Assembly (NCBI GenBank): GCA_964291655.2
Contig: OZ219801.1
Location: 64,001 to 128,000, forward strand
Direction of reading: 5' to 3'
Origin: Chloroflexota bacterium
Lineage (GTDB): Bacteria; Chloroflexota; UBA11872; VXOZ01
DNA: 64,000 bases
In this document: positions 1-64,000 of the stretch, piece by piece
Numbering within the stretch: position 1 is the first letter of the stretch
How the letters are laid out: each line of letters starts with the position of its first letter
Translations under genes and position numbers: made by a program
The notes under the pieces: model-generated
Seen by the model: only the letters and a program-made list of their open reading frames with translations
Database searches by the model: none
Told to the model about the DNA's origin: nothing

Positions 1-546
1 ATCACCAATGCCGAGACGTTTGGCTTCAGGGTAGTAGCGAAATGCTCTGAGGGCTGCCGGCGGTTTGTCAGTGGCGAAGTCGTCACCGAGTGAATTATTG
101 ACGAAGGCTTGGACATTGACAAATAGATTGCGCTCCAGCCAATGCGGGAAGTTCATGTCCTGAATTAGCCCTACGTCAGGAGGCAGGCCCGCTGCAGCCG
201 ATGCCGCGATAGTCTCTTCGACGGGACGTTGGTAAAACTCCTGCCGCAGGCGAATGTGTGGAAGATCTGCCTCGAGTTGGCTCCGTACATTGAACCAGAG
301 TCGCCGTTCTGTCGGGTCATCCCATGTGAAAAGCCAGAGCTCCACCGGTTCTTTCGATACTGGGCTTGCTACCGGCGACGGGACGTCGCGTGCGACATCT
401 TCAATCGGCCCTGGACTGACGAGCGCCTGGGATACCTGCGGGGCAGATGGCTTGACAGACGCTTCATCCGGCGGTCCGCACGTTAATAGAAGCGCCGGCA
501 GGCCCAGAGATGCGGAAAGTAGGTGTCGACGGGTAAAGCGCGCCAT
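1..546 (-). CDS. Extracellular solute-binding lipoprotein (ABC transporter, family 1-like), N-terminal part; runs off the left edge of the window
   Basis: Not in the ORF track. Manual translation from ATG at 546 gives MARFTRRHLLSASLGLPALLLTCGPP...VELWLFTWDD...IAASAAAGLPPDVGLI..., open to position 1. It has a Tat-like RR, a lipobox-like Cys, a Pro-rich linker and the AG-x-PPD motif typical of sugar-binding proteins. Confidence 0.8.
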   Translation of the reverse strand, partial: MARFTRRHLLSASLGLPALLLTCGPPDEASVKPSAPQVSQALVSPGPIEDVARDVPSPVASPVSKEPVELWLFTWDDPTERRLWFNVRSQLEADLPHIRLRQEFYQRPVEETIAASAAAGLPPDVGLIQDMNFPHWLERNLFVNVQAFVNNSLGDDFATDKPPAALRAFRYYPEAKRLGIGD

Positions 547-923
547 GATCCCAAACTGACTGGATAGACAGACGGCAAGTTACTGCGGAATGAGCGGGGA
601 AGCGGAGATCTCTCTCCTATAGCTTACCACGACAGGAGAGTTCAGGAACTTGATTGTCGAACTATCAGCCTATGGCCCTCTAGGACACCTGTACCCAAAA
701 TGAAGTCGTTTTCCCAGTCTTGGCTAGCACGATGACGGATCTGATACACATCGATAAAAGATGATCGAGCCATCGCCTACGTTAACGTAAAAGTAAGCAG
801 CGACGCGAGCACGGCTAGCCACTAAGTGCGGCAAGCGTCAAGCGCGTAGAGTGGTCAACTCTTCACCTAAAAGGAGACCTTTGAATAACCCCACTTTCAG
901 CGTGGGACACTCCCTCTCCTGGG

Positions 924-2567
924 GAGGGTGTCTCAAAAATAGATCTACTGGATATATACTGGTGTGAAGAGAAGCAAGGTGAGGTGGTGGGATAGTTTGT
1001 AGAGAGGTAGTGACGATGCCGTTGAGACCGTTTAGTCGTGAACAGGCCTGGCTGTTGCCGCCGACGCTGGACGAACTGATCCCGGACGACCATCCTGTCA
1101 GGTTTGCGGCAGCGTTCGTGGACAGCCTCGATGCTGCGGCCTGGGAGGCGATGGAGATTGACCTGCAAGGCGATCCGCGTGGCGCCGGGGCCTACCATCC
1201 GCGCGCGCTGCTGGGCGTATGGGTCTACGGCTTCATGACCGGCGTGCGCTCGAGCCGCAAGCTGGAGGCAGCCTGCCGGGATCAGGTACCGTACCTGTGG
1301 CTGGTGGGGATGCAGCAGCCGGACCACAACACGCTGTGGCGCTTCTACAAGGCGCACCGCGACCGGATGCGGATGCTGCTCAAGCGCACGGTGCGCACGG
1401 CGGTGCGAGCCGGCCTGGTGGAGTTGGCAATCCAGGCGGTGGACGGCACCAGGATCGCGGCCAACGCCGGGACGCGGCATACCCACGACGCGCAGGGGCT
1501 GCAGCGGCTGTTGTCCCGCACCGAGCAAGCGATCGCGGACCTGGAGGCGCAGAACGCCACGGGGGGCGACGCGCCGCCAGCGACTTTGCCGCAGGAACTT
1601 GCCGATGCCCAGGCCCTGCGGCGGCGGGTGGACGACGCGCTCGCCCGCGTCGCGGCTGAGGACGGGCCGCGCTACACGAACCTGACTGATGCGGACGCGG
1701 CCCTGCTCAAGACTGGCATGGGTGGCTTCATCACCGGCTACAACGCCCAGGCGCTGGTCTCCCCTCTTGCGTCCCCGGACGAGGGCGCAGGGGGGAGGTT
1801 GATCACAGCCGTGGACGTGAGCGCCAGTGCCGACGACCATCCCCACCTGGCGCCGCTGATCGAGGCGGCGCAGGAGAACATCGACGCCGCGCGGGACGTG
1901 GTGACCGTTGCGGACGCCGGCTACCATTCGGGGGCCAACCTCGCCACGTGCCACGCCGGCGGCCACACGGTATTGATGCCCACGACCCACGAGCGCAGAC
2001 GCCGCAACCCCTACCATAAAGACCACTTCACCTACCGTCCAGAGACCGACACCTACCTGTGTCCCCAGCAAAAGGTGCTCACCTACACGCACCGCTTGAC
2101 CCACAGCAACGGCTACCGGGTCAAGCGGTACCAAGCCAACGGCCGGGACTGCAGAACCTGTCCGGCCTTCGGCGTCTGCACCTCCTCCCAGAGGGGCCGC
2201 TCCATAAAGATCAGCGCCTACGAGCCAATACTGCAACGGCACAGGCAGTTGATGGCCACCGCGCCTGCCAAGCAGGTGTACCGCCGCCGGAGTACCATCG
2301 TCGAGCCGGTCTTTGGCCTGCTCAAGGAGTGGCACAGTGCCAGGCGCTTCCTGCTCAGAGGCCGCAGCCACGTGACGTCCGAATGGCACCTGCTGGCCAC
2401 CGCGTTCAATCTCAAGAGCCTCCACGCCCTGTGGCGGTCTGGGTGTAGTCCAGCGTCGCCCCGGGGACGAGTCTCTCACTGGCACCGTCTTGTTCATACC
2501 ACCCGCCATCTGTCTGTCCTTCTCACCCCATTCACCGTGCCCCGCACCAAAATATTGAGACAGCCTC
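924..2567 (+). mobile_element. IS1182-family insertion sequence
   Basis: Imperfect inverted repeats GAGGGTGTCTCAAAAAT (924-940) and AATATTGAGACAGCCTC (2551-2567) bracket the transposase. Flanks are TGGG and CGGG, a near 4-bp duplication. Confidence 0.85.
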
Positions 2568-2665
2568 CGGGGGAGAGGGTTGGGGTGAGGGGGTCCTTTG
2601 CTACAATGGCCCTTTACGTTGGGCAGTGTCAAGACGTATCAGGGCAGATTCAGTGTGTACATTGA
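1016..2665 (+). CDS. IS1182-family DDE transposase
   Basis: N-terminal LLPPTLDELIPDDHPVR / GAGAYHPRALL / SSRKLE / PDHNTL (DUF772-type). DDE-region motifs AVDGT, TDADA, GYNAQ, ADAGY, a C-x2-C zinc ribbon and RRRSTIVEPVFG. The ORF runs past the right inverted repeat. Confidence 0.93.
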   Translation: MPLRPFSREQAWLLPPTLDELIPDDHPVRFAAAFVDSLDAAAWEAMEIDLQGDPRGAGAYHPRALLGVWVYGFMTGVRSSRKLEAACRDQVPYLWLVGMQQPDHNTLWRFYKAHRDRMRMLLKRTVRTAVRAGLVELAIQAVDGTRIAANAGTRHTHDAQGLQRLLSRTEQAIADLEAQNATGGDAPPATLPQELADAQALRRRVDDALARVAAEDGPRYTNLTDADAALLKTGMGGFITGYNAQALVSPLASPDEGAGGRLITAVDVSASADDHPHLAPLIEAAQENIDAARDVVTVADAGYHSGANLATCHAGGHTVLMPTTHERRRRNPYHKDHFTYRPETDTYLCPQQKVLTYTHRLTHSNGYRVKRYQANGRDCRTCPAFGVCTSSQRGRSIKISAYEPILQRHRQLMATAPAKQVYRRRSTIVEPVFGLLKEWHSARRFLLRGRSHVTSEWHLLATAFNLKSLHALWRSGCSPASPRGRVSHWHRLVHTTRHLSVLLTPFTVPRTKILRQPPGERVGVRGSFATMALYVGQCQDVSGQIQCVH

Positions 2666-2683
2666 GAGATTTCAGGAAATTCA

Positions 2684-2760
2684 CCCTCACCCCCGTATCG
2701 TGTCGGTACGCTGTATCGAGGACGGGGCAGGCTCTCGCCCTCTCCCGTCGAGGGAGAGGG
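2684..2760. repeat. REP-like palindromic element (CCCTCACCCC...CCCTCTCCC-N5-GGGAGAGGG family)
   Basis: Perfect 9-bp stem at 2738-2746/2752-2760. Inverted relative to the copy split by IS1182 (912-923 + 2568-2593). A further copy lies at 55071-55105. Confidence 0.75.
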
Positions 2761-2909
2761 AACGTTCTCGCTTCCGATTAGGTTTGGCAAAGGTCTCCTA
2801 CAAGAGAGGCAAACTGGTACGCCGTCTATTCCTAAAGCAAAGTTGAACGGGTTTTCAGTGTCAGCCAAGAAGTGGTTGATTGAGATTCAACTCACTTTGG
2901 ATGAGACTG

Positions 2910-5030
2910 CTACTGCCGTTGTGCCCACGATACAAGTTCAGCCTGCGCCTCAGTGCGACTAATCCGTGTCTGAATGTCCAGCCGCTTCCGCGCGTCCAGT
3001 CGCTTGAACATGAGAGCAGACGCGGCAAAGGTGGACTCACCTTCTTGCTGGGTAACGGCCTCACCCATTGCGTCAACCGGATTGAGGATACTGGCGGCAC
3101 GGGGAGCCAGCGTACCAATCAAGCTCGGCAAGTCGTAGTGGAGGAGCACACCGGGCAGGAAGCTACTCGCCGGAACCGTATACTGGCCTCCCTGCGTAAT
3201 GTGGCGATAGGAGGCGAGCGTCTCATATGTCGCGACCGCTTGAATACGCTCATCAAGTGCGGCGGCATGCAGCGCCACGAGCCCTCCGCCGCGTTGGCCG
3301 AGCATTGCGATACTCTCACTAACGACATCTTCTCTTGCAGCGATCTGATCGACGCAACGAATGGCATCGGCAACGCGTTGTGTCAGGGGCCATTCACCCA
3401 GGAAATACCCCATAAAGGCAAGTCGAGAGTCCGTGCCGAGCAAAGCAACGTCGCTGGCTGTATAGGACACCTGCGCATTCCACCGCGTCTCTCCCCACCC
3501 ACGTAGATCCATGGCAAAGACCATGCTGCCGGCCCGCGCCAGCGTGGCGGGAATGCCGTCTTCATGTGCTTCGGCATCCTTGCCAAGGTCATGTGCATAG
3601 ACAATCACAGGATGCGGGCCATCTCCTGGGGGATGAAAGACCAGGCCGGGAATGGGAAGGTCGACCTCACTCTCGAAGTACACCTCTTCGACATGTAGCC
3701 CGCCGACATTGCGGGAGCCTACCGTCTGCATGGCCCCTGCGGCAGATTGCTTCCGATAGTCGAGGACCGCACGTGCCGCTGTGCGAATTTCGTCCTGGAA
3801 TCGTTCGGCATGCTTCTGCTTATTCAACTCAGGAATCGCCGGCGCGAGATCTTGCACGCGCTGCTCGTTCAGTGTAACGACCGTTTCGCTCCGGTCGGTT
3901 AGAAGCACCTGACCCGACGGAGTGCACCAGAGAGTTTCAGGTGTTTCAACCGTGAATGGGTCTTCCGTGACCGGCCCCGGCTCGTCCTTGAGCCAGCGAT
4001 TGAACCACGCGTACATGGCCTCGCGCATTGGCTGGTTATAGTCGTGATGGGCCGGCGCCTCCACCATGTTTGCCCGCTCGGAAACTCCTAGCGCGGTATA
4101 GCAGTCGAGCACATCGGCGTAAACGTCGCGCGCACCGATGAGGGGGAAGAAATCGTAGATGGTCGACGTGATCTGCATTGGCAGCGGCGCGCGGCACATC
4201 AGCAAGTCCGCCATGTCCATGTCATTTGGATAGCTGCCGACCGGGTCTTGGCACGGATCGCCAATCTGCCCTTTTGAGTGCATCCGCTCGTACGAGGCGG
4301 TCGAGCACACGGGTACCGCCGCCTTGATACGGTCGTCAAACGCAGTAAGGAACATGGTGTACGTACCGCCGCCGGACGCGCCGGTACAGCCGATGCGGCT
4401 TGAGTCCACATCCGTGCGCATCTCCAAGTAATCAAGCATCCGCACACCGTCCCAGACCATGTGCGTGATCACCGATTGGCCGACCAGCCAGCAGGGGAGG
4501 CAAGCTCCCGCATGCTGTTCTGTACTGCTCTCCATCGGGTTGGTATTTGTAGCCGTATCCCAGTGCTGGCTGCGCTCGCCCTGTCCGATTGGATCATAGA
4601 CGAGTGCAACGTAGCCGTGCCGGGCGAGTCCGATTCCTCTCGCCTGCACAACATTCTCACCCTTGCCGTCGGCCCAGTGTCCCAGGGGATTGAGCACAGC
4701 CGGCAGTGGCTCGGTGATCTCAGGCGGCCGGTAGAGGTTAACCGTAACCGGAAAGCCGGGCTGGCTCTCGATGAGCAGTTTTTCCACTACGTAGCCGTCA
4801 CGCTCGAGGACTCCTACCAGTTGCGGATTGAGCGGCGTGCGCTCAGGAAACTCGCCTAGCGAGAGCCGAAAGTTCTCGCGCACAGCTTGCATATGGGCTT
4901 GCCAGTCCTCTGCCGTCTTGAAGGAGCGCAGCTTGCGCTTGCGCCGCCAGTAGTGTTCGCGCGCTTGCCGCAAGAGATAGCCGAAATAGGCCTCATCGGC
5001 CCCACTGACGCGTCCACTCAATACCGCCAT
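2910..5030 (-). CDS. Two-domain alpha/beta hydrolase (acetyl xylan esterase / glucuronoyl esterase-like)
   Basis: 706 aa. The first domain has the GASGGG nucleophile motif and HHDY. The second, homologous domain has GQRGGG with no Ser. Confidence 0.85.
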   Translation of the reverse strand: MAVLSGRVSGADEAYFGYLLRQAREHYWRRKRKLRSFKTAEDWQAHMQAVRENFRLSLGEFPERTPLNPQLVGVLERDGYVVEKLLIESQPGFPVTVNLYRPPEITEPLPAVLNPLGHWADGKGENVVQARGIGLARHGYVALVYDPIGQGERSQHWDTATNTNPMESSTEQHAGACLPCWLVGQSVITHMVWDGVRMLDYLEMRTDVDSSRIGCTGASGGGTYTMFLTAFDDRIKAAVPVCSTASYERMHSKGQIGDPCQDPVGSYPNDMDMADLLMCRAPLPMQITSTIYDFFPLIGARDVYADVLDCYTALGVSERANMVEAPAHHDYNQPMREAMYAWFNRWLKDEPGPVTEDPFTVETPETLWCTPSGQVLLTDRSETVVTLNEQRVQDLAPAIPELNKQKHAERFQDEIRTAARAVLDYRKQSAAGAMQTVGSRNVGGLHVEEVYFESEVDLPIPGLVFHPPGDGPHPVIVYAHDLGKDAEAHEDGIPATLARAGSMVFAMDLRGWGETRWNAQVSYTASDVALLGTDSRLAFMGYFLGEWPLTQRVADAIRCVDQIAAREDVVSESIAMLGQRGGGLVALHAAALDERIQAVATYETLASYRHITQGGQYTVPASSFLPGVLLHYDLPSLIGTLAPRAASILNPVDAMGEAVTQQEGESTFAASALMFKRLDARKRLDIQTRISRTEAQAELVSWAQRQ

Positions 5031-5203
5031 CAGGTTACTCCTTACGAAGTCTTGCGACCGTGACTTTTACTAATAGGCTCAGCGTTCCTCCAGCCAACCG
5101 GGTACGCACAATGATAGAGACACGCGATCTCCACACCATGTCGTGCACTGAGAATACAACGGCTTGGTCACACAGAGCAATGTGTGATAGTATTCGTCCC
5201 GTC

Positions 5204-6466
5204 ATGACGAGACCACTCCCCGCCGACATTCGCGCCTTTCTTGAGCAAGAGTCCACCGCAATTGCGGACTGGCTCTTTTCCCTCTGTGCCCTTGAGAGCA
5301 AACTCGGCAACGAAGCTGCAACGCGCGCCGAGGTGATGAGGGCCTTTCAAGGCCTTGGTCTGACCATTGAGGAAGTGCCTTATCCGCAGGATATTACCGC
5401 GAATCCCCATCATGTCCCGGTGCCGGAACTCGAACAGTTCCCGGACCACGTGCGCGCTAACATACTCGCCACGCGAGCCGGCAGCGGCGGCGGGCGCAGC
5501 CTCATTCTGCAGACCCATCTTGACGTCGTGCCGGAAAGCGAAGGGCAGCGTTATGAACGCATCCTAGACCCGGAGCGCGGAGAGATAATCTACGCCCGCG
5601 GCAGCAACGACGCCAAAGGACAAGCAGCTGCATTGTTACTTGCCATGCGCGCTCTGGCGCACTTCGATGTCCCGCTTGCCGGCGATCTGGCTCTGCAATT
5701 GGTCACAGAGGAAGAAGTAGGCGGCAACGGCGCGCTGGCTTTCATTCATGCGGGACACCGCGCTGATGGCGTGGTAGTCATGGAACCTTCTCTTGCGCAA
5801 ATCCATCCTGCGAATCGCGGTGCGCTCTGGTTCCAAATTGGGATTGAGGGCGTCAGCATGCACATGGGGCGCATGCACGAAGGGGTCAGTGCCATCGATA
5901 AGGGCATCGCTCTAATCGCCAGCTTCAAAGAGTACGAAAAAGAGTTTGTTGCAATGAGTAAAGGGTATCGTGGATTCGAGCGCTACGATCACCCTGTGCA
6001 ATTGAATGTCGGCATGTTCCAAGGCGGTCATTGGCCCAGTGCAGTCGCTGGTGAAGCCTTGATCGAAGGCGGCGTGGGGTTCTTGCCAAATAAGGCCATG
6101 GATGACGTGCGGGCAGACTTGGAGCGCATAGTTGCCACACATCCTGATGAATGGATCAGGAATCACACATCCATATCGTTCGACAAACTGCGCAATGATT
6201 CATTTGAGATTGACTACGATCATCCTTTACCCACCACGCTTCACGCCTCGGCGCGGCAAGCCGGGATGGAAAGTGAAGTTTTCGGCTGGAACGTCTCCTG
6301 CGATGCGCGGCTCTACGCTCGGGTCGGGGGCCTTCCCGTAGTCGTATTCGGTCCTGGCGACCTGGCAACCGCCCACGGTCCCCACGAGCACTTCGCCGTA
6401 GCGGACATGGTTGATGCCGCCTGCGCTCTCACACACTTCGTGCAAGAGTGGTGCGGCGTGCGCTAG
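5204..6466 (+). CDS. M20/ArgE-DapE family metallo-deacylase
   Basis: Motifs HLDVV, ARGSNDAKG, EEEVGG, MEP and AHGPHE. The start is uncertain; the ORF is open from 5060. Confidence 0.88.
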   Translation: MTRPLPADIRAFLEQESTAIADWLFSLCALESKLGNEAATRAEVMRAFQGLGLTIEEVPYPQDITANPHHVPVPELEQFPDHVRANILATRAGSGGGRSLILQTHLDVVPESEGQRYERILDPERGEIIYARGSNDAKGQAAALLLAMRALAHFDVPLAGDLALQLVTEEEVGGNGALAFIHAGHRADGVVVMEPSLAQIHPANRGALWFQIGIEGVSMHMGRMHEGVSAIDKGIALIASFKEYEKEFVAMSKGYRGFERYDHPVQLNVGMFQGGHWPSAVAGEALIEGGVGFLPNKAMDDVRADLERIVATHPDEWIRNHTSISFDKLRNDSFEIDYDHPLPTTLHASARQAGMESEVFGWNVSCDARLYARVGGLPVVVFGPGDLATAHGPHEHFAVADMVDAACALTHFVQEWCGVR

Positions 6467-6516
6467 GGAGTGCTCTTCCCAGCCGGTAATGCTGAGTTTC
6501 TTCCAGTGAGAGAGTG

Positions 6517-7161
6517 ATGTCCGCCATGCAGCAAAGTAGCGATGACAGCCGCAGAATCTGGGAGGCCCTGGCCTTCATTCTCCATCGTGTGTACGAACCG
6601 CTGGAAGACGAAGCTGCGGATTGGGCCATTATTGGCAGCGCAGCCTCGGCACTGCAGGATATCGCGGTCAGTCCGGGCGAATTGCGCATACTCACCGAGC
6701 CCAATGCACTCGAAATTTGGTCGGGTCACTTATGGGATTGGCTGGACGGTGAACCGGGTAACGAAGACCCAGGCCATGCCAAGCTCACCCTCACAGTTGA
6801 GCACGCGCCAGTGACCGTCTTCGTGCGTGAGCCTCACGAAAACGAACAAGGTATACTGCTAGAGGGCGTGGGGGGAGCAATATGGGGCGTGGTGGGCCGA
6901 GTACGCTTTCAAAATTGGCTCGTGCCGGTCGCGCCGCTAGAAGTGCAGTTTGCCACAGCGGTTGGTCGGATGTTACGTAACCCTTCTCAGCACTCGTGGC
7001 AGCAACTGGCCGGCAAGATGGCGCAGGTACTCTATGCCAACGGGTACTACCGCGAACTCATTGAAGAAGCGCTCAACCCCTATGGCCCGCAGGCGGGCAA
7101 CGTAGCAATAGACCTGATCCAGGCGCATGCGGCGCCGCGTTCCAGCAAGACAATTCACTGA
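6517..7161 (+). CDS. Hypothetical protein with a degenerate nucleotidyltransferase-like N-terminus
   Basis: WAIIGSAASALQDIAVSPGELRIL resembles the hGS..L.G....P.DhDh motif of the Pol-beta-like superfamily, but the acidic pair is altered. Confidence 0.6.
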   Translation: MSAMQQSSDDSRRIWEALAFILHRVYEPLEDEAADWAIIGSAASALQDIAVSPGELRILTEPNALEIWSGHLWDWLDGEPGNEDPGHAKLTLTVEHAPVTVFVREPHENEQGILLEGVGGAIWGVVGRVRFQNWLVPVAPLEVQFATAVGRMLRNPSQHSWQQLAGKMAQVLYANGYYRELIEEALNPYGPQAGNVAIDLIQAHAAPRSSKTIH

Positions 7162-7298
7162 GGACGAGGCTGCAGGAGTATTGGATACAACGCTTGCTGT
7201 GAAGTCTTGGTGAGCAGTAAAACCCTGCAGCGCACGAGCGCATTGAAATCTATTGACAGTAATCGGGCCGTTGTTGAGGAGTAGAAGGAAGCAATCTC

Positions 7299-8381
7299 AT
7301 GGCAGATGCTATTCGCATTGGCGTAATTGGCACCGGAGTCTTCGGAATCAGTCACCTGCGGGTCTTCAAGCAGGCGCAAAACGAGGGCCGCACCGTGCTG
7401 GTGGCGGCCTGCTCGTCCGGGCGGGATCCGGCGCGGGACCAGGAGCGCAAAGATGAATTCGGCATCCCAATCTACACCGACTGGCGAGAGATGCTCGACA
7501 AGGAATCGCTCGACGCCGTTACCATCGTCACGCCGGACCACCTCCACCGCGAAATGACCATCGAGGCAGCCAATCGAGGGCTGCACGTCCTAGTTGAGAA
7601 ACCGCTGGACGTGACCAGCGCCGGCTGCCAGGCAATCGTGGATGCTTGCAAAGACAACAATGTCTTCCTCCAGGTTGACTTTCATAAACGCTACGATCCT
7701 TATCATCTAGCCCTTGAGCGGCAGTGCAACGACGGTACACTGGGCGAGGTGCTCTACGGCTACGTGCATATGGAAGACAAGATCGTCGTGCCCCGCGATT
7801 GGTTTCCCCATTGGGCCGGCTCGACAAGTCCCGCGTGGTTTCTCGGCGTGCACTTCTACGACCTTGTGCGCTGGTGCATCAAGAAGGAAGCAACAAGAGT
7901 CTATGCAACCGGCCAGAAGAGGAAACTCGCGGCAGCCAACATCGATACCTACGATGCTATTCAAGCAAAGGTTGAATTCGAGGGCGGCACAAGTGTTTTC
8001 TTCGATAACGGGTGGGTGCTCCCTGACACATTTGAAGCCATTGTAAATCAGTCCATCCGCCTGGTTGGCACGGAAGGCTTTGCCGAAGTAGACAGCCAGA
8101 ACCGCGGCATGGAAGCCGCAAGCTACAAGGACGGCATGCGCACGTATAACGAGGCGTTCATGCGCGAAGAGGAAGATAAGCACGGGCAGGTTGTCTACCG
8201 TGGCTATGGGTATGAGAGCATTCTGGACTTCGTCGACAATCTCGATTTCTTGCGAGAAGGTGGCACGATCGACCAGTTGGAAGGACGCTATCCGAGTGGC
8301 GAGGATGCGCTCGAAGTCACGCGGATCGCCGAGGCAGTCCACCAGAGCATCGATAGCGGATCGATCGTCACGCTGAGGTGA
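7299..8381 (+). CDS. Gfo/Idh/MocA family oxidoreductase
   Basis: IGVIGTGVFG Rossmann motif, TPDHLH, VEKP, HFYD. Confidence 0.92.
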   Translation: MADAIRIGVIGTGVFGISHLRVFKQAQNEGRTVLVAACSSGRDPARDQERKDEFGIPIYTDWREMLDKESLDAVTIVTPDHLHREMTIEAANRGLHVLVEKPLDVTSAGCQAIVDACKDNNVFLQVDFHKRYDPYHLALERQCNDGTLGEVLYGYVHMEDKIVVPRDWFPHWAGSTSPAWFLGVHFYDLVRWCIKKEATRVYATGQKRKLAAANIDTYDAIQAKVEFEGGTSVFFDNGWVLPDTFEAIVNQSIRLVGTEGFAEVDSQNRGMEAASYKDGMRTYNEAFMREEEDKHGQVVYRGYGYESILDFVDNLDFLREGGTIDQLEGRYPSGEDALEVTRIAEAVHQSIDSGSIVTLR

Positions 8382-8392
8382 AATAGCGGACT

Positions 8393-8962
8393 ATGGAGCA
8401 GCTCTTCCCCGGCTTCTACTGTTGGCAGGCGCAGTATCGTCCCGGCCGGGAGGCCTACAGTGCTTGGGTTGAAGGCGAGAACGAAAACGTGCTCATTGAC
8501 CCTTTCACGCCGGAAGAGGGTCTCAGCCGGTTCAGTCATCCGAGCAAAGCTATAATTGTGCTGCTGACGACCGCCAACCACGAGCGCGACGCCTACTCAA
8601 TCAAACTCGGCCTGCGTGCTGAGATATGGGCGCCGGAAGCGGCACTGCACGAGATGGATATGATGCCCGATCGGGTTTACAGCGGCGACGAGGATCTCCC
8701 ATGCGGCATCCAGGCGCTTCACCTCGAGGGCTCACACTCCGACGGAGAGACTGCTCTGCTTGTCCCGCGCGGCCCGGGCGTGCTCGTGATTGGTGATGGA
8801 TTGGTCGCGCATCCCAACGCCCCGTGGCGCGTATTCGTGCCCCACGAGCGTGCCGCCCTGCAGCCACTCAAGGACTTGGCGTTCGACGCAATCGTTACGT
8901 CCCACGGCGCGCCGGTGCTGTCCGACGCGAAAGCGGGCTTGTGCGCATTCTTGGAGGCGTAG
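8393..8962 (+). CDS. Metallo-beta-lactamase-fold protein (divergent)
   Basis: VLIDP, TANHERD, HSDGE, IGD and SHG motifs in MBL order. Confidence 0.75.
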   Translation: MEQLFPGFYCWQAQYRPGREAYSAWVEGENENVLIDPFTPEEGLSRFSHPSKAIIVLLTTANHERDAYSIKLGLRAEIWAPEAALHEMDMMPDRVYSGDEDLPCGIQALHLEGSHSDGETALLVPRGPGVLVIGDGLVAHPNAPWRVFVPHERAALQPLKDLAFDAIVTSHGAPVLSDAKAGLCAFLEA

Positions 8963-9008
8963 CACGAATGGCGTGGCGCGAAGAGCTGCGTTTGGGAAGA
9001 AACGCGTT

Positions 9009-9054
9009 ACTAGACCTAGCTAAACTAGGTCAAGTTCGCTAATTTTGCTATAAT
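9009..9054 (+). promoter_or_regulatory. Extended -10 promoter with an upstream inverted repeat (candidate operator)
   Basis: TGcTATAAT at 9046-9054. GACCTAG-N5-CTAGGTC at 9013-9031 overlaps the -35 region. Confidence 0.6.
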
Positions 9055-9162
9055 TTGATGACAAAGCTCTTGACACCATGATTTCACAGACCAATGGTTA
9101 CCCAAGTGGAGCGTTGCTGGCTTTGCTTGCGAACAGCAGATGACACCGTAAACCGGAGGAGA

Positions 9163-10515
9163 ATGATGAAGACTAGCACCCGTCTACGCGGCCCGGTGAT
9201 CAATACGGAGCTACCCGGCCCGCGCTCACAAGAGATCAAGGCGATGTCTGAGCAGTACGAGCCCAATGCTTCCAGCGAGCAGGTGCCAATTGTTTGGAAA
9301 AACGCTGAGGGCGTCTGGGCAACGGACATGGACGACAACACGTTTCTGGACTTTACCAGCGGCGTGCTTGTCGCGAATGCAGGGCACAGTCACCCGCGCC
9401 TCGTGCGAGCGATGCAAGAACAAGCGGAGAAGGCCGTAAACACGTACGACTTTCTTAACGAGTGGCGCCCACAACTTGCCAAGAAACTGGTAGAGATCAC
9501 ACCACCAAACCTCTCTCGCGCGATTGTGCTCTCCACGGGTGCCGAAACCATCGAGACTGCCATGAAAATCGCGCGCCTTTACACCGGCAAGCACGAGATC
9601 GTGGCGTTCCATGGCGCGTTCCACGGGCGTACCTATGGCGCGATGTCGGTGAACGGCAAGCGCTCCAGCCCCGGTATCAAGGGGTTTGGACCCTTCTTGC
9701 CCGGCGTCGTCTTTGCGCCGTTCCCCTATCCCTATCGCAGCATTCTCTGCCGAGGCCATGAAGACGAATGCAGCGAACGCTGCTTCGAGTACTTCAAGTG
9801 GATCATCGAGACGGAGTCCGAGAAAGACATTGCGGCGGTGCTGGTCGAGACCTACCAGGGCGCAGCCGGCTCGATCATCGCTCCCAAAGACTGGCTGCAG
9901 ATGATCGCGCAGTGGTGCAAAGAAAACGGCGCCGTGCTGATCATCGATGAGGTGCAAGCCTCATTCGGACGCACCGGCAGGCTCTTTGGGTTCGAGCACT
10001 ACGACATCGAGCCGAATTTGCTCTGCCTGGGTAAAGGCATCTCGTCCACGGTGCCGGTATCCGCAGTGGTGGGCGAAGAAGACATCATGAGCGTTCTGAC
10101 ACCCGGATCAGTTTCCAGCACCCACGGCGGCAACGCCTTTTCGAGCCGCGTCGCCCTGGAAAACATCAACATAATCTTGGAAGAGAATCTCTCCGAGAAC
10201 GCGGCCCGCATTGGCGAAATTCTCGATGCCCGTTTCCGCGACATGCAGGCCAAGTACCCCGCCATCGGTGACGTGCGCGGACTCGGGTTGGTCTTTGGCA
10301 TAGAGTTTGTCAAGGACCCCGAGACCCGAGAACCGGCTCCCGAAGTCACGCAGGCCACCATTGACGAAGCCTTCAACCGCGGTCTTGTAATGATCGCGCC
10401 GATTGGATTTTACGGCAATGCAGTCCGCGTCGCGCCTCCGCTCGTCATAACGGAGGATGAGGCGCTGCTCGGCGCGGATATACTTGAAGAAGCGATTGCG
10501 GCCGTAGTTGGCTGA
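9163..10515 (+). CDS. Class III PLP-dependent aminotransferase (GabT/ArgD-like)
   Basis: FLDFTSG, AFHGRT, IIDEVQASFGRTG, CLGKG (PLP lysine), STHGGN. RBS GGAGGA upstream. Confidence 0.92.
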   Translation: MMKTSTRLRGPVINTELPGPRSQEIKAMSEQYEPNASSEQVPIVWKNAEGVWATDMDDNTFLDFTSGVLVANAGHSHPRLVRAMQEQAEKAVNTYDFLNEWRPQLAKKLVEITPPNLSRAIVLSTGAETIETAMKIARLYTGKHEIVAFHGAFHGRTYGAMSVNGKRSSPGIKGFGPFLPGVVFAPFPYPYRSILCRGHEDECSERCFEYFKWIIETESEKDIAAVLVETYQGAAGSIIAPKDWLQMIAQWCKENGAVLIIDEVQASFGRTGRLFGFEHYDIEPNLLCLGKGISSTVPVSAVVGEEDIMSVLTPGSVSSTHGGNAFSSRVALENINIILEENLSENAARIGEILDARFRDMQAKYPAIGDVRGLGLVFGIEFVKDPETREPAPEVTQATIDEAFNRGLVMIAPIGFYGNAVRVAPPLVITEDEALLGADILEEAIAAVVG

Positions 10516-10593
10516 TTGTCTCAGAAAGTTGTCTCGTAAAAAAACGCCTCTGCGGCAGAATAGGACGATCAACCACTAGGAGGAGTTGACGAT

Positions 10594-11016
10594 ATGTCTG
10601 ACCTATTTGTTACCGATCTGAATTACCTAGCCATCCTCGTGGCGGGTATCTCCAACATGGTGATCGGGTTCTTGTGGTACGGACCGATATTTGGCAAAGC
10701 GTGGATGGCGTTGCGTGGCATTAGTTTAGAGGATACGAACCCAAACCCTCTCATCTACGTTGTTTCGTTCTTGCTCTCGCTGCTCATGGCCCTTATCCTT
10801 TCAGTTTTCATCCACCACGTGGACGCAAGTATCCAGTCAATGAGCCTTGTACTTGGCCTTTTGGTGGCCCTCTTGGTTTGGGTCGGCTTCATCGGACCGG
10901 CGACCTTTCAAAACAACATGTATTCAGGTATCTCGAAGAAGCTTTTTGCTATTGACTATGGGTACGTGTTGGTCGCCTTGTTGATACAAGGCGCAATCAT
11001 TGGCGTGTGGCGTTGA
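10594..11016 (+). CDS. DUF1761-like membrane protein
   Basis: Four hydrophobic segments, NYLAILVA..IGFLWYGPIFGKAW, and C-terminal IDYGY. Strong AGGAGGAG RBS. Confidence 0.8.
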   Translation: MSDLFVTDLNYLAILVAGISNMVIGFLWYGPIFGKAWMALRGISLEDTNPNPLIYVVSFLLSLLMALILSVFIHHVDASIQSMSLVLGLLVALLVWVGFIGPATFQNNMYSGISKKLFAIDYGYVLVALLIQGAIIGVWR

Positions 11017-11266
11017 AGCAAAATTGGTCCGTAGTTCGATCACTATTGCCAAGAAGCACGTATGCTAACTCATAGGAACTCCAGAGCGATCTACGACGGC
11101 AGCAGCCTTCGTCTCGTCGCTTCACTTTCGTGGATTGCCTAGCGGACTTGCTCATTTGGGAACGCACAAGGAACGGGGAACCAAGGCGATGACTTAGTGC
11201 CGGCTCATTTGTAGATTGCAATTCTGGGGATCTGATAAAGCCGGATAGGAAGGTCAAACCATAGCC

Positions 11267-12949
11267 ATGTTGAGAGGAGGCGAAGCCCTCGTCAAGTCGC
11301 TCGTCCGGGAGGGTGTCGAAGTAATTTTCGGGATCCCCGGCATACACATGTCCGGGATCATCGCCGCCCTGCGAGACGAACCAGCCATCCGCATGATCAC
11401 CACGCGCCACGAAGCCGGCGCAGCCCACATGGCCGACGGCTATGCCCGTGCATCGGGAAAACCGGGGGTAGCCCTGGTGGTTCCCGGCGCGGGACTTTAC
11501 AACGCTGCCTCCGGCCTCGCCACGGCATACGCCCGTTCTTCGCCCGTCCTTGCCATTGCCGGCCAGATTCCGCGCGGCCAAATTGGCAAAGACCTTGAGG
11601 TCTATCATGAAGTCTCAGACCAATCCTCCGTAGTCCGCCCTGTCACCAAGTGGCAGCGGCAGGCGTTGACACCGCGGGAAATCCCGGACGCCGTGTGCGA
11701 AGCGTTCAGACAGATGCGTACCGGCCGTCCTCGCCCCGTCCTCCTTGAGATTCCTCCCGAGGCCGGGGTAGAGCGCGATGTAGTCCAATTGCGGAACCCG
11801 GCAAAGTTTTCGCGCATTGTGCCAAGCCAGGAAAACCTGCGGGAGGCCGCCCAACTTATCGCCCAATCTCGTCTGCCTCTGATTGTTGCCGGCGGTGGTG
11901 TGGCGATTTCAGGTGCGGAAGAGTCTCTCACAGCCTTGGTCGAGGCCACGAACATACCCGTGATCACCTCCAGTGGCGGCAAGGGTGCCATACCGGACCG
12001 CCATCCGCTGTGCTACGGCGCGTGTCTCAGTCCCGCCGGGGAGAGACCCGAGATGAATCAACTCTTTGAGGTGATGCAGTCTGCGGACGTGGTTATCGGC
12101 ATTGGCACACGCTTTTCGCTGGGCAATCCGGCCGGCGAGGCGTCCACGTTGGTCAACATCAACATTGACGACTCCGAGCTCACGAAAGTCCAATCCAATA
12201 CCATTCCCTTGCATGGCGATGCCAAGGCAACCGTGGAAGCGCTGCTCCCGCTCCTCATCGAGGCCGGAGCTGGTAATCGCTCTTCGCCCGCCGAAGCGGT
12301 TAGCGCGGCACGCCGCCTAATCGCCTATCACGACATCAGACAGAAGGAGCCGCAGTATCCAATTCTGGATACAATGCGAAACAGCATTCCGGAAGACACT
12401 TTCGTCGTTTGGGACAGCACAAAGTTTGGCTATTACGCCCGCACTCATTATCCGGTGAACCAGCCTAAGACATTCATCGATTCCGGCTACTCATTCAACG
12501 TCGGTTTTTCCTTTCCGGCGGCGCTGGGAGTAAAAGTAGCTGCACCCGACCGTCCCGTGGTGAGTGTCATTGGAGACGGCGGGTTCATGTTCAACTCCCC
12601 TGAACTTTCCACGGCGGTTAGCTATGGGATCAACACCATAACCATCGTCTTTCGAGACGACTCCTACGGCAACGTTGCCTACGACCTGGACGAGTTCTTT
12701 GCCGGAACTTACGAAACCGACTTGCTTAACCCGGACCTCGTCACATTCGCCGAGTCTTTCGGCGCAATCGGCATGCGGGCGGAGGACCCAATGGAACTCG
12801 AAACGCTGCTGCCAGATGCGCTGGCGCGCCAAACGCCGGTAGTCATTGACGTGCCGGTCGGCGACATGCCGTTGCCCCGCGCCAAGCTGCAAGCCCATCT
12901 CCCCTCCGTGCCCTGGGTCGTACCCCAGGAGGGGCTAATACAGCCGTGA
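11267..12949 (+). CDS. Thiamine-diphosphate-dependent enzyme (acetolactate synthase large-subunit-like)
   Basis: IFGIPG, TRHEAGAAHMADGYARASG and GDGGFMF ThDP motif. Confidence 0.9.
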   Translation: MLRGGEALVKSLVREGVEVIFGIPGIHMSGIIAALRDEPAIRMITTRHEAGAAHMADGYARASGKPGVALVVPGAGLYNAASGLATAYARSSPVLAIAGQIPRGQIGKDLEVYHEVSDQSSVVRPVTKWQRQALTPREIPDAVCEAFRQMRTGRPRPVLLEIPPEAGVERDVVQLRNPAKFSRIVPSQENLREAAQLIAQSRLPLIVAGGGVAISGAEESLTALVEATNIPVITSSGGKGAIPDRHPLCYGACLSPAGERPEMNQLFEVMQSADVVIGIGTRFSLGNPAGEASTLVNINIDDSELTKVQSNTIPLHGDAKATVEALLPLLIEAGAGNRSSPAEAVSAARRLIAYHDIRQKEPQYPILDTMRNSIPEDTFVVWDSTKFGYYARTHYPVNQPKTFIDSGYSFNVGFSFPAALGVKVAAPDRPVVSVIGDGGFMFNSPELSTAVSYGINTITIVFRDDSYGNVAYDLDEFFAGTYETDLLNPDLVTFAESFGAIGMRAEDPMELETLLPDALARQTPVVIDVPVGDMPLPRAKLQAHLPSVPWVVPQEGLIQP

Positions 12950-13176
12950 GGGGTTGCCCACAGTCATGGCTGAAGCACTCCTTTGATTAAGACTGTAGAG
13001 TGGCATTGACCGGATAGGGAGCGCGGCTTGGGTAACGATTGAAGTGCCGCTCGAACACAGATGTTGGTGCCGTCGCACAACGTAGTAGCTCACCCGCTTG
13101 AGGCCTGTTCCGACGTGGTGAATTGCGTCAGCGGTATGCCAGCACAGAATTGAGGTCCGTGGCTGGCGGCTTGATG

Positions 13177-14721
13177 CTATTCACGGAGACTCTTCGTCAC
13201 GAGTGGAATCTCGACGAGCAAGTCTGAGGCGAGCAGCCCACTATCACCTAAGCGAGATCGCACCCGTTCGCCGGCTTCGCCGTGAATGAAGGCCCCCGCC
13301 ACTGCCGCCTCGCGTGGCGCAACGCCTTGTGCCAGCAAGCCAACCGTGATCCCTGCCAACACATCGCCCGTACCGGCAGTAGCAAGAGCCGGATTGCGAT
13401 GGGGGTTGATATAAGTTGTGCCATCCGGCGTGGCTGAAATGCTCGGTGCGCCCTTGGCCATTACGACCACGCCCCAGTCGGCAGCACACTGCTGCGCCAG
13501 TTGCAGCCGATTCCCATCTACTTTTGCGGCCGGCTGGCCAAGTAAACGACCGAACTCCCCAGCGTGAGGAGTAAGGACTGTCTGCGGCGGCAGAACACTC
13601 TCCAAGTCCTGGCCGATAATCGCATTGATGCCATCAGCGTCGAGCACCAGGGGTGGGGCGTCCGCAGAATTGCGGAGCTCGTGCACAAGCGCGCGCACGA
13701 AAGCATACGTCTCCGGGTCGTTTCCCAGTCCACAGCCCACGAGCAGCGAACGGTATTGTGGCAGTATCTCCATGATTGTGCCCAAGTCATCGGAGGTGAC
13801 GTGACCGACTTGATTGGAAAGCGGCAGGAACGTGCATTCGGTTACTCTTGATGCCACCGCTGCGTGAATAGAGGCAGGCAGAGCCACAGTTACTAGGCCG
13901 GCGCCCGCGCGCGCGGCTGCGGCGGCACTCAAAGACGCTGCCCCAATGTACCGCGAAGAGCCTGCGACTATGAGCGAGCGGCCAAACGAGCCCTTGTGCG
14001 CCCCTGCGGTACGTCTCGGCAAGAAGCCTTGCACGAGGGATGCACTTGTGCGCTGAAGCGTCAAAGGGTCTGCCCATACTTCCGGTAGGCCTATGTCAGC
14101 AGTTGAGACCTCGCCAGCACAATCGGCCCCCTTGCCCACAAAGCAGCCCGGCTTGGCAAAGCCCGTGGCCAATGTAAAGTGGGCTTGAAACGCCTGCGGA
14201 TCTGCTTCGCCGCTATCCGCATTGATGCCGCTGGGGATATCCACTGCCACGCACAGTGTATCGGCGCGCAGGGTCTTGTGATGCGTCCTGAGCACCTCCA
14301 GAACGCTGCCCCGCAGAGGTGGTGTCGCGCCGGTGCCAAGTAAAGCGTCCAACACACAGTCCGCACTTGCCAACCACTCATCGAGCCGCCCCGCACTGTC
14401 GCCCACGCCGTGGATAGCCACTGGGATCCCAACGGACTGCACCCGCTTGAGGTTGGTGTCATCAGTACGGCCGCGAGTCAGGTAGACCCAAGGCTCTACT
14501 CCAAAGCGGTATAGGTGGTAAGCGGCCACCAACCCGTCACCGCCGTTATTGCCCACACCTGCGAGAATGAGCACACGCTTACCGGGCGTGAGCTGTCCTT
14601 TCGTCCTGAGAAGAGTCGCGATATTGTAGCCCGCTAACTCCATGAGGGTGCGCTCATCCATTCCCATGGCTACGGCATCAGACTCGAGTTGGCGCATTTC
14701 CTCAGTCCGCGCTATTTTCAC
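13177..14721 (-). CDS. nnr: Bifunctional NAD(P)H-hydrate epimerase/dehydratase
   Basis: GNNGGDG, DALLGTG and VDIPSG (YjeF_N); HKGSFG, DADG, TPHAGE and ATAGTGDVLAG (YjeF_C). Confidence 0.95.
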   Translation of the reverse strand: MKIARTEEMRQLESDAVAMGMDERTLMELAGYNIATLLRTKGQLTPGKRVLILAGVGNNGGDGLVAAYHLYRFGVEPWVYLTRGRTDDTNLKRVQSVGIPVAIHGVGDSAGRLDEWLASADCVLDALLGTGATPPLRGSVLEVLRTHHKTLRADTLCVAVDIPSGINADSGEADPQAFQAHFTLATGFAKPGCFVGKGADCAGEVSTADIGLPEVWADPLTLQRTSASLVQGFLPRRTAGAHKGSFGRSLIVAGSSRYIGAASLSAAAAARAGAGLVTVALPASIHAAVASRVTECTFLPLSNQVGHVTSDDLGTIMEILPQYRSLLVGCGLGNDPETYAFVRALVHELRNSADAPPLVLDADGINAIIGQDLESVLPPQTVLTPHAGEFGRLLGQPAAKVDGNRLQLAQQCAADWGVVVMAKGAPSISATPDGTTYINPHRNPALATAGTGDVLAGITVGLLAQGVAPREAAVAGAFIHGEAGERVRSRLGDSGLLASDLLVEIPLVTKSLRE

Positions 14722-15003
14722 CCTCAGAGCTCCTCGTGACTACCACTCGGAAAAGTAATCTCATTTTCAGATTTGCGTGACTACGATGAGCATCAAGTTC
14801 GCTTACAAGCCCTAGAATTTCCCCTTAGCATCGATGGGAATTCTCTCCTGGCGTGCGAAGAACTTGCCAAGCAGCTTCGTGTCACTTTCGCTCAGTCTTC
14901 AATGCCGCCTGCAGCGGAATGGGCTCCGCCAACCGTCCAGTTGCTCTATTCGGACATTCTGGTCCCGCCATTTCCTGCCGCTCGGGACTTTGCATGCCCT
15001 TTT

Positions 15004-15849
15004 CTAAGTTGCTACAACAACTGCCATCGCGAATTCACGGCTATGGCTTAGACTGACAGCAAAGTGCCGTAGATTGAGCTCCCGCGCCCGTGCAGCAGCC
15101 GCCCCATGAAGATAGACCAGCGGCTTGCCGCGCATATCGGGCAAGACCTCCATTTCCCGCCAGCGAATGCCCCAAATGCCTGTGCCCAGCGCTTTTGAAG
15201 TTGCCTCTTTCGCGGCAAATCGCGCTGCGAGTTCCGGTACTCTGCCACGATACAGCGCCTGCTCCGCTTCGGTATAGACTCGGTAGAGAAAGCGCTCACC
15301 GTAGCGCTCGACAACACGCGCAATCCGCGGAATCTCAATTATGTCCACTCCGGTACTTGGTCCTCCAGCGGCAGGCAAGATGCTGTCGACTCCCGTCCCT
15401 GCAGGCGCGGGACGAATCAGACCCCTTCCCTGGGCGACACATGCAAGGATTTCTCTAGCCATGGGTGCAGAGTCTACACCGTCGGTATTGATGAGCCTTG
15501 CACGCCGGAAGACGCCCTGTAGTCGCGTAGGCTTGCGCAAGAGAAAGAGAAAGAGCGGGCTCGTGTTTTGATCGAATGCGCCCAAGAGTGAGGACACGCT
15601 CTCCAAATGAGGGAGAACGAGAACGCACGTCCCGCCGTGGGCGGCAATCCTCTCCGCACTCGCCGCCAGAGTCCCGGCAAGCCACGGTACGCTAGATGTG
15701 GGTTGACCACTCCCTGTGGCAACGGATGCTTGGTTCTCAACGGGGACAAAGTAATCCTGTTGCAAAACGGTAGTCTGCGCCAAATGGCCTGCAAGCGCAT
15801 GACCGACCTGCGCTCCTACCAAGGCATTTCCAGCGAAGACGATGATCAT
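15004..15849 (-). CDS. acpS: Holo-[acyl-carrier-protein] synthase with an extra ~160-aa N-terminal domain
   Basis: C-terminal GVDIIEI, RFAAKEATSKALGTG, GKP and VSLSHS motifs. Single uninterrupted ORF of 281 aa. Confidence 0.88.
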   Translation of the reverse strand: MIIVFAGNALVGAQVGHALAGHLAQTTVLQQDYFVPVENQASVATGSGQPTSSVPWLAGTLAASAERIAAHGGTCVLVLPHLESVSSLLGAFDQNTSPLFLFLLRKPTRLQGVFRRARLINTDGVDSAPMAREILACVAQGRGLIRPAPAGTGVDSILPAAGGPSTGVDIIEIPRIARVVERYGERFLYRVYTEAEQALYRGRVPELAARFAAKEATSKALGTGIWGIRWREMEVLPDMRGKPLVYLHGAAAARARELNLRHFAVSLSHSREFAMAVVVAT

Positions 15850-17060
15850 TCTCCAACCAGGCTTACGTACTGGATCACGCCTTCGTAGGAGTGGCCGGAA
15901 GCCACAACTTCCACATCCCGGATGAAGATAGGACGCTGCGCGAGTTGAAGTATGTTCTTCTCATACGTAAACCACGCATCTTGAGAGACTTGTGTTGCAT
16001 TCTCAGTCAAAAAGCCCTCCTCACTCGGTACGTGGTAATAGAACCCATGAAACCACACTCTCTCTTCTCCATTTATGTCCCGGTAGCGAATGCGTACTAT
16101 GACGGGGTACTCGGACCCTCTCCAGCCGCCTCCGGGCAGGCTCTGGTGGACCGCCTTAATCCGCGCCCTTAGATACAACTCTTCGAAGTCCCATACGTCG
16201 CGGTCGATCTGCTGTACGAGAACGGTCTGACCGTGTCCTTCTCCATCACGCTTTAGGTGCACACCGCCTAGTTGAAAGGTAGCTGAGCCGGAAGGTGCTG
16301 CTATGGAGCGGTCCTCTTCGGTCCAGTATGCGCGCAAGTCCTGTTCGGGCAGTGTGAAGTCGCCCAGTTGCACAAGGTCCTGCACAGCCGGCAACGGCGC
16401 GAGCGGCAGTTGACCCTCTTCTGTGGTCACTCGTTCCCCGGCGGCAATTTTCAAATCTGCTGGGCCATTGGACACGGTCGCGCCGCCTAATCGCACGCCG
16501 AGCGAACTGCGATGCTCATCAATGACTTCCACAGCATAGCTTCCCTCCTGCAAGGTAGCTGTAAACGTTGGCACGCGCACACGAAAGTCGCGCTCTTCCG
16601 GAGTCCTGGCCACCGCCACCCCAATGCGGCTCTTGCCTTTGACTTGCTCGATGACGACTTGCATTTTCTCAGGTTGATACCGCACGAGGTTGGACGCAAT
16701 TAGGGTAACGCCACTGTTCGGGTACAAGACGACAGTACTGCCATCCGGCAGCGCCAAGAACGCGCGAGAATTCTCATCGGTCGTAATGCTGTCACCGGGA
16801 TTCAGCAGTGTACCTTCAAATCGCACGACCCAACTTGGCGAACCCGCCGTAAGCACGTACACTTCTTGGCCGCTAATCACGCGCACAGGTACCGATACAT
16901 CCCGGCGGATACTCTCGATGACCCAACTCAATGCATGGGGAAGGGAAAAGACAATTCCCAAGAAAATGAGAAAGCCAACAACAAGAGTTGCCCATGCCAG
17001 ACGCTGCAAGCCTGCATATGTGCGGCTTGCTGTCACTGGAGGGGCCGTGTATTGTTGCAT
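15846..17060 (-). CDS. Membrane-anchored FecR-domain protein
   Basis: One N-terminal TM helix, GDSITTDENSRAFLALPDGSTVVLYPNS FecR signature and a beta-rich C-terminal domain. ATG at 17060 sits directly after the acyP stop. Confidence 0.8.
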   Translation of the reverse strand: MQQYTAPPVTASRTYAGLQRLAWATLVVGFLIFLGIVFSLPHALSWVIESIRRDVSVPVRVISGQEVYVLTAGSPSWVVRFEGTLLNPGDSITTDENSRAFLALPDGSTVVLYPNSGVTLIASNLVRYQPEKMQVVIEQVKGKSRIGVAVARTPEERDFRVRVPTFTATLQEGSYAVEVIDEHRSSLGVRLGGATVSNGPADLKIAAGERVTTEEGQLPLAPLPAVQDLVQLGDFTLPEQDLRAYWTEEDRSIAAPSGSATFQLGGVHLKRDGEGHGQTVLVQQIDRDVWDFEELYLRARIKAVHQSLPGGGWRGSEYPVIVRIRYRDINGEERVWFHGFYYHVPSEEGFLTENATQVSQDAWFTYEKNILQLAQRPIFIRDVEVVASGHSYEGVIQYVSLVGE

Positions 17061-17061
17061 G

Positions 17062-17355
17062 TCATTGCCTGATCTGAAACTTGGTATAAGCTCCAGAAAG
17101 CGGTTCCCAGGTAGTCTCGACGAGCTCCACACGGCTCAACAGCGGCCCGCTCTTGAGCCGCGCCAAGAGCGTATCTAGTTCGTCAACCGGACCTTCGGCG
17201 AGAACTTCCACACTGCCATCGCTGTCTACGTTGCGCACGAATCCCACCAGCCCAAGACGCGTCGCGGTCCGTTGTACGAAATCACGGTATCCAACACCTT
17301 GCACTCGTCCGTACACGCGTACACGTAGCTGTCGCAGACCAGGGGGCTTTCGCAT
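17062..17355 (-). CDS. acyP: Acylphosphatase
   Basis: VYGRVQGVGYR and GFVRN..DGSVEVLAEG signatures. Confidence 0.93.
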   Translation of the reverse strand: MRKPPGLRQLRVRVYGRVQGVGYRDFVQRTATRLGLVGFVRNVDSDGSVEVLAEGPVDELDTLLARLKSGPLLSRVELVETTWEPLSGAYTKFQIRQ

Positions 17356-17386
17356 GATTCTCTCCGGCGAACGTCCCGCAGCTCCG

Positions 17387-18373
17387 TTAGCTCTGCGCGT
17401 TCTCCAGCCCAAGCTCCTGTCGAACTTCGCCCACTGCTTCCACGATAACGGCAAGTTTGGCTTGCGCCTCGTCTACCGAGCGGGTCTTCAGGCCGCAGTC
17501 CGGGTCGATATAGAGTCGGTCGGCGGGCACTACATCTAGCCCCTTGTAAATGCCCGCCTTCACCTGCTCTTTATTCTCGACAATGTGGCTGTGCACATCC
17601 ACGACGCCCATTGCCAGATTCTTGGTAAAAGGTGCGCGCGAACTGAAGAGATCAAGGAGGCTAAAGTCGCTATTTGCCATTTCCAAGTCAATGACGTCTA
17701 CCGGAATATCGAGCATCTTGGGATAAATGGCTTCAAAGTCGCCATAGCAGATGTGTGTGCCGGTAGTTGCCTCAATTCCATCGACAACCACTGCCATCGC
17801 CCGTATTGCCAGCGGGAGGTCTTCCGGCCGCGTGGACACTGCCGGCTCGTCAATCTGTATGTACTTTGCGCCAGCTTTCTCTAAGTCCACTACCTCTTCG
17901 TGCAGCGCCTCAGCCATCGCCAGCACGAATTCTTCCTGAGTGTCGTAGTAGTTGTTGTACGACCACTCTGCCATCGTGTAGGGCCCGGTGATCATGCCCT
18001 TAACGGGCTTATTCGTCAGGCTCTGGGCATAGTGCCACCAGTCGAGTGTGAACGACTTGACCCGCTTCAAAGGGCCTACTGCGATTGGCTTCCTGTAGTA
18101 CCGGTTACCGTACGACCGCACGAGGCCGCTAATTTCCATACCTTCCATCATCTCAGCGAAGTACGTTGCCATATCGCCGCGGTACATTTCGGAGTCGACG
18201 ACGATGTCAAGCCCGAGTTCATTCTGGAAATCAATCCAGAACTTCGTATATTCTCGTTCCATCGCCTCCAAGTCTTCTTGGGGCAACTTGCCACGCGCAA
18301 ACTCAGTTCGCGCTTTGGCGAGCGCCGGTGGCTTTGGCAAACTTCCAACTTGTGTAGTCCATAGACCTTCCAT
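17387..18373 (-). CDS. Cobalamin-independent methionine synthase, catalytic (C-terminal-like) subunit of a split MetE
   Basis: VGSLPKP, VRSYGNRYYRKP, KGMITGPYT and IQIDEPA. Zn ligands H-I-C, E and PDCGLKTR are present. Confidence 0.88.
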   Translation of the reverse strand: MEGLWTTQVGSLPKPPALAKARTEFARGKLPQEDLEAMEREYTKFWIDFQNELGLDIVVDSEMYRGDMATYFAEMMEGMEISGLVRSYGNRYYRKPIAVGPLKRVKSFTLDWWHYAQSLTNKPVKGMITGPYTMAEWSYNNYYDTQEEFVLAMAEALHEEVVDLEKAGAKYIQIDEPAVSTRPEDLPLAIRAMAVVVDGIEATTGTHICYGDFEAIYPKMLDIPVDVIDLEMANSDFSLLDLFSSRAPFTKNLAMGVVDVHSHIVENKEQVKAGIYKGLDVVPADRLYIDPDCGLKTRSVDEAQAKLAVIVEAVGEVRQELGLENAQS

Positions 18374-18375
18374 CG

Positions 18376-19371
18376 TTATGCGACAGCCTCCTGAGCTTTC
18401 TTGACAGCATGAACCATGTTTTTCAGCTTGTCGTACGCGGTCTCTCTGGGCAAGAACTCCAAGCCGGTGTTTGGGCTGATGGCTAAGCGCTCTCCAGATA
18501 CGTGCTCTGTTGCGTAACGCACACTCTCTAGCACGGCTTCTTCGGTCTCCATGCGCACGTTGCGCGCGTCGATAATCCCAAGCATGAGATCTCTATCGTC
18601 GGGAAACTCAGGTACAAGCGCAAGGTTGCCCTTGCCATGCACCATGTCAAGTCCAAATCCCTGAAACGGCAGCGCGAAGAAGTCAGGCAACCCTGCGGCA
18701 TCACCAAAATCGGTTCGCAATAGCGTCGTGGCACCCACGCCATCCATGAGCACGTCCATCGCCTCCTTGAAGATGCCCCAGTCACCCTTATAGCGGTGCC
18801 AGACAATCGCAGGTTCATCAACTTGGATCAGCGGGGGATCAGTCGCCGCCAACGCTTTCATCTCCTGGTTCAGAGCACGTGCCGTATCCAATACAAGGGT
18901 CTGCAGGTCAACGACTTCATCAGAGACGGCGTAAGCCCCGAGCAGTGAGAGTTTTGCGATGGTATAGGGTCCGGTGACCACAGGCTTCACAGGCCTTGTA
19001 GCATGGTCACGGGCAAACTCATAGTCGTGTACGAGAATTGGCCCTTGCCACGCAATGCGCCCGGTTGCCTCCGGCTGGCGGTAAAAGGTGTTTGTGTCAA
19101 AGTAGCGGATGAGACCGCCTATCTCGTAGCCATCGAGTTTGCCCGCGATGTACGTCACCGGATCTTGCCAGCGAATCTGGCCGTCAGCAATCACGTCTAT
19201 GCCGGCACGCTCCTGCTCGCCGATCACTTCGATCGTCACTTCATCCGCCGCGGCGGCGAGCTCGTCTGCTGATATGCGCCCCCTATCAAAGGAGGCGATG
19301 GCGCGGCGCAACGTCTGACCACCGCGTCTATTGGCTATTTTCGGATAGTTCCCTGGGACCGTACTGATCAT
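18376..19371 (-). CDS. MetE N-terminal-like subunit of a split MetE
   Basis: GNYPKI, DGQIRWQD, RYFDTNTFYRQP, KPVVTGPYT and QVDEP. Zn ligands are absent (LRTDFGD, PNTGLEFLP). The stop lies 2 bp from the next start. Confidence 0.85.
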   Translation of the reverse strand: MISTVPGNYPKIANRRGGQTLRRAIASFDRGRISADELAAAADEVTIEVIGEQERAGIDVIADGQIRWQDPVTYIAGKLDGYEIGGLIRYFDTNTFYRQPEATGRIAWQGPILVHDYEFARDHATRPVKPVVTGPYTIAKLSLLGAYAVSDEVVDLQTLVLDTARALNQEMKALAATDPPLIQVDEPAIVWHRYKGDWGIFKEAMDVLMDGVGATTLLRTDFGDAAGLPDFFALPFQGFGLDMVHGKGNLALVPEFPDDRDLMLGIIDARNVRMETEEAVLESVRYATEHVSGERLAISPNTGLEFLPRETAYDKLKNMVHAVKKAQEAVA

Positions 19372-19820
19372 ATATAACTCCTGTTATGTGGCCCTGCTAC
19401 TTACACACACTATGGTATGGCAGACAGTACCAAATTTCAAAACGAGAGAAGACGGAGTTCTATTCTGAGAGCTCAAGAGATGAGAGGAAAGGTGACAGCG
19501 CCCTTAAAGGGGGACGGTAGATCTCCTACAATCAATTCAAGAACTACGCCATGCAGGCACAGCCGGCAGTCTCTCATGCGCAAAGAACTACCTTTCACAG
19601 CGTTACCGATTCCCTCATTGTGTGACAGTAGCTGCTCCCTCGGCTATGCTAGATACACACTGATTCTGCCAGGTTGCGAGGTTTTGCCGCAGCAAGTTCT
19701 TGACCAACTGCCACTAGGTACAGAGGCTGAATCACACTCGTCCTGCGGGATTTCGGCCGGACCCGCCCTCTGCAAGTCGCTGGGCTCCAAAGCATCAAGC
19801 TAGCGAAAGGATGTTACTCC

Positions 19821-20966
19821 GTGCGGATAAGCGATGTTGAGACGCACGTCTTAGGCGACAATTGGCGCAACATAGTCTTCGTGCGTGTGCTCACGGACGA
19901 AGGGCTATACGGAATCGGCGAAGCAACCATCCAAAACCGCGATGAAGCTGTCGTGGCATACATTCAGGCCGCCAAGAACCGCCACATTGTCGGCAGCGAT
20001 CCCTTCAACATCGAGGACCTCTGGACGCGCATGTATCGCGACGATTTCTGGCGAGGGGGTCCCGTCGCCAACACTGCCCTCAGTGCTGTGGAGATTGCCT
20101 GCTGGGACATAGTGGGCAAAGCGCTCGACACGCCGGTTTATCGACTGCTCGGGGGCCAATGCCACGAGCGGCTGAAAGCGTACGCCAATGGTTGGTACAC
20201 CGGCGACCGCACACCTGAAGACTTTGCCAGGCGAGCGAAGACTGTGGTTGAAAAAGGCTACCGCGCCCTGAAGGTGGACCCCTTTGGAGCTGGCACCTAT
20301 GAGATGGAGGCGGAGGAGAAGCGCAAGTCAATTGCGCTGGTCGAAGCCATCCGCGACGCCGTCGGCCCCGACGTCGAAATCTTCATAGAAATGCACGGGA
20401 GATTCAGTCCGGCAACCGCAATCGAAATCGCCCGCGAACTTGAGCCCTTCAATCCCGGCTGGGTTGAGGAGCCGGTTCCCCCGGAAGACCAAGATGCATT
20501 GGAGCGAGCGGCGCGCGACATTCACGTCCCCGTGGCCACGGGTGAGAGAATCTTCACGCGCTATGAATACGCCCGTTTTTTCGCCCGCAACGTCGTGGAC
20601 ATCGTCCAACCGGACATCATTCATGCCGGCGGTATCATGGAGTTCAAGAAAATCGCGGCTATGGCCGACGCCCACTACGTCATGGTGGCGCCACACTGTT
20701 CCAATGGGCCTGTTTGCACGGCTGCCAGCGTACACTTCGATTTCTGCACGACCAACGTAAAGGTCCAAGAGTGCTTTGACGACTTTGCGCCGGACTTTGT
20801 GCGCGAAGCAGTTATCGGATTTCCCAGAGTAAAGGATGGGTATTTCTCCCCGCCTGAAGCGCCCGGCTTGGGCATCGACCTCAATCTGGACGTAATCAAG
20901 GAACACCCCTACCGATTCGGCCACTTTAACCTCTTTGCGGACGATTGGCAGCGCCGCGCGTATTAG
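19821..20966 (+). CDS. Mandelate racemase/galactonate dehydratase-like enolase superfamily enzyme
   Basis: EIACWDIVGK, YANGW, KVDPF, EMHGRF, EEP, GER, QPD, APH. Confidence 0.9.
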   Translation: MRISDVETHVLGDNWRNIVFVRVLTDEGLYGIGEATIQNRDEAVVAYIQAAKNRHIVGSDPFNIEDLWTRMYRDDFWRGGPVANTALSAVEIACWDIVGKALDTPVYRLLGGQCHERLKAYANGWYTGDRTPEDFARRAKTVVEKGYRALKVDPFGAGTYEMEAEEKRKSIALVEAIRDAVGPDVEIFIEMHGRFSPATAIEIARELEPFNPGWVEEPVPPEDQDALERAARDIHVPVATGERIFTRYEYARFFARNVVDIVQPDIIHAGGIMEFKKIAAMADAHYVMVAPHCSNGPVCTAASVHFDFCTTNVKVQECFDDFAPDFVREAVIGFPRVKDGYFSPPEAPGLGIDLNLDVIKEHPYRFGHFNLFADDWQRRAY

Positions 20967-21081
20967 AATCTACCCCAATATATGGTGGTTTTTCCCATTT
21001 AGTGCTCAGCACTTCTCCTAAGCGTCGAAGTACGAGAGTTACTTGTGGTTAAGACGGATTGGTCTGCAAGTAGGTTGAGCC

Positions 21082-21283
21082 ATGCCGAAAGTGCGGGACG
21101 CCATTTGACTGGTGGAGGGTGAAGGCTGGGCACGTGCGGACTCGAGGCAGCCATCGCCACTACCGTCACCCCACTAAGACTGGAATAGTTACTATAGCGG
21201 GTAAGCTGAGCAAGGAACTTGCACCCAAAACATGGAACAGCATCCTGCCGCAGGCTGGCATTCACGAAGGGGGTCAATCGTGA
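21082..21283 (+). pseudogene. hicA: HicA toxin pseudogene
   Basis: ATG at 21082 gives MPKVRDAI*LVEGEGW, with TGA at 21106-21108. A frameshift near 21130 then continues into HVRTRGSHRHYRHPTKTGIVTIAGKLSKELAPKTWNSILPQAG, the HicA GSH motif. The stop overlaps the hicB start (GTGA). Confidence 0.85.
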
Positions 21284-21486
21284 AACACATCATCGTCATT
21301 GAAAAAACCGACACCGGCTACTCGGCATGTGTACGCGACTTGCCGGGCTGTGTGGCTGCCGCGGATACGCAAGCGGAAGTGGACGATCTGATTCGAAAAG
21401 CCGTTGCCCATCATGTTGCTCTGCTCCACGAGCACGGCGACCCGGTGCCGGAATCACAAGCCACCACTGGCTTGGTCGAGGTGTAG
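21280..21486 (+). CDS. hicB: HicB family antitoxin (short, no DNA-binding domain)
   Basis: VIEKTDTGYSACVRDLPGCVAAADT..E....I..A...H.......GDPVP signature. Confidence 0.85.
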   Translation: MKHIIVIEKTDTGYSACVRDLPGCVAAADTQAEVDDLIRKAVAHHVALLHEHGDPVPESQATTGLVEV

Positions 21487-21549
21487 GCACATCCTACCAG
21501 CCAAGTTTTCCATGCGCTCGCCAGTTGGCACATCGAGAGGGGAGAGAGC

Positions 21550-21972
21550 ATGAACATCAACACGGACTTCCTCGCTCGCTGTATCCTGACCTTGGAGAGT
21601 GCGTCTGCGCAGTTGCAGCAGCATGAAGCGGACAGCATCGCCTACGACATCATGCGCGCCGCGTGCGTTAAGGAGTTCGAATTGGTCTTGGAGCAGAGCG
21701 GCAATCTACTGGGGAAGCGGCTCAGGCCCTACTTCGTCAGCAATCTGCAGGCCGATCGGCTTACCTTCAAGGATCGCTTTCGCCATGCCGCGAAGCACGG
21801 GTTGATCTCCGTCGAGAGTTGCGAACGCTGGCTCGCGTACCGGGATGCCCGCAACGATTCGGCGCACCGGTACGGCGCGGGCTTTGCAGGGACAACGCTT
21901 AAGCTGCTGCCCACCTTCATAAGCGACGCCAAGGCACTGACGCGCGTCATTGCGGAGGGCTCCGATGACTGA
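21550..21972 (+). CDS. HEPN-domain protein (HI0074-like nucleotidyltransferase substrate-binding protein)
   Basis: RAACVKEFELVLE and the RNDSAH (R-x4-H) motif. Overlaps the downstream MNT gene. Confidence 0.88.
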   Translation: MNINTDFLARCILTLESASAQLQQHEADSIAYDIMRAACVKEFELVLEQSGNLLGKRLRPYFVSNLQADRLTFKDRFRHAAKHGLISVESCERWLAYRDARNDSAHRYGAGFAGTTLKLLPTFISDAKALTRVIAEGSDD

Positions 21973-22297
21973 ACGGCTGGACCTGCCCGGCCGCTGCCGC
22001 CGGCAAATCGAAGCGCTGCTGCGCGCGTGCTTGCCCGGGGTAGAGGCGTGGGCCTACGGCAGCCGCGTCAACGGGAGGAGTCACCCGGGCAGCGATCTCG
22101 ACTTGGCGCTACGCACTCCCACCCTGGAACCGATACCGGACGCCTTGCTGCGGGAGTTTACCGCGGCGTTGGAGCGGTCGAATGTCCCCATCCTGGTCCA
22201 AGCTCACGACTGGGCGCGCTTGCCGGAGAGCTTCCATCGCGAAATCGAACGCAACCACGTGGTCCTCGACGTAGAGCACAGTGTCTCTGGCGGTTGA
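21965..22297 (+). CDS. Minimal nucleotidyltransferase (MNT, HI0073-like)
   Basis: AYGSRVNG.....SDLDL motif, ~110 aa. Confidence 0.88.
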   Translation: MTERLDLPGRCRRQIEALLRACLPGVEAWAYGSRVNGRSHPGSDLDLALRTPTLEPIPDALLREFTAALERSNVPILVQAHDWARLPESFHREIERNHVVLDVEHSVSGG

Positions 22298-22510
22298 ACT
22301 GGCAGCGACCTTGACGAAATCAAAAGCTGCAGAGAGTGCCAAAGTTTTCCCTTTCGTCCAAGACCCGCCACGAACAGGGGTGTCCCGGCGCGGTCGTTTC
22401 ATGCCTAAGAGTTGGGCATGCTATCAAGCTGATAGAATGGCACGCAGTGGTGTTGCCCTAGAGCATTCAGAGTTCTGTTAGAGAAGACCCTTCCGTTGGA
22501 GAAGACCCAA

Positions 22511-23683
22511 ATGAAATTCGACCTGATCCTGCGTAACGGCGATATCATCGATCCCGGAGAGGGCAGGCGCTTCACCGGCGACATTGGCATCGCTGACGGC
22601 AGTTTTGCTGCCATTACGGAGGGCACACTCGCGGGCGCCGCCGGACAAGAGATTGACGTCGCCGGGCAGCTCGTTACCCCCGGGCTGGTGGACTTGCACG
22701 GGCACTGCTACTGGGGCGTGGGCGGCACCGGCCTCGATCCGGATTTGGTCGGCGCGCGGCATGGCGTAACCACCTGGATCGATCCCGGCAGCAGCGGCGC
22801 CGCGACGTTCCCCGCATTCAAACGTTTCATCATCGAACCGTCGCAGGTTCGGGTTATTCCCTTGCTCAATCTCAGCGCCAAGGGCCTCGTGCATTGCCAG
22901 GAGGTCGGCGAACTAAACAACATGACGTATGTCGATACGGAACTCAACGCAGCCACCCTGGAGATGCACCGCGGCCTCATCGCCGGTATTAAGATTCGTG
23001 CCGGTCGCTCCAGCACCGGGCACACCGGAATGATGGCTTTGTGGGCGGGGCGCGAGCTCTGCGACCAGTATTCAGTGCCGCTCATGGTGCATATTTCCAT
23101 GCCGGCGCCAACATTGCAGGAGTTGCTTCCCATGCTGCGCGCGGGCGATATCGTTACGCACTGCTTTCATGGCAAGCCCGGCGGCATCTTGATGCGTGGC
23201 CGCGTCCGAGATGAGGCCTGGGCAGCCCGCGAGCGCGGCGTGCTCTTCGACGTGGGTCACGGCAATAGCAGCTTTTCGTTTCCCGTCACCGCCGCTGCCA
23301 TGGAACAAGGATTTCCACCCGATTCCATCAGCACCGACTTGCATCAGAGGAGCATACGCACCTCGGCAAAGAGCTTTCCCTACGTGATGTCAAAGTTCCT
23401 TGCCCTCGGCATGGATATCGAAACCGTTGTCCGGCTCAGCACGCTAACTCCCGCGCAGTCAGTAGGATACGACCACGTTTGCGGCCGGCTTAACGTCGGC
23501 GCGCCGGCGGACATTGCTGTTTTCCGCGTCGACGAAGGCAATTTCACCTTCTTGGATCCGCAGGGCGAGGAGCGAGACGGCAGGCAGCAGTTAGAAAATA
23601 CCCACACTATCGCGAATGGTGTGCCGCTGGATCGGAGCCGCGATCCACTCGCTGACGATCCGTTTCCGCTGTCGACAATTTGA
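22511..23683 (+). CDS. Amidohydrolase/deacetylase family metallohydrolase (dihydroorotase-like)
   Basis: PGLVDLHGH, GIKIR, MVH, THCFH, DVGHG, ISTDLH. Confidence 0.9.
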   Translation: MKFDLILRNGDIIDPGEGRRFTGDIGIADGSFAAITEGTLAGAAGQEIDVAGQLVTPGLVDLHGHCYWGVGGTGLDPDLVGARHGVTTWIDPGSSGAATFPAFKRFIIEPSQVRVIPLLNLSAKGLVHCQEVGELNNMTYVDTELNAATLEMHRGLIAGIKIRAGRSSTGHTGMMALWAGRELCDQYSVPLMVHISMPAPTLQELLPMLRAGDIVTHCFHGKPGGILMRGRVRDEAWAARERGVLFDVGHGNSSFSFPVTAAAMEQGFPPDSISTDLHQRSIRTSAKSFPYVMSKFLALGMDIETVVRLSTLTPAQSVGYDHVCGRLNVGAPADIAVFRVDEGNFTFLDPQGEERDGRQQLENTHTIANGVPLDRSRDPLADDPFPLSTI

Positions 23684-23741
23684 TGCGTCGCGCGCACCTT
23701 CGCGGGCAGGACTTTTGCCGCCCCGCAATGGGATAGATGCT

Positions 23742-25283
23742 ATGCAGTTCAAGTTCCTCCACACTGCAGACATTCATCTCGGCTACCAGCAATATGGCCT
23801 GCACGAGCGTTACGACGATTTTGTCGATGCATTTCAGTGGGTCATCGACACTGCGTTAGAAGAGCGCGTTGACTTTCTCTTGATTGCCGGTGACCTCTTT
23901 GAGAAACGCACTCTCGACCCGCGCACACTCCTCATCGCCGTCACGGAGTTTGAACGACTGAAAGAAGCGGGAATCCCTGTAGTTGCCATCGAGGGAAATC
24001 ACGAGCGTTCCTACGGCGATAGTCTTTCCTGGATGGAGTACCTCAATCAGAGGGGCCTTCTCTATCTGTTGAATTGTGCGCGCCACGACCAGGGTTGGAC
24101 GCCGCAGCCCTGGGACGAAGAGGAGCGCATTGGCGGATACGTGGACCTGGCGGGAGCACGCATCTACGGCCTCAGATACCAAGGCGCTCAGACCGGCGCG
24201 GCGCTTAGCGAAATCGGGGCCGCCATAGGTGCTGCTGCGTACTCTGACGCTGAATTCTCTATCTTTCTCTCGCACACTTCTGTCGAGGGATACTACGACC
24301 AAGGACATCCGTTTGCACGCCAACAAGACCTAGGCACTCTCAGACACTGTGTGGACTATTTCGCCTTAGGCCACATTCACGCCCCGTATCGTGGAACACT
24401 TGACGGGAAGGAATGGCTTTTCAATCCCGGGTGTCCGGAAACTTGGAGCAGTGAAGAGTGGCAATATCGTGAAAAGGGCGCCATCCTCGTGACGGTAGAC
24501 ACAGACCAGACACCGTCCTTTTGCGCAACCACGTGCAACTACCCGATGCGCCGCCCTTTCATGCATATCCGGCAAGAACTGGATGCCTGCCCGACTCCAA
24601 GCGCACTGGTGCAACTCCTCGAGAAGAAGATTGAGCGCGAACCGGCACCACGCGGGGACGTAGAGCCACTGCTGCAGGGTAAAGTAGCCCATACCGTTCA
24701 CCGCCGTACCTCCCCAGCGCAAAAGTCCCCAGTGGTTGAGATTTTGCTTACGGGCGTCGCCCGGTTCTCGCGCACCGAAATCAATACCGAAGCCATCGAG
24801 CACCTGGCGAAGAAGCATATTGACCCCCTGATCGTGCGTGTACGATCATCGCTGCAAGAGGCTCCCACGAGCCTGGTAGACGGCAATGACACGCTTGACC
24901 GTAACGAGTTGGAACGCATGGTTTTTGAAAACCTCGTCCGGGCCGACGATCGTTTTGCGGCGACTGCGGCTGAGGTGGGCCAGATCGCAGTCATACTAAA
25001 GCAAATGGTCCTCGACGGGGTCACGGCCACAGAGATCGCAGAGGAGGTGGGGCGCCGCCTGCGCGAGCAGACGCAGGTCACACAGGACAAGGCGAATTCA
25101 CCTGTACCGACAGGCAACCAGAGCGGAGAAGCCGCTGATGAGGAGTGGCGTGATGAAGATGCTCCCTCGACACAGAGCGGAGAGGGTCGAGGGGAAAGCG
25201 GTCGCCTATCGCGCTACGTTCAGCAAGACAATCTTTTCGGTTCGATTCCGCCGGGCGACGGACCGGCTCAGTACTCAGACTGA
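23742..25283 (+). CDS. mre11: Mre11/SbcD DNA repair nuclease
   Basis: All five phosphoesterase motifs are present: ADIHLG, AGDLF, GNHE, SH and ALGHIH, plus NPG. Directly upstream of an SMC-like ATPase. Confidence 0.93.
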   Translation: MQFKFLHTADIHLGYQQYGLHERYDDFVDAFQWVIDTALEERVDFLLIAGDLFEKRTLDPRTLLIAVTEFERLKEAGIPVVAIEGNHERSYGDSLSWMEYLNQRGLLYLLNCARHDQGWTPQPWDEEERIGGYVDLAGARIYGLRYQGAQTGAALSEIGAAIGAAAYSDAEFSIFLSHTSVEGYYDQGHPFARQQDLGTLRHCVDYFALGHIHAPYRGTLDGKEWLFNPGCPETWSSEEWQYREKGAILVTVDTDQTPSFCATTCNYPMRRPFMHIRQELDACPTPSALVQLLEKKIEREPAPRGDVEPLLQGKVAHTVHRRTSPAQKSPVVEILLTGVARFSRTEINTEAIEHLAKKHIDPLIVRVRSSLQEAPTSLVDGNDTLDRNELERMVFENLVRADDRFAATAAEVGQIAVILKQMVLDGVTATEIAEEVGRRLREQTQVTQDKANSPVPTGNQSGEAADEEWRDEDAPSTQSGEGRGESGRLSRYVQQDNLFGSIPPGDGPAQYSD

Positions 25284-25289
25284 CTCCTG

Positions 25290-28205
25290 ATGCGCATTAC
25301 CGAAGTGTATCTGAAGAACGTCAAGAGCTACCAGGAAGCTACCATCCGGTTTCCGGTTGGCACCATTGCCATCTTCGGGCCAAATGGTGCTGGCAAGACC
25401 ACAATCTTGGAAGCTATCGGCTTTGCCCTCTTCGACTTCCTGCCGTACCGCAACCAGCGGGAATTCATGCGGCACAATGCGTTAGAGGCGGACGTGCGTG
25501 TGACGTTTCTTTCCCGTCTCGACGAGTGCGAATACCAAGCCGTACGCACGCTGAAGCGTTCCGCCGGCAGCGCAGATTCGGTGACGTCCACTTATTATGT
25601 TTACAGCTTCGATAGGGAGGGACGTGTTGCCCAACAGAAACAGGACGTGCAGGCGTTTCTTCGCCAACACATTGGTCTGGATGAGTATGAAGACCTCGCA
25701 CGAGTATTCGCCGACGTGCTTGGCGTGCCGCAGGGGCGGCTAACAGCCGACTTCCTGCTTACTCCCTCCCAGCGCAAGGACACCTTCGATCCATTGCTGC
25801 GGGTTGATGCGTACCGTCAGGTGTACGAAAGGCTCCGCGATGTCCTTGATGCACTCCGAGGCAATGTCTCGGACCAAGAGCGGCGCGTCTCTGCCTTGGA
25901 ACCGGAAGCCGAGCGCTTGCCCAACGAATTAGCGGCGCTCGCCGTATTCGTGAAACAGCATGCCGAGACGACGCAAGAGATCCGCATCTTGGCCGCGGAC
26001 CAAGCACGCCTGCACGCAGAACAACAGCGTCTGGAAACCCAGCGCCAGACGCTGGAGCAGCAACGTGAACAGGTAAGGCGCCTCACACAACAGCAGCAAG
26101 ACATTCAGAATCGTCTCGAGGCGGAGCGAGCCCAGGCCGCTGCAGCCGCGCTCGCAGAAGCTCGTACAAATGAGGCCGCGGCGGGGTACGTCGCCTACCG
26201 CAAGGCACAAGATGAGCTAACTACGCTGGAAGAGGATCGCAAGTCTGCCGATGAGCTTCGCCAGAACGAATTTTCAGTGGAAAGAAAGCTCGTGGCCTTG
26301 CGGACGAGACAGACCGCGCTTGCAAAGGGCGTGCAAGAGTCAAGCGACGCAACAGCAAAGCGCACGGCCCTGGAGCCCCAGGTCGCGCGGCAGGAGCGCC
26401 TGGAAGCGCAATTCCTGCAATTCGGCCGCGATCTCGACTACGTTCGGCAACATGGCGAGCAGGTAACGCAAATCCTGCGGCGGGTTGCTGCCGGCCGGAG
26501 CGACGGTCTGAGAGAACTGGCGTCTGCAGACTTGCCCGCGGCGCCAAGCGAGGCCGCTGGGTACGCTCGGGCCCGCCTTAGCGAGCAGCACGAAGACCTG
26601 CGGGAGATCGGGTTGTGGCTTGAACGGCGAGACGATCTGCGTAAACGATTCACTCAGACCCAACCCAAGCGCGATGAAACGGCAAAAGCCATTGCGCATT
26701 GTGAGTCATTCGTCGCGATCGCGGCGCAGCTTGAAGGCCTTGAACAACAGTTGCAGTCGGTCAGAGACCAGCTTAGCGCCTACGAAGCACAAAGACGTTT
26801 CAATCAAGACTCCCAAGCAATGGCCGCCGATGGCCTCTGTCCCTTTTACAAGGACTTCTGTCCAAAGGTGGAAGAGGGCCAAAGCCTGATTCCAATTATT
26901 GCCGGTCTCGTGCGCGACCAAGTGGACCAGGCCGACAAACTGCAGGCAGAGAGGGCAAGGATCGAACAGGAAGTGGGCAGGGCAAGGGCAGCTCAGAAAG
27001 AGGTTGATCGTCTGGGTGACCTGGCGCCGCGCTTACAGCATCTCGAGAGGGATCTCCACGACTTTGACCAGCAGCAGCAAGACCTGACACGGCGCATCGA
27101 TGATCGCCTGCAGGGAGCATGGTCGGAACAGGTCATTGCAAAGGTACTCAGAGAGCTTGAAGAAAAAGAGGAGACCCTCCGGCAAGAGTTAAGAAGCTTA
27201 GGGAATCCACGTCAGATTGCGGACCGTCTGTACGACGCCTCCAGCGAGCATGAGGAGCGCGCTGAATCCCTTGCCGCGGTCACACGCGAACTCCGAACGT
27301 CTGAAGAGGAGTTGGCGGGAATGAGCGAGCGCCTAGAGCCTTACGCAGACCTCGACCGCCGAGTAGCCCAGCAGCGCCAAATAGCAGATACTCACCGTAA
27401 TGACTTTGAAGTGTACCTGCAGCATGAGCAAATAGCAGCCGACCTACCACGCCGAAAAGGGCTAGTGGCGTCTCTCGCCGGCGATAAGGAGAAGAACGCG
27501 CGGGCCGTCGCGGAGTCTCAGCAACTACTCACAACGTGCGAGGAGTCTTGGAATCCGGCCGCACTCAGTGAGATTCAAAAGAACTTGAATAAGGCCCAGG
27601 TTCAGTTAGGCGCCGCGAACGAACGGTCCCGCTATTTGAGTAAGCAGATTTTACTCACGAAGCAAGAGATCGCCGCCCTCGAGGAGTCTGCACGGGAAAT
27701 GGAAGACGCCAAACAGGCGCTGGCGGCTGCGCAAGAGGTGTTTACGGTAACCGCCTTCTTGCGCAACGTCATTCGCGATGCAGGTCCCCACATCGCCCGC
27801 CACCTCATTCAACAGATTTCGGCGGAAGCCAATACACTTTTTAGCGAGATTATGGGAGATGCTTCCGCAGAACTCTCACTCACTGAAGACTACGACATAC
27901 TTCTAGAGCAACACGGACACCGGCGCGCGTTCCTGCAACTGTCCGGCGGCGAGCAGATGAGCGCTGCCGTGGCCGTGCGCTTAGGACTCTTGCGCCAACT
28001 CTCCGACATCAATATTGCCTTCTTCGACGAACCGACCCAGAATATGGATGCGGAGCGCCGACACAATCTGGCCGAACAGCTTGAACGAGTAACGGGCTTC
28101 CAACAACTCTTCGTCATAAGCCACGACGATACCTTCGAACCGATGGTTTCTTCAGTGGTGCGGGTGCGCAAAGAGAATGGCGTAAGTACTGCGGAAGTGG
28201 AATAG
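25290..28205 (+). CDS. rad50: Rad50/SbcC SMC-like ATPase
   Basis: Walker A GPNGAGKT, Q-loop VPQG, long coiled coils with central CPFYKDFCP, signature LSGGE, Walker B FFDEPT and H-loop ISH. Confidence 0.95.
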   Translation: MRITEVYLKNVKSYQEATIRFPVGTIAIFGPNGAGKTTILEAIGFALFDFLPYRNQREFMRHNALEADVRVTFLSRLDECEYQAVRTLKRSAGSADSVTSTYYVYSFDREGRVAQQKQDVQAFLRQHIGLDEYEDLARVFADVLGVPQGRLTADFLLTPSQRKDTFDPLLRVDAYRQVYERLRDVLDALRGNVSDQERRVSALEPEAERLPNELAALAVFVKQHAETTQEIRILAADQARLHAEQQRLETQRQTLEQQREQVRRLTQQQQDIQNRLEAERAQAAAAALAEARTNEAAAGYVAYRKAQDELTTLEEDRKSADELRQNEFSVERKLVALRTRQTALAKGVQESSDATAKRTALEPQVARQERLEAQFLQFGRDLDYVRQHGEQVTQILRRVAAGRSDGLRELASADLPAAPSEAAGYARARLSEQHEDLREIGLWLERRDDLRKRFTQTQPKRDETAKAIAHCESFVAIAAQLEGLEQQLQSVRDQLSAYEAQRRFNQDSQAMAADGLCPFYKDFCPKVEEGQSLIPIIAGLVRDQVDQADKLQAERARIEQEVGRARAAQKEVDRLGDLAPRLQHLERDLHDFDQQQQDLTRRIDDRLQGAWSEQVIAKVLRELEEKEETLRQELRSLGNPRQIADRLYDASSEHEERAESLAAVTRELRTSEEELAGMSERLEPYADLDRRVAQQRQIADTHRNDFEVYLQHEQIAADLPRRKGLVASLAGDKEKNARAVAESQQLLTTCEESWNPAALSEIQKNLNKAQVQLGAANERSRYLSKQILLTKQEIAALEESAREMEDAKQALAAAQEVFTVTAFLRNVIRDAGPHIARHLIQQISAEANTLFSEIMGDASAELSLTEDYDILLEQHGHRRAFLQLSGGEQMSAAVAVRLGLLRQLSDINIAFFDEPTQNMDAERRHNLAEQLERVTGFQQLFVISHDDTFEPMVSSVVRVRKENGVSTAEVE

Positions 28206-28333
28206 CGCTGGTTCTCAAACACTGATGTACCCGTCAGGTTGTCACGCAGCACCACAATGAGCAATGCCATAGACGCACGGCCTCGCGGCAGACGCGGGAT
28301 CGCCCCCTTCCGCGGGCAAGTGCGGAGGACTTC

Positions 28334-29530
28334 ATGTTCTACCGAGATAAAATAATCAAGGCGCTCAACGACAAACGCGAGGCGCTGACACAGCTCGATC
28401 AAGAGCAACGGTTGCGACTGCAGGGGCTATTTGCGGCATGTGATTCACTTTCAGGCATGACCGCCGCTGAACTCCGCGAGCGGCTCGCGGCGGAAGCTGC
28501 GCCGGGCGCACTACCTACCGATGAATTTGACGAAGCCCCGGGAATTCGCATGCCGTTTTCGGAGACTTGGGACAACGTCGCCGCGATGCGCCACTGGGCG
28601 GCAGAGATTCTCGCGGATGTATCCGTATGCGCGGTCGACGGCAGCCAGTTGCCGGCCACCAAGGACTTTCCTTTGCCGGTAGCCGCCGTACAGATTGCCT
28701 GGTTCATCAACCCACACTCGTCCCGAGCTTCGTATGTGAAGGATGCGCACGTGGAAGTGCTGACGCCCCGCGATCTTGGAGACGATGATAGCGATGCGAA
28801 CACTTGGATCTCCCTGCGCCGCTACGAGCTTGAGGTTGCTCGCATCAACACCTTCATGCGTGAGCACCGCGAGCAAGGAGAACGGGCAGTAGCCCTCTTT
28901 GACGGCTCATTGACAGTCTCATTCGCCGGTCCTAAGCCTGAGGTGCGCGACCGCTACCGGGCCGCGGCTGTGAGTATGCTGCGAACTTCGGAAGAGTGCC
29001 GGGTGCCGCTGATCGCCTACATTGATCGGTCGCGCGCCCGTGACTTTGCACGGATGCTGTGTTATGTCCAAGGCAGCAGCCTCTTGAGCGCTTCACTTAT
29101 CAGCGATGCGGCGCTCTTGGACGGCCCGAGGAGCGATGACCGGCCATGGCGGCTGCCCGCGTTCTTTTGCCAGCGGCAGGATGTCGTGCAGGAAGGCAAC
29201 TACGCGGACCCTGAGACCGGCCGGAGCTACAGCAACGAAATTTGCTTTACGTACCTCAAGATCAATAGCGGACCACCGGCGCGGCTCGAATTTCCCGCCT
29301 GGCTGCTTCGCGCCGGTATGCTCGACCGCGTGATAGACTGGGTGCGAGCGGAGGCAATTGGCGGCGGCGGCTATCCCTATGCGATCCAAGCCGCTGACGC
29401 AGCCGCAGTGATTACGTTTGCAGACCGGCAACGGTACTTGCGTGCGCTTGAAGAATTCGGACGCCACCATGACATTCGCACGATGCTTGCGTCCGCAAAA
29501 CAGGCGAGCAAAGAGCGGCGCAGGGCATAA
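28334..29530 (+). CDS. nurA: NurA domain nuclease
   Basis: AVDGSQ, LFDGSL, RLEFP and GYPYAIQAAD..AVI motifs; context next to rad50. Confidence 0.9.
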   Translation: MFYRDKIIKALNDKREALTQLDQEQRLRLQGLFAACDSLSGMTAAELRERLAAEAAPGALPTDEFDEAPGIRMPFSETWDNVAAMRHWAAEILADVSVCAVDGSQLPATKDFPLPVAAVQIAWFINPHSSRASYVKDAHVEVLTPRDLGDDDSDANTWISLRRYELEVARINTFMREHREQGERAVALFDGSLTVSFAGPKPEVRDRYRAAAVSMLRTSEECRVPLIAYIDRSRARDFARMLCYVQGSSLLSASLISDAALLDGPRSDDRPWRLPAFFCQRQDVVQEGNYADPETGRSYSNEICFTYLKINSGPPARLEFPAWLLRAGMLDRVIDWVRAEAIGGGGYPYAIQAADAAAVITFADRQRYLRALEEFGRHHDIRTMLASAKQASKERRRA

Positions 29531-29542
29531 GGGGTTTCAGCC

Positions 29543-30139
29543 ATGCCAGTGATTGGACGTATCGTCAAGTCCAACTCCCATACCGACTACGTCTGCCAGG
29601 TCTTCGCCCCCCACGAAACGGATTACGATCCTGTACCTGAGGACTTCGCTTTCGGTCGCTTCGTGGTAACGCCAATTGATCCTGCGGGCGAACGAACGGC
29701 AGTGGGAATTGTGTACGACACCATTCTCCTCAATCCTGACTACGGCAGTGTCGGCCCCCGCCTGAATCCTCCCTCAGACCAAGTAATGCTTGCCCCCGAT
29801 TACTTGGTGGAAAAGGCCACCGCCGTCGGCATCATCATCGTAGGCTATCGGGACGAAGAGGCTAACGAACACGGCGTCATTCCGTACTCATTGCCCGTGG
29901 ATGCAGAAGTTGCCAGCATGAGTGATGTAGACACAAGGCGATTCCACAGAGTAGACGGACACCTTTCCCTCGGCTACCTTCCTCATCTCATCTCGCACCA
30001 GAGTCCTCTCGTCACAGAACTCGGCCTTGCCGTCATTCGCCAATTGCTCTCGCTTTTCCCCGAACCCGGTGACCAGCGCCTGCTGCGCACACTTGCCGCC
30101 CACTTCTCCTGGCAGGCAAGAGTTACACCGCTCGGCTAG
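29543..30139 (+). CDS. Conserved hypothetical protein, probable stand-alone HAS-barrel protein
   Basis: IGRIVKS..., FGRFV and VGIVYD beta pattern resembles the HerA N-terminal HAS barrel. Lies 12 bp after nurA. Confidence 0.65.
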   Translation: MPVIGRIVKSNSHTDYVCQVFAPHETDYDPVPEDFAFGRFVVTPIDPAGERTAVGIVYDTILLNPDYGSVGPRLNPPSDQVMLAPDYLVEKATAVGIIIVGYRDEEANEHGVIPYSLPVDAEVASMSDVDTRRFHRVDGHLSLGYLPHLISHQSPLVTELGLAVIRQLLSLFPEPGDQRLLRTLAAHFSWQARVTPLG

Positions 30140-30186
30140 CAGCATCTTGACGGATTCCGACACTACCCTGAAAACAGGCTGATTCA

Positions 30187-30244
30187 CTCCGGTAGCACAG
30201 ATTTGAAATCTGCGGCTCCGGTAGCGTAGGTTTCAAACCTGCGG
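30187..30244. repeat. Tandem pair of GTAG-type REP elements (29-bp unit)
   Basis: CTCCGGTAGCACAGATTTGAAATCTGCGG followed by CTCCGGTAGCGTAGGTTTCAAACCTGCGG. Same family as 47371-47399 and 61220-61248. Confidence 0.8.
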
Positions 30245-30489
30245 CCACCGCCGCTATGCCAGCGCAAAGCCTGTCCGGGGACATTGATATAGGGGAAGCG
30301 GAGGCGCTGGCAAGCCCCGGGGCACGCTTGCGGGAGTGATGACTTTGCCGGTAGTCCCTTTACCTCGTGGGTCGCGTTGAGTAGGAATGCCTGGAACGGT
30401 TCAGACATCCCTTTTGCGGTACGGTAGCTCTGGTACACTTAGGTAGAATTTCTATTCCCATCCTTCAGAGAACATAAGGTGATTGGCGC

Positions 30490-31257
30490 ATGCGCGAAAA
30501 CCCGGTCAAGCAGCTTCTTAGCGCGGGGAAACCCGCAATCGGCACCTGGCTTACCCTTGGCGACCCGCTGGCGACGGAATCTCTGGCGCACATGGCATTT
30601 GACTGGCTCAACGTCGATATGGAGCATGGTTCCATTGACGTGCGTGATACCCGCGCCCTGTTTCAGGTCATCAATACAACTGATGTCGTGCCAACCGCTC
30701 GCGTACCCTGGAACGACCACGTGTGGATTAAGCGTGTGCTCGATGCCGGCGCATACGGCGTCGTAGTGCCGATGGTGCGCACGCGCGATGAGGCTGAGCG
30801 GGCCGTTGCGGCATGCCACTATCCTCCTGCCGGCATTCGCAGCATCGGCAGCGGGCGCAATCACTATGCCTTCCGCACAACACAAGCCGCGTATTTGGAG
30901 CATGCCAACGATCAGCTTCTCGTAGTCATTCAGATCGAGCACGCCGATGCCATACGGCGGCTCGACGATATCCTCAGCGTCCCCGGCATCGACGCCGCTT
31001 TCATCGGGCCGAACGATCTCTGTGCCTCTTTGGGCCTGCCGCCCAGCACCGATAGCAATCATCCGGACTTCGAAGCTGCCATTAGCCAGGTCGTATCGGT
31101 AGCTCAAAAGTACGGCGTGGCTCCCGGTATTCATACCAGCTCCGGCCACGCGCTGAACATGCGGCTCGAGCAAGGCTTCCGCTACATGGGCCTAGCCAAC
31201 GACCAGAGGCTTCTCATCAAGGGCGCAACCGATGAACTGGACATTGTCCGGCGGTAG
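30490..31257 (+). CDS. HpcH/HpaI class II aldolase family protein
   Basis: FDWLNVDMEHG, RVP, LDAGAYGVVVPMV, QIE, FIGPNDL. Confidence 0.92.
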   Translation: MRENPVKQLLSAGKPAIGTWLTLGDPLATESLAHMAFDWLNVDMEHGSIDVRDTRALFQVINTTDVVPTARVPWNDHVWIKRVLDAGAYGVVVPMVRTRDEAERAVAACHYPPAGIRSIGSGRNHYAFRTTQAAYLEHANDQLLVVIQIEHADAIRRLDDILSVPGIDAAFIGPNDLCASLGLPPSTDSNHPDFEAAISQVVSVAQKYGVAPGIHTSSGHALNMRLEQGFRYMGLANDQRLLIKGATDELDIVRR

Positions 31258-31342
31258 CAATAGGCGACGAGACACTTTGGTAGCTGCCGCTACGGCCAAC
31301 CCTGGAATGGACAGCGAGCATCACAACTAAGAGCGCAGACCG

Positions 31343-33217
31343 ATGATCATTGGCATTGCCAAGGGACCCGGCGAAACACCGAACGAGTATACATTCGTCA
31401 CCCCTGATACCGAACGGCGGGTAAAGACGAGCGAGTTCGTCTATTACGAAGCCGAGGTTGACGGCACGCAGCGTCAAATACTCGGACGTGTGATACGGCG
31501 GGTACCGCTGCGACTCTATCCGGATTCCTTCCTCGCCCATCCGGAAGTTGACCCGGCGCAAATGGCAGCGCTCGTCGGCTACCACAGTTCTTCCGAGCTG
31601 TCCCCGAATGGCACGGTTGGACCCGATACTGCCTCTGACGAACTCTTCGAAATCCACGTCAGCATCATGGGCTACCACGATGCGCAGTTGAGCGCCTTCG
31701 TCAACCCGCGCATCCCGCCGCGCATTGGCTGGAAAATCTACCTGGCACCGGACGACGCGCTCGCAGCGGTGTTGAATCGAGTCGTGTTTGACCGCAATAT
31801 TGGCGAAGCAGAGCGAGGCGGTGCATTTGTCGGGTCTTTACTCTCCCGTCCCGCCTTCAACCCGAAAGCAGATATCACCGAGGGAGTGCCGGTGGTATTG
31901 GATGTCCGTTCCATAACGGCAACGCACATGGCAATCATCGCCGGTACCGGCGCGGGCAAAAGTTATCTTGCCTCCGTTCTGATCGAAGAGATGATGAAGT
32001 CCATCAACCGCGCCAGTATTCTCGTTGTAGACCCTCATGGGGAGTACGATACGCTGGAGGAAATTCGAAATGCCGCCGAATTCAATGCCGACGACGGTTA
32101 CAAGGCAGAGGTAAAGACCGTCCCCCAGGACCAGGTGAAGATTCGTGTATCTGATCTTACGTTCTACGACATGCGCTTCCTCCTCGGCGCGCAATTCGGC
32201 CTCTCCGGGCCCATGGAATACGCACTGCGATTGGCGTTGGATCGCGTGGAGGGCGATCGCAAAGACAAGTCCGCATGGACAACGGGTGACCTCTTTGGAG
32301 CCTTGGAACTCATGCAGAACGGAGAGGAAGAGCAGGCAGCGGCACAGTCTCGTCATTCCCGCGAAAGCGGGAATCCATCTTCAGACGACGGCGACCTCGA
32401 CTGGCTCGACGACGCTGGCAGAGTGGAGCAGCAGAGCAGTCGCGCCAAGCCGGACCTGCAAATGCGCGGCAGTGCACGAGCGTTGCATTGGCGCCTCAAG
32501 AGCCTCTTCGCCGAGTCACCGAACTTCGACAACATTGAATCCATCGATCTCCACCAGCTCTTCCGTCCCGGTCTCTGTTCCGTGCTGCAGCTCAACGAAA
32601 TCGATCGCCGCCAGCAGCAAGTAATCGTGGCCGTACTCTTGCGCATGATTTGGAAAGCCCGCATGAATGCGGCTAAGGGAATTGGCGGCCCGAAGGACCG
32701 ACTTGATTATCCAGTCTTCGTCCTGCTCGAAGAGGCCCATCACTTTGCCCCGGCAAATGAAGACGTGGTCACCACGAATATCCTCAAGACCGTCCTGGCC
32801 GAGGGGCGCAAGTTTGGGGTAGGCGTGGGCCTCATCAGCCAACGCCCCGGCAAGCTCGATTCCGACGTACTCTCGCAGTGTATGACGCAATTCCTGCTGC
32901 GCATCGTCAACGAGTATGACCAGAGCAGCGTGGCCGCGGCCGTCGAGAGCGCGAGCCATGACCTTTTGATGGAATTGCCGGCACTCTCCAAGGGGCAGGC
33001 GATTGTGGCCGGAGCCGCCGTCAATACGCCGCTTTCAATTCGAGTCAGGAAGCGGATCACGCGCCACGGGGGCATAGAACCCGATGCGCCCGCCGAGTGG
33101 GCCAAGTACTTCTCGGACGAGACGCGCCGCCGTCGCGAAGTGGACGCCTCCGGGCTGCCGGATGGACCGCCGCGCGGGCGCAGCAACATTCTGCGCAAGA
33201 GCAGCGACCGTCGCTAA
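31343..33217 (+). CDS. herA: HerA-family ATPase / DNA translocase
   Basis: N-terminal HAS barrel, HMAIIAGTGAGKS Walker A, DPHGEY, LLEEAHHF Walker B and EGRKFGVG...SQRP...SQC. Confidence 0.92.
   Translation: MIIGIAKGPGETPNEYTFVTPDTERRVKTSEFVYYEAEVDGTQRQILGRVIRRVPLRLYPDSFLAHPEVDPAQMAALVGYHSSSELSPNGTVGPDTASDELFEIHVSIMGYHDAQLSAFVNPRIPPRIGWKIYLAPDDALAAVLNRVVFDRNIGEAERGGAFVGSLLSRPAFNPKADITEGVPVVLDVRSITATHMAIIAGTGAGKSYLASVLIEEMMKSINRASILVVDPHGEYDTLEEIRNAAEFNADDGYKAEVKTVPQDQVKIRVSDLTFYDMRFLLGAQFGLSGPMEYALRLALDRVEGDRKDKSAWTTGDLFGALELMQNGEEEQAAAQSRHSRESGNPSSDDGDLDWLDDAGRVEQQSSRAKPDLQMRGSARALHWRLKSLFAESPNFDNIESIDLHQLFRPGLCSVLQLNEIDRRQQQVIVAVLLRMIWKARMNAAKGIGGPKDRLDYPVFVLLEEAHHFAPANEDVVTTNILKTVLAEGRKFGVGVGLISQRPGKLDSDVLSQCMTQFLLRIVNEYDQSSVAAAVESASHDLLMELPALSKGQAIVAGAAVNTPLSIRVRKRITRHGGIEPDAPAEWAKYFSDETRRRREVDASGLPDGPPRGRSNILRKSSDRR
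32351..32377. repeat. CGTC-type REP palindrome embedded in frame in herA
   Basis: CGTCATTCCCGCGAAAGCGGGAATCCA (27 bp, translated as RHSRESGNP). An intergenic relative lies at 58056-58082. Confidence 0.8.
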
Positions 33218-33309
33218 AGAGACCCGCGCCGACTCACTATGTACGCTGGGCAGTAAGACCGGTCACGTTCACATGCAATCATTCTTCGCCCACATAGAGG
33301 ACTATCCAG

Positions 33310-34365
33310 ATGCCCTTCAACTATGAGTACGACCGGCGCATACGCGCAGGCTTCATCGGCTGCGGCAAGCACGCCTTTCAAAGTATTCTGCCCAGCTTGC
33401 AGTATGCCTCGGTAGAGTTGGTGGCGGTCTGCGATCTCATTGAGGAACGCGCCCGGTTTTGTGCACGGCAGTTTGGCGCCCTGCGCTGGTACACCGACTA
33501 TGCCGAAATGCTCAATCAGGAGGAGCTTGACGCAGTCTTTGTAGTGCTCAATCACGACATTCAAGGGCGACCGCAGTACGCGCCGGTCGCGATTGACGTG
33601 CTGCGGGCGGGACTCCACGTTTGGATCGAGAAGCCGCCGGCATCGACGCTGGCCGAAATCGAGGAGATGCAGGCGGCGCGGGAACAAGCGCAGCGCTTCG
33701 TTCAGGTGGGCTTTAAGAAACCCTTCTATCCTGCCATCCAGCACGCCAAGGAATTAATGTCCCAACCGGAATTCGGCGCACCGACGTCGGCGTATGTCCA
33801 CTACGCCGTAGACTTGCCACCGGTCGAGGGGCGACCCCACAGTCCCGAGATGATGCGCTTCCTCCAGATCGGCTGTCATCCACTCTCGATCTTGCAATTC
33901 CTGCTTGGTCCGGCGCAGACGCTCTATTTCGCCGATGAAGCGCGGTGGGGCAGTTCATTAGGGGTCTTCACGTTTGCCAGCGGCAGCATCGGCTGTCTGC
34001 ACCAAGCCGCAGGCAAAGGGGAAAATGCGCCGTGGGACCGTGTGGAGGTGAATGGCGAGGGTGCTTCCATAGTGGTTGAGAATGGCATCGACCTTACGTA
34101 CTATCCGCCGGGACAGCCGCGCTCCAGGGAGTCATTCGTCAGCGATGACGCCGCCGCTCCCCGCCGCTGGCTGCCAGACTTCTCCCACGGACGTCTTGCC
34201 AACAAGGGGCTCTTCCTCCTGGGCTACGCTCCCGAAATCATCGCCTTTGCCGAGAGCGTGCTCGAGAATACGCCGCCAAAGACGGCAACGCTCGAGGACG
34301 CCCATGATGTCATTCGCATGTATCTTGGTTACACCCAAACTGCGGGACAGGTCATTACGCTGTAA
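33310..34365 (+). CDS. Gfo/Idh/MocA family oxidoreductase
   Basis: AGFIGCG, AVCD, IEKP, VGF. Confidence 0.9.
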   Translation: MPFNYEYDRRIRAGFIGCGKHAFQSILPSLQYASVELVAVCDLIEERARFCARQFGALRWYTDYAEMLNQEELDAVFVVLNHDIQGRPQYAPVAIDVLRAGLHVWIEKPPASTLAEIEEMQAAREQAQRFVQVGFKKPFYPAIQHAKELMSQPEFGAPTSAYVHYAVDLPPVEGRPHSPEMMRFLQIGCHPLSILQFLLGPAQTLYFADEARWGSSLGVFTFASGSIGCLHQAAGKGENAPWDRVEVNGEGASIVVENGIDLTYYPPGQPRSRESFVSDDAAAPRRWLPDFSHGRLANKGLFLLGYAPEIIAFAESVLENTPPKTATLEDAHDVIRMYLGYTQTAGQVITL

Positions 34366-34400
34366 ACCTTGTCTTTGTGTAAGCTGAGCTTACAAGTGCT

Positions 34401-34424
34401 GTAGCGCGGGGGCTAGTCCCCCGC
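34401..34424. repeat. GTAG-type REP (second family)
   Basis: GTAGCGCGGGGGCTAGTCCCCCGC. A relative lies at 57262-57283. Confidence 0.7.
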
Positions 34425-34523
34425 TTCCTTCTCTTCCTCAGGCACGCCAGCGCGGAGGCTAACCATGATCGGAAAACCTGCGTAGCCTCAACTGCTTAGA
34501 GCTTAGTAATTAGTGCTTAGAGC

Positions 34524-34577
34524 TCAAACCGGCGGCGGTATCGGCGGCAGATCGTAGTCGCGCACTGCCAAGGCCAT
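34524..34577 (-). pseudogene. Diverged duplicate of the last 18 codons of the adjacent aldo/keto reductase
   Basis: Translates as MALAVRDYDLPPIPPPV*, versus LALEARDYDLPPIPPPV* in the intact gene. Confidence 0.75.
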
Positions 34578-34581
34578 TGCT

Positions 34582-34609
34582 CCGTTCGTGCTGAGCTTGT
34601 CGAAGCATG
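34582..34609. repeat. REP-like palindrome (CCGTTCG..CTGAGCTTGTCGAAG family)
   Basis: CCGTTCGTGCTGAGCTTGTCGAAGCATG. Relatives at 61007-61033 (+) and 61597-61622 (-). Confidence 0.75.
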
Positions 34610-34684
34610 GACTGAGCCAAGCGCTAGAATTCTCAATCCAACGAGACCGACTAATGAAGCTTTGAAAAGCTCGTCGCTCTTTCC

Positions 34685-35644
34685 TCACACCGGCGGCGGA
34701 ATAGGCGGCAGATCGTAGTCGCGCGCCTCCAGAGCCAAGACCTGCGCCATTTCCTCAGTTGTAACCGTCTTGCCACCCGAGGCCCGTACGTTGTCCTCAA
34801 CTTCGGCAACCGTCATCGCCCCGGGAATCACGCCATGCACGCCCGATGTGGCAAGCACGAACTGCAGCGCGGCCTGCGTCATCGTGCGCCCGTTCGTGAG
34901 AAAGTCCAGCTTCTCCACACGCGCCAGCACGGCATCGATGAAGGCCGACGAAAATTTGCGCCGGTCGTCATGATCGTCGAAGACCGTCTTGCGCGTAATG
35001 GCGCCGGTGAGGAACCCAAAGTGGAAGTTTTCTCGCGCGATTACACCCACGTTTCTTGCATCAGCCAATGGGAAGAGTTCCTTGGCGGGCAAAGTGTATA
35101 AGAGACGATATGCCTGCTGGATGACATCCACCTGCCCCTGGTCGATGAGACGCATCGCCAGTGGAATACCCTCATCTACTGACATGACGGAGAAGCCTGT
35201 GGCCCTGATTTTGCCCTGCTCCTTCAGGCGGACGAGCGCTTCCAGGCCGTCGTCACGAAAGAGATCCTCATCCGGGCTATGGAGATAGTAGATGTCCAGG
35301 TAGTCCGTACGCAGGCGGCGCAGGCTCTGCTCGACTTCGCGCATAACCCTTGGGCCTGAGTAGTCAAAGCTCTGCCGCCCGCCGGGAAACATGCCCACCT
35401 TGCTGGCCAGCACCACCTCGTGACGCCGCCCCGCGATGGCATCACCGATCACCTCTTCACTGCGGCCGTTGCCATATATGGGAGCCGTATCGATGTGGTT
35501 TATGCCAAGCTCCAAGGCGCGCAAGATCGCGCCCCGCGACTCCGCGTCGTCCGCCCGCCCATAACGGTCGCCGCCCATCCCCCACGTCCCCAACCCCACC
35601 TCCGAGATGCGAATGCCCGTCCGCCCTAACGTCCGGTATTCCAC
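34685..35644 (-). CDS. Aldo/keto reductase
   Basis: RTLGRTG..ISEVGLGTW, DTAPIYG, SK, SLRRLRTDYLDIYYLHSPD. GGGAGG RBS precedes GTG at 35644. Confidence 0.93.
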   Translation of the reverse strand: MEYRTLGRTGIRISEVGLGTWGMGGDRYGRADDAESRGAILRALELGINHIDTAPIYGNGRSEEVIGDAIAGRRHEVVLASKVGMFPGGRQSFDYSGPRVMREVEQSLRRLRTDYLDIYYLHSPDEDLFRDDGLEALVRLKEQGKIRATGFSVMSVDEGIPLAMRLIDQGQVDVIQQAYRLLYTLPAKELFPLADARNVGVIARENFHFGFLTGAITRKTVFDDHDDRRKFSSAFIDAVLARVEKLDFLTNGRTMTQAALQFVLATSGVHGVIPGAMTVAEVEDNVRASGGKTVTTEEMAQVLALEARDYDLPPIPPPV

Positions 35645-35838
35645 AGTACAAACCTCCCTGCCACTGGGTTTCCTTGGCACTCATTCTCGTACATCTTGAA
35701 TTCGGCGTCCATGCATCGACATTACTCTCGTGCTGCCTTCGTCACCTTCCAATTGATGGGGCGCTGCAAGCTTCTTGTTGGGGAATTGGATACTTCATTG
35801 CGAAATTTCGCTCTTTCCAAGCGAACACCTGAAATGTA

Positions 35839-35870
35839 TGTCACTCCGCTGCGCTTCATTCGGAATGACA
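35839..35870. repeat. TGTC/CGTC-type REP palindrome
   Basis: TGTCACTCCG-N12-CGGAATGACA, related to 54786-54818. Confidence 0.6.
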
Positions 35871-36066
35871 CATGTTCCTGTCGAGCACAATACATGGATC
35901 TCTTGCTTGTTTTATTGAATATGCTGGCAAATTACCTGACACTTCCATCCGCGCGATAGGCCAGTCAGGCCTACACCGCCCACATTTTCATTCGACATGC
36001 GGCTGGGCTTTCCGGTATTCTGTTGCTGGTTTCTTGTATCAGTTAACAGTCTGGTTATTCCCTGAC

Positions 36067-37251
36067 ATGAAGATTCACGAATTTCAAGCGAAAGACATTC
36101 TGGCGCAGTACGGGTTGCCGATTCCGCCCGGGCATGTGGCGACCACGCCGGAGGAGGCGCGGGAGGCGGCGGCCGAGATTGGCGGTACCGTGGTCGTAAA
36201 GGCTCAGGTGCTTGTCGGCGGTCGAGGCAAAGCGGGTGGCGTAAAACTAGCCGCCACACCGGAAGAAGCCGCGGAGAAGGCAGCGGACATCTTGGGCATG
36301 GACATCAAGGGCATCACCGTACAGCGGGTCTTGGTAGCGCAGGCCGTAGACATCGCTACCGAGATCTATCTCGGGGTGATCCTCGACCGCACAACGAAGG
36401 CCATCACTATCATGGCAAGCGCAGAGGGCGGCGTGGAGATCGAGGAGGTCGCGCGGGAGACGCCGGAAAAAATTCATCGCGTGCACGTGCACCCCCTCGC
36501 CGGATTCGCCGACTACCAAGGCCGCCAACTGGCGTTCGACATTGGCATTCCGTCCGACCTTAGCAGGGATTTTGCACGCATCGTCAAGACTCTCGTGCAG
36601 GCGCTCACCGAGAACGACGGCGAGCTGGTTGAAATCAACCCGCTGGTCATCACCGAAGACGGTACCATTCAGTGCATCGATGCCAAGATCAACCTAGACG
36701 ACAACGCCCTCTTCCGCCACAAGTCTCTCGCGGATCTGAGAGACCACGATGAGGAAGAGCCCGCGGAACGCGCGGCCCGCGAAGCAGGGCTGTCGTTCGT
36801 CAAGCTGGACGGCACCATCGGCTGCGTCGTCAACGGCGCCGGACTTGCCATGGCGACCATGGACACGATCAAGCTGAGCGGCGGGAGTCCGGCTAATTTT
36901 CTCGATATTGGCGGCGGCGCTCGAGCCGAAAGCGTCGCCAATGCCCTGCGCATCATCCTCGATGACGAAAACGTAAACGCCATCCTCTTCAACATCTTTG
37001 GCGGCATTACCCGGTGCGACGAGGTAGCGCGGGGAATTGTGAGCGCCCTGCCGTCGCTATCCCGTCAGGTGCCGATGGTGGTGCGCCTCGTCGGCACTAA
37101 CCAGGCAGAGGGTCGCGCAATCCTACAGGAGGCCGGGCTCGTGGCCGCCGACACCATGCATGCCGCTGCGCAGGAAGTAGTGAGAGTGGCGGCTGTGCCA
37201 CAGGCGACTGCGCCGAAGGCGGCGGCAGTGCCGAAGGCGACGGGCTCATGA
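36067..37251 (+). CDS. sucC: Succinyl-CoA synthetase beta subunit
   Basis: [52 protein letters not shown]. Confidence 0.97.
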
Positions 37252-38120
37252 GCATACTAGTCGATGAGCAAACTCGCCTGCTCGTACAGGGCATCACCGG
37301 TCGTGAGGGCACGTTCCATACGGAGCAGATGGTGCAGTACGGTACGCAGGTTGTGGCAGGTGTTACTCCGGGCCGCGGGGGCCAGGAGGCATGCGGTGTG
37401 CCGGTCTACAATACGGTTTCCAAGGCGGTCCGCGAGACGGGCGCAAACGTCTCGATCATTTTTGTGCCCGGTCCTTTTGCGCCGGACGCCATCTTAGAAG
37501 CGGTGGATGCCGGTGTATCCTTCGTGGTCTGCATCAGCGAGCACATTCCCGTCCAAGACATGCTGCGAGTCTTTCATTATGTACATCTCAAGGGCGCACG
37601 CTTACAAGGGCCAAACTGCCCTGGCCTCATATCACCAGGTAAGGCCAAAGTGGGCATTATGGCAGGTGACATCCACATGCCCGGTCCCGTGGGCGTCGTC
37701 AGCCGCTCCGGCACGCTTACATATGAGGTGGTCTCTCATCTCACTGGCGAGAACGTCGGACAGTCCACCGTCGTCGGCATTGGCGGCGATCCGGTGATTG
37801 GCACCGGCTTCATCGACGTCCTGCGCATGTTTGAAGGTGATCCGGCAACTGAAGCGGTGGTCATGATTGGCGAAATCGGCGGCACCGATGAGGAGGAGGC
37901 CGCCGCTTACATCAAGGCACACATGACCAAGCCCGTCGTTGGCTTCATTGCCGGTCGCACCGCCCCACCGGAGAAACGCATGGGACACGCCGGCGCAATC
38001 GTCTCGGGCGGCATTGGCACGGCGGAATCAAAAATCAACGCGCTTCAGGCCGCAGGCGTGGATGTGGCAGATTTCCCCCGTGATGCGGCGCTGCTGGCAG
38101 CCGATCGAATCAAGGGATAA
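37248..38120 (+). CDS. sucD: Succinyl-CoA synthetase alpha subunit
   Basis: [32 protein letters not shown] (phospho-His). Confidence 0.97.
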
Positions 38121-38161
38121 CTGCTGAAGAAGCTTTCATCTATGTGGAGGGCAGGGAACCT

Positions 38162-39475
38162 ATGGCACTCTTACTTGGCGCCGCACAACGCAACATTTCG
38201 CCCCCTTTGGGCACGCACATGGCGGGTTATTACCACGTACGGCCGGCCAGCGCCGTGCATGATGATCTCTTTGCCAGGGCGCTCGTCATCGACGACGGCG
38301 ACACAGCAATTGCGCTGGTAACTTGCGATCTGGTCTCTATTCGTGAAGAAAGCGTTGTCAACGCTAGGCAGCAGATCGCAGCAGCCACCTACATTCCCGG
38401 CGGCAACGTGCTTATCTGCTGCACTCATACGCACACCGGCCCCATTACGCGCGGCGACCGTAGCTCAGCCACTTTTGGCAGCATGAGCGAATCGTACATG
38501 GCGAACCTGGAAGCGCAGATCGCCGGGGCGGTGCAGGAAGCATGGGAATCCCGAACGCAAGGCACATTGCGCATTGGCAAGTCACAAGAGACTCGCATTG
38601 CCTTCAACCGCCGCTTCCACATGCGTGACGGCAGTGTCAAAACAAACCCGGGCAAGAACAATCCCGATGTCATTGAGCCGGTCGGTCCTATCGATCCCGA
38701 CGTTTACGTGCTGCTCGCGGAAACCAGCCGAGGCGATCCTATTGGTGTACTCGTCAATTACTCGCTCCACGCCGACACAACCGGCGGCGACCAGATTTCG
38801 GCCGACTATTCCGGTTGGATGGAGAAGCACTTCAAGAATATGTCGCCGGAGTTAGATGATGCCGTCCTGCTCTACGCCAACGGCTATTGCGGCGACATTA
38901 ACCATGTCAACGTGAACGATCCAGACCAACTCAAGGGGTTCGCAGAGTCTGAGCGTATCGGCCGCTCGCTGGCTGAGAGTGCCACCCAGGCGTTATCGCA
39001 CTTGGAGCCACTACAGGGTGGAATCGTCCATGCAGCCCAGCAATTTGAAGCGCTGCCCGCGGTTGTTCCGACCGCGGAAGACATAGCCTGGGCACGGGAA
39101 GCGGTGGCTGCCTCACCGATGGGCGGCGGCCCGGGACGAGACGATCTGGTTAAGGCGCATCGCGATCTGGCACTACAGGAGTTGAATGAGCAGCACTTCG
39201 CCACGGAAGTCCAGGTATTGGCCGTTGGCAACGTCGCGATTACGGCCCTCCCCGGTGAGATCTTCGTCGAACTTGGACTCGCAATCAAGGAGCACTCGCC
39301 GTTCGAGCACAATCTGCTGGCAGAGCTGGCAAACGGCAACCTGGGGTACATCTGTACGGAAGCGGCATATCCGCAAGGGGCATATGAGCCGACATCCAGC
39401 CGCGTACAGCCGGGATCCGGCGAGCAACTCGTCCGCGCGGCTCTCGACCTGCAGCGTACGATGGCTGGGACATAA
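38162..39475 (+). CDS. Neutral/alkaline ceramidase N-terminal-like metallohydrolase
   Basis: HDDLFARAL, THTHTGP, NRR, NYSLH, ISADY, GDIN, PGEIF, GY. Confidence 0.82.
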   Translation: MALLLGAAQRNISPPLGTHMAGYYHVRPASAVHDDLFARALVIDDGDTAIALVTCDLVSIREESVVNARQQIAAATYIPGGNVLICCTHTHTGPITRGDRSSATFGSMSESYMANLEAQIAGAVQEAWESRTQGTLRIGKSQETRIAFNRRFHMRDGSVKTNPGKNNPDVIEPVGPIDPDVYVLLAETSRGDPIGVLVNYSLHADTTGGDQISADYSGWMEKHFKNMSPELDDAVLLYANGYCGDINHVNVNDPDQLKGFAESERIGRSLAESATQALSHLEPLQGGIVHAAQQFEALPAVVPTAEDIAWAREAVAASPMGGGPGRDDLVKAHRDLALQELNEQHFATEVQVLAVGNVAITALPGEIFVELGLAIKEHSPFEHNLLAELANGNLGYICTEAAYPQGAYEPTSSRVQPGSGEQLVRAALDLQRTMAGT

Positions 39476-39584
39476 CACAGATGGAGACCGTTGCCGCCGC
39501 TGCTTGCGCCCCCATGCCGGCGTGATATCAGCACGAGCGCACCCTCGCTGTAGCACGCTGCTGTATCGATTGGCTCCGCTGGTT

Positions 39585-39674
39585 TATAATTGAAGAGGAA
39601 TATACTATACTTGCTTTGCGCTATTGAATTGCGTTTGAGGAAGCATATCCTTGGACGGGGCAAGCGCAAGAGCA
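39585..39674 (+). promoter_or_regulatory. Promoter -10 boxes and long leader hairpin upstream of korA
   Basis: TATAAT at 39585-39590 and TATACT at 39601-39606. Hairpin at 39612-39674. Confidence 0.5.
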
Positions 39675-39713
39675 CTAACAATCGACTATTGCAGGAAGTA
39701 AAGTACACGGATA

Positions 39714-41492
39714 ATGACGAGAAACGACCTAGTCATCCGCGTCGCTGGTGAGGCAGGCGAAGGGATTGTCTCAACCGGCCAACTGCTCACCCCAGCGGCA
39801 CTGCGGGGCGGATTCCACGTTCTCACCTACTCACAGCCGCCGTCCGAGATTAAGGGCGGTCATGCCTTCTATCAAATCAGGCTCAATGCGTACCGCTCCT
39901 ATAGCAAAGGCGATTCCGTAGATATCCTTCTCGCCTTCAATCAGGAAGCATACGACCGCAACGCAGCCGAAACGAAAGATGACGGCTTACTGGTCTATGA
40001 CCCTTCAGAGGTGACGCCGTCTGCCGATAGTCACTTCGTGCAAGTAGAATTCCCGCTCAACGACATCGCCAAGAACCAGCTCAAGTTCCCCATCGCCAAG
40101 AATGTCGTGGCGGTTGGCGCGCTGGCGGAGCTCTTTGGCTTGCCGACAAAGCACCTTGATTCCCTCATCGAAGAGCGATGGTTGCGGAAAGGCGAAGCGG
40201 TAGTCCAGAAGAACCTGGACGCATTGCGCGCGGGCATTGACTATGTCATTGCACACGTCCCGCAGCGGGAGAACTTTGCCCTCTACCCTGAGAAATCTCA
40301 TGCCGGTGAAATCATGGTAAGCGGCAGTGAAGCAATTGGCCTTGGTGCAATTGCCGCCGGATGCGGCTTTATGGCGGGCTATCCAATTACACCTGCCAGC
40401 GACATCAAAGAATTCTTAGAGGTACACTTGCCGAAAACAGGCGGCCACGCGCTGCAAGCGGAAGACGAACTTGCCGCCGTCGGCATGGTGCTGGGAGCAT
40501 CGTTCGCGGGATCAAAAGCGATGACGGCGACCTCCGGCCCCGGTTTTAGCTTGATGATCGAGATTCTTGGACTTGCAGCAATGGCGGAACTCCCCTGCGT
40601 CATCGTGGACGCGCAGCGGGCCGGGCCTTCAACCGGTATGCCGACCCGCCACGAGCAGGGCGATCTCTACCAGGCCGCCTTTGCGGGACATGGCGAGTGC
40701 CCCCGCATCGTGTTGGCACCCACATCGGTAAGAGACTGTTTCTACCAAACGGTTAATGCATTCAATCTCGCCGAGAAGTACCAGACTCCCGTCATCTTGC
40801 TTGGCGATACGCTGCTTAATGTGCGCTCAGAGAGCATTCCCCGTCCCGATCTGAACGAAGTCGCAGTAATAGACCGTCTGTTGTTCTCTGAGAACGGCAA
40901 CGGCATCGGAGAAGACGTCGGCGTCGGTGACGAGGTCGGTAGCATGAACGGTGAGTATCATCGCTACGTGCTCACGGAGAACGGAGTCTCACCCATGGCC
41001 GTCCCCGGCCAAGAAGGCGGGCAGTATATTGCCACCGGCCTTGAGCATAACGAAGAAGGCCTCCATCGCTATGACGAGGCAACGCATACAATCATGACCC
41101 AGAAACGCTTCCGCAAACTCGAGCGCGCAGCTCTTGAGGCGCCAGAGGCGGATCGATTCGGCAACCCGGACGCTGAAATTGGCATTCTCACGTGGGGCTC
41201 TACTGTGGGATCCGTCATCGAGGTGATTCGCCAGGCGGAGAATGAGGGCTTAGAGCTCGATATGTTAGCGCCAAGAATGCTCATGCCGCTGCCGGACCAT
41301 GAGCTGCGGCCCTTCATCGAAAGCAAGCGTGTGATTATAATCCCGGAGGTAAACTACGTCGGTCAATTCGCCAACATGGTCTCGAGCCAGTTCCCCCGCG
41401 ATTACGTGCGGATTAACATATTCGGCGGCATGCCGTTCCGCGTCGACTGGCTCCTGGAAAAGATTAGGGAGGAAGTGGCACAGTATGTCTAG
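39714..41492 (+). CDS. korA: 2-oxoacid:ferredoxin oxidoreductase alpha subunit (gamma-alpha fusion)
   Basis: AGEAGEG, EIKGG, YPITP, QAEDE, TATSGPG, QRAGPSTGMPT. Confidence 0.95.
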   Translation: MTRNDLVIRVAGEAGEGIVSTGQLLTPAALRGGFHVLTYSQPPSEIKGGHAFYQIRLNAYRSYSKGDSVDILLAFNQEAYDRNAAETKDDGLLVYDPSEVTPSADSHFVQVEFPLNDIAKNQLKFPIAKNVVAVGALAELFGLPTKHLDSLIEERWLRKGEAVVQKNLDALRAGIDYVIAHVPQRENFALYPEKSHAGEIMVSGSEAIGLGAIAAGCGFMAGYPITPASDIKEFLEVHLPKTGGHALQAEDELAAVGMVLGASFAGSKAMTATSGPGFSLMIEILGLAAMAELPCVIVDAQRAGPSTGMPTRHEQGDLYQAAFAGHGECPRIVLAPTSVRDCFYQTVNAFNLAEKYQTPVILLGDTLLNVRSESIPRPDLNEVAVIDRLLFSENGNGIGEDVGVGDEVGSMNGEYHRYVLTENGVSPMAVPGQEGGQYIATGLEHNEEGLHRYDEATHTIMTQKRFRKLERAALEAPEADRFGNPDAEIGILTWGSTVGSVIEVIRQAENEGLELDMLAPRMLMPLPDHELRPFIESKRVIIIPEVNYVGQFANMVSSQFPRDYVRINIFGGMPFRVDWLLEKIREEVAQYV

Positions 41493-42351
41493 TGTAATTA
41501 CTGCAGAGAAGCGGAAGGTTGCCGACTATAAGGGCGATGAGCGCCCGACGTGGTGCCCCGGTTGCGGAGATTTCGGTGTCCTCAACGCTGTATTTAAGGG
41601 GCTAAGCGAACATAACTTCGATCCCAAGAATGTGATCATCGTCTCCGGCATCGGCTGCTCCAGTCGCCTGCCCTTCTTTACCAATGCCTACGGCTTCCAT
41701 ACGGTGCACGGGCGCGCGATGCCCGTTGCCGCCGGGATTCGCGCGGTACAGCCGGAAATGCCGGTCTTGGCCATGGGTGGTGACGGCGATGCCTTCGCCA
41801 TTGGGGTGGGACATCTCATTCACGCCATCCGACGCAACCTAAACATTTGCTACGTGGTGATGGATAATGCGGTGTACGGACTTACCAAAGGGCAGACTTC
41901 TCCCACCGCCGAGCGCGGCCTGGCGACCAAAGCAACGCCGCAAGGCGCCAGCGACCCGGCCGTAAATCCGCTTCTCCTTGCTCTCGCCACCGGTTGCACG
42001 TATGTCGCTCGCGGCTTTTCCAGCAAGCCCAAGGAACTGGCCGACCTCATCGCCCGCGGCATCGCGCATCAGGGGTTTGCCTTCATAGATACGTACAGCC
42101 CCTGCCCAACGTTCAACACGGTCAACACCTTTAAGTATTATCGGGATGCCACAGAAGATCTTCCCGTCGACTTCGATCCCACGAATTTCAACACCGCCTT
42201 GCAATTTGCCGCCAGTGAAGACCCCCTCTATTTGGGTCTCTTTTACCAAGATGAACAGCCTACCTTCGAGGATCGCATCCTAAGCAACCGGCCGGAAGAA
42301 ACAAGCAGTCCAATGACCGTGGTGGAGAATCTGTTCGAACAGATGAGCTAG
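41485..42351 (+). CDS. korB: 2-oxoacid:ferredoxin oxidoreductase beta subunit
   Basis: WCPGCGD, SGIGCS, HGR, GGDGD, YGLTKGQTSPT, SPCPTFN. Confidence 0.95.
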   Translation: MSSVITAEKRKVADYKGDERPTWCPGCGDFGVLNAVFKGLSEHNFDPKNVIIVSGIGCSSRLPFFTNAYGFHTVHGRAMPVAAGIRAVQPEMPVLAMGGDGDAFAIGVGHLIHAIRRNLNICYVVMDNAVYGLTKGQTSPTAERGLATKATPQGASDPAVNPLLLALATGCTYVARGFSSKPKELADLIARGIAHQGFAFIDTYSPCPTFNTVNTFKYYRDATEDLPVDFDPTNFNTALQFAASEDPLYLGLFYQDEQPTFEDRILSNRPEETSSPMTVVENLFEQMS

Positions 42352-42388
42352 TAGTTGGTCATCGCTACACTCTAGAGAAGTCTCGCAA

Positions 42389-42418
42389 GCGGACTCCATA
42401 AAGCTGGAGTTCGCTTTT
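42389..42418 (+). terminator. Rho-independent terminator after korB
   Basis: GCGGACTCCA-TAAAGC-TGGAGTTCGC followed by TTTT. Confidence 0.65.
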
Positions 42419-42449
42419 ATGCGCCTGCTTGCGAGCATCGGAGCTTTGC

Positions 42450-42597
42450 TTAACATTCATGCCGCCTGGATTGTATACTAGTGGCTGAGGGCTGGAAAAT
42501 CGCCACGTCTGAAGCGTGTACTTCGCTGTAGGTGGCGAGACAATTATCCAGCCTATTTTGCAGTAATGTGACGACGTTTTCGGTGCCTAGGCACCGA
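42450..42597 (+). promoter_or_regulatory. sdh promoter and structured leader
   Basis: TTAACA-18 bp-TATACT (42450-42479), a long hairpin at 42490-42553 and a perfect 18-bp palindrome TCGGTGCCTAGGCACCGA at 42580-42597. Confidence 0.55.
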
Positions 42598-42630
42598 CCT
42601 TGAAATTCAATTGCGTGGGAGTGCCGTACC

Positions 42631-44307
42631 GTGCTGGAGCATGACGTCGTAGTGGTAGGCGCCGGTCTTGCCGGCATGCAAGCTGCGCTGCACGCGGCAC
42701 GCCAGGGCGTAAGCGTAGCCATTCTCACGAAGGTACACCCCGTGCGCAGCCACTCAAACGCCGCGCAAGGCGGCATCAATGCTGCTATGGAAGAGGACGA
42801 TCCCTGGGAAGACCACGCCTACGATACGGTCAAAGGCAGCGACTACCTGGGAGACCAAGACGCCATCGAGGTGTTGTGCAGCGAAGCTCCGGAAACGATC
42901 ATCGAGCTTGAGCACATGGGGGTCATCTTCAACCGGGGCTCTCGCGGCCAGATAGACCTGCGCGCCTTTGGCGGCCAGGCACGCAAGCGCACCTGCTACG
43001 TGTCCGACATTACCGGCCAGGTCTTACTCCACGTCATCTACGAGCAACTGATGAAGGCCGGAACCACGGTCTATGAAGAGTGGTTCGTGACATCGCTCGT
43101 CCGTCAGAATGACGCGGTCTGCGGTGTAATAGCCATGGATCTGCGTACGGGTGAACTCCAACTCATCAAAGCAAAAGCCGTAATCCTTTGCACCGGCGGC
43201 TCCGGGCGCGTGTACGAACCCAGCAGCAACGCCCTCATCTGCACCGGCGACGGCTACGCACAGGCCTATCGCGTGGGCGCCCCTCTGATGGACATGGAAA
43301 TGGTCCAGTACCACCCCACCACGCTCCCCGGCAACGGCGCGCTCATGACCGAAGGCGCACGGGGCGAGGGGGCGTATCTCATCAATGCAGACGGTGAGCG
43401 TTTCATGAAGCGCTACGCGCCAAACATGATGGAACTGGCCTCGCGAGACGTAGTTTCCCGGGCGGAGCAGACTGAGATCAATGAAGGACGGGACATTAAC
43501 GGCTGCGTCCTCCTGGATGTTCGGCACCTTGATCGCAACACGATTCTGCAGAAGCTCAGCCAGATTCGCGAGCTTGGTCTCGAATATGAAGGTGTCGACA
43601 TCATTGAAGAGCCCTGTCCCGTGCGGCCCGGCATGCATTACATGATGGGCGGCATCAAGACGGACATCGAAGGAGCCACGTTCGTCAAGGGTCTCTACGC
43701 CGCCGGAGAATCGGCGTGCGTCTCCGTACATGGCGGCAATCGCTTGGGTGCCAACTCGCTTCTCGATACGCTTGTGTTTGGCAAACGGGCGGGCACATCC
43801 GCCGTCCTGTATGCAGATAGCATTGACTCTCTGGACATCCCGGACTCGCGCTTGCAGGAAGACCAGGAGCACATCAACGGCATTCTCGCTCAAGACAGAG
43901 ACAGCGGGGAACGCGCCGCAGCGCTGCGACTAACCATGGGTGAGACCATGCACCGGCATGTCGGCGTCTTCCGCAACCACAATGGCCTGGTAGAAGCGCA
44001 AGCGATTGTAGCTAACCTGAAGGAACGCTTTCGAAACGTTCGTGTCGATGACAGGGGCAAGATATTCAACACCGACCTGCTCTTTGCGCTGGAAGTCGGC
44101 CTGATGCTCGATGTCGCGGAAGCCATCGTGGCAGGCGCGCTGTTTCGCACCGAAAGTAGAGGTGCCCACTACCGTACCGACTACCCGGACCGCAATGATG
44201 ATGACTGGCTGAAGCACACGTTGGTGTTTCACGGTGACAGCGGCCCGCGCTTAGAAACGCTGCCCGTCACGATTACCCAGTGGCAACCTGCGAGGAGAAC
44301 GTACTAA
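42631..44307 (+). CDS. sdhA: Succinate dehydrogenase/fumarate reductase flavoprotein subunit
   Basis: GAGLAG, RSHSNAAQGG (covalent FAD His), QYHPT, TEGARGEG, HYMMGG, HGGNRLGANSL, RTESRGAH. Confidence 0.96.
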   Translation: MLEHDVVVVGAGLAGMQAALHAARQGVSVAILTKVHPVRSHSNAAQGGINAAMEEDDPWEDHAYDTVKGSDYLGDQDAIEVLCSEAPETIIELEHMGVIFNRGSRGQIDLRAFGGQARKRTCYVSDITGQVLLHVIYEQLMKAGTTVYEEWFVTSLVRQNDAVCGVIAMDLRTGELQLIKAKAVILCTGGSGRVYEPSSNALICTGDGYAQAYRVGAPLMDMEMVQYHPTTLPGNGALMTEGARGEGAYLINADGERFMKRYAPNMMELASRDVVSRAEQTEINEGRDINGCVLLDVRHLDRNTILQKLSQIRELGLEYEGVDIIEEPCPVRPGMHYMMGGIKTDIEGATFVKGLYAAGESACVSVHGGNRLGANSLLDTLVFGKRAGTSAVLYADSIDSLDIPDSRLQEDQEHINGILAQDRDSGERAAALRLTMGETMHRHVGVFRNHNGLVEAQAIVANLKERFRNVRVDDRGKIFNTDLLFALEVGLMLDVAEAIVAGALFRTESRGAHYRTDYPDRNDDDWLKHTLVFHGDSGPRLETLPVTITQWQPARRTY

Positions 44308-45267
44308 ATGCAATTCAGGCTCACCGTTAGACGCTTTGATCCTGAGGCAGAGAATCCCGCTCCTTACTGGCGTGAGTACGACGTGGATGTGCCTGAAAAC
44401 GCTACGGTCCTCGACTGTCTCATCCACATTCGGGAGTACGTCGACGGTACGCTAGCCGTGCGCTGCTCGTGCCGGTCGGCCATCTGCGGATCGTGCATGA
44501 TGCGAGTCAACGGCCAGGCGCGCTTGGCTTGCGCCACCAAAGCGAAAGACATGCAGGCCAGCGGCGATGTGATCACGGTTGAGCCGGGCGGCAACATGCC
44601 GGTGCTCAAGGATTTGATCGTGGACATGGATGTGTTTTGGGACAAGATCCGCCAGGTCAAACCCTGGCTGGAGCCGGTTCAGCCGGTTCCTGAGCGCGAA
44701 TACCTGGTGCCTAACGAGACCATTCTCGATCTCACCGTGGCTATGAACTGCGTCATGTGCGGTGCGTGCGTTTCCGACTGTACCTCCCTGGAAGTCGATA
44801 AGAATTTCCTCGGGCCTGCGGCCCTGGCGAAGGCGTACCGGTTCGTTGACGACCCCCGCGATGACACAAGGCAAGAGCGGCTGGTAGAACTCAGCGACTC
44901 CGGCGGCGTGTACGACTGCACGCATTGCTTCTTCTGTGTAGAAGTCTGTCCGAAGGGTGTCGCGCCGCTTGAGCGCATCGTGGAGATACGCGAACGCGCC
45001 CAAACCGCGGGTGTCACGAATAATGCCGGTACCCGCCATGCCAAAGCCTTTGAAGGGATTATCCGCGACAGCGGCATCCTGGATGAGCCGATGCTCTTGC
45101 TGCGCTCGATCGGCATGAATCCGGTGGAGCAAATGAAGAACGTGCCCGGCGGCGTGCGCCTCTTGCGCGCAGGTAAGCTGCCGTTGGCTTCAGGCCCGTT
45201 CCATCACAAGATTCCGGGCCACGGCAATGTACAACGCCTCTTTGAAAAAGTGGAGTCTTCCCAGTGA
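44308..45267 (+). CDS. sdhB: Succinate dehydrogenase iron-sulfur subunit (type E-like)
   Basis: CRSAICGSC..C, CVMCGACVSDC and CTHCFFCVEVCP, with a C-terminal extension. Confidence 0.95.
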   Translation: MQFRLTVRRFDPEAENPAPYWREYDVDVPENATVLDCLIHIREYVDGTLAVRCSCRSAICGSCMMRVNGQARLACATKAKDMQASGDVITVEPGGNMPVLKDLIVDMDVFWDKIRQVKPWLEPVQPVPEREYLVPNETILDLTVAMNCVMCGACVSDCTSLEVDKNFLGPAALAKAYRFVDDPRDDTRQERLVELSDSGGVYDCTHCFFCVEVCPKGVAPLERIVEIRERAQTAGVTNNAGTRHAKAFEGIIRDSGILDEPMLLLRSIGMNPVEQMKNVPGGVRLLRAGKLPLASGPFHHKIPGHGNVQRLFEKVESSQ

Positions 45268-46154
45268 AGTATGCCTTCTTTCCCGGTTGCGTCTCGCGGG
45301 GCGCGTGCCCGGAACTCATGCAATCACTCACGGCAGTGGCGGCACACATCGGCATGGAACTGGAACTCATGGAGACCGCTTCGTGCACAGGCGCCGGCGT
45401 CATCAGCGAGCGCAATCAAAAACTGGCCGATGCCTTGAATGCCCGCAACTTTGCCTTGGCGGAACAGACCGGTTTGCCGCTCATGAACATTTGCAGCACG
45501 TGCCAGGGCGTGATGAGTGGTGTCAATGAGCGACTCAAGGCCAGACCGGAATACCTGGCAGAAATCAATGAGATGCTCGCGGAAGAGGGCTTGTCGTATT
45601 CCGGCAGAGCTGAACCACGCAACTTCCTGTGGGTGCTGGTGGAAGACTTCGGCCTGGATAATCTGCGCAAGCTCGTGAAGCGACCTCTATCGGAACTGAA
45701 TGTCGCTCCCTTCTATGGCTGCTACATTTCGCGCCCGACCGACATCCTGGGTTACCATGACTTTCCTCAGCGCGGAGTTTACCTTGAAATGATCATAGAG
45801 GCATGCGGCGCGACGCCGGTGGACTACTCCGGCAAGAAGAAGTGCTGTGGTTTCCCTATTATCACTATGAACCGCACGAATTCGCTCAAGATGGCGGGCA
45901 ATCACGTCGGTGAAGCATCGGAAAAGGGCGCCGACTTTATGGTCACGCCCTGCCCGCTGTGTCACTTGAACCTGGACGCACAGCAGCCTGACGCCGCCAG
46001 AGTTGTACAAACACCCCTCAACTTACCGATTCTGCACCTTTCACAACTCATCGGCATGGCACTGGGCCTCGACGATGCGGACCTTGGCCTCAATCGCCAC
46101 GTCATCTCCACCAATCCGGTGCGAGAACGCGTCCACGCGCTGCCAATGGCATAG
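45264..46154 (+). CDS. CCG-domain (HdrB-like / type E SDH 'SdhE') subunit
   Basis: FFPGC, SCTG, CSTC, FYGC, CCG, CPLC. The start overlaps the sdhB stop. Confidence 0.9.
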   Translation: MKYAFFPGCVSRGACPELMQSLTAVAAHIGMELELMETASCTGAGVISERNQKLADALNARNFALAEQTGLPLMNICSTCQGVMSGVNERLKARPEYLAEINEMLAEEGLSYSGRAEPRNFLWVLVEDFGLDNLRKLVKRPLSELNVAPFYGCYISRPTDILGYHDFPQRGVYLEMIIEACGATPVDYSGKKKCCGFPIITMNRTNSLKMAGNHVGEASEKGADFMVTPCPLCHLNLDAQQPDAARVVQTPLNLPILHLSQLIGMALGLDDADLGLNRHVISTNPVRERVHALPMA

Positions 46155-46384
46155 GCGGCATGGGTGCAAACACGTGCCGGTTTGCGCGGCAGACAATGTG
46201 GCATATTGCGGCAATGTCTAGGGGTCCGCGAATATCTCCTTCAAGATCGAGCAATCGTGCCACTCTGGTAATTGTGCGTACTCCCTCTCAACGGTACGTG
46301 TGAGACATTACACTCTCGATCAACGCGGTTACGTAAACTCAATCCGGCAAGAATAAGCAAAGCGGCAATGGAGGCAATCCAGCT

Positions 46385-47311
46385 ATGCGGAAGAAAGTGA
46401 CAATCGTCGGTGCGGGTCAGGTTGGCGGATCGTGCGCCCGGCGGCTTGCCGAGCGCGACTATGCGGACATCGTACTCATTGACATCGTAGAAGGGTTGCC
46501 ACAAGGCAAGGCGCTCGACATCCTGCAGGCAGCGCCCATAGTCAATTATGACTCGAAGGTTGTCGGAACCAATCACTACGCCGACACCGCTGGATCAGAT
46601 GTTGTTGTCATTACAAGCGGCAGCCCGCGCAAACCCGGTATGAGCCGCGACGACCTGCTGGCCGTCAATCAGAAAGTAATCACTGCCGTCACAGGGGAGA
46701 TCGTCAAGCACTCGCCCGACTGCACCATCATCGTCGTCACCAATCCGGTTGACGCCATGACTCACCTCGCGTGGAAAGTTAGCGGCTTTCCCACAAACCG
46801 CGTCGTAGGGCAGGGCGGCGTGCTCGACTCGGCACGGTATCGCACGTTTCTCGCTCAGGAACTCGGCGTATCTATGCGCGACATCACCGGCTACGTGCTC
46901 GGCGGCCACGGCGACCAAATGGTCCCCTTGCCCCGCTACACGAGTGTCTCCGGCAAGCCGGTTTCGGATTTCATCGCGCCCGATAGACTGGAAGAAATAA
47001 TCCAACGCACGCGCGACGGCGGCGCCGAAATTGTAAACCTCCTCAAGATTGGCAGCGCCTATGAAGCGCCGGGGGCCGCGCTGGTGGAGATGATCGACGC
47101 CATTCTGCTCGATCAGAAGAGAGTCTTGCCGTGCGCGGCGTACCTCGAGGGGGAGTACGGCATTAGCGGCGTCTACGTCGGCGTTCTCATACAACTTGGC
47201 GCCGGTGGCGTAGAGAGCATCGTGGAGCTCGATCTCACCGCAGACGAAAGCGCCATGCTCAACCAATCCGCGGACGCTGTACGTGAGTTAGTGGACGTGA
47301 TGGGCTTTTAG
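46385..47311 (+). CDS. mdh: Malate dehydrogenase (LDH-like)
   Basis: GAGQVG, GSPRKPGMSRDDL (MDH Arg), VTNPVD, LDSAR, GGHGD. Confidence 0.96.
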   Translation: MRKKVTIVGAGQVGGSCARRLAERDYADIVLIDIVEGLPQGKALDILQAAPIVNYDSKVVGTNHYADTAGSDVVVITSGSPRKPGMSRDDLLAVNQKVITAVTGEIVKHSPDCTIIVVTNPVDAMTHLAWKVSGFPTNRVVGQGGVLDSARYRTFLAQELGVSMRDITGYVLGGHGDQMVPLPRYTSVSGKPVSDFIAPDRLEEIIQRTRDGGAEIVNLLKIGSAYEAPGAALVEMIDAILLDQKRVLPCAAYLEGEYGISGVYVGVLIQLGAGGVESIVELDLTADESAMLNQSADAVRELVDVMGF

Positions 47312-47370
47312 GCGGCTACTTTTGCGCCAACTCTCGCATGGAGATTGCAGCTCTTCGTACCCTCCACAGT

Positions 47371-47399
47371 CTCCGGTAGCGCAGGTTTGCAACCTGCGC
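47371..47399. repeat. GTAG-type REP element
   Basis: CTCCGGTAGCGCAGGTTTGCAACCTGCGC, between convergent genes. Confidence 0.8.
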
Positions 47400-47499
47400 A
47401 TACTTGGCACAAGTCGGCACGTGCGTGCAGTCCCTCTACTGCGACCGAACGAGGCAAGCTGCCCAATCCGGACCGGATGGTGTCCCGGGCCGAGGTAGA

Positions 47500-48459
47500 C
47501 TAGGGTAATGCCGTCCGAGCAACCTGCGGCGCTTCTTCAGCAAGCGAGGCTATACGCTCACGCAAGACCGCCTGTATGCCAACAAGATCCGGTTCGAGGA
47601 CAAACATCCCATTGATTTCTTGTGGACTTACCAGTCCCGACGCCTCGTCTATCGCGTAGGTGTCTATACTGTCGGCATCCACGTTGCTGGCAAACCTGGC
47701 CAGGAGTACTAACGTTTGTAGCGAGATGTTGGTGTTCACCGTGTGACGGAAGTCATTGTAGAGCGCGGGTAAACGAAGCAAGGTACGCGGCGTTAGCGCC
47801 TGTGCCTTGAGCGCGTACATTACCTGCTGCTGCCGGTACATACGCCCAAAGTCGCCGGTAGGACTGGACTTACGCGTCCGCGCATACTTCAATGCGGTTT
47901 CACCATCGAGGTGCTGCACACCGGCATTGAGCACGAACGGCTCGTAGCTGATGCCATCCGCCGCCGGAAACTGCATGTCAGAAATGTCAGCTGGCACATC
48001 AATGGTGACACCGCCGAGCGTATCGACAATGCGCGCAAAACCGGAAAAGTTCACTACCGCATAGTAGGGAATGTTCACACCGAGGACGTGCTCAAGTTTG
48101 GCGCGTGCAAGTTCGGCGCCGCCATGCGCGTAGGCAGCGTTGATGCGCTGCGGCTGCGGAAGCCCGTCGAGGCTCACGCGCAGGTCCCGCGGCACAGACG
48201 TCAGCAGCACGCGCTTGTGGTCCACGTCGATGCTGAGCATGGCAATGGAATCGCTGCGCCCCGACAGCGCGTCCCACGAATCCACGCCAAGGAGAAGGAC
48301 GTTTACAATCTGAGGGCTCTCCTCAGCACGCTCATCAATTGACTCCACCGCCTGATCGGATTTGGATACGCTGGCTACTGTCGCGCACCCCGCAAGCATG
48401 CCGGTGAGGAGAAAGAGGCAAAGCAATTTCATCCAGCGTTCCGTCCGCGTTCGCCTCAT
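47500..48459 (-). CDS. LytR-CpsA-Psr (LCP) family protein, putative lipoprotein
   Basis: LAGC lipobox, LLLGVD, RSDS, SVPRD, RINAAY, YARTR, DFGRMYRQQ. Confidence 0.92.
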   Translation of the reverse strand: MRRTRTERWMKLLCLFLLTGMLAGCATVASVSKSDQAVESIDERAEESPQIVNVLLLGVDSWDALSGRSDSIAMLSIDVDHKRVLLTSVPRDLRVSLDGLPQPQRINAAYAHGGAELARAKLEHVLGVNIPYYAVVNFSGFARIVDTLGGVTIDVPADISDMQFPAADGISYEPFVLNAGVQHLDGETALKYARTRKSSPTGDFGRMYRQQQVMYALKAQALTPRTLLRLPALYNDFRHTVNTNISLQTLVLLARFASNVDADSIDTYAIDEASGLVSPQEINGMFVLEPDLVGIQAVLRERIASLAEEAPQVARTALP

Positions 48460-48776
48460 CCGCTGATTCTCTCCTACGCGCTCTGCCGCTGATACGAGAC
48501 ACTTTCTCTATCATGACCCAATAAAGTGAAGGCTGTATGAGTTTTCAGCAATCCGCGCCCGCATCTTCACCAATGAGTAAATGCGGGGTAGCGCCCGCCC
48601 GAACACAAGCCCGCGCAGACTGCACCGTTGCGGCATGTCGATGGCGCTTGGCAAGCCTAGCACACACGTATCATGTGCGCCAATTAGCCTTTCTCCACTT
48701 CGGAGCGTGCAAAGATGAAACTGCACGTGGCTCGGAGTATGATTGTGCTAAGTAAAATGTTAACAGGATCTTCAGA

Positions 48777-50228
48777 GTGACTATCTCCATACAGCACATC
48801 GACCTCAACGTCCTCAATATGAAGACGCGCATGCCGTTTCGCTACGGTATAGCCTCTTTAGAGTCCGTCCCTCACCTCTTTCTGCGCGTGACGGCAAAAA
48901 TTGGCGGTGCAACGGCTATGGGAGTCTCAGCCGAAGGCCTGCCGCCGAAATGGTTTACGAAGAACCCTGACACGTCCTTTGCCGAAGACCTCGACGAGAT
49001 GCTTACAGTGATCCGGCAAGCGGTGACGTTTGCGCTGGATTCACCAGCGGCGAGTAGCCCATTCGACCTGTGGCAAGGGATTTTCCAACGCCAATCGACA
49101 TGGGCAGCCGAGACTGATTACCCACCCCTCCTATGGGGGTTTGGCGTAAGCATGGTTGAGCGGGCATTGATCGACGCTTTCTGCCGCGCTACCGGGAGAA
49201 CTCTTGCGCAGGCCATGCGAGACAACTCACTCGGGGTCCGCCTCGATGCCCTTCATGGAGAACTCAGCGGATACGAACCTGCTGACCTACTGCCAAAACA
49301 CGCCAATCGCACGATGATCATTCGGCATACTGTCGGCTTGGCCGATCCGCTAACCGACAGCGAGGTCCCGCAAGATGAGCGCCTGACCGACGGCTTGCCG
49401 CAATCGTTAGAGGCAAGCGTGCAATTCTATGGTCTTACCCATCTCAAGATCAAGCTATCGGGCGACACCGACGTTGATGTCGAGCGCTTGCAGCGCATTG
49501 CCCGGATTGTGGAAACCCACGCGTCCGCTGGCTATGCCCATACTTTGGACGGCAACGAGTTCTATACGGAAGTGGGTCCGTTTCAGCGTTTCTGGGAGAC
49601 GATTCAGTCCGAGTCTACGCTCCGCTCCTTCCTCGATCGTGCGCTCTTCGTGGAGCAGCCGTTCCATCGAGACGTAGCTCTAAGTGATTCCGTACGTTTG
49701 GATCTCCAGCGGTGGCACGGCCGGCCCCCATTGATCATCGATGAGTCAGATGGGGAGTTGAACAGCATCGCCGCTGCGCTGGATTGCGGCTATGCCGGCG
49801 GCAGTCACAAGAACTGCAAGGGTGTCTTTCGCGGGATCGCGAATGCCTGCTTGCTCGAGCACTACCGGCAGCACAATCCCAAGCAGGCCTACATCTTAAG
49901 CAGTGAGGACCTTTGCAGTGTGGGTCCGGTTGCCATGATCCAAGACCTCACTGTGGCAGCGAACCTGGGAATCGACCACGCGGAACGCAACGGACATCAC
50001 TATTTTGCGGGGCTCAGCATGTATCCGCAGCGCGTCCAGGCGCACGTGCTGGCAAACCACGGCACGATTTATCGCCGTCACGATGAGGGGTTTCCGGCGC
50101 TCGACGTGCGCGACGGTCGGGTGGACGTATCGAGTATCGTGGACGCGCCGTTCGGGTACGGCTTTGACCTCGATACGGCACAGTTCACACCTCTGGACGA
50201 ATGGAACGTAGATTCCTTGGAAGACTGA
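48777..50228 (+). CDS. Uncharacterised enolase-superfamily (mandelate racemase-like) protein
   Basis: RMPFRYG, KIK, DGNE, EQP, IDES and HKNCKG: the K-x-K motif and three acidic Mg ligands occur in the expected order. Confidence 0.7.
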   Translation: MTISIQHIDLNVLNMKTRMPFRYGIASLESVPHLFLRVTAKIGGATAMGVSAEGLPPKWFTKNPDTSFAEDLDEMLTVIRQAVTFALDSPAASSPFDLWQGIFQRQSTWAAETDYPPLLWGFGVSMVERALIDAFCRATGRTLAQAMRDNSLGVRLDALHGELSGYEPADLLPKHANRTMIIRHTVGLADPLTDSEVPQDERLTDGLPQSLEASVQFYGLTHLKIKLSGDTDVDVERLQRIARIVETHASAGYAHTLDGNEFYTEVGPFQRFWETIQSESTLRSFLDRALFVEQPFHRDVALSDSVRLDLQRWHGRPPLIIDESDGELNSIAAALDCGYAGGSHKNCKGVFRGIANACLLEHYRQHNPKQAYILSSEDLCSVGPVAMIQDLTVAANLGIDHAERNGHHYFAGLSMYPQRVQAHVLANHGTIYRRHDEGFPALDVRDGRVDVSSIVDAPFGYGFDLDTAQFTPLDEWNVDSLED

Positions 50229-50259
50229 GCCGGTGTCGAGAATTGTCGGTATCCTGCCG

Positions 50260-50682
50260 CTAGCCCCCTTCCTGAGCAAGGAGCAGGATGTGCCCGTTGC
50301 AGTCTTCGATTTCGAATTCGCGCAGCCCCCATGGCTTCTTGACCGGACCGTCCTCGTACTCCGGTCTAATCGTGACTCCTCTCCGCCGGTACTCTGCGAA
50401 CAGCTCATCGATCAGCACACAGTGAATATACGTGTATCCAGCCGTAGTCGGTTCAGTGCCGTGGCGGCGACGGTAGCCGGTGAAACGCATACGCTGCACG
50501 CTCTTGCCTCCCCCGCCGCCTATTGAGACTCGAGCATGACCCCCACGCGCCATATCCACAAAGTCGAGCGTAAAGCCTAGAATCTCGCAGTACCACGACG
50601 CGGTTGCTTCAACATCTGCTACTTCTAGCACTGGCTGGATGCCATAGAAGCGATATCTCTCTGCATCGATGGGAGCTTTCAT
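50260..50682 (-). CDS. VOC / glyoxalase-bleomycin resistance family protein
   Basis: PVLEVADV....WY..ILGF and PWGLREFEIEDCNGH. Confidence 0.87.
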   Translation of the reverse strand: MKAPIDAERYRFYGIQPVLEVADVEATASWYCEILGFTLDFVDMARGGHARVSIGGGGGKSVQRMRFTGYRRRHGTEPTTAGYTYIHCVLIDELFAEYRRRGVTIRPEYEDGPVKKPWGLREFEIEDCNGHILLLAQEGG

Positions 50683-50736
50683 AGGACTTCCTTGGAGTTC
50701 TTGACTGGATCGACACGCCCAGCTCTAAGGTACCCT

Positions 50737-51813
50737 CTACGGTTGGAACGGCTTCCCCAGCCGGATGACGCGTTCCGCTCGTGCGTACCAGCCTTGGGGA
50801 GCAAAGTCGGACGTGTGTAGGTAGCACTGCACGCGCACTTCATCGCTGCCCGCGGTAAAGGTGAGAAGCCGGCTCATCGGCAACGTTGTGCGTCCAGCGT
50901 GGTGGCGCGCGAGCGCAGCGCAGTTGATGAAGTTCACGTCCCATTTCCGTTCAATGTGCGACCGTCCGCCATGCCGGTCGTCAGGATGGGTGTGCGTATG
51001 GCCGCCGAGCCAAAGGTCGATCGCCCCCGGCCGCTCTGCCAGGTATCGCTCGAATGCCTGGGCGTCCGGGTGTTCATCCAAGAAGTACAAGTACGAAGCC
51101 CCTGCCGGCCCGCCGTCGGCAAAGTAGCCGTGGTAGTGCCCGCGCCATGCGCCGCTCTCATCCTTGCGGTAACCTTCCCAGGGCCCTGAAGCCACCGTAG
51201 TTTCCTTGAGCATGTGGTGATGTGCGGAAACTATGATGCAATCTGGATTTGACTCTACAATTTCACGCCACCAGGTGAAAGTCTCGCCGGTCACCGCTCC
51301 CGATGGGTAGCCTCCACCGCTTGGATTGCGTCCCACCGGTGGCGGCAAATCGTTGCGGTCGCCCATCATGAGAAAGAGCATGTTGCCGACACGAATTGCA
51401 TACCGCTCCCACGTTCCCTCGATGGGATACGGTCGCTGCGCCGCGTTCACCCCGGAGAACTGACGACTTTCACCCGTGGGGTCAACCCACTTGCGGAACC
51501 ACCATTGGGTCGGTTCCGCATGGAACGTAGCATCATGGTTGCCCACCAGGTTGTAAAAGTGCTCGCGTCGGTGGTGTTGCGCCGCGCCGAACTGGCGCAC
51601 AACTTCCTCACCTTCCGCATCGTCAGGCGAGCCTTGATTGCCGGAGAGGTCGCCGAGATGCAGCATGATGTCCCAGTGAAACGTCGGTCCTCCTTCAGCT
51701 CCGCCAAACTCCGACTGCCGAATCGCCTCGGCCAAGCTTTCGCGGCCAAACCTCTTGTCTGTGCCTACATGCGCGCAGCCGGTAGCCCAAACTGAAAATG
51801 TCTCCACTGGCAT
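50737..51813 (-). CDS. Calcineurin-like metallophosphoesterase
   Basis: HLGD, GNHD, HH and GHTH motifs. Motif I reads GCAH instead of D-x-H. Confidence 0.8.
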   Translation of the reverse strand: MPVETFSVWATGCAHVGTDKRFGRESLAEAIRQSEFGGAEGGPTFHWDIMLHLGDLSGNQGSPDDAEGEEVVRQFGAAQHHRREHFYNLVGNHDATFHAEPTQWWFRKWVDPTGESRQFSGVNAAQRPYPIEGTWERYAIRVGNMLFLMMGDRNDLPPPVGRNPSGGGYPSGAVTGETFTWWREIVESNPDCIIVSAHHHMLKETTVASGPWEGYRKDESGAWRGHYHGYFADGGPAGASYLYFLDEHPDAQAFERYLAERPGAIDLWLGGHTHTHPDDRHGGRSHIERKWDVNFINCAALARHHAGRTTLPMSRLLTFTAGSDEVRVQCYLHTSDFAPQGWYARAERVIRLGKPFQP

Positions 51814-52172
51814 GTGCTTTCCTTCATTTTCCGCAAGCAAGGGAATTTGAAACTGTGCACCCATTCAGGCCATTATGTAAATATGACTTCGCCGGGCCGG
51901 TGCGGCGGGAGCGTGCCTACACTGCGTACTCTTCCACCTTCTAGTGTTCGAGCGCGCTGCACACCAGCATCTCAATGGTAAACACAACCCATCGAGGCCG
52001 CAAAGACATCCCATCTGAGAATCGCTATCATAAAGGGCAGCAACTTAGCTGCAAGATGCACAGCTAGACACAAGGGTAAGATCCCTCACCCCCGCAGATC
52101 GGGTGCGGCATGAGTTCAGAATCTTCGATCGGGCATTCCGCCCGAATCCATAGCGACACGCAGGGAGGATGG

Positions 52173-53732
52173 ATGGGAGGCAAGTTTCTCTCAATCGATC
52201 AGGCGGTATGGCTCATCCAGGATGGCGCTGCCATTGGCGTGGGCGGATTCGTCGGTATCGGACATCCGGAGGCGCTTTCCGCGGCAGTAGAGCGGCGCTT
52301 CTTGCAGACCGGAGAACCACGGAATTTGACGCTCATGTATGGCGCCGGGCAGGGCGACCGCGAGACGCGCGGCCTCAACCACTTTGGCCACGAGGGGCTT
52401 GTCAAGCGTATTATCGGCGGTCACTGGGGTCTGGCGCCGAAGTTGTGCCAGCTCGTCCTCGACGGCAAGATTGAAGGTTACAATTTTCCCCAGGGCGTCA
52501 TCATTCATCTCTTTCGCGACACCGCCGCGGGCAAGCCCGGCACGATTACCCACGTTGGCCTTCACACGTTTGTAGACCCGCGTCAGGAAGGGGGACGGGT
52601 CAACCCAGCCTCCACACCCGACCAATTGGTGCAACTTTTAGAATTGAACGGAAAAGAGCACCTCTTCTATCCGCGCATTCAACTGGACGTCGGATTCATA
52701 CGGGGCACCACTGCCGATCCCGACGGCAACATCAGCATGGAACGCGAAGCCGTGTACGGCGAGATGCTCAGTGTGGCTCAGGCTGTGCATAACTGTGGCG
52801 GCACCGTAATCGCGCAGGTAGAGCGCACGATATCCACTCCCTTGCCCACACGCGAGATCAAGATTCCCGGCATTCTGGTAGATGTCGTAGCGGTGGCCGA
52901 CCCGGCCGAGCACTGGCAGACGTTTAGTGAAGACTTCAATCCAGCGTACGTCTCAGAGACCCGCGGTGAGGCGCCGGAGTTCCCTCCGCATGTCCTCGAT
53001 GAACGCAAGATTATCGCCCGCCGGGCCGCAATTGAGCTGCAAAAGGGAGACATTGTAAACCTTGGCATTGGCTTGCCGGAGAGTGTGGCAGCGGTAGCCG
53101 CGGAAGAAAGCATCATTGCTGACCTTGTGATGACTGTTGAAAGCGGCGCGATTGGGGGCATTCCGGCCGGCGGTCTCTCTTTTGGAGCTTCGTTTATGCC
53201 CACGGCGCTGATCGACACGCCTTACATGTTCGACTTTTATGACGGCGGGGGGCTGGATATCGCCTGCTTAGGCGCAGCGCAGATTGATGCCGCCGGCAAC
53301 GTAAACGTCAGCCGTTTTGGGGGCGTCATCCCGGGCGCAGGCGGCTTTGTGAACATAAGCCACAATGCCAAACGCATCGTATTCTGCGGCACGTTCACGG
53401 CTGGCGGTCTGGAGGTCATGATCCAAGACGACGCACTGCAAATCGCCCGCGAAGGCAAACACCCGAAGCTGGTGCAAGCGGTCGAGCAAATCACCTTCAA
53501 CGGTGCCTACGCACGCTCGCTGGGGCGCGCCATAACGTACGTTACCGAGCGTGCAGTCTTTACACTCACAGATCAGGGACTTACCCTCACGGAGATTGCA
53601 CCCGGCGTGGATCTGGAAAGAGACCTGCTCGCACACATGGCTTTTCGGCCTCATATCTCTCCCGATCTGTGCCCTATGGATTTACGCCTCTTCCGCGTAG
53701 AGCCCATGGGCCTGGCCGAGAAGTTCAGATAG
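52173..53732 (+). CDS. Acyl-CoA:acetate/3-ketoacid CoA-transferase (YdiF/Pct type)
   Basis: GHWG, YNFPQG, GLHTFVDPR, NLGIG, VESG (catalytic Glu), FDFYDGGGLD, GNVNVS. Confidence 0.92.
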   Translation: MGGKFLSIDQAVWLIQDGAAIGVGGFVGIGHPEALSAAVERRFLQTGEPRNLTLMYGAGQGDRETRGLNHFGHEGLVKRIIGGHWGLAPKLCQLVLDGKIEGYNFPQGVIIHLFRDTAAGKPGTITHVGLHTFVDPRQEGGRVNPASTPDQLVQLLELNGKEHLFYPRIQLDVGFIRGTTADPDGNISMEREAVYGEMLSVAQAVHNCGGTVIAQVERTISTPLPTREIKIPGILVDVVAVADPAEHWQTFSEDFNPAYVSETRGEAPEFPPHVLDERKIIARRAAIELQKGDIVNLGIGLPESVAAVAAEESIIADLVMTVESGAIGGIPAGGLSFGASFMPTALIDTPYMFDFYDGGGLDIACLGAAQIDAAGNVNVSRFGGVIPGAGGFVNISHNAKRIVFCGTFTAGGLEVMIQDDALQIAREGKHPKLVQAVEQITFNGAYARSLGRAITYVTERAVFTLTDQGLTLTEIAPGVDLERDLLAHMAFRPHISPDLCPMDLRLFRVEPMGLAEKFR

Positions 53733-53755
53733 CCAGAAGTCGTCTTGTTGCAGTC

Positions 53756-54580
53756 ATGGGGAATCTCTTGGGTCTCGAGGCGGATAAAGCTCTTCTACAG
53801 GGAAAGCACATCAAGGGGCTCTTGCTCGACCTGGACGGTACGCTCTACTTCAAAGGTGTGCAGATTCCGCGCGCCGACCAGGCTCTCGTTGCGCTCAGAG
53901 AGATGGGAATTCGGGTGTGTTTCCTTACAAATATCGACTCGAAAACCGCGAGTACCATCCATCGCGAGTTAGCTGCAATGGGCTTGGCGATTGAGAAAGA
54001 GACGATATTCAGTGCCGCCAGCGCCGGAGTGCGTTTCTTGATGCAGCGCCCTGACAAGCGCAGCTATTGTCTGGTCTCAAACGAATTGGCCGCCGAGTTT
54101 GCACCTTTTCTTGCCGGTGAGGGTGCCGTAGACTATGTAATTGTCGGAGACTTTCGCGATTCCGTAAGTTACGAAGTCCTCAACACGGCCTTCCGCCATG
54201 TCATGGAAGGCGCTGAGATCATAGCTCTACAAAAGGGTAGGTACTTCGTGAACACTGAAGGTAAAAACCTGGATACGGGAGCCTTCGTGCAGCTCTTGGA
54301 GTATGGCTCCGGCAAGACTGCCAGAGTCCTTGGGAAGCCGTCACCGGACTTCTTCAGAATGGCAGCAGCGCAGGTTGGATGCTCTCCCGAGGAAATCGCC
54401 GTTGTGGGAGATGACGTGACTACTGACATCGTTGGAGCACGTGCGCTAGGCGCGCTGAGTGTGCTGGTCCGCACAGGAAAGTACTCAGATGAGACTCTGG
54501 CGTGCTCCGCCGTCAAGCCCAATCTGATTGTAGATTCCATCGCCGACGTGCCACAGCTTCTTGCTGAGATTGCACGATGA
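53756..54580 (+). CDS. HAD-superfamily subfamily IIA hydrolase (LHPP/NagD-like)
   Basis: DLDGTL, LTN, GKPS, VGDD..TDI. Confidence 0.9.
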   Translation: MGNLLGLEADKALLQGKHIKGLLLDLDGTLYFKGVQIPRADQALVALREMGIRVCFLTNIDSKTASTIHRELAAMGLAIEKETIFSAASAGVRFLMQRPDKRSYCLVSNELAAEFAPFLAGEGAVDYVIVGDFRDSVSYEVLNTAFRHVMEGAEIIALQKGRYFVNTEGKNLDTGAFVQLLEYGSGKTARVLGKPSPDFFRMAAAQVGCSPEEIAVVGDDVTTDIVGARALGALSVLVRTGKYSDETLACSAVKPNLIVDSIADVPQLLAEIAR

Positions 54581-54727
54581 AGGGTGCGCAAGCGCGCACA
54601 GCCGTAAGCACATGGGCTTCTTTCAGTAGGAATCATTGCGAGCAGACCATGGATTCAAGGGAGGCAACAAGCAAACAGTTCAGAACTAGCAGACCCTGAC
54701 TTGATAGAATCGAAAGGCTGCATCTTG

Positions 54728-54818
54728 TATTATTCCGAGCGCAGCGTCGAACAGGGTTCGCGGAATCTCGAAGTCCTCGCACCCTAGATTCTTCGTCGCT
54801 GCGCTCCTCAGAATGACA
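54728..54818. repeat. Inverted pair of TGTC-type REP elements
   Basis: A degenerate copy at 54728-54768 and a reverse copy TGTCATTCTGAGGAGCGCAGCGACGAAGAATCT at 54786-54818. Confidence 0.7.
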
Positions 54819-55070
54819 GATTGTCGAACTGCGTCGGGCGTGCACCTGTGCGGCGTTTCGCAAGTTCGCACGGTGTAAGTCAAATTCTACTTACTTGAGA
54901 ACTGATCCTATGAATAGAGGGAGTCTTGAATATCGGATACATGGGGCACACCCTTAGGATGAATGTTTTCACTCCCCGGGGAGACCATGCGTGAATCCGA
55001 CCAGAGGCAAGCTAAATGCTCACTCTCTCTGGGAAGTACACTGCAAAACCCAAACCTGTTGGCGAGGAAA

Positions 55071-55105
55071 CCCCCTCTCCCTTGAGTGAGGGTTGGGGTG
55101 AGGGG
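55071..55105. repeat. REP-like element of the CCCTCTCC family
   Basis: CCCCCTCTCCCTTGAGTGAGGGTTGGGGTGAGGGG matches the element split by IS1182. Confidence 0.7.
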
Positions 55106-55278
55106 ATGTTCTTAGACATTTACCCAGGGGCGCACACATGGCAAGATTGCCGACAATGTGATGATGGAAGGCTAAGAAAGCCAATTAAAGGTCAATCATC
55201 TCGACACATGCAAAAGAGCGTCAAGAATAGTCCAACCAGCCCATCGCTTTCACCAACCCTCGGAGGATAGAAGGGAAC

Positions 55279-56472
55279 ATGAACAGTCAACAGCCGGTAA
55301 TCCTGGCCGCTGCCCGCACGCCGATTGGGAAATTCGGCGGCGCGCTGAGTGAACTCGCGGCTCCTGAATTAGGTGTAGTTGCCTCACAGGCGGCGTTGGC
55401 GCGGGCAGAGATCGCGCCCGACGAAATACAGGTTTCGATTTTCGGTCAAGTTTACCAGGGCGGCAGCGGCATGAATCCGGCGCGACAGGTTAGCATTCGC
55501 GCCGGCGTGCCTGAAGGGTCGCCGGCCATGACCATCAACCAGGTCTGTGCATCGGGACTGCAAGCCGTTGGGCTTGCCGCCCAGTACATTCGCCTGGGGG
55601 AAATCGATGTGGCCTTAGCCGGCGGCATGGAATGTATGAGCCAAGCCCCCTATGTGTTACCCGATGCACGGTGGGGCAGCAAGCTGGGACATGCCAGAGT
55701 CGTGGATACCCTCCTTGGCGACGGCCTCTGGGATGCCTTTGCCGACTGCCACATGGCGACCACCGCCGATGCCCTCGCGCAGGAATATGGCATTTCGCGG
55801 GAAGCGCAAGACGAGTATGCGCTGGAGAGCCAGCAACGCTACGCAGCCGCGCGGCGGGCTTGCTTCCTTTCTGGCGAGATAGTCCCTGTTTCGGTGCCCC
55901 AGCGCCGCGGTGCACCAAGAGTCATAGACGATGATGAATACCCCCGGCCGGATACAGACCGAGAAGCGTTGGCCTCGCTCCGACCGGCTTTCAAAGACGT
56001 TACGACCATCACCGCCGGCAACGCCTCCGGCATCAACGACGGTGCGGCTGCCGTCGTGGTGGCATCCGCAGAGTGGGCGCAAGCGCACAATCGGCAGCCG
56101 CTTGCCATCCTCAGGGAGGTCACGACCACCGGCGTTGCACCGGTGCGCATGGGTATCGGGCCGGCCAAGGCAATTCGAATCCTCCTTGAGAAGACCGGAC
56201 TTACTCTGGACGACATTGACCTACTCGAAGTCAACGAAGCCTTCGCCGCGCAAGTGCTCTCAGTCGAAGCCGAACTTAAGTGGGACCGCTCACGGGTGAA
56301 CGTAAATGGCGGCGCTATTGCCGTCGGTCACCCGGTCGGCGCCAGCGGCGCCCGCATATTGGGTACGCTGATCTTCGAAATGGAACGCCGCAACGTGCGG
56401 CGGGGCATTGCCGCGCTGTGCGCTGGCGGCGGCATGGGCATCGCCGCGTTGGTGGAACGAGAGGTGCACTAG
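55279..56472 (+). CDS. Acetyl-CoA C-acetyltransferase (thiolase, PhaA/AtoB-like)
   Basis: RTPIG, NQVCASG, GNASGINDGAA, NEAFA, GHPVGASG, LCAGGG. Confidence 0.95.
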   Translation: MNSQQPVILAAARTPIGKFGGALSELAAPELGVVASQAALARAEIAPDEIQVSIFGQVYQGGSGMNPARQVSIRAGVPEGSPAMTINQVCASGLQAVGLAAQYIRLGEIDVALAGGMECMSQAPYVLPDARWGSKLGHARVVDTLLGDGLWDAFADCHMATTADALAQEYGISREAQDEYALESQQRYAAARRACFLSGEIVPVSVPQRRGAPRVIDDDEYPRPDTDREALASLRPAFKDVTTITAGNASGINDGAAAVVVASAEWAQAHNRQPLAILREVTTTGVAPVRMGIGPAKAIRILLEKTGLTLDDIDLLEVNEAFAAQVLSVEAELKWDRSRVNVNGGAIAVGHPVGASGARILGTLIFEMERRNVRRGIAALCAGGGMGIAALVEREVH

Positions 56473-56476
56473 CTTC

Positions 56477-57235
<759 letters not shown>

Positions 57236-57261
57236 GAATATATCATGGGTTCGGTTCCGAC

Positions 57262-57283
57262 GTAGCGCGGGGGCTTGTCCCCC
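57262..57283. repeat. GTAG-type REP (second family)
   Basis: GTAGCGCGGGGGCTTGTCCCCC; compare 34401-34424. Confidence 0.65.
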
Positions 57284-57328
57284 AATCTGCCTGAGAACAC
57301 GACCTCTAGGCCCGAAAGGAAACGTCCG

Positions 57329-57991
57329 ATGCTCATCGACACCGCACAATTCAAGACCAAACACCTCGCCGCCGACGACGTGCTTCCACCCGAGAAGACC
57401 GCGCTCATCATCGTGGACATGATGCGGCGCTTCTGCGATCCGACTTGGCTGGGAAGCGGTAGCAAAGAGAGCGAGCAGTGGTTTACGGCGGAATTGCAGA
57501 CTGTGATCCCCAACCTGCGCTCGATCCTGGACGCCTTTCGCGCCTCCGGCGGCCTCGTGGTCCATGTCGTTAATGCCAAATGGACCGAGGAGGCGCGCGA
57601 GGCCGTGCCCTACCAGCGGGGCCGCGACTACGATTACTTCGACTCCCACGCCATGTCCGTGACCGACGAACTTGCTCCTCAACGCGACGAGATCGTCGTA
57701 CGGAAGCTGACGAGCTCCGCCTTCACCGGCACGGGTCTTGACTACATGCTCAACAACGCGGGCATAAAGAATGTGGTCCTCACCGGACAGTATGGTGGTG
57801 CCTGTGTGTTCTACAGCCTCATCCAGAGCCGAGAATACGGCTTCACCAATTACTGGCCCAGTGACGCCATTCTCCACGCCTCGGCCCTTGATCAAGCCAT
57901 GATTACACCGCTGGTGGGCACACGCTGGGCGACGTTAGCTACCTCCGCGCAGGTCGCGCAGGCAATCACCGGTCAGCGCACTTCGGCGTGA
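57329..57991 (+). CDS. Isochorismatase-family cysteine hydrolase
   Basis: TALIIVDM, RK..SAF.GT and G....ACV give the Asp-Lys-Cys triad. Confidence 0.88.
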   Translation: MLIDTAQFKTKHLAADDVLPPEKTALIIVDMMRRFCDPTWLGSGSKESEQWFTAELQTVIPNLRSILDAFRASGGLVVHVVNAKWTEEAREAVPYQRGRDYDYFDSHAMSVTDELAPQRDEIVVRKLTSSAFTGTGLDYMLNNAGIKNVVLTGQYGGACVFYSLIQSREYGFTNYWPSDAILHASALDQAMITPLVGTRWATLATSAQVAQAITGQRTSA

Positions 57992-58055
57992 AGGGCCACT
58001 CCACGTTACTGTTTTCAAATGCCGACCAGGAATAGATTGAACGGTCCGACCTGCC

Positions 58056-58082
58056 CGTCACTCCCGTGAAAACGGGAATCCA
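58056..58082. repeat. CGTC-type REP palindrome
   Basis: CGTCACTCCCGTGAAAACGGGAATCCA; compare the copy inside herA. Confidence 0.7.
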
Positions 58083-58240
58083 TCTCTTCCGCGCATAGAG
58101 GATTTCCCCTGCCAGTCTGTTCGCAGGTACGAGTCTTGTTCTGAGCCACCGTTGCAATGCACACTCAATTGAGCCGGCACTCCCATCCCGTCGCGCCGCC
58201 AAGCAACGCGCTTTGGCACAGGACTTCGCTTCAATTCTGC

Positions 58241-58269
58241 TTGACACTCGGCAAATGCGCTGCTAATCT
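58241..58269 (+). promoter_or_regulatory. Sigma70-type promoter
   Basis: TTGACA-17 bp-TAATCT with an extended TG. AGGAG RBS precedes ATG at 58313. Confidence 0.65.
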
Positions 58270-58312
58270 GCAACCATCCGGTTGGTTGGAGCATCCACAG
58301 AGGAGCTTTCAA

Positions 58313-59698
58313 ATGACACGACGAAAAGTGCTACTCGGACTTGGTTCCGGCGCAAGTTTGGCGCTCTTGGCGGCCTGCGGTCAGGCAACGATGACGTCCG
58401 ATGAGGCGCCGGCAGCCGCAGAAGAGACGGAGGCTAAGGCGGAAGAGCAGCCTGCCGCTCCTGAGACTTACGAAATCCGGGTCTTTACAACGGCTACATG
58501 GGACCTCAGCCAGGGCATTGGGCTAGAGGTTGTGCAGGAGTTGGAAGAAGCGAACCCCGGCATCACCGTAAACGCCACGGCGGAGTCCGGCAACCGCATG
58601 GACAAGATGGTGACGGCCGTCGCCGCCGGTTTTGGCCTCGATGTCGGCCAGGCGGGTTCGTGGCAGTCCCAGACATTGGCCGTGCTCAAGGTACCGCATG
58701 GCCTCGACTCTTACATGGCGGCCTCAGACGTTATCAAGAAAGAGGAGATTTGGGAATCGCTGCGCGGCGACCTGGAGTGGAAGGGCGTTGTGCATGGCAT
58801 GCCCTTCGGACCCGACATCCGCTTCCTCTACGTCGGTAATAAAGCCTACCTCGACGCGGGATTAGACCCCGAGAATCCACCAGCATCGTGGACTGATCTT
58901 GAAGACGCAATCTCGACGCTCTACACCGTGAGCGGTGACAAGATTGAGAAACTGGGGTTCGACCCCTTGCGCGGCACCGGCGGCAACCACCTTTGGATGG
59001 TTCCCATGTGGCAGTTGGGCGGTGATACTACTTCCCCCGAGGGACTCGTCACTCTTGACACGCCCGAGGCTGAAGAGGCCCTGAACTGGCAGAAGCGCAA
59101 TATCTACGATGCCCAGGGCGGCTACAACCAGGTGTTGGATTTTTGGGGAGAAGCAGCCCGCTATCCGGCTTACTTCCAACCGTTCTTCCAGGGCGTGGTC
59201 GGCAATATGCACCTGACCAATTCTGAGCGAGCCACCCAGATTTGGCCGAACAATCCTGACTTTGAATTCAGCTTTGGCCCGTATCCTGTCCCTGAAGGCG
59301 GTCGCCAGGCCGGCTACGGCGGTTGCCATACCTGGTTCCTGACCGTTGACTCGCCGGATCCGGAAAAGGGTTGGAAGTTCCTCGAGCACTTTGGCAGTGC
59401 GGGCGTAAATGTCCGGTGGGCGCAGCACTTCGATCGTTTGCCGATTCGCGCTGATGTGGCCAATGACGAGGAATATCATCAGGGCGACGAATTCGTGCTC
59501 TTCGCGGCTAACATGATGCAGCACCGCAAATTTGTCATACCCTTGCCGGGCGCGCCCCAGGTTCTCTCGTTTGTCAACGGTTTCGTGCCTGACGTCATGG
59601 CGGGTAACCGCACGATCCCCGAAGCTCTCAAGGAAGCCGAAGAGCAGGTCCAGACTATCCTCGACGACTTCTTGGCTGAACACGGCGAAACGCGGTAG
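58313..59698 (+). CDS. Extracellular solute-binding lipoprotein (ABC family 1, Tat/lipoprotein)
   Basis: MTRRKVLLG..LAAC, Ala/Glu linker, GMPF, PPASWTDL, GPYPVP. Confidence 0.9.
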   Translation: MTRRKVLLGLGSGASLALLAACGQATMTSDEAPAAAEETEAKAEEQPAAPETYEIRVFTTATWDLSQGIGLEVVQELEEANPGITVNATAESGNRMDKMVTAVAAGFGLDVGQAGSWQSQTLAVLKVPHGLDSYMAASDVIKKEEIWESLRGDLEWKGVVHGMPFGPDIRFLYVGNKAYLDAGLDPENPPASWTDLEDAISTLYTVSGDKIEKLGFDPLRGTGGNHLWMVPMWQLGGDTTSPEGLVTLDTPEAEEALNWQKRNIYDAQGGYNQVLDFWGEAARYPAYFQPFFQGVVGNMHLTNSERATQIWPNNPDFEFSFGPYPVPEGGRQAGYGGCHTWFLTVDSPDPEKGWKFLEHFGSAGVNVRWAQHFDRLPIRADVANDEEYHQGDEFVLFAANMMQHRKFVIPLPGAPQVLSFVNGFVPDVMAGNRTIPEALKEAEEQVQTILDDFLAEHGETR

Positions 59699-59729
59699 GT
59701 CCTGCCCATCAACTCGTAGCGTCAACGGA

Positions 59730-59759
59730 GAAGGAGGAGGTCAGGCGGCCTCCTCCTTC
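59730..59759 (+). terminator. 13-bp stem-loop after the solute-binding protein gene (terminator or mRNA stabiliser)
   Basis: GAAGGAGGAGGTC-AGGC-GGCCTCCTCCTTC, with no strong U tract. Confidence 0.55.
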
Positions 59760-59782
59760 CGCACTTCAACGAAAGGTGTCTC

Positions 59783-60928
59783 GTGATAAGCGAGGATCCT
59801 AGACTAACCGGAGCCGACGTAGACCCGCTGCGGCAGCAACTCTTTGAGGCGTATGACAACTGGCTCATGCTCCAATGCCGCGTGCGCTATAACGCCCGCG
59901 GCGAAAACTGGCAGCGGGACTACTCAAATCAGGATGCGTATCTGAAGTCAATTGAACCAAATCGCGAGCGCCTGCTCGCCATGATCGGCGGCTGGCCGTG
60001 GGAGCGCGGCCCGTTGGAGCCGCGCATCGAGGAAATCGCCGCTACTGACACCTACACGGCTTCCCGCGTCTGGTATACGTCATTCGACGACGTGCGCGTG
60101 GACGCTATTCTCATTCGCCCTCACGGCCCGGGGCCGTTTCCGGCGGTGCTCGCCCAGCACGGCGTCAATCACACGCCGGAGCAGATTTGCGGGTTTTGCG
60201 ACCCAGAGCACAGCGCCGCGTACCACGAGATCGGCGTGCGCCTCGTCAAGCATGGCTATGTCGTCATCGCGCCGCGCATGATTGGCGGTTACGGCGAAGA
60301 CCGCTTCAACGTGCCCAACATTCCCTCCCTACGTCAGCAGGAGCAGGGCCGCGCCCAGAACCAGATTCACCGCAAGGCAATTCTCATCGGCCAGAGCATA
60401 CAGGCGTTGGAGTATTTTACGCTTTCCCGCGCCGTCGACTACCTGGAATCGTTGCCGGAAGTGGCCAACGACCGCATCGGCCTCTACGGCCTTTCGCGCG
60501 GCGGCCGTGCCGCCCTCTGGCTGGGGGCTCTGGAGCAACGCTTGCAGGCGGTGGTCTCATCGGCCTGGTTCAACGAGCGCTTCAGCAAGATGCTGCAGCC
60601 GGAGATAATCAAAGTCGGTTCCTTCATTGAGACTTCATCCGAATTTCAATTCATCCCAGGTCTTTTTCATGAGTTTGGCGATGCCGACATAGCCTCTCTC
60701 ATCTGCCCGCGCGCCTTCTTCGTGGAGGACGGCAAGCACGACCGCGCCGTGTGGTGGCCGAAAGCAATCCAAGAGTTTGAGTTGGTTGAAGCCAATTACG
60801 AAAACCTTGGCATTCCTGAAAAGTGCGGCATTCGCATTCACGAACAAGGTCATGAGACGGAACCGGAAGCGGAGATCACGGATATCCAAGCCGTGGCGTT
60901 TCTCGACCGCTGGCTGAAGGCTGTGTGA
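59783..60928 (+). CDS. Alpha/beta hydrolase (dienelactone hydrolase / AXE-like)
   Basis: PAVLAQHG, RAVDYL, GLSRGG nucleophile, GKHD, GHE. Confidence 0.85.
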   Translation: MISEDPRLTGADVDPLRQQLFEAYDNWLMLQCRVRYNARGENWQRDYSNQDAYLKSIEPNRERLLAMIGGWPWERGPLEPRIEEIAATDTYTASRVWYTSFDDVRVDAILIRPHGPGPFPAVLAQHGVNHTPEQICGFCDPEHSAAYHEIGVRLVKHGYVVIAPRMIGGYGEDRFNVPNIPSLRQQEQGRAQNQIHRKAILIGQSIQALEYFTLSRAVDYLESLPEVANDRIGLYGLSRGGRAALWLGALEQRLQAVVSSAWFNERFSKMLQPEIIKVGSFIETSSEFQFIPGLFHEFGDADIASLICPRAFFVEDGKHDRAVWWPKAIQEFELVEANYENLGIPEKCGIRIHEQGHETEPEAEITDIQAVAFLDRWLKAV

Positions 60929-61006
60929 GGAGTTTCCGCCTTGCGCGCCGCACTGAAATGCAATCGAAAGCAATGTCCTTTCAATCTTGAATTGACAGCA
61001 GTGCTG

Positions 61007-61033
61007 CCGTTCGCCCTGAGCTTGTCGAAGGGC
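61007..61033. repeat. REP-like palindrome (CCGTTCG..CTGAGCTTGTCGAAG family)
   Basis: CCGTTCGCCCTGAGCTTGTCGAAGGGC. Confidence 0.75.
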
Positions 61034-61148
61034 ATTCCGACAATTTTGTGCCTTGGAAGTGGCGTCTTTAGTAATGCTGCGTAGCCACTTCACCACAAAC
61101 GGTATCCCGGTAGGCCCTGTAGTCGCCTAGACTTGAGGATGAGTCACG

Positions 61149-61514
61149 ATGCCAAGACTCTTAAATTTCTTCATCGATCCCTACGTCGTGCTCCGACGGG
61201 ATGAAACCACGGGCGACGACTCCGGTAGCGCAGGTTTGCAGCCTGCGCTAACACGCGAGCTTGAAGTCCATGTCGCCGGTCTCGCCTGCACGAGCATATG
61301 AGCGCGGCGTACACAGGAGGGCCTTGCGTCACTCCCGGGCGTCCAAGAGACTAGTTTCAACCCTAAAACCGATACCTTTTCTGTCCGCTATCACGGGGAC
61401 GAGCTAGATCTCGCTAGTGTCAACGCAGCGGTGCGCGGGAAGGTGGTCGCCAAGCCGGTGCGCAGGCTGCTTGCTTGGATCAGTCGCCCGTTTCGCCACG
61501 CCCCGAAAGCATGA
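61149..61514 (+). CDS. Putative selenocysteine-containing heavy-metal-associated (HMA) domain protein (in-frame TGA at codon 51)
   Basis: Not in the ORF track. GAGGA RBS at 61135-61139, ATG at 61149. Translation ...LEVHVAGLACTSI(TGA)ARRTQEGLASLPGVQETSFNPKTDTFSVRYHGDELDLASVNAAV... follows the HMA pattern on both sides of the TGA. SECIS-like hairpin at 61306-61330. Confidence 0.72.
61306..61330 (+). promoter_or_regulatory. Candidate bacterial SECIS element
   Basis: Hand-folded: GGCGUA/UGCGUC stem, CAC bulge, AGG/CCU stem and an AGGG loop that starts 16 nt after the UGA. Confidence 0.5.
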
Positions 61515-61596
61515 ACCCAGTGGGCGCGCCGGACTCCAACCACCTAGTTGAAGACCGGAATAAGAGGGTGGAAGGGAACTCCCGCTCTGCCGTCCA

Positions 61597-61622
61597 CACT
61601 TCAACAAGCTCAGTGCGAACGG
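61597..61622. repeat. REP-like palindrome, inverted relative to 61007-61033
   Basis: The reverse complement reads CCGTTCGCACTGAGCTTGTTGAAGTG. Confidence 0.7.
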
Positions 61623-61808
61623 CAGAGCTTACCGCGAACTACTTGTGCTTGGCGATGCGAATTTTCTTCGACACGCCTCAACTCAACGCATGCAACTTTG
61701 CATCGCTCTCGCTTGTATCTCCTCCCAAGAGCGTCTAAAGTGAGGCTAATGTTTGCGTAGTCACTCAAGACCTAGCGCACACTTGACGCGAACTCCCTTT
61801 GACCGTTA

Positions 61809-62885
61809 GTGCCAAGAGGACGTACATTCGTGCCTGCACCCTCATCTGACACAGCGCCCAATACCGCAGGGGATCACAAAGAACCCCCAATTCTGACCAC
61901 CGTGGTGGGGAGTTATCCGGTGCCCGGCTGGCTGCTCGCCATGCCCAGCAGATCGGCGCTGCGCGACGCCATGCTCGCAGTCTTCAAGACCCAGGAACTT
62001 GCCGGCATCGACGTGGTGACGGACGGCGAACTCTCCCGCTTCGACGTCAACCATCCGGAAACCCAGGGTATGATCGAATACTTTATTTCCCCCTTGTCGG
62101 GCGTAGACGTGGAGTTTAGTCGCGCTGATGTAGACGCTTTTCGTCAGCAGGCGGGCATGCAGTTTCGCAGACAGCCGGCGGGGGTCGTACGAGAGGCAAT
62201 TGGCGCGGGCACGCTTGACCTGCCGTCCGCCGCAAATGGTGTGACCTTCACCACGAGGCCCTACAAGTTCACGGTCACCAGCCCATACATGTTGGCGAAA
62301 TCTCTGCTTGACGTTCACTATCGCGACATTCGCCAACTGGCATTCGCGATTGCCGATGTCTTTCGGGAACAGGTCGCGGACCTCGATGCCGCCGTCCTGC
62401 AAATTGACGAGGCAAATCTGGTTGGCTCTCCGCAGGATGGCGAGTGGGCGGCCGACGTGCTCAACCACGTTTTTGCGGGGTTCAAAGGACAAAAAGGAGT
62501 GCATCTCTGCTTTGGCAACTACGGCGGCCAGACCGTTCAACAGGGCCTCTTCAAAGACCTGTTGCCCTTCTTCAACCGGCTCGCGTGCGACCATCTAATC
62601 TTGGAATTCGCCCGGCCCGGAGATTCCGAACTGCCGGTCTTCAAGGACTTGCAGCCCGCTGTGAGCCTGGGTATCGGCGTTATTGACATCAAGGACAACG
62701 CCGTGGAGACTCCGGACCTCATCGCCCGCCGCATCGAGCGCGCTGTCACCGTATTAGGCGCGGACCGCATCAAGTGGGTGCACCCGGACTGCGGCTTCTG
62801 GATGCTCTCGCGCATCGTGGCCGATCAGAAGATGGCTGCGCTGGTCGAGGGCCGTGACCTCTATCTCGGAAAGACACGCACCTAA
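61809..62885 (+). CDS. Single-domain cobalamin-independent methionine synthase II family protein
   Basis: TTVVGSYP, DGE, QIDEA, Zn ligands HLC, E and PDCG. The start is uncertain. Confidence 0.85.
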   Translation: MPRGRTFVPAPSSDTAPNTAGDHKEPPILTTVVGSYPVPGWLLAMPSRSALRDAMLAVFKTQELAGIDVVTDGELSRFDVNHPETQGMIEYFISPLSGVDVEFSRADVDAFRQQAGMQFRRQPAGVVREAIGAGTLDLPSAANGVTFTTRPYKFTVTSPYMLAKSLLDVHYRDIRQLAFAIADVFREQVADLDAAVLQIDEANLVGSPQDGEWAADVLNHVFAGFKGQKGVHLCFGNYGGQTVQQGLFKDLLPFFNRLACDHLILEFARPGDSELPVFKDLQPAVSLGIGVIDIKDNAVETPDLIARRIERAVTVLGADRIKWVHPDCGFWMLSRIVADQKMAALVEGRDLYLGKTRT

Positions 62886-62895
62886 GGAGTGACCA

Positions 62896-63954
62896 ATGGG
62901 AGAACAAGCGCGCGTAGCCGTTATCACCGCCCCATCGGGCACCATGCACGTCAGTGGTTTTCTGGAAATCCTGGCGGCGCTGCCTGAGGTCGCCCAGGTG
63001 GCGTTGGTGACGGACGGCGCCGACGACATAGAGACGCATGCGCAGGCGCATCTTGGCGCACGGCTCGTCGGCACGTTCGCGGATACGGATTCACTGTTTG
63101 CCGCCTTCCAACCGGACCTCGCCATTGTTAGTTTGGAACCACGCACCGCGCCTCCTGTCATTGCTGCCTGTGTTCGCCAGGGCAGCCACGTGCTTGCCGA
63201 GAAACCCGCCTGTCTGCATTGGGAAGATTTTGCGGAACTAGCTGCTCTGGCTGATGCGCAGCAACGCAATGTCGGCCTCGCCTTTGCCGCGCGGGGCTTT
63301 CCCTTCTTGCAAGACGCGAGAAGCCTCGTCGCCAACGGCACGCTCGGCAAGCTCTACGGCGTCGACACGTATTTCATCGCCGACCAGACACGCGTGCAGC
63401 AAGCTGAATGGCAAGCATCCTGGTTTTCGCAGCAGGCCTTCGCCGGTGGCGGCCACCTCATATGGCTTGGCATTCATTATGTCGATCTGTTGCACCATCT
63501 CACCGGACAGCGCATTGTCGAAGTCGCGGGCCTTACCGCGGTTGTCGGCGGTGCGCCCATCGATACGGAAGACGCCGCCGTCGCGGTGCTGCGTTTCGAG
63601 GACGGCATGGTCGGCACACTGACCTCGGCCTACTACGTGGACCGCAACAAGCAGTCGCACCTCCATCTCTGGGGTTCCGATGGCTGGCTGCGGGGAAGGC
63701 CCAACGATTGGGAGAGCCTGGAGTGGTATAGCACACATTCCGCCGAACGCTCCGCGCCCTACCGCACCATCCGGTACGATGCCCCGACAGACGACGCCGC
63801 GCCCACGTACTACGGATTGGTGCGGGCGGCGGTGCGCGGCGCCTTGGGACTGGAAGCACATCCGGTCGCCACGGCGGAGGCCCTGCACGTACTCAAGGTC
63901 GTCCACGCCATTTACCGCGCTGCGGAAACCGGCCAGACCCAGCGGGTTGAGTGA
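62896..63954 (+). CDS. Gfo/Idh/MocA family oxidoreductase
   Basis: AEKP, GGGHLIWLGIHYVD, EDAA, AIYRAAETG. Confidence 0.88.
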   Translation: MGEQARVAVITAPSGTMHVSGFLEILAALPEVAQVALVTDGADDIETHAQAHLGARLVGTFADTDSLFAAFQPDLAIVSLEPRTAPPVIAACVRQGSHVLAEKPACLHWEDFAELAALADAQQRNVGLAFAARGFPFLQDARSLVANGTLGKLYGVDTYFIADQTRVQQAEWQASWFSQQAFAGGGHLIWLGIHYVDLLHHLTGQRIVEVAGLTAVVGGAPIDTEDAAVAVLRFEDGMVGTLTSAYYVDRNKQSHLHLWGSDGWLRGRPNDWESLEWYSTHSAERSAPYRTIRYDAPTDDAAPTYYGLVRAAVRGALGLEAHPVATAEALHVLKVVHAIYRAAETGQTQRVE

Positions 63955-64000
63955 CAAGGTCACGGAGATAGGAGTTCTTGATACCGCAAGAGAGCCAATT

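Follow-up and report, generated by a model that had tools for sequence, protein, structure and literature searches.

A candidate selenoprotein gene with an HMA-type fold and a C-x3-U site in a Chloroflexota bacterium

Introduction

Does the in-frame TGA at positions 61299-61301 of a 64,000-nucleotide stretch of Chloroflexota DNA (hereafter, the window) end a short peptide, or does it encode selenocysteine (Sec) within a longer protein? In bacteria, Sec is decoded by SelB, which acts with GTP and Sec-tRNA(Sec) on a hairpin located just 3' of the UGA. A sequence-only reading of this locus had proposed a Sec-containing protein of the HMA type, with a C-x3-U metal site and a SECIS-like hairpin downstream of the TGA. 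We followed up this proposal by comparing the locus with its relatives, by searching the genome for the Sec machinery and by modeling the RNA and the protein. With a probability that we put at roughly four in five, 61149-61514 is a real, unannotated selenoprotein gene with an HMA-type fold, in which we infer Sec insertion at codon 51.

An open frame on both sides of the TGA

The following features describe the gene:

61149..61514, + strand: full-length candidate selenoprotein CDS of 121 residues (Sec at codon 51), closed by a TGA
61135..61139, + strand: Shine-Dalgarno-like GAGGA, 9 nt before the ATG at 61149
61287..61289, + strand: Cys47 codon TGC, putative first ligand of the C-x3-U site, invariant in alignments A1 and A2
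61299..61301, + strand: in-frame TGA, read as selenocysteine (residue 51) from the TGA/TGC column in relatives

The open reading frame with a good ribosome-binding site, as originally proposed for 61149-61514, was borne out by direct reading, with GAGGA 9 nt upstream of the ATG and a frame that stays open for 70 sense codons past the TGA, up to the C-terminus KPVRRLLAWISRPFRHAPKA and a terminal TGA at 61512-61514. Another in-frame TGA is present upstream, at 61140-61142, so that the ATG at 61149 is the first possible start; the MPRLL start that it opens was conserved in 17 out of 17 orthologues of the genus. The residues around the internal TGA read V-H-V-A-G-L-A-C-T-S-I-TGA-A-R-R-T-Q-E-G-L-A-S-L-P-G-V. 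Past this codon, the first in-frame ATG, GTG or TTG in the window's genome was codon 95, and residues 52-94 could therefore be made by read-through only.

In public gene calls, the Sec forms appear broken in two: the N-terminal part stops at ...ACTSI (P0020, P0033), and the C-terminal part is called as a 70-aa protein (P0013-P0019). A locus called as two pieces is what would be expected if the UGA stopped translation, or if an ordinary tRNA read through it, leaving a nonsense pseudogene or a 50-residue peptide. The behavior of codon 51 in relatives, and of the codons that follow it, bears directly on this alternative.

Codon 51 in relatives and selection on the frame

A six-frame search allowing read-through recovered an orthologue in all 17 genomes of the genus (the window's own included) and in all nine genomes of a second Chloroflexota genus from the same class. 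Homologues carrying either Cys or TGA at the codon-51 column, which the sequence-only reading had named as a check, were indeed found: the column held TGA in 10 and TGC (Cys) in 7 of the 17 genus orthologues, and TGA in 9/9 genomes of the second genus, whose sequences were examined as 8 distinct sequences. In addition, 11 full-length Cys forms were obtained in a search of 5.8 billion proteins. In alignment A2, Cys occupied the column in 29 rows besides the window's and second-genus copies, which A2 also prints as C and for which the DNA is TGA in both cases.

Within the genus, the Sec and Cys forms also differed at the two codons preceding this position. The codon immediately before the UGA was ATA in 10/10 Sec forms and ATC in 7/7 Cys forms; the one before that encoded Ser (AGC/AGT) throughout the Sec forms, as opposed to Gly or Arg (GGC/GGA/CGT) in Cys forms. 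Such a consistent difference argues against the TGA being a sequencing or assembly error for TGC, as does its presence in ten independently assembled genomes of the genus. Moreover, contigs from four public runs, belonging to four studies, showed no alternative letter at 61299-61301; two of them represent diverged strains, and one run may be the source sample of the window. We consider an error of this kind hardly credible. A genetic code in which TGA is always a sense codon was examined separately and excluded, since, of the 1048 open frames with 400 codons or more in the genome, 315 end in TGA, as does 61149-61514.

Conservation was found on either side of the TGA, with the MPRLL start before it and the C-terminal KPVRKLLDWISRPFR after it. 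Relative to the window's copy, the 64 codons that follow the TGA had a dN/dS of 0.13-0.20 in eight of the nine other Sec forms; the ninth (L028), which is near-identical to the window's copy (9 differences only), gave 0.40. Before the TGA, the corresponding values for the other Sec forms ranged from 0.12 to 0.30, and pooled pN/pS (45 pairs) was 0.28 after the TGA and 0.32 before. These ratios indicate that the frame past the TGA is under purifying selection. Strong selection on 64 codons that have no start available before codon 95, together with a TGA that recurs in 10 genus genomes and in 9/9 genomes of the second genus and alternates only with Cys codons, makes simple termination or ordinary read-through at the UGA very improbable. 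Overall, a pseudogene, a split gene and a sequencing error were each rejected on the basis of the conserved TGA/TGC column, dN/dS, the lack of an early restart and the run contigs. The preferred reading of codon 51 is thus Sec.

Selenocysteine machinery

The four components by which the proposal could be checked, selA, selB, selD and tRNA-Sec, were all found in the genome. The three proteins scored 562, 357 and 383 bits, respectively, all above the curated cut-offs, and tRNA-Sec scored 67.1 bits versus a cut-off of 47, with a tca anticodon according to ARAGORN. This machinery appears to be in use, since two genes of the same genome carry an in-frame TGA at the classic site, namely selD itself (...SCAG-TGA-AGK) and an FdhA homologue (...CNRT-TGA-HAP). 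Across the genus, selA was identified in 17/17 genomes and tRNA-Sec in 16/17, the single miss being a 69%-complete assembly; Sec competence is thus retained in genomes with the Cys form. Of the nine second-genus genomes, five were examined, and all five had both selB and tRNA-Sec.

RNA downstream of the UGA

Three overlapping pairings were considered 3' of the UGA:

61306..61343, + strand: G+C-rich SECIS-like region, covered by three overlapping hairpin models whose pair retention was compared in Sec versus Cys forms
61306-61330, + strand: model D, the hairpin of the sequence-only reading, apical loop AGGG at 61318-61321
61309-61332, + strand: model A, loop AGGGC, distinguished by the pairing of 61311-61317 with 61323-61329
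61306-61343, + strand: model B, loop CUUGC, distinguished by the pairing of 61317-61322 with 61328-61334

The hairpin proposed originally (model D) consists of a GGCGUA/UGCGUC stem, a 3-nt CAC bulge, an AGG/CCU stem and an AGGG loop 16 nt past the UGA. The pairing exists as drawn, with 9/9 standard pairs and an energy of -8.3 kcal/mol in the window's copy; its likeness to a SECIS is limited by an upper stem of 3 bp and by a fold energy that, taken alone, is at chance level. Indeed, the 62 nt of 61299-61360 folded at -15.0 kcal/mol versus a shuffle mean of -18.4 kcal/mol (z = +1.21), which is no better than chance, and 181 of the 200 shuffles folded at least as stably as the native sequence. 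In the window's copy, an A.C mismatch left model A at no better than -4.3 kcal/mol, and model B reached -9.8 kcal/mol. A hairpin no more stable than its shuffles in the window's genome is a point in favor of the UGA acting as a plain stop.

The indication that the hairpin is more than chance comes from the comparison with relatives and not from fold energy. Standard pairs of model D were retained at 86/90 positions in Sec forms versus 36/63 in Cys forms; the corresponding values were 81/90 versus 38/63 for model A, and 108/110 versus 60/77 for model B. In terms of whole sequences, hairpin potential 3' of the TGA was kept in 10/10 Sec forms and lost in 6/7 Cys forms, L033 being the one Cys form that still has the hairpin. 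All pair changes seen in the hairpin models were one-sided, and no double compensatory change was observed among them. Moreover, the frequency of synonymous differences among Sec forms was 0.21 at codons +1 to +11 versus 0.47 at codons +12 to +65, and among Cys forms 0.42 versus 0.39 over the same two intervals, a contrast that does not amount to a clean statistical test, the Sec forms being closely related and their sequences not independent.

That synonymous change is suppressed immediately after the TGA, and only where a TGA is present, also weighs against termination at the UGA. It suggests that an RNA-level constraint is present downstream of the UGA in Sec forms only, and, despite the relatedness of the sequences, the Sec/Cys contrasts look as would be expected of a SECIS under selection. 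An RNA element is thus present, and its exact pairing in the window's genome is ambiguous, the three models fitting about equally.

According to the accessible part of PMC13188914, the bacterial SECIS model (that of bSECISearch) has a loop of 3-9 nt with a G as one of its two leading nucleotides, an upper stem of at least 4 bp, a distance of 16-37 nt from UGA to loop, and an energy of at most -7.5 kcal/mol. When the window's copy was compared with this description, model A fell short in energy, model D in upper-stem length (3 bp) and model B in the loop G, so that the element differs from a bacterial SECIS in that no single pairing in the window's genome combines all four features. It resembles a bacterial SECIS in beginning a few nt past the UGA and in having a small, G-containing apical loop, 16 nt from the UGA in the genus and 23 nt in the second genus.

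The second-genus hairpin was GGCGGCCCU-GGC-AGGGCUGCC, with 9 bp in the stem and its GGC loop 23 nt past the UGA. All 72 of the 72 cells were paired, the energy ranged from -12.1 to -17.2 kcal/mol, and variation consisted of G-C to G-U changes only. This hairpin displayed all four features of the bacterial SECIS, as far as these are set out in the accessible part of PMC13188914. The hairpins of the two genera lie 7 nt apart and are not alignable.

In the FdhA gene of the window's genome, a 6-bp stem with a GGUCU loop 18 nt from the UGA was recognized by eye; it is not the minimum-energy fold of that stretch. Its geometry was closest to that of models A and D.

With Rfam, a search of 61100-61560 at permissive thresholds returned a chance-level match only (mcrA, 9.5 bits, E 9.5), and the whole window gave no match at gathering scores. 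A promoter and terminator scan of 60850-61900 detected no terminator-like site and one promoter-like site, at 61799-61828.

Predicted fold and putative metal site

The protein was described by the following elements:

61182..61211, + strand: predicted extra N-terminal beta strand, residues 12-21 (AlphaFold2 on alignment A2)
61266..61439, + strand: HMA core, in the order beta1, alpha1, beta2, beta3, alpha2 (PF00403 and structural match)
61452..61496, + strand: predicted C-terminal helix, residues 102-116, KPVRRLLAWISRPFR (AlphaFold2, pLDDT about 67 here)

With U read as C, residues 40-97 matched the Pfam HMA model (PF00403) with 29.7 bits versus a cut-off of 24.8. The match covered profile positions 2-58 of 62, leaving the last HMA strand unmatched. 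AlphaFold2 run on alignment A2 gave a mean pLDDT of 83.5 and a pTM of 0.70, with a pLDDT of 93 for residues 11-20; the first model, based on alignment A1, had a pLDDT of 68.3. The predicted elements were, from the N- to the C-terminus, a helix (residues 4-8), two strands (12-21 and 35-43), a helix (48-60), two further strands (65-71 and 76-82) and, in the C-terminal part, two helices (88-99 and 102-116). The N-terminal strand is preceded by the motif MPxLxNxxxxP, in which, across A2, P11 never varies and M1 hardly does; Arg105, in the C-terminal helix, is also invariant in A2. The sequence-only reading had suggested that this basic helix might bind membranes. The predicted N-terminal strand of residues 12-21 may replace the unmatched last HMA strand. 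No signal-peptide-like or membrane-spanning stretch was seen when the sequence was read by eye.

Among solved structures, the best match to residues 35-99 of the model was 4a48_A (VIA-align; Z 8.3, rmsd 1.5 Å over 60 residues), and the next matches, with Z values from 6.2 to 8.0, were CopA, Ccc2a, ATP7B, CsoZ, CopZ, NmerA, GolB and MerP. A Foldseek search of the PDB with the weaker A1 model returned no match at E <= 0.001. When the family profile was searched against solved structures, ATP7B, CopA and CopZ were found, with GLvCesiC aligned to GMTCq-sC. Cys47 aligned with the first Cys of GMTCxxC in the HMA domains of ATP7B. U51 aligned with the second, across a one-residue gap, in agreement with the earlier placement of the TGA at the second HMA Cys.

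The putative metal site reads C-T-S-I-U, with an x3 spacing; it departs from the canonical C-x2-C, and HMMER accommodates it with a one-residue gap. As for the proposed C-x3-U HMA metal site, the HMA fold and the ligand positions thus stood up, and its weak point is a spacing one residue longer than the canonical one.

The following mechanism can be proposed. At the UGA at 61299, SelB with Sec-tRNA(Sec) would be recruited by the hairpin starting a few nt downstream, and the ribosome would insert selenocysteine at codon 51 rather than stop; Sec is assigned to this codon because bacterial Sec decoding is known to work through SelB and a 3' hairpin. The product would be a 121-residue cytoplasmic protein with an HMA (ferredoxin-like) fold, in which Cys47 (loop) and Sec51 (first turn of alpha1) would form the C-x3-U site. 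Through the resulting thiolate-selenolate pair, the protein would bind a soft metal such as Cu(I) or Hg(II), or pass it on. Chelation of a soft metal by Cys47 and Sec51 is proposed because of the likeness to HMA proteins, and metal binding by this pair would hold by analogy with them.

Alternatively, Cys47 and Sec51 could form a redox center via a selenenylsulfide, the same gene and fold then encoding a small oxidoreductase or sensor. According to the accessible parts of reviews, the majority of selenoproteins in bacteria carry their Sec in redox motifs such as CxxU or UxxC, and the present protein has C-x3-U rather than the C-x2-C spacing of metal-binding sites. The neighborhood points the same way, as no metal-handling gene, whether transporter or regulator, was found beside the locus in the three contexts examined (the genus, the second genus and a distant member). 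In the genus, the upstream neighbors encode a solute-binding protein and an alpha/beta hydrolase, and the downstream neighbors a MetE-like protein and a GFO-family oxidoreductase; these neighbors are conserved within the genus only, and differ in the second genus and in the distant member. Against a redox center, the fold and both ligand positions match HMA metal sites, the canonical C-x2-C spacing occurs in 6 of the 31 members of A2, and further proteins of the HMA type with Sec are classified as metal-binding (NF041115, NF045683). We regard a redox role as a serious, though less likely, alternative, and prefer a metal site formed by Cys47 and Sec51.

Family, distribution and history

When 1.84 billion representative sequences were searched exhaustively with a profile, 482 matches were obtained at E <= 0.001, 36 of them at E <= 1e-10. 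Among the best matches were many proteins of 99-148 aa, aligned from residue 1 to about residue 110. The motifs of the family were MPxLxNxxxxP, GLxC-x3-C (C-x2-C in the six A2 rows mentioned above), LPGV and an RRLL helix, and its invariant residues were P11, G44, C47, C51, F77 and R105. The alignments and the model suggest an unnamed family of about 100-120 aa, whose members have an extra N-terminal strand and end in a helix where HMA domains have their last strand. Pfam HMA was matched by 25 of the 31 family members (E <= 0.01), and the NCBIfam cut-offs were reached by 0 of the 10 members tested. In the source databases, the names of relatives were absent or 'hypothetical protein'. A single JGI name, archaeosine tRNA-guanine transglycosylase, was taken as an error.

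Among 98 genomes of the class, the family was found only in the two genera (17/17 and 9/9 genomes). Of 401 genomes sampled across the phylum, it was found in all 11 that belong to the genus, the window's own among them, and otherwise in a single distant member with C-x2-C. A pattern scan of 185,579 species genomes yielded 19 loci, all from genomes titled Chloroflexota or Chloroflexi MAGs, and a scan of metagenome contigs yielded one weak 15-residue match only. In the ESM Atlas, the Cys orthologue P0002 retrieved HMA and hypothetical clusters only, with scores of at most 0.86.

The protein tree separated the two genera with a support of 100/100, and was poorly supported inside the genus. The best tree implied three changes between Sec and Cys (2-4 in bootstraps), and the well-supported branches forced one only. 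Since all members of the outgroup genus are Sec forms, Sec is the likely ancestral state, and at least one Sec-to-Cys replacement, probably several, would have followed.

Comparison with known HMA proteins and selenoproteins

The predicted protein resembles CopZ, MerP and the N-terminal domains of Cu(I) P-type ATPases in its beta-alpha-beta-beta-alpha core and in the G-[ML]-x-C context of the site, the loop that follows beta1 providing the first ligand, Cys, and the first turn of alpha1 the second. Unlike these proteins, it has Sec for the second Cys, an x3 instead of an x2 spacing and no match to the last strand, and it carries at its N-terminus an additional conserved segment, predicted to contain a strand, and at its C-terminus a basic helix. 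The NCBIfam equivalogs for CopZ and MerP were not reached, the best score being 21 bits (CopZ_Eh) versus a cut-off of 95, and the MerTP fusion model scored 18 bits versus a cut-off of 180.

The sequence-only reading had stated that some Sec-containing HMA proteins were already reported, and this proved correct. NCBIfam includes NF041115 ('UxxU metal-binding (seleno)protein') and NF045683 ('MerT/CopZ fusion-like heavy metal transport selenoprotein'), and a Sec-containing MerP and a UxxC cation ATPase are listed for ocean metagenomes in the accessible part of PMC2398784. All of these resemble the present protein in being HMA-type or related, with Sec replacing a ligand Cys. In NF041115, NF045683 and the ocean forms, the motif is U-x2-U or U-x2-C, with Sec at the first or at both ligands and in other architectures; here, Sec is the second ligand and the spacing is x3. 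The present protein, with its CxxxU motif, scored 16.3 bits with NF041115 versus a cut-off of 95, and gave no match to NF045683. Sec in HMA-type metal sites is thus already known, and the present protein departs from the described forms in the spacing of its site and in its architecture.

No description of the family was found in literature searches, or in the accessible parts of PMC13188914, PMC12013277, PMC13326102, PMC2398784 and the bioRxiv preprint 10.1101/2022.07.06.499078. In the family table of a 2026 review, as far as it was accessible, a text search found no row for PF00403, HMA or CxxxU.

Taken in full, the history could be that of an undescribed selenoprotein family and HMA-fold variant (with a strand swap, a basic C-terminal helix and a C-x3-U/C site) in which Sec is ancestral, two to four replacements by Cys inside a genus that retains its Sec machinery were each followed by SECIS decay, and a REP-like element was taken into the linker, reaching four copies in one species. 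We give this combined account even odds.

If codon 51 is Sec, the bacterial selenoproteome gains a clear Sec/Cys family that current public gene calls split and that NCBIfam leaves unnamed. A single genus with Sec and Cys forms and the full machinery would provide a natural series for the value of Sec at a metal or redox site, and for the rate of SECIS decay after loss of the UGA. In addition, a selenolate ligand in an HMA site would serve studies of metal selectivity. New bacterial selenoprotein families are reported regularly, and to a specialist the finding would be pleasing, not surprising.

An inverted repeat in the linker

The REP-like element corresponds to one further feature:

61226..61250, + strand: copy of a dispersed REP-like hairpin element, forming a perfect inverted repeat (9 bp, 7-nt loop)

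The repeat lies in frame in the linker, where it is translated as GSAGLQPAL. Genome-wide, the element gave 56 matches at no more than 2 mismatches, on both strands. It was absent from the second genus and present as four tandem copies in L042. Spikes in contig depth were observed at 61226..61250 in 4/4 runs.

Additional candidate selenoprotein genes and codon context of the UGA

Two other genes in the genome from which the window is taken (contigs C1 and C2) were each found to contain one in-frame TGA at a classic Sec site:

C1:50245-52107, FdhA homologue, about 12 kb ahead of the window start
C2:2457313-2458242, selD

The FdhA homologue scored 640.9 bits, slightly below the 666-bit cut-off. 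Together with the gene encoding the HMA-fold protein, the genome therefore contains at least three candidate selenoprotein genes.

Within the genus, the two codons preceding the UGA (column of window 61293-61298) encoded Ser-Ile(ATA) in all orthologues with TGA at this position (Sec forms; 10 out of 10), versus Gly or Arg followed by Ile(ATC) in those with TGC (Cys forms; 7 out of 7). Sec decoding may be affected by the codon context here, or a residue of the site may have co-adapted.

Inverted repeat downstream of the gene

The 294-nt spacer ahead of the MetE-like gene was found to contain an inverted repeat, located 70 nt past the stop codon of the candidate HMA selenoprotein gene:

Window 61584-61628, inverted repeat, 17-nt arms (88% complementary) separated by 11 nt

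This structure, which has no T-run, may act as a hairpin, either at the end of a transcript or in regulation.

REP-like element and variant orthologues

A dispersed, REP-like hairpin, with a consensus of about CCGGTAGCGCAGGTTTGCAACCTGCGTCC, was also observed, with 56 matches on both strands of the genome when up to two mismatches were allowed. These included:

Window 61226-61250, copy in frame within the candidate HMA selenoprotein gene, translated as GSAGLQPAL
Near window 47379, further copy
C2:473531-473766, array of four tandem 78-bp units

A CRISPR array was rejected for the last of these, because the intervening parts of its units were similar to each other. The element was missing from the orthologues of the second genus; four tandem copies were present in the coding region of locus L042, from one species.

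Two other orthologues differed in structure. The Sec form at L038 (genome G016) exhibited a GTG start and a TAG five codons early, giving 116 residues and a C-terminal tail without its last residues. The second, in genome G012, was directly preceded by a partial copy:

L035 1410-1487, partial duplicate of protein residues 25-50, 81% identity across 26 residues

A small tandem duplication taking in the REP-like element is the probable origin of this partial copy.
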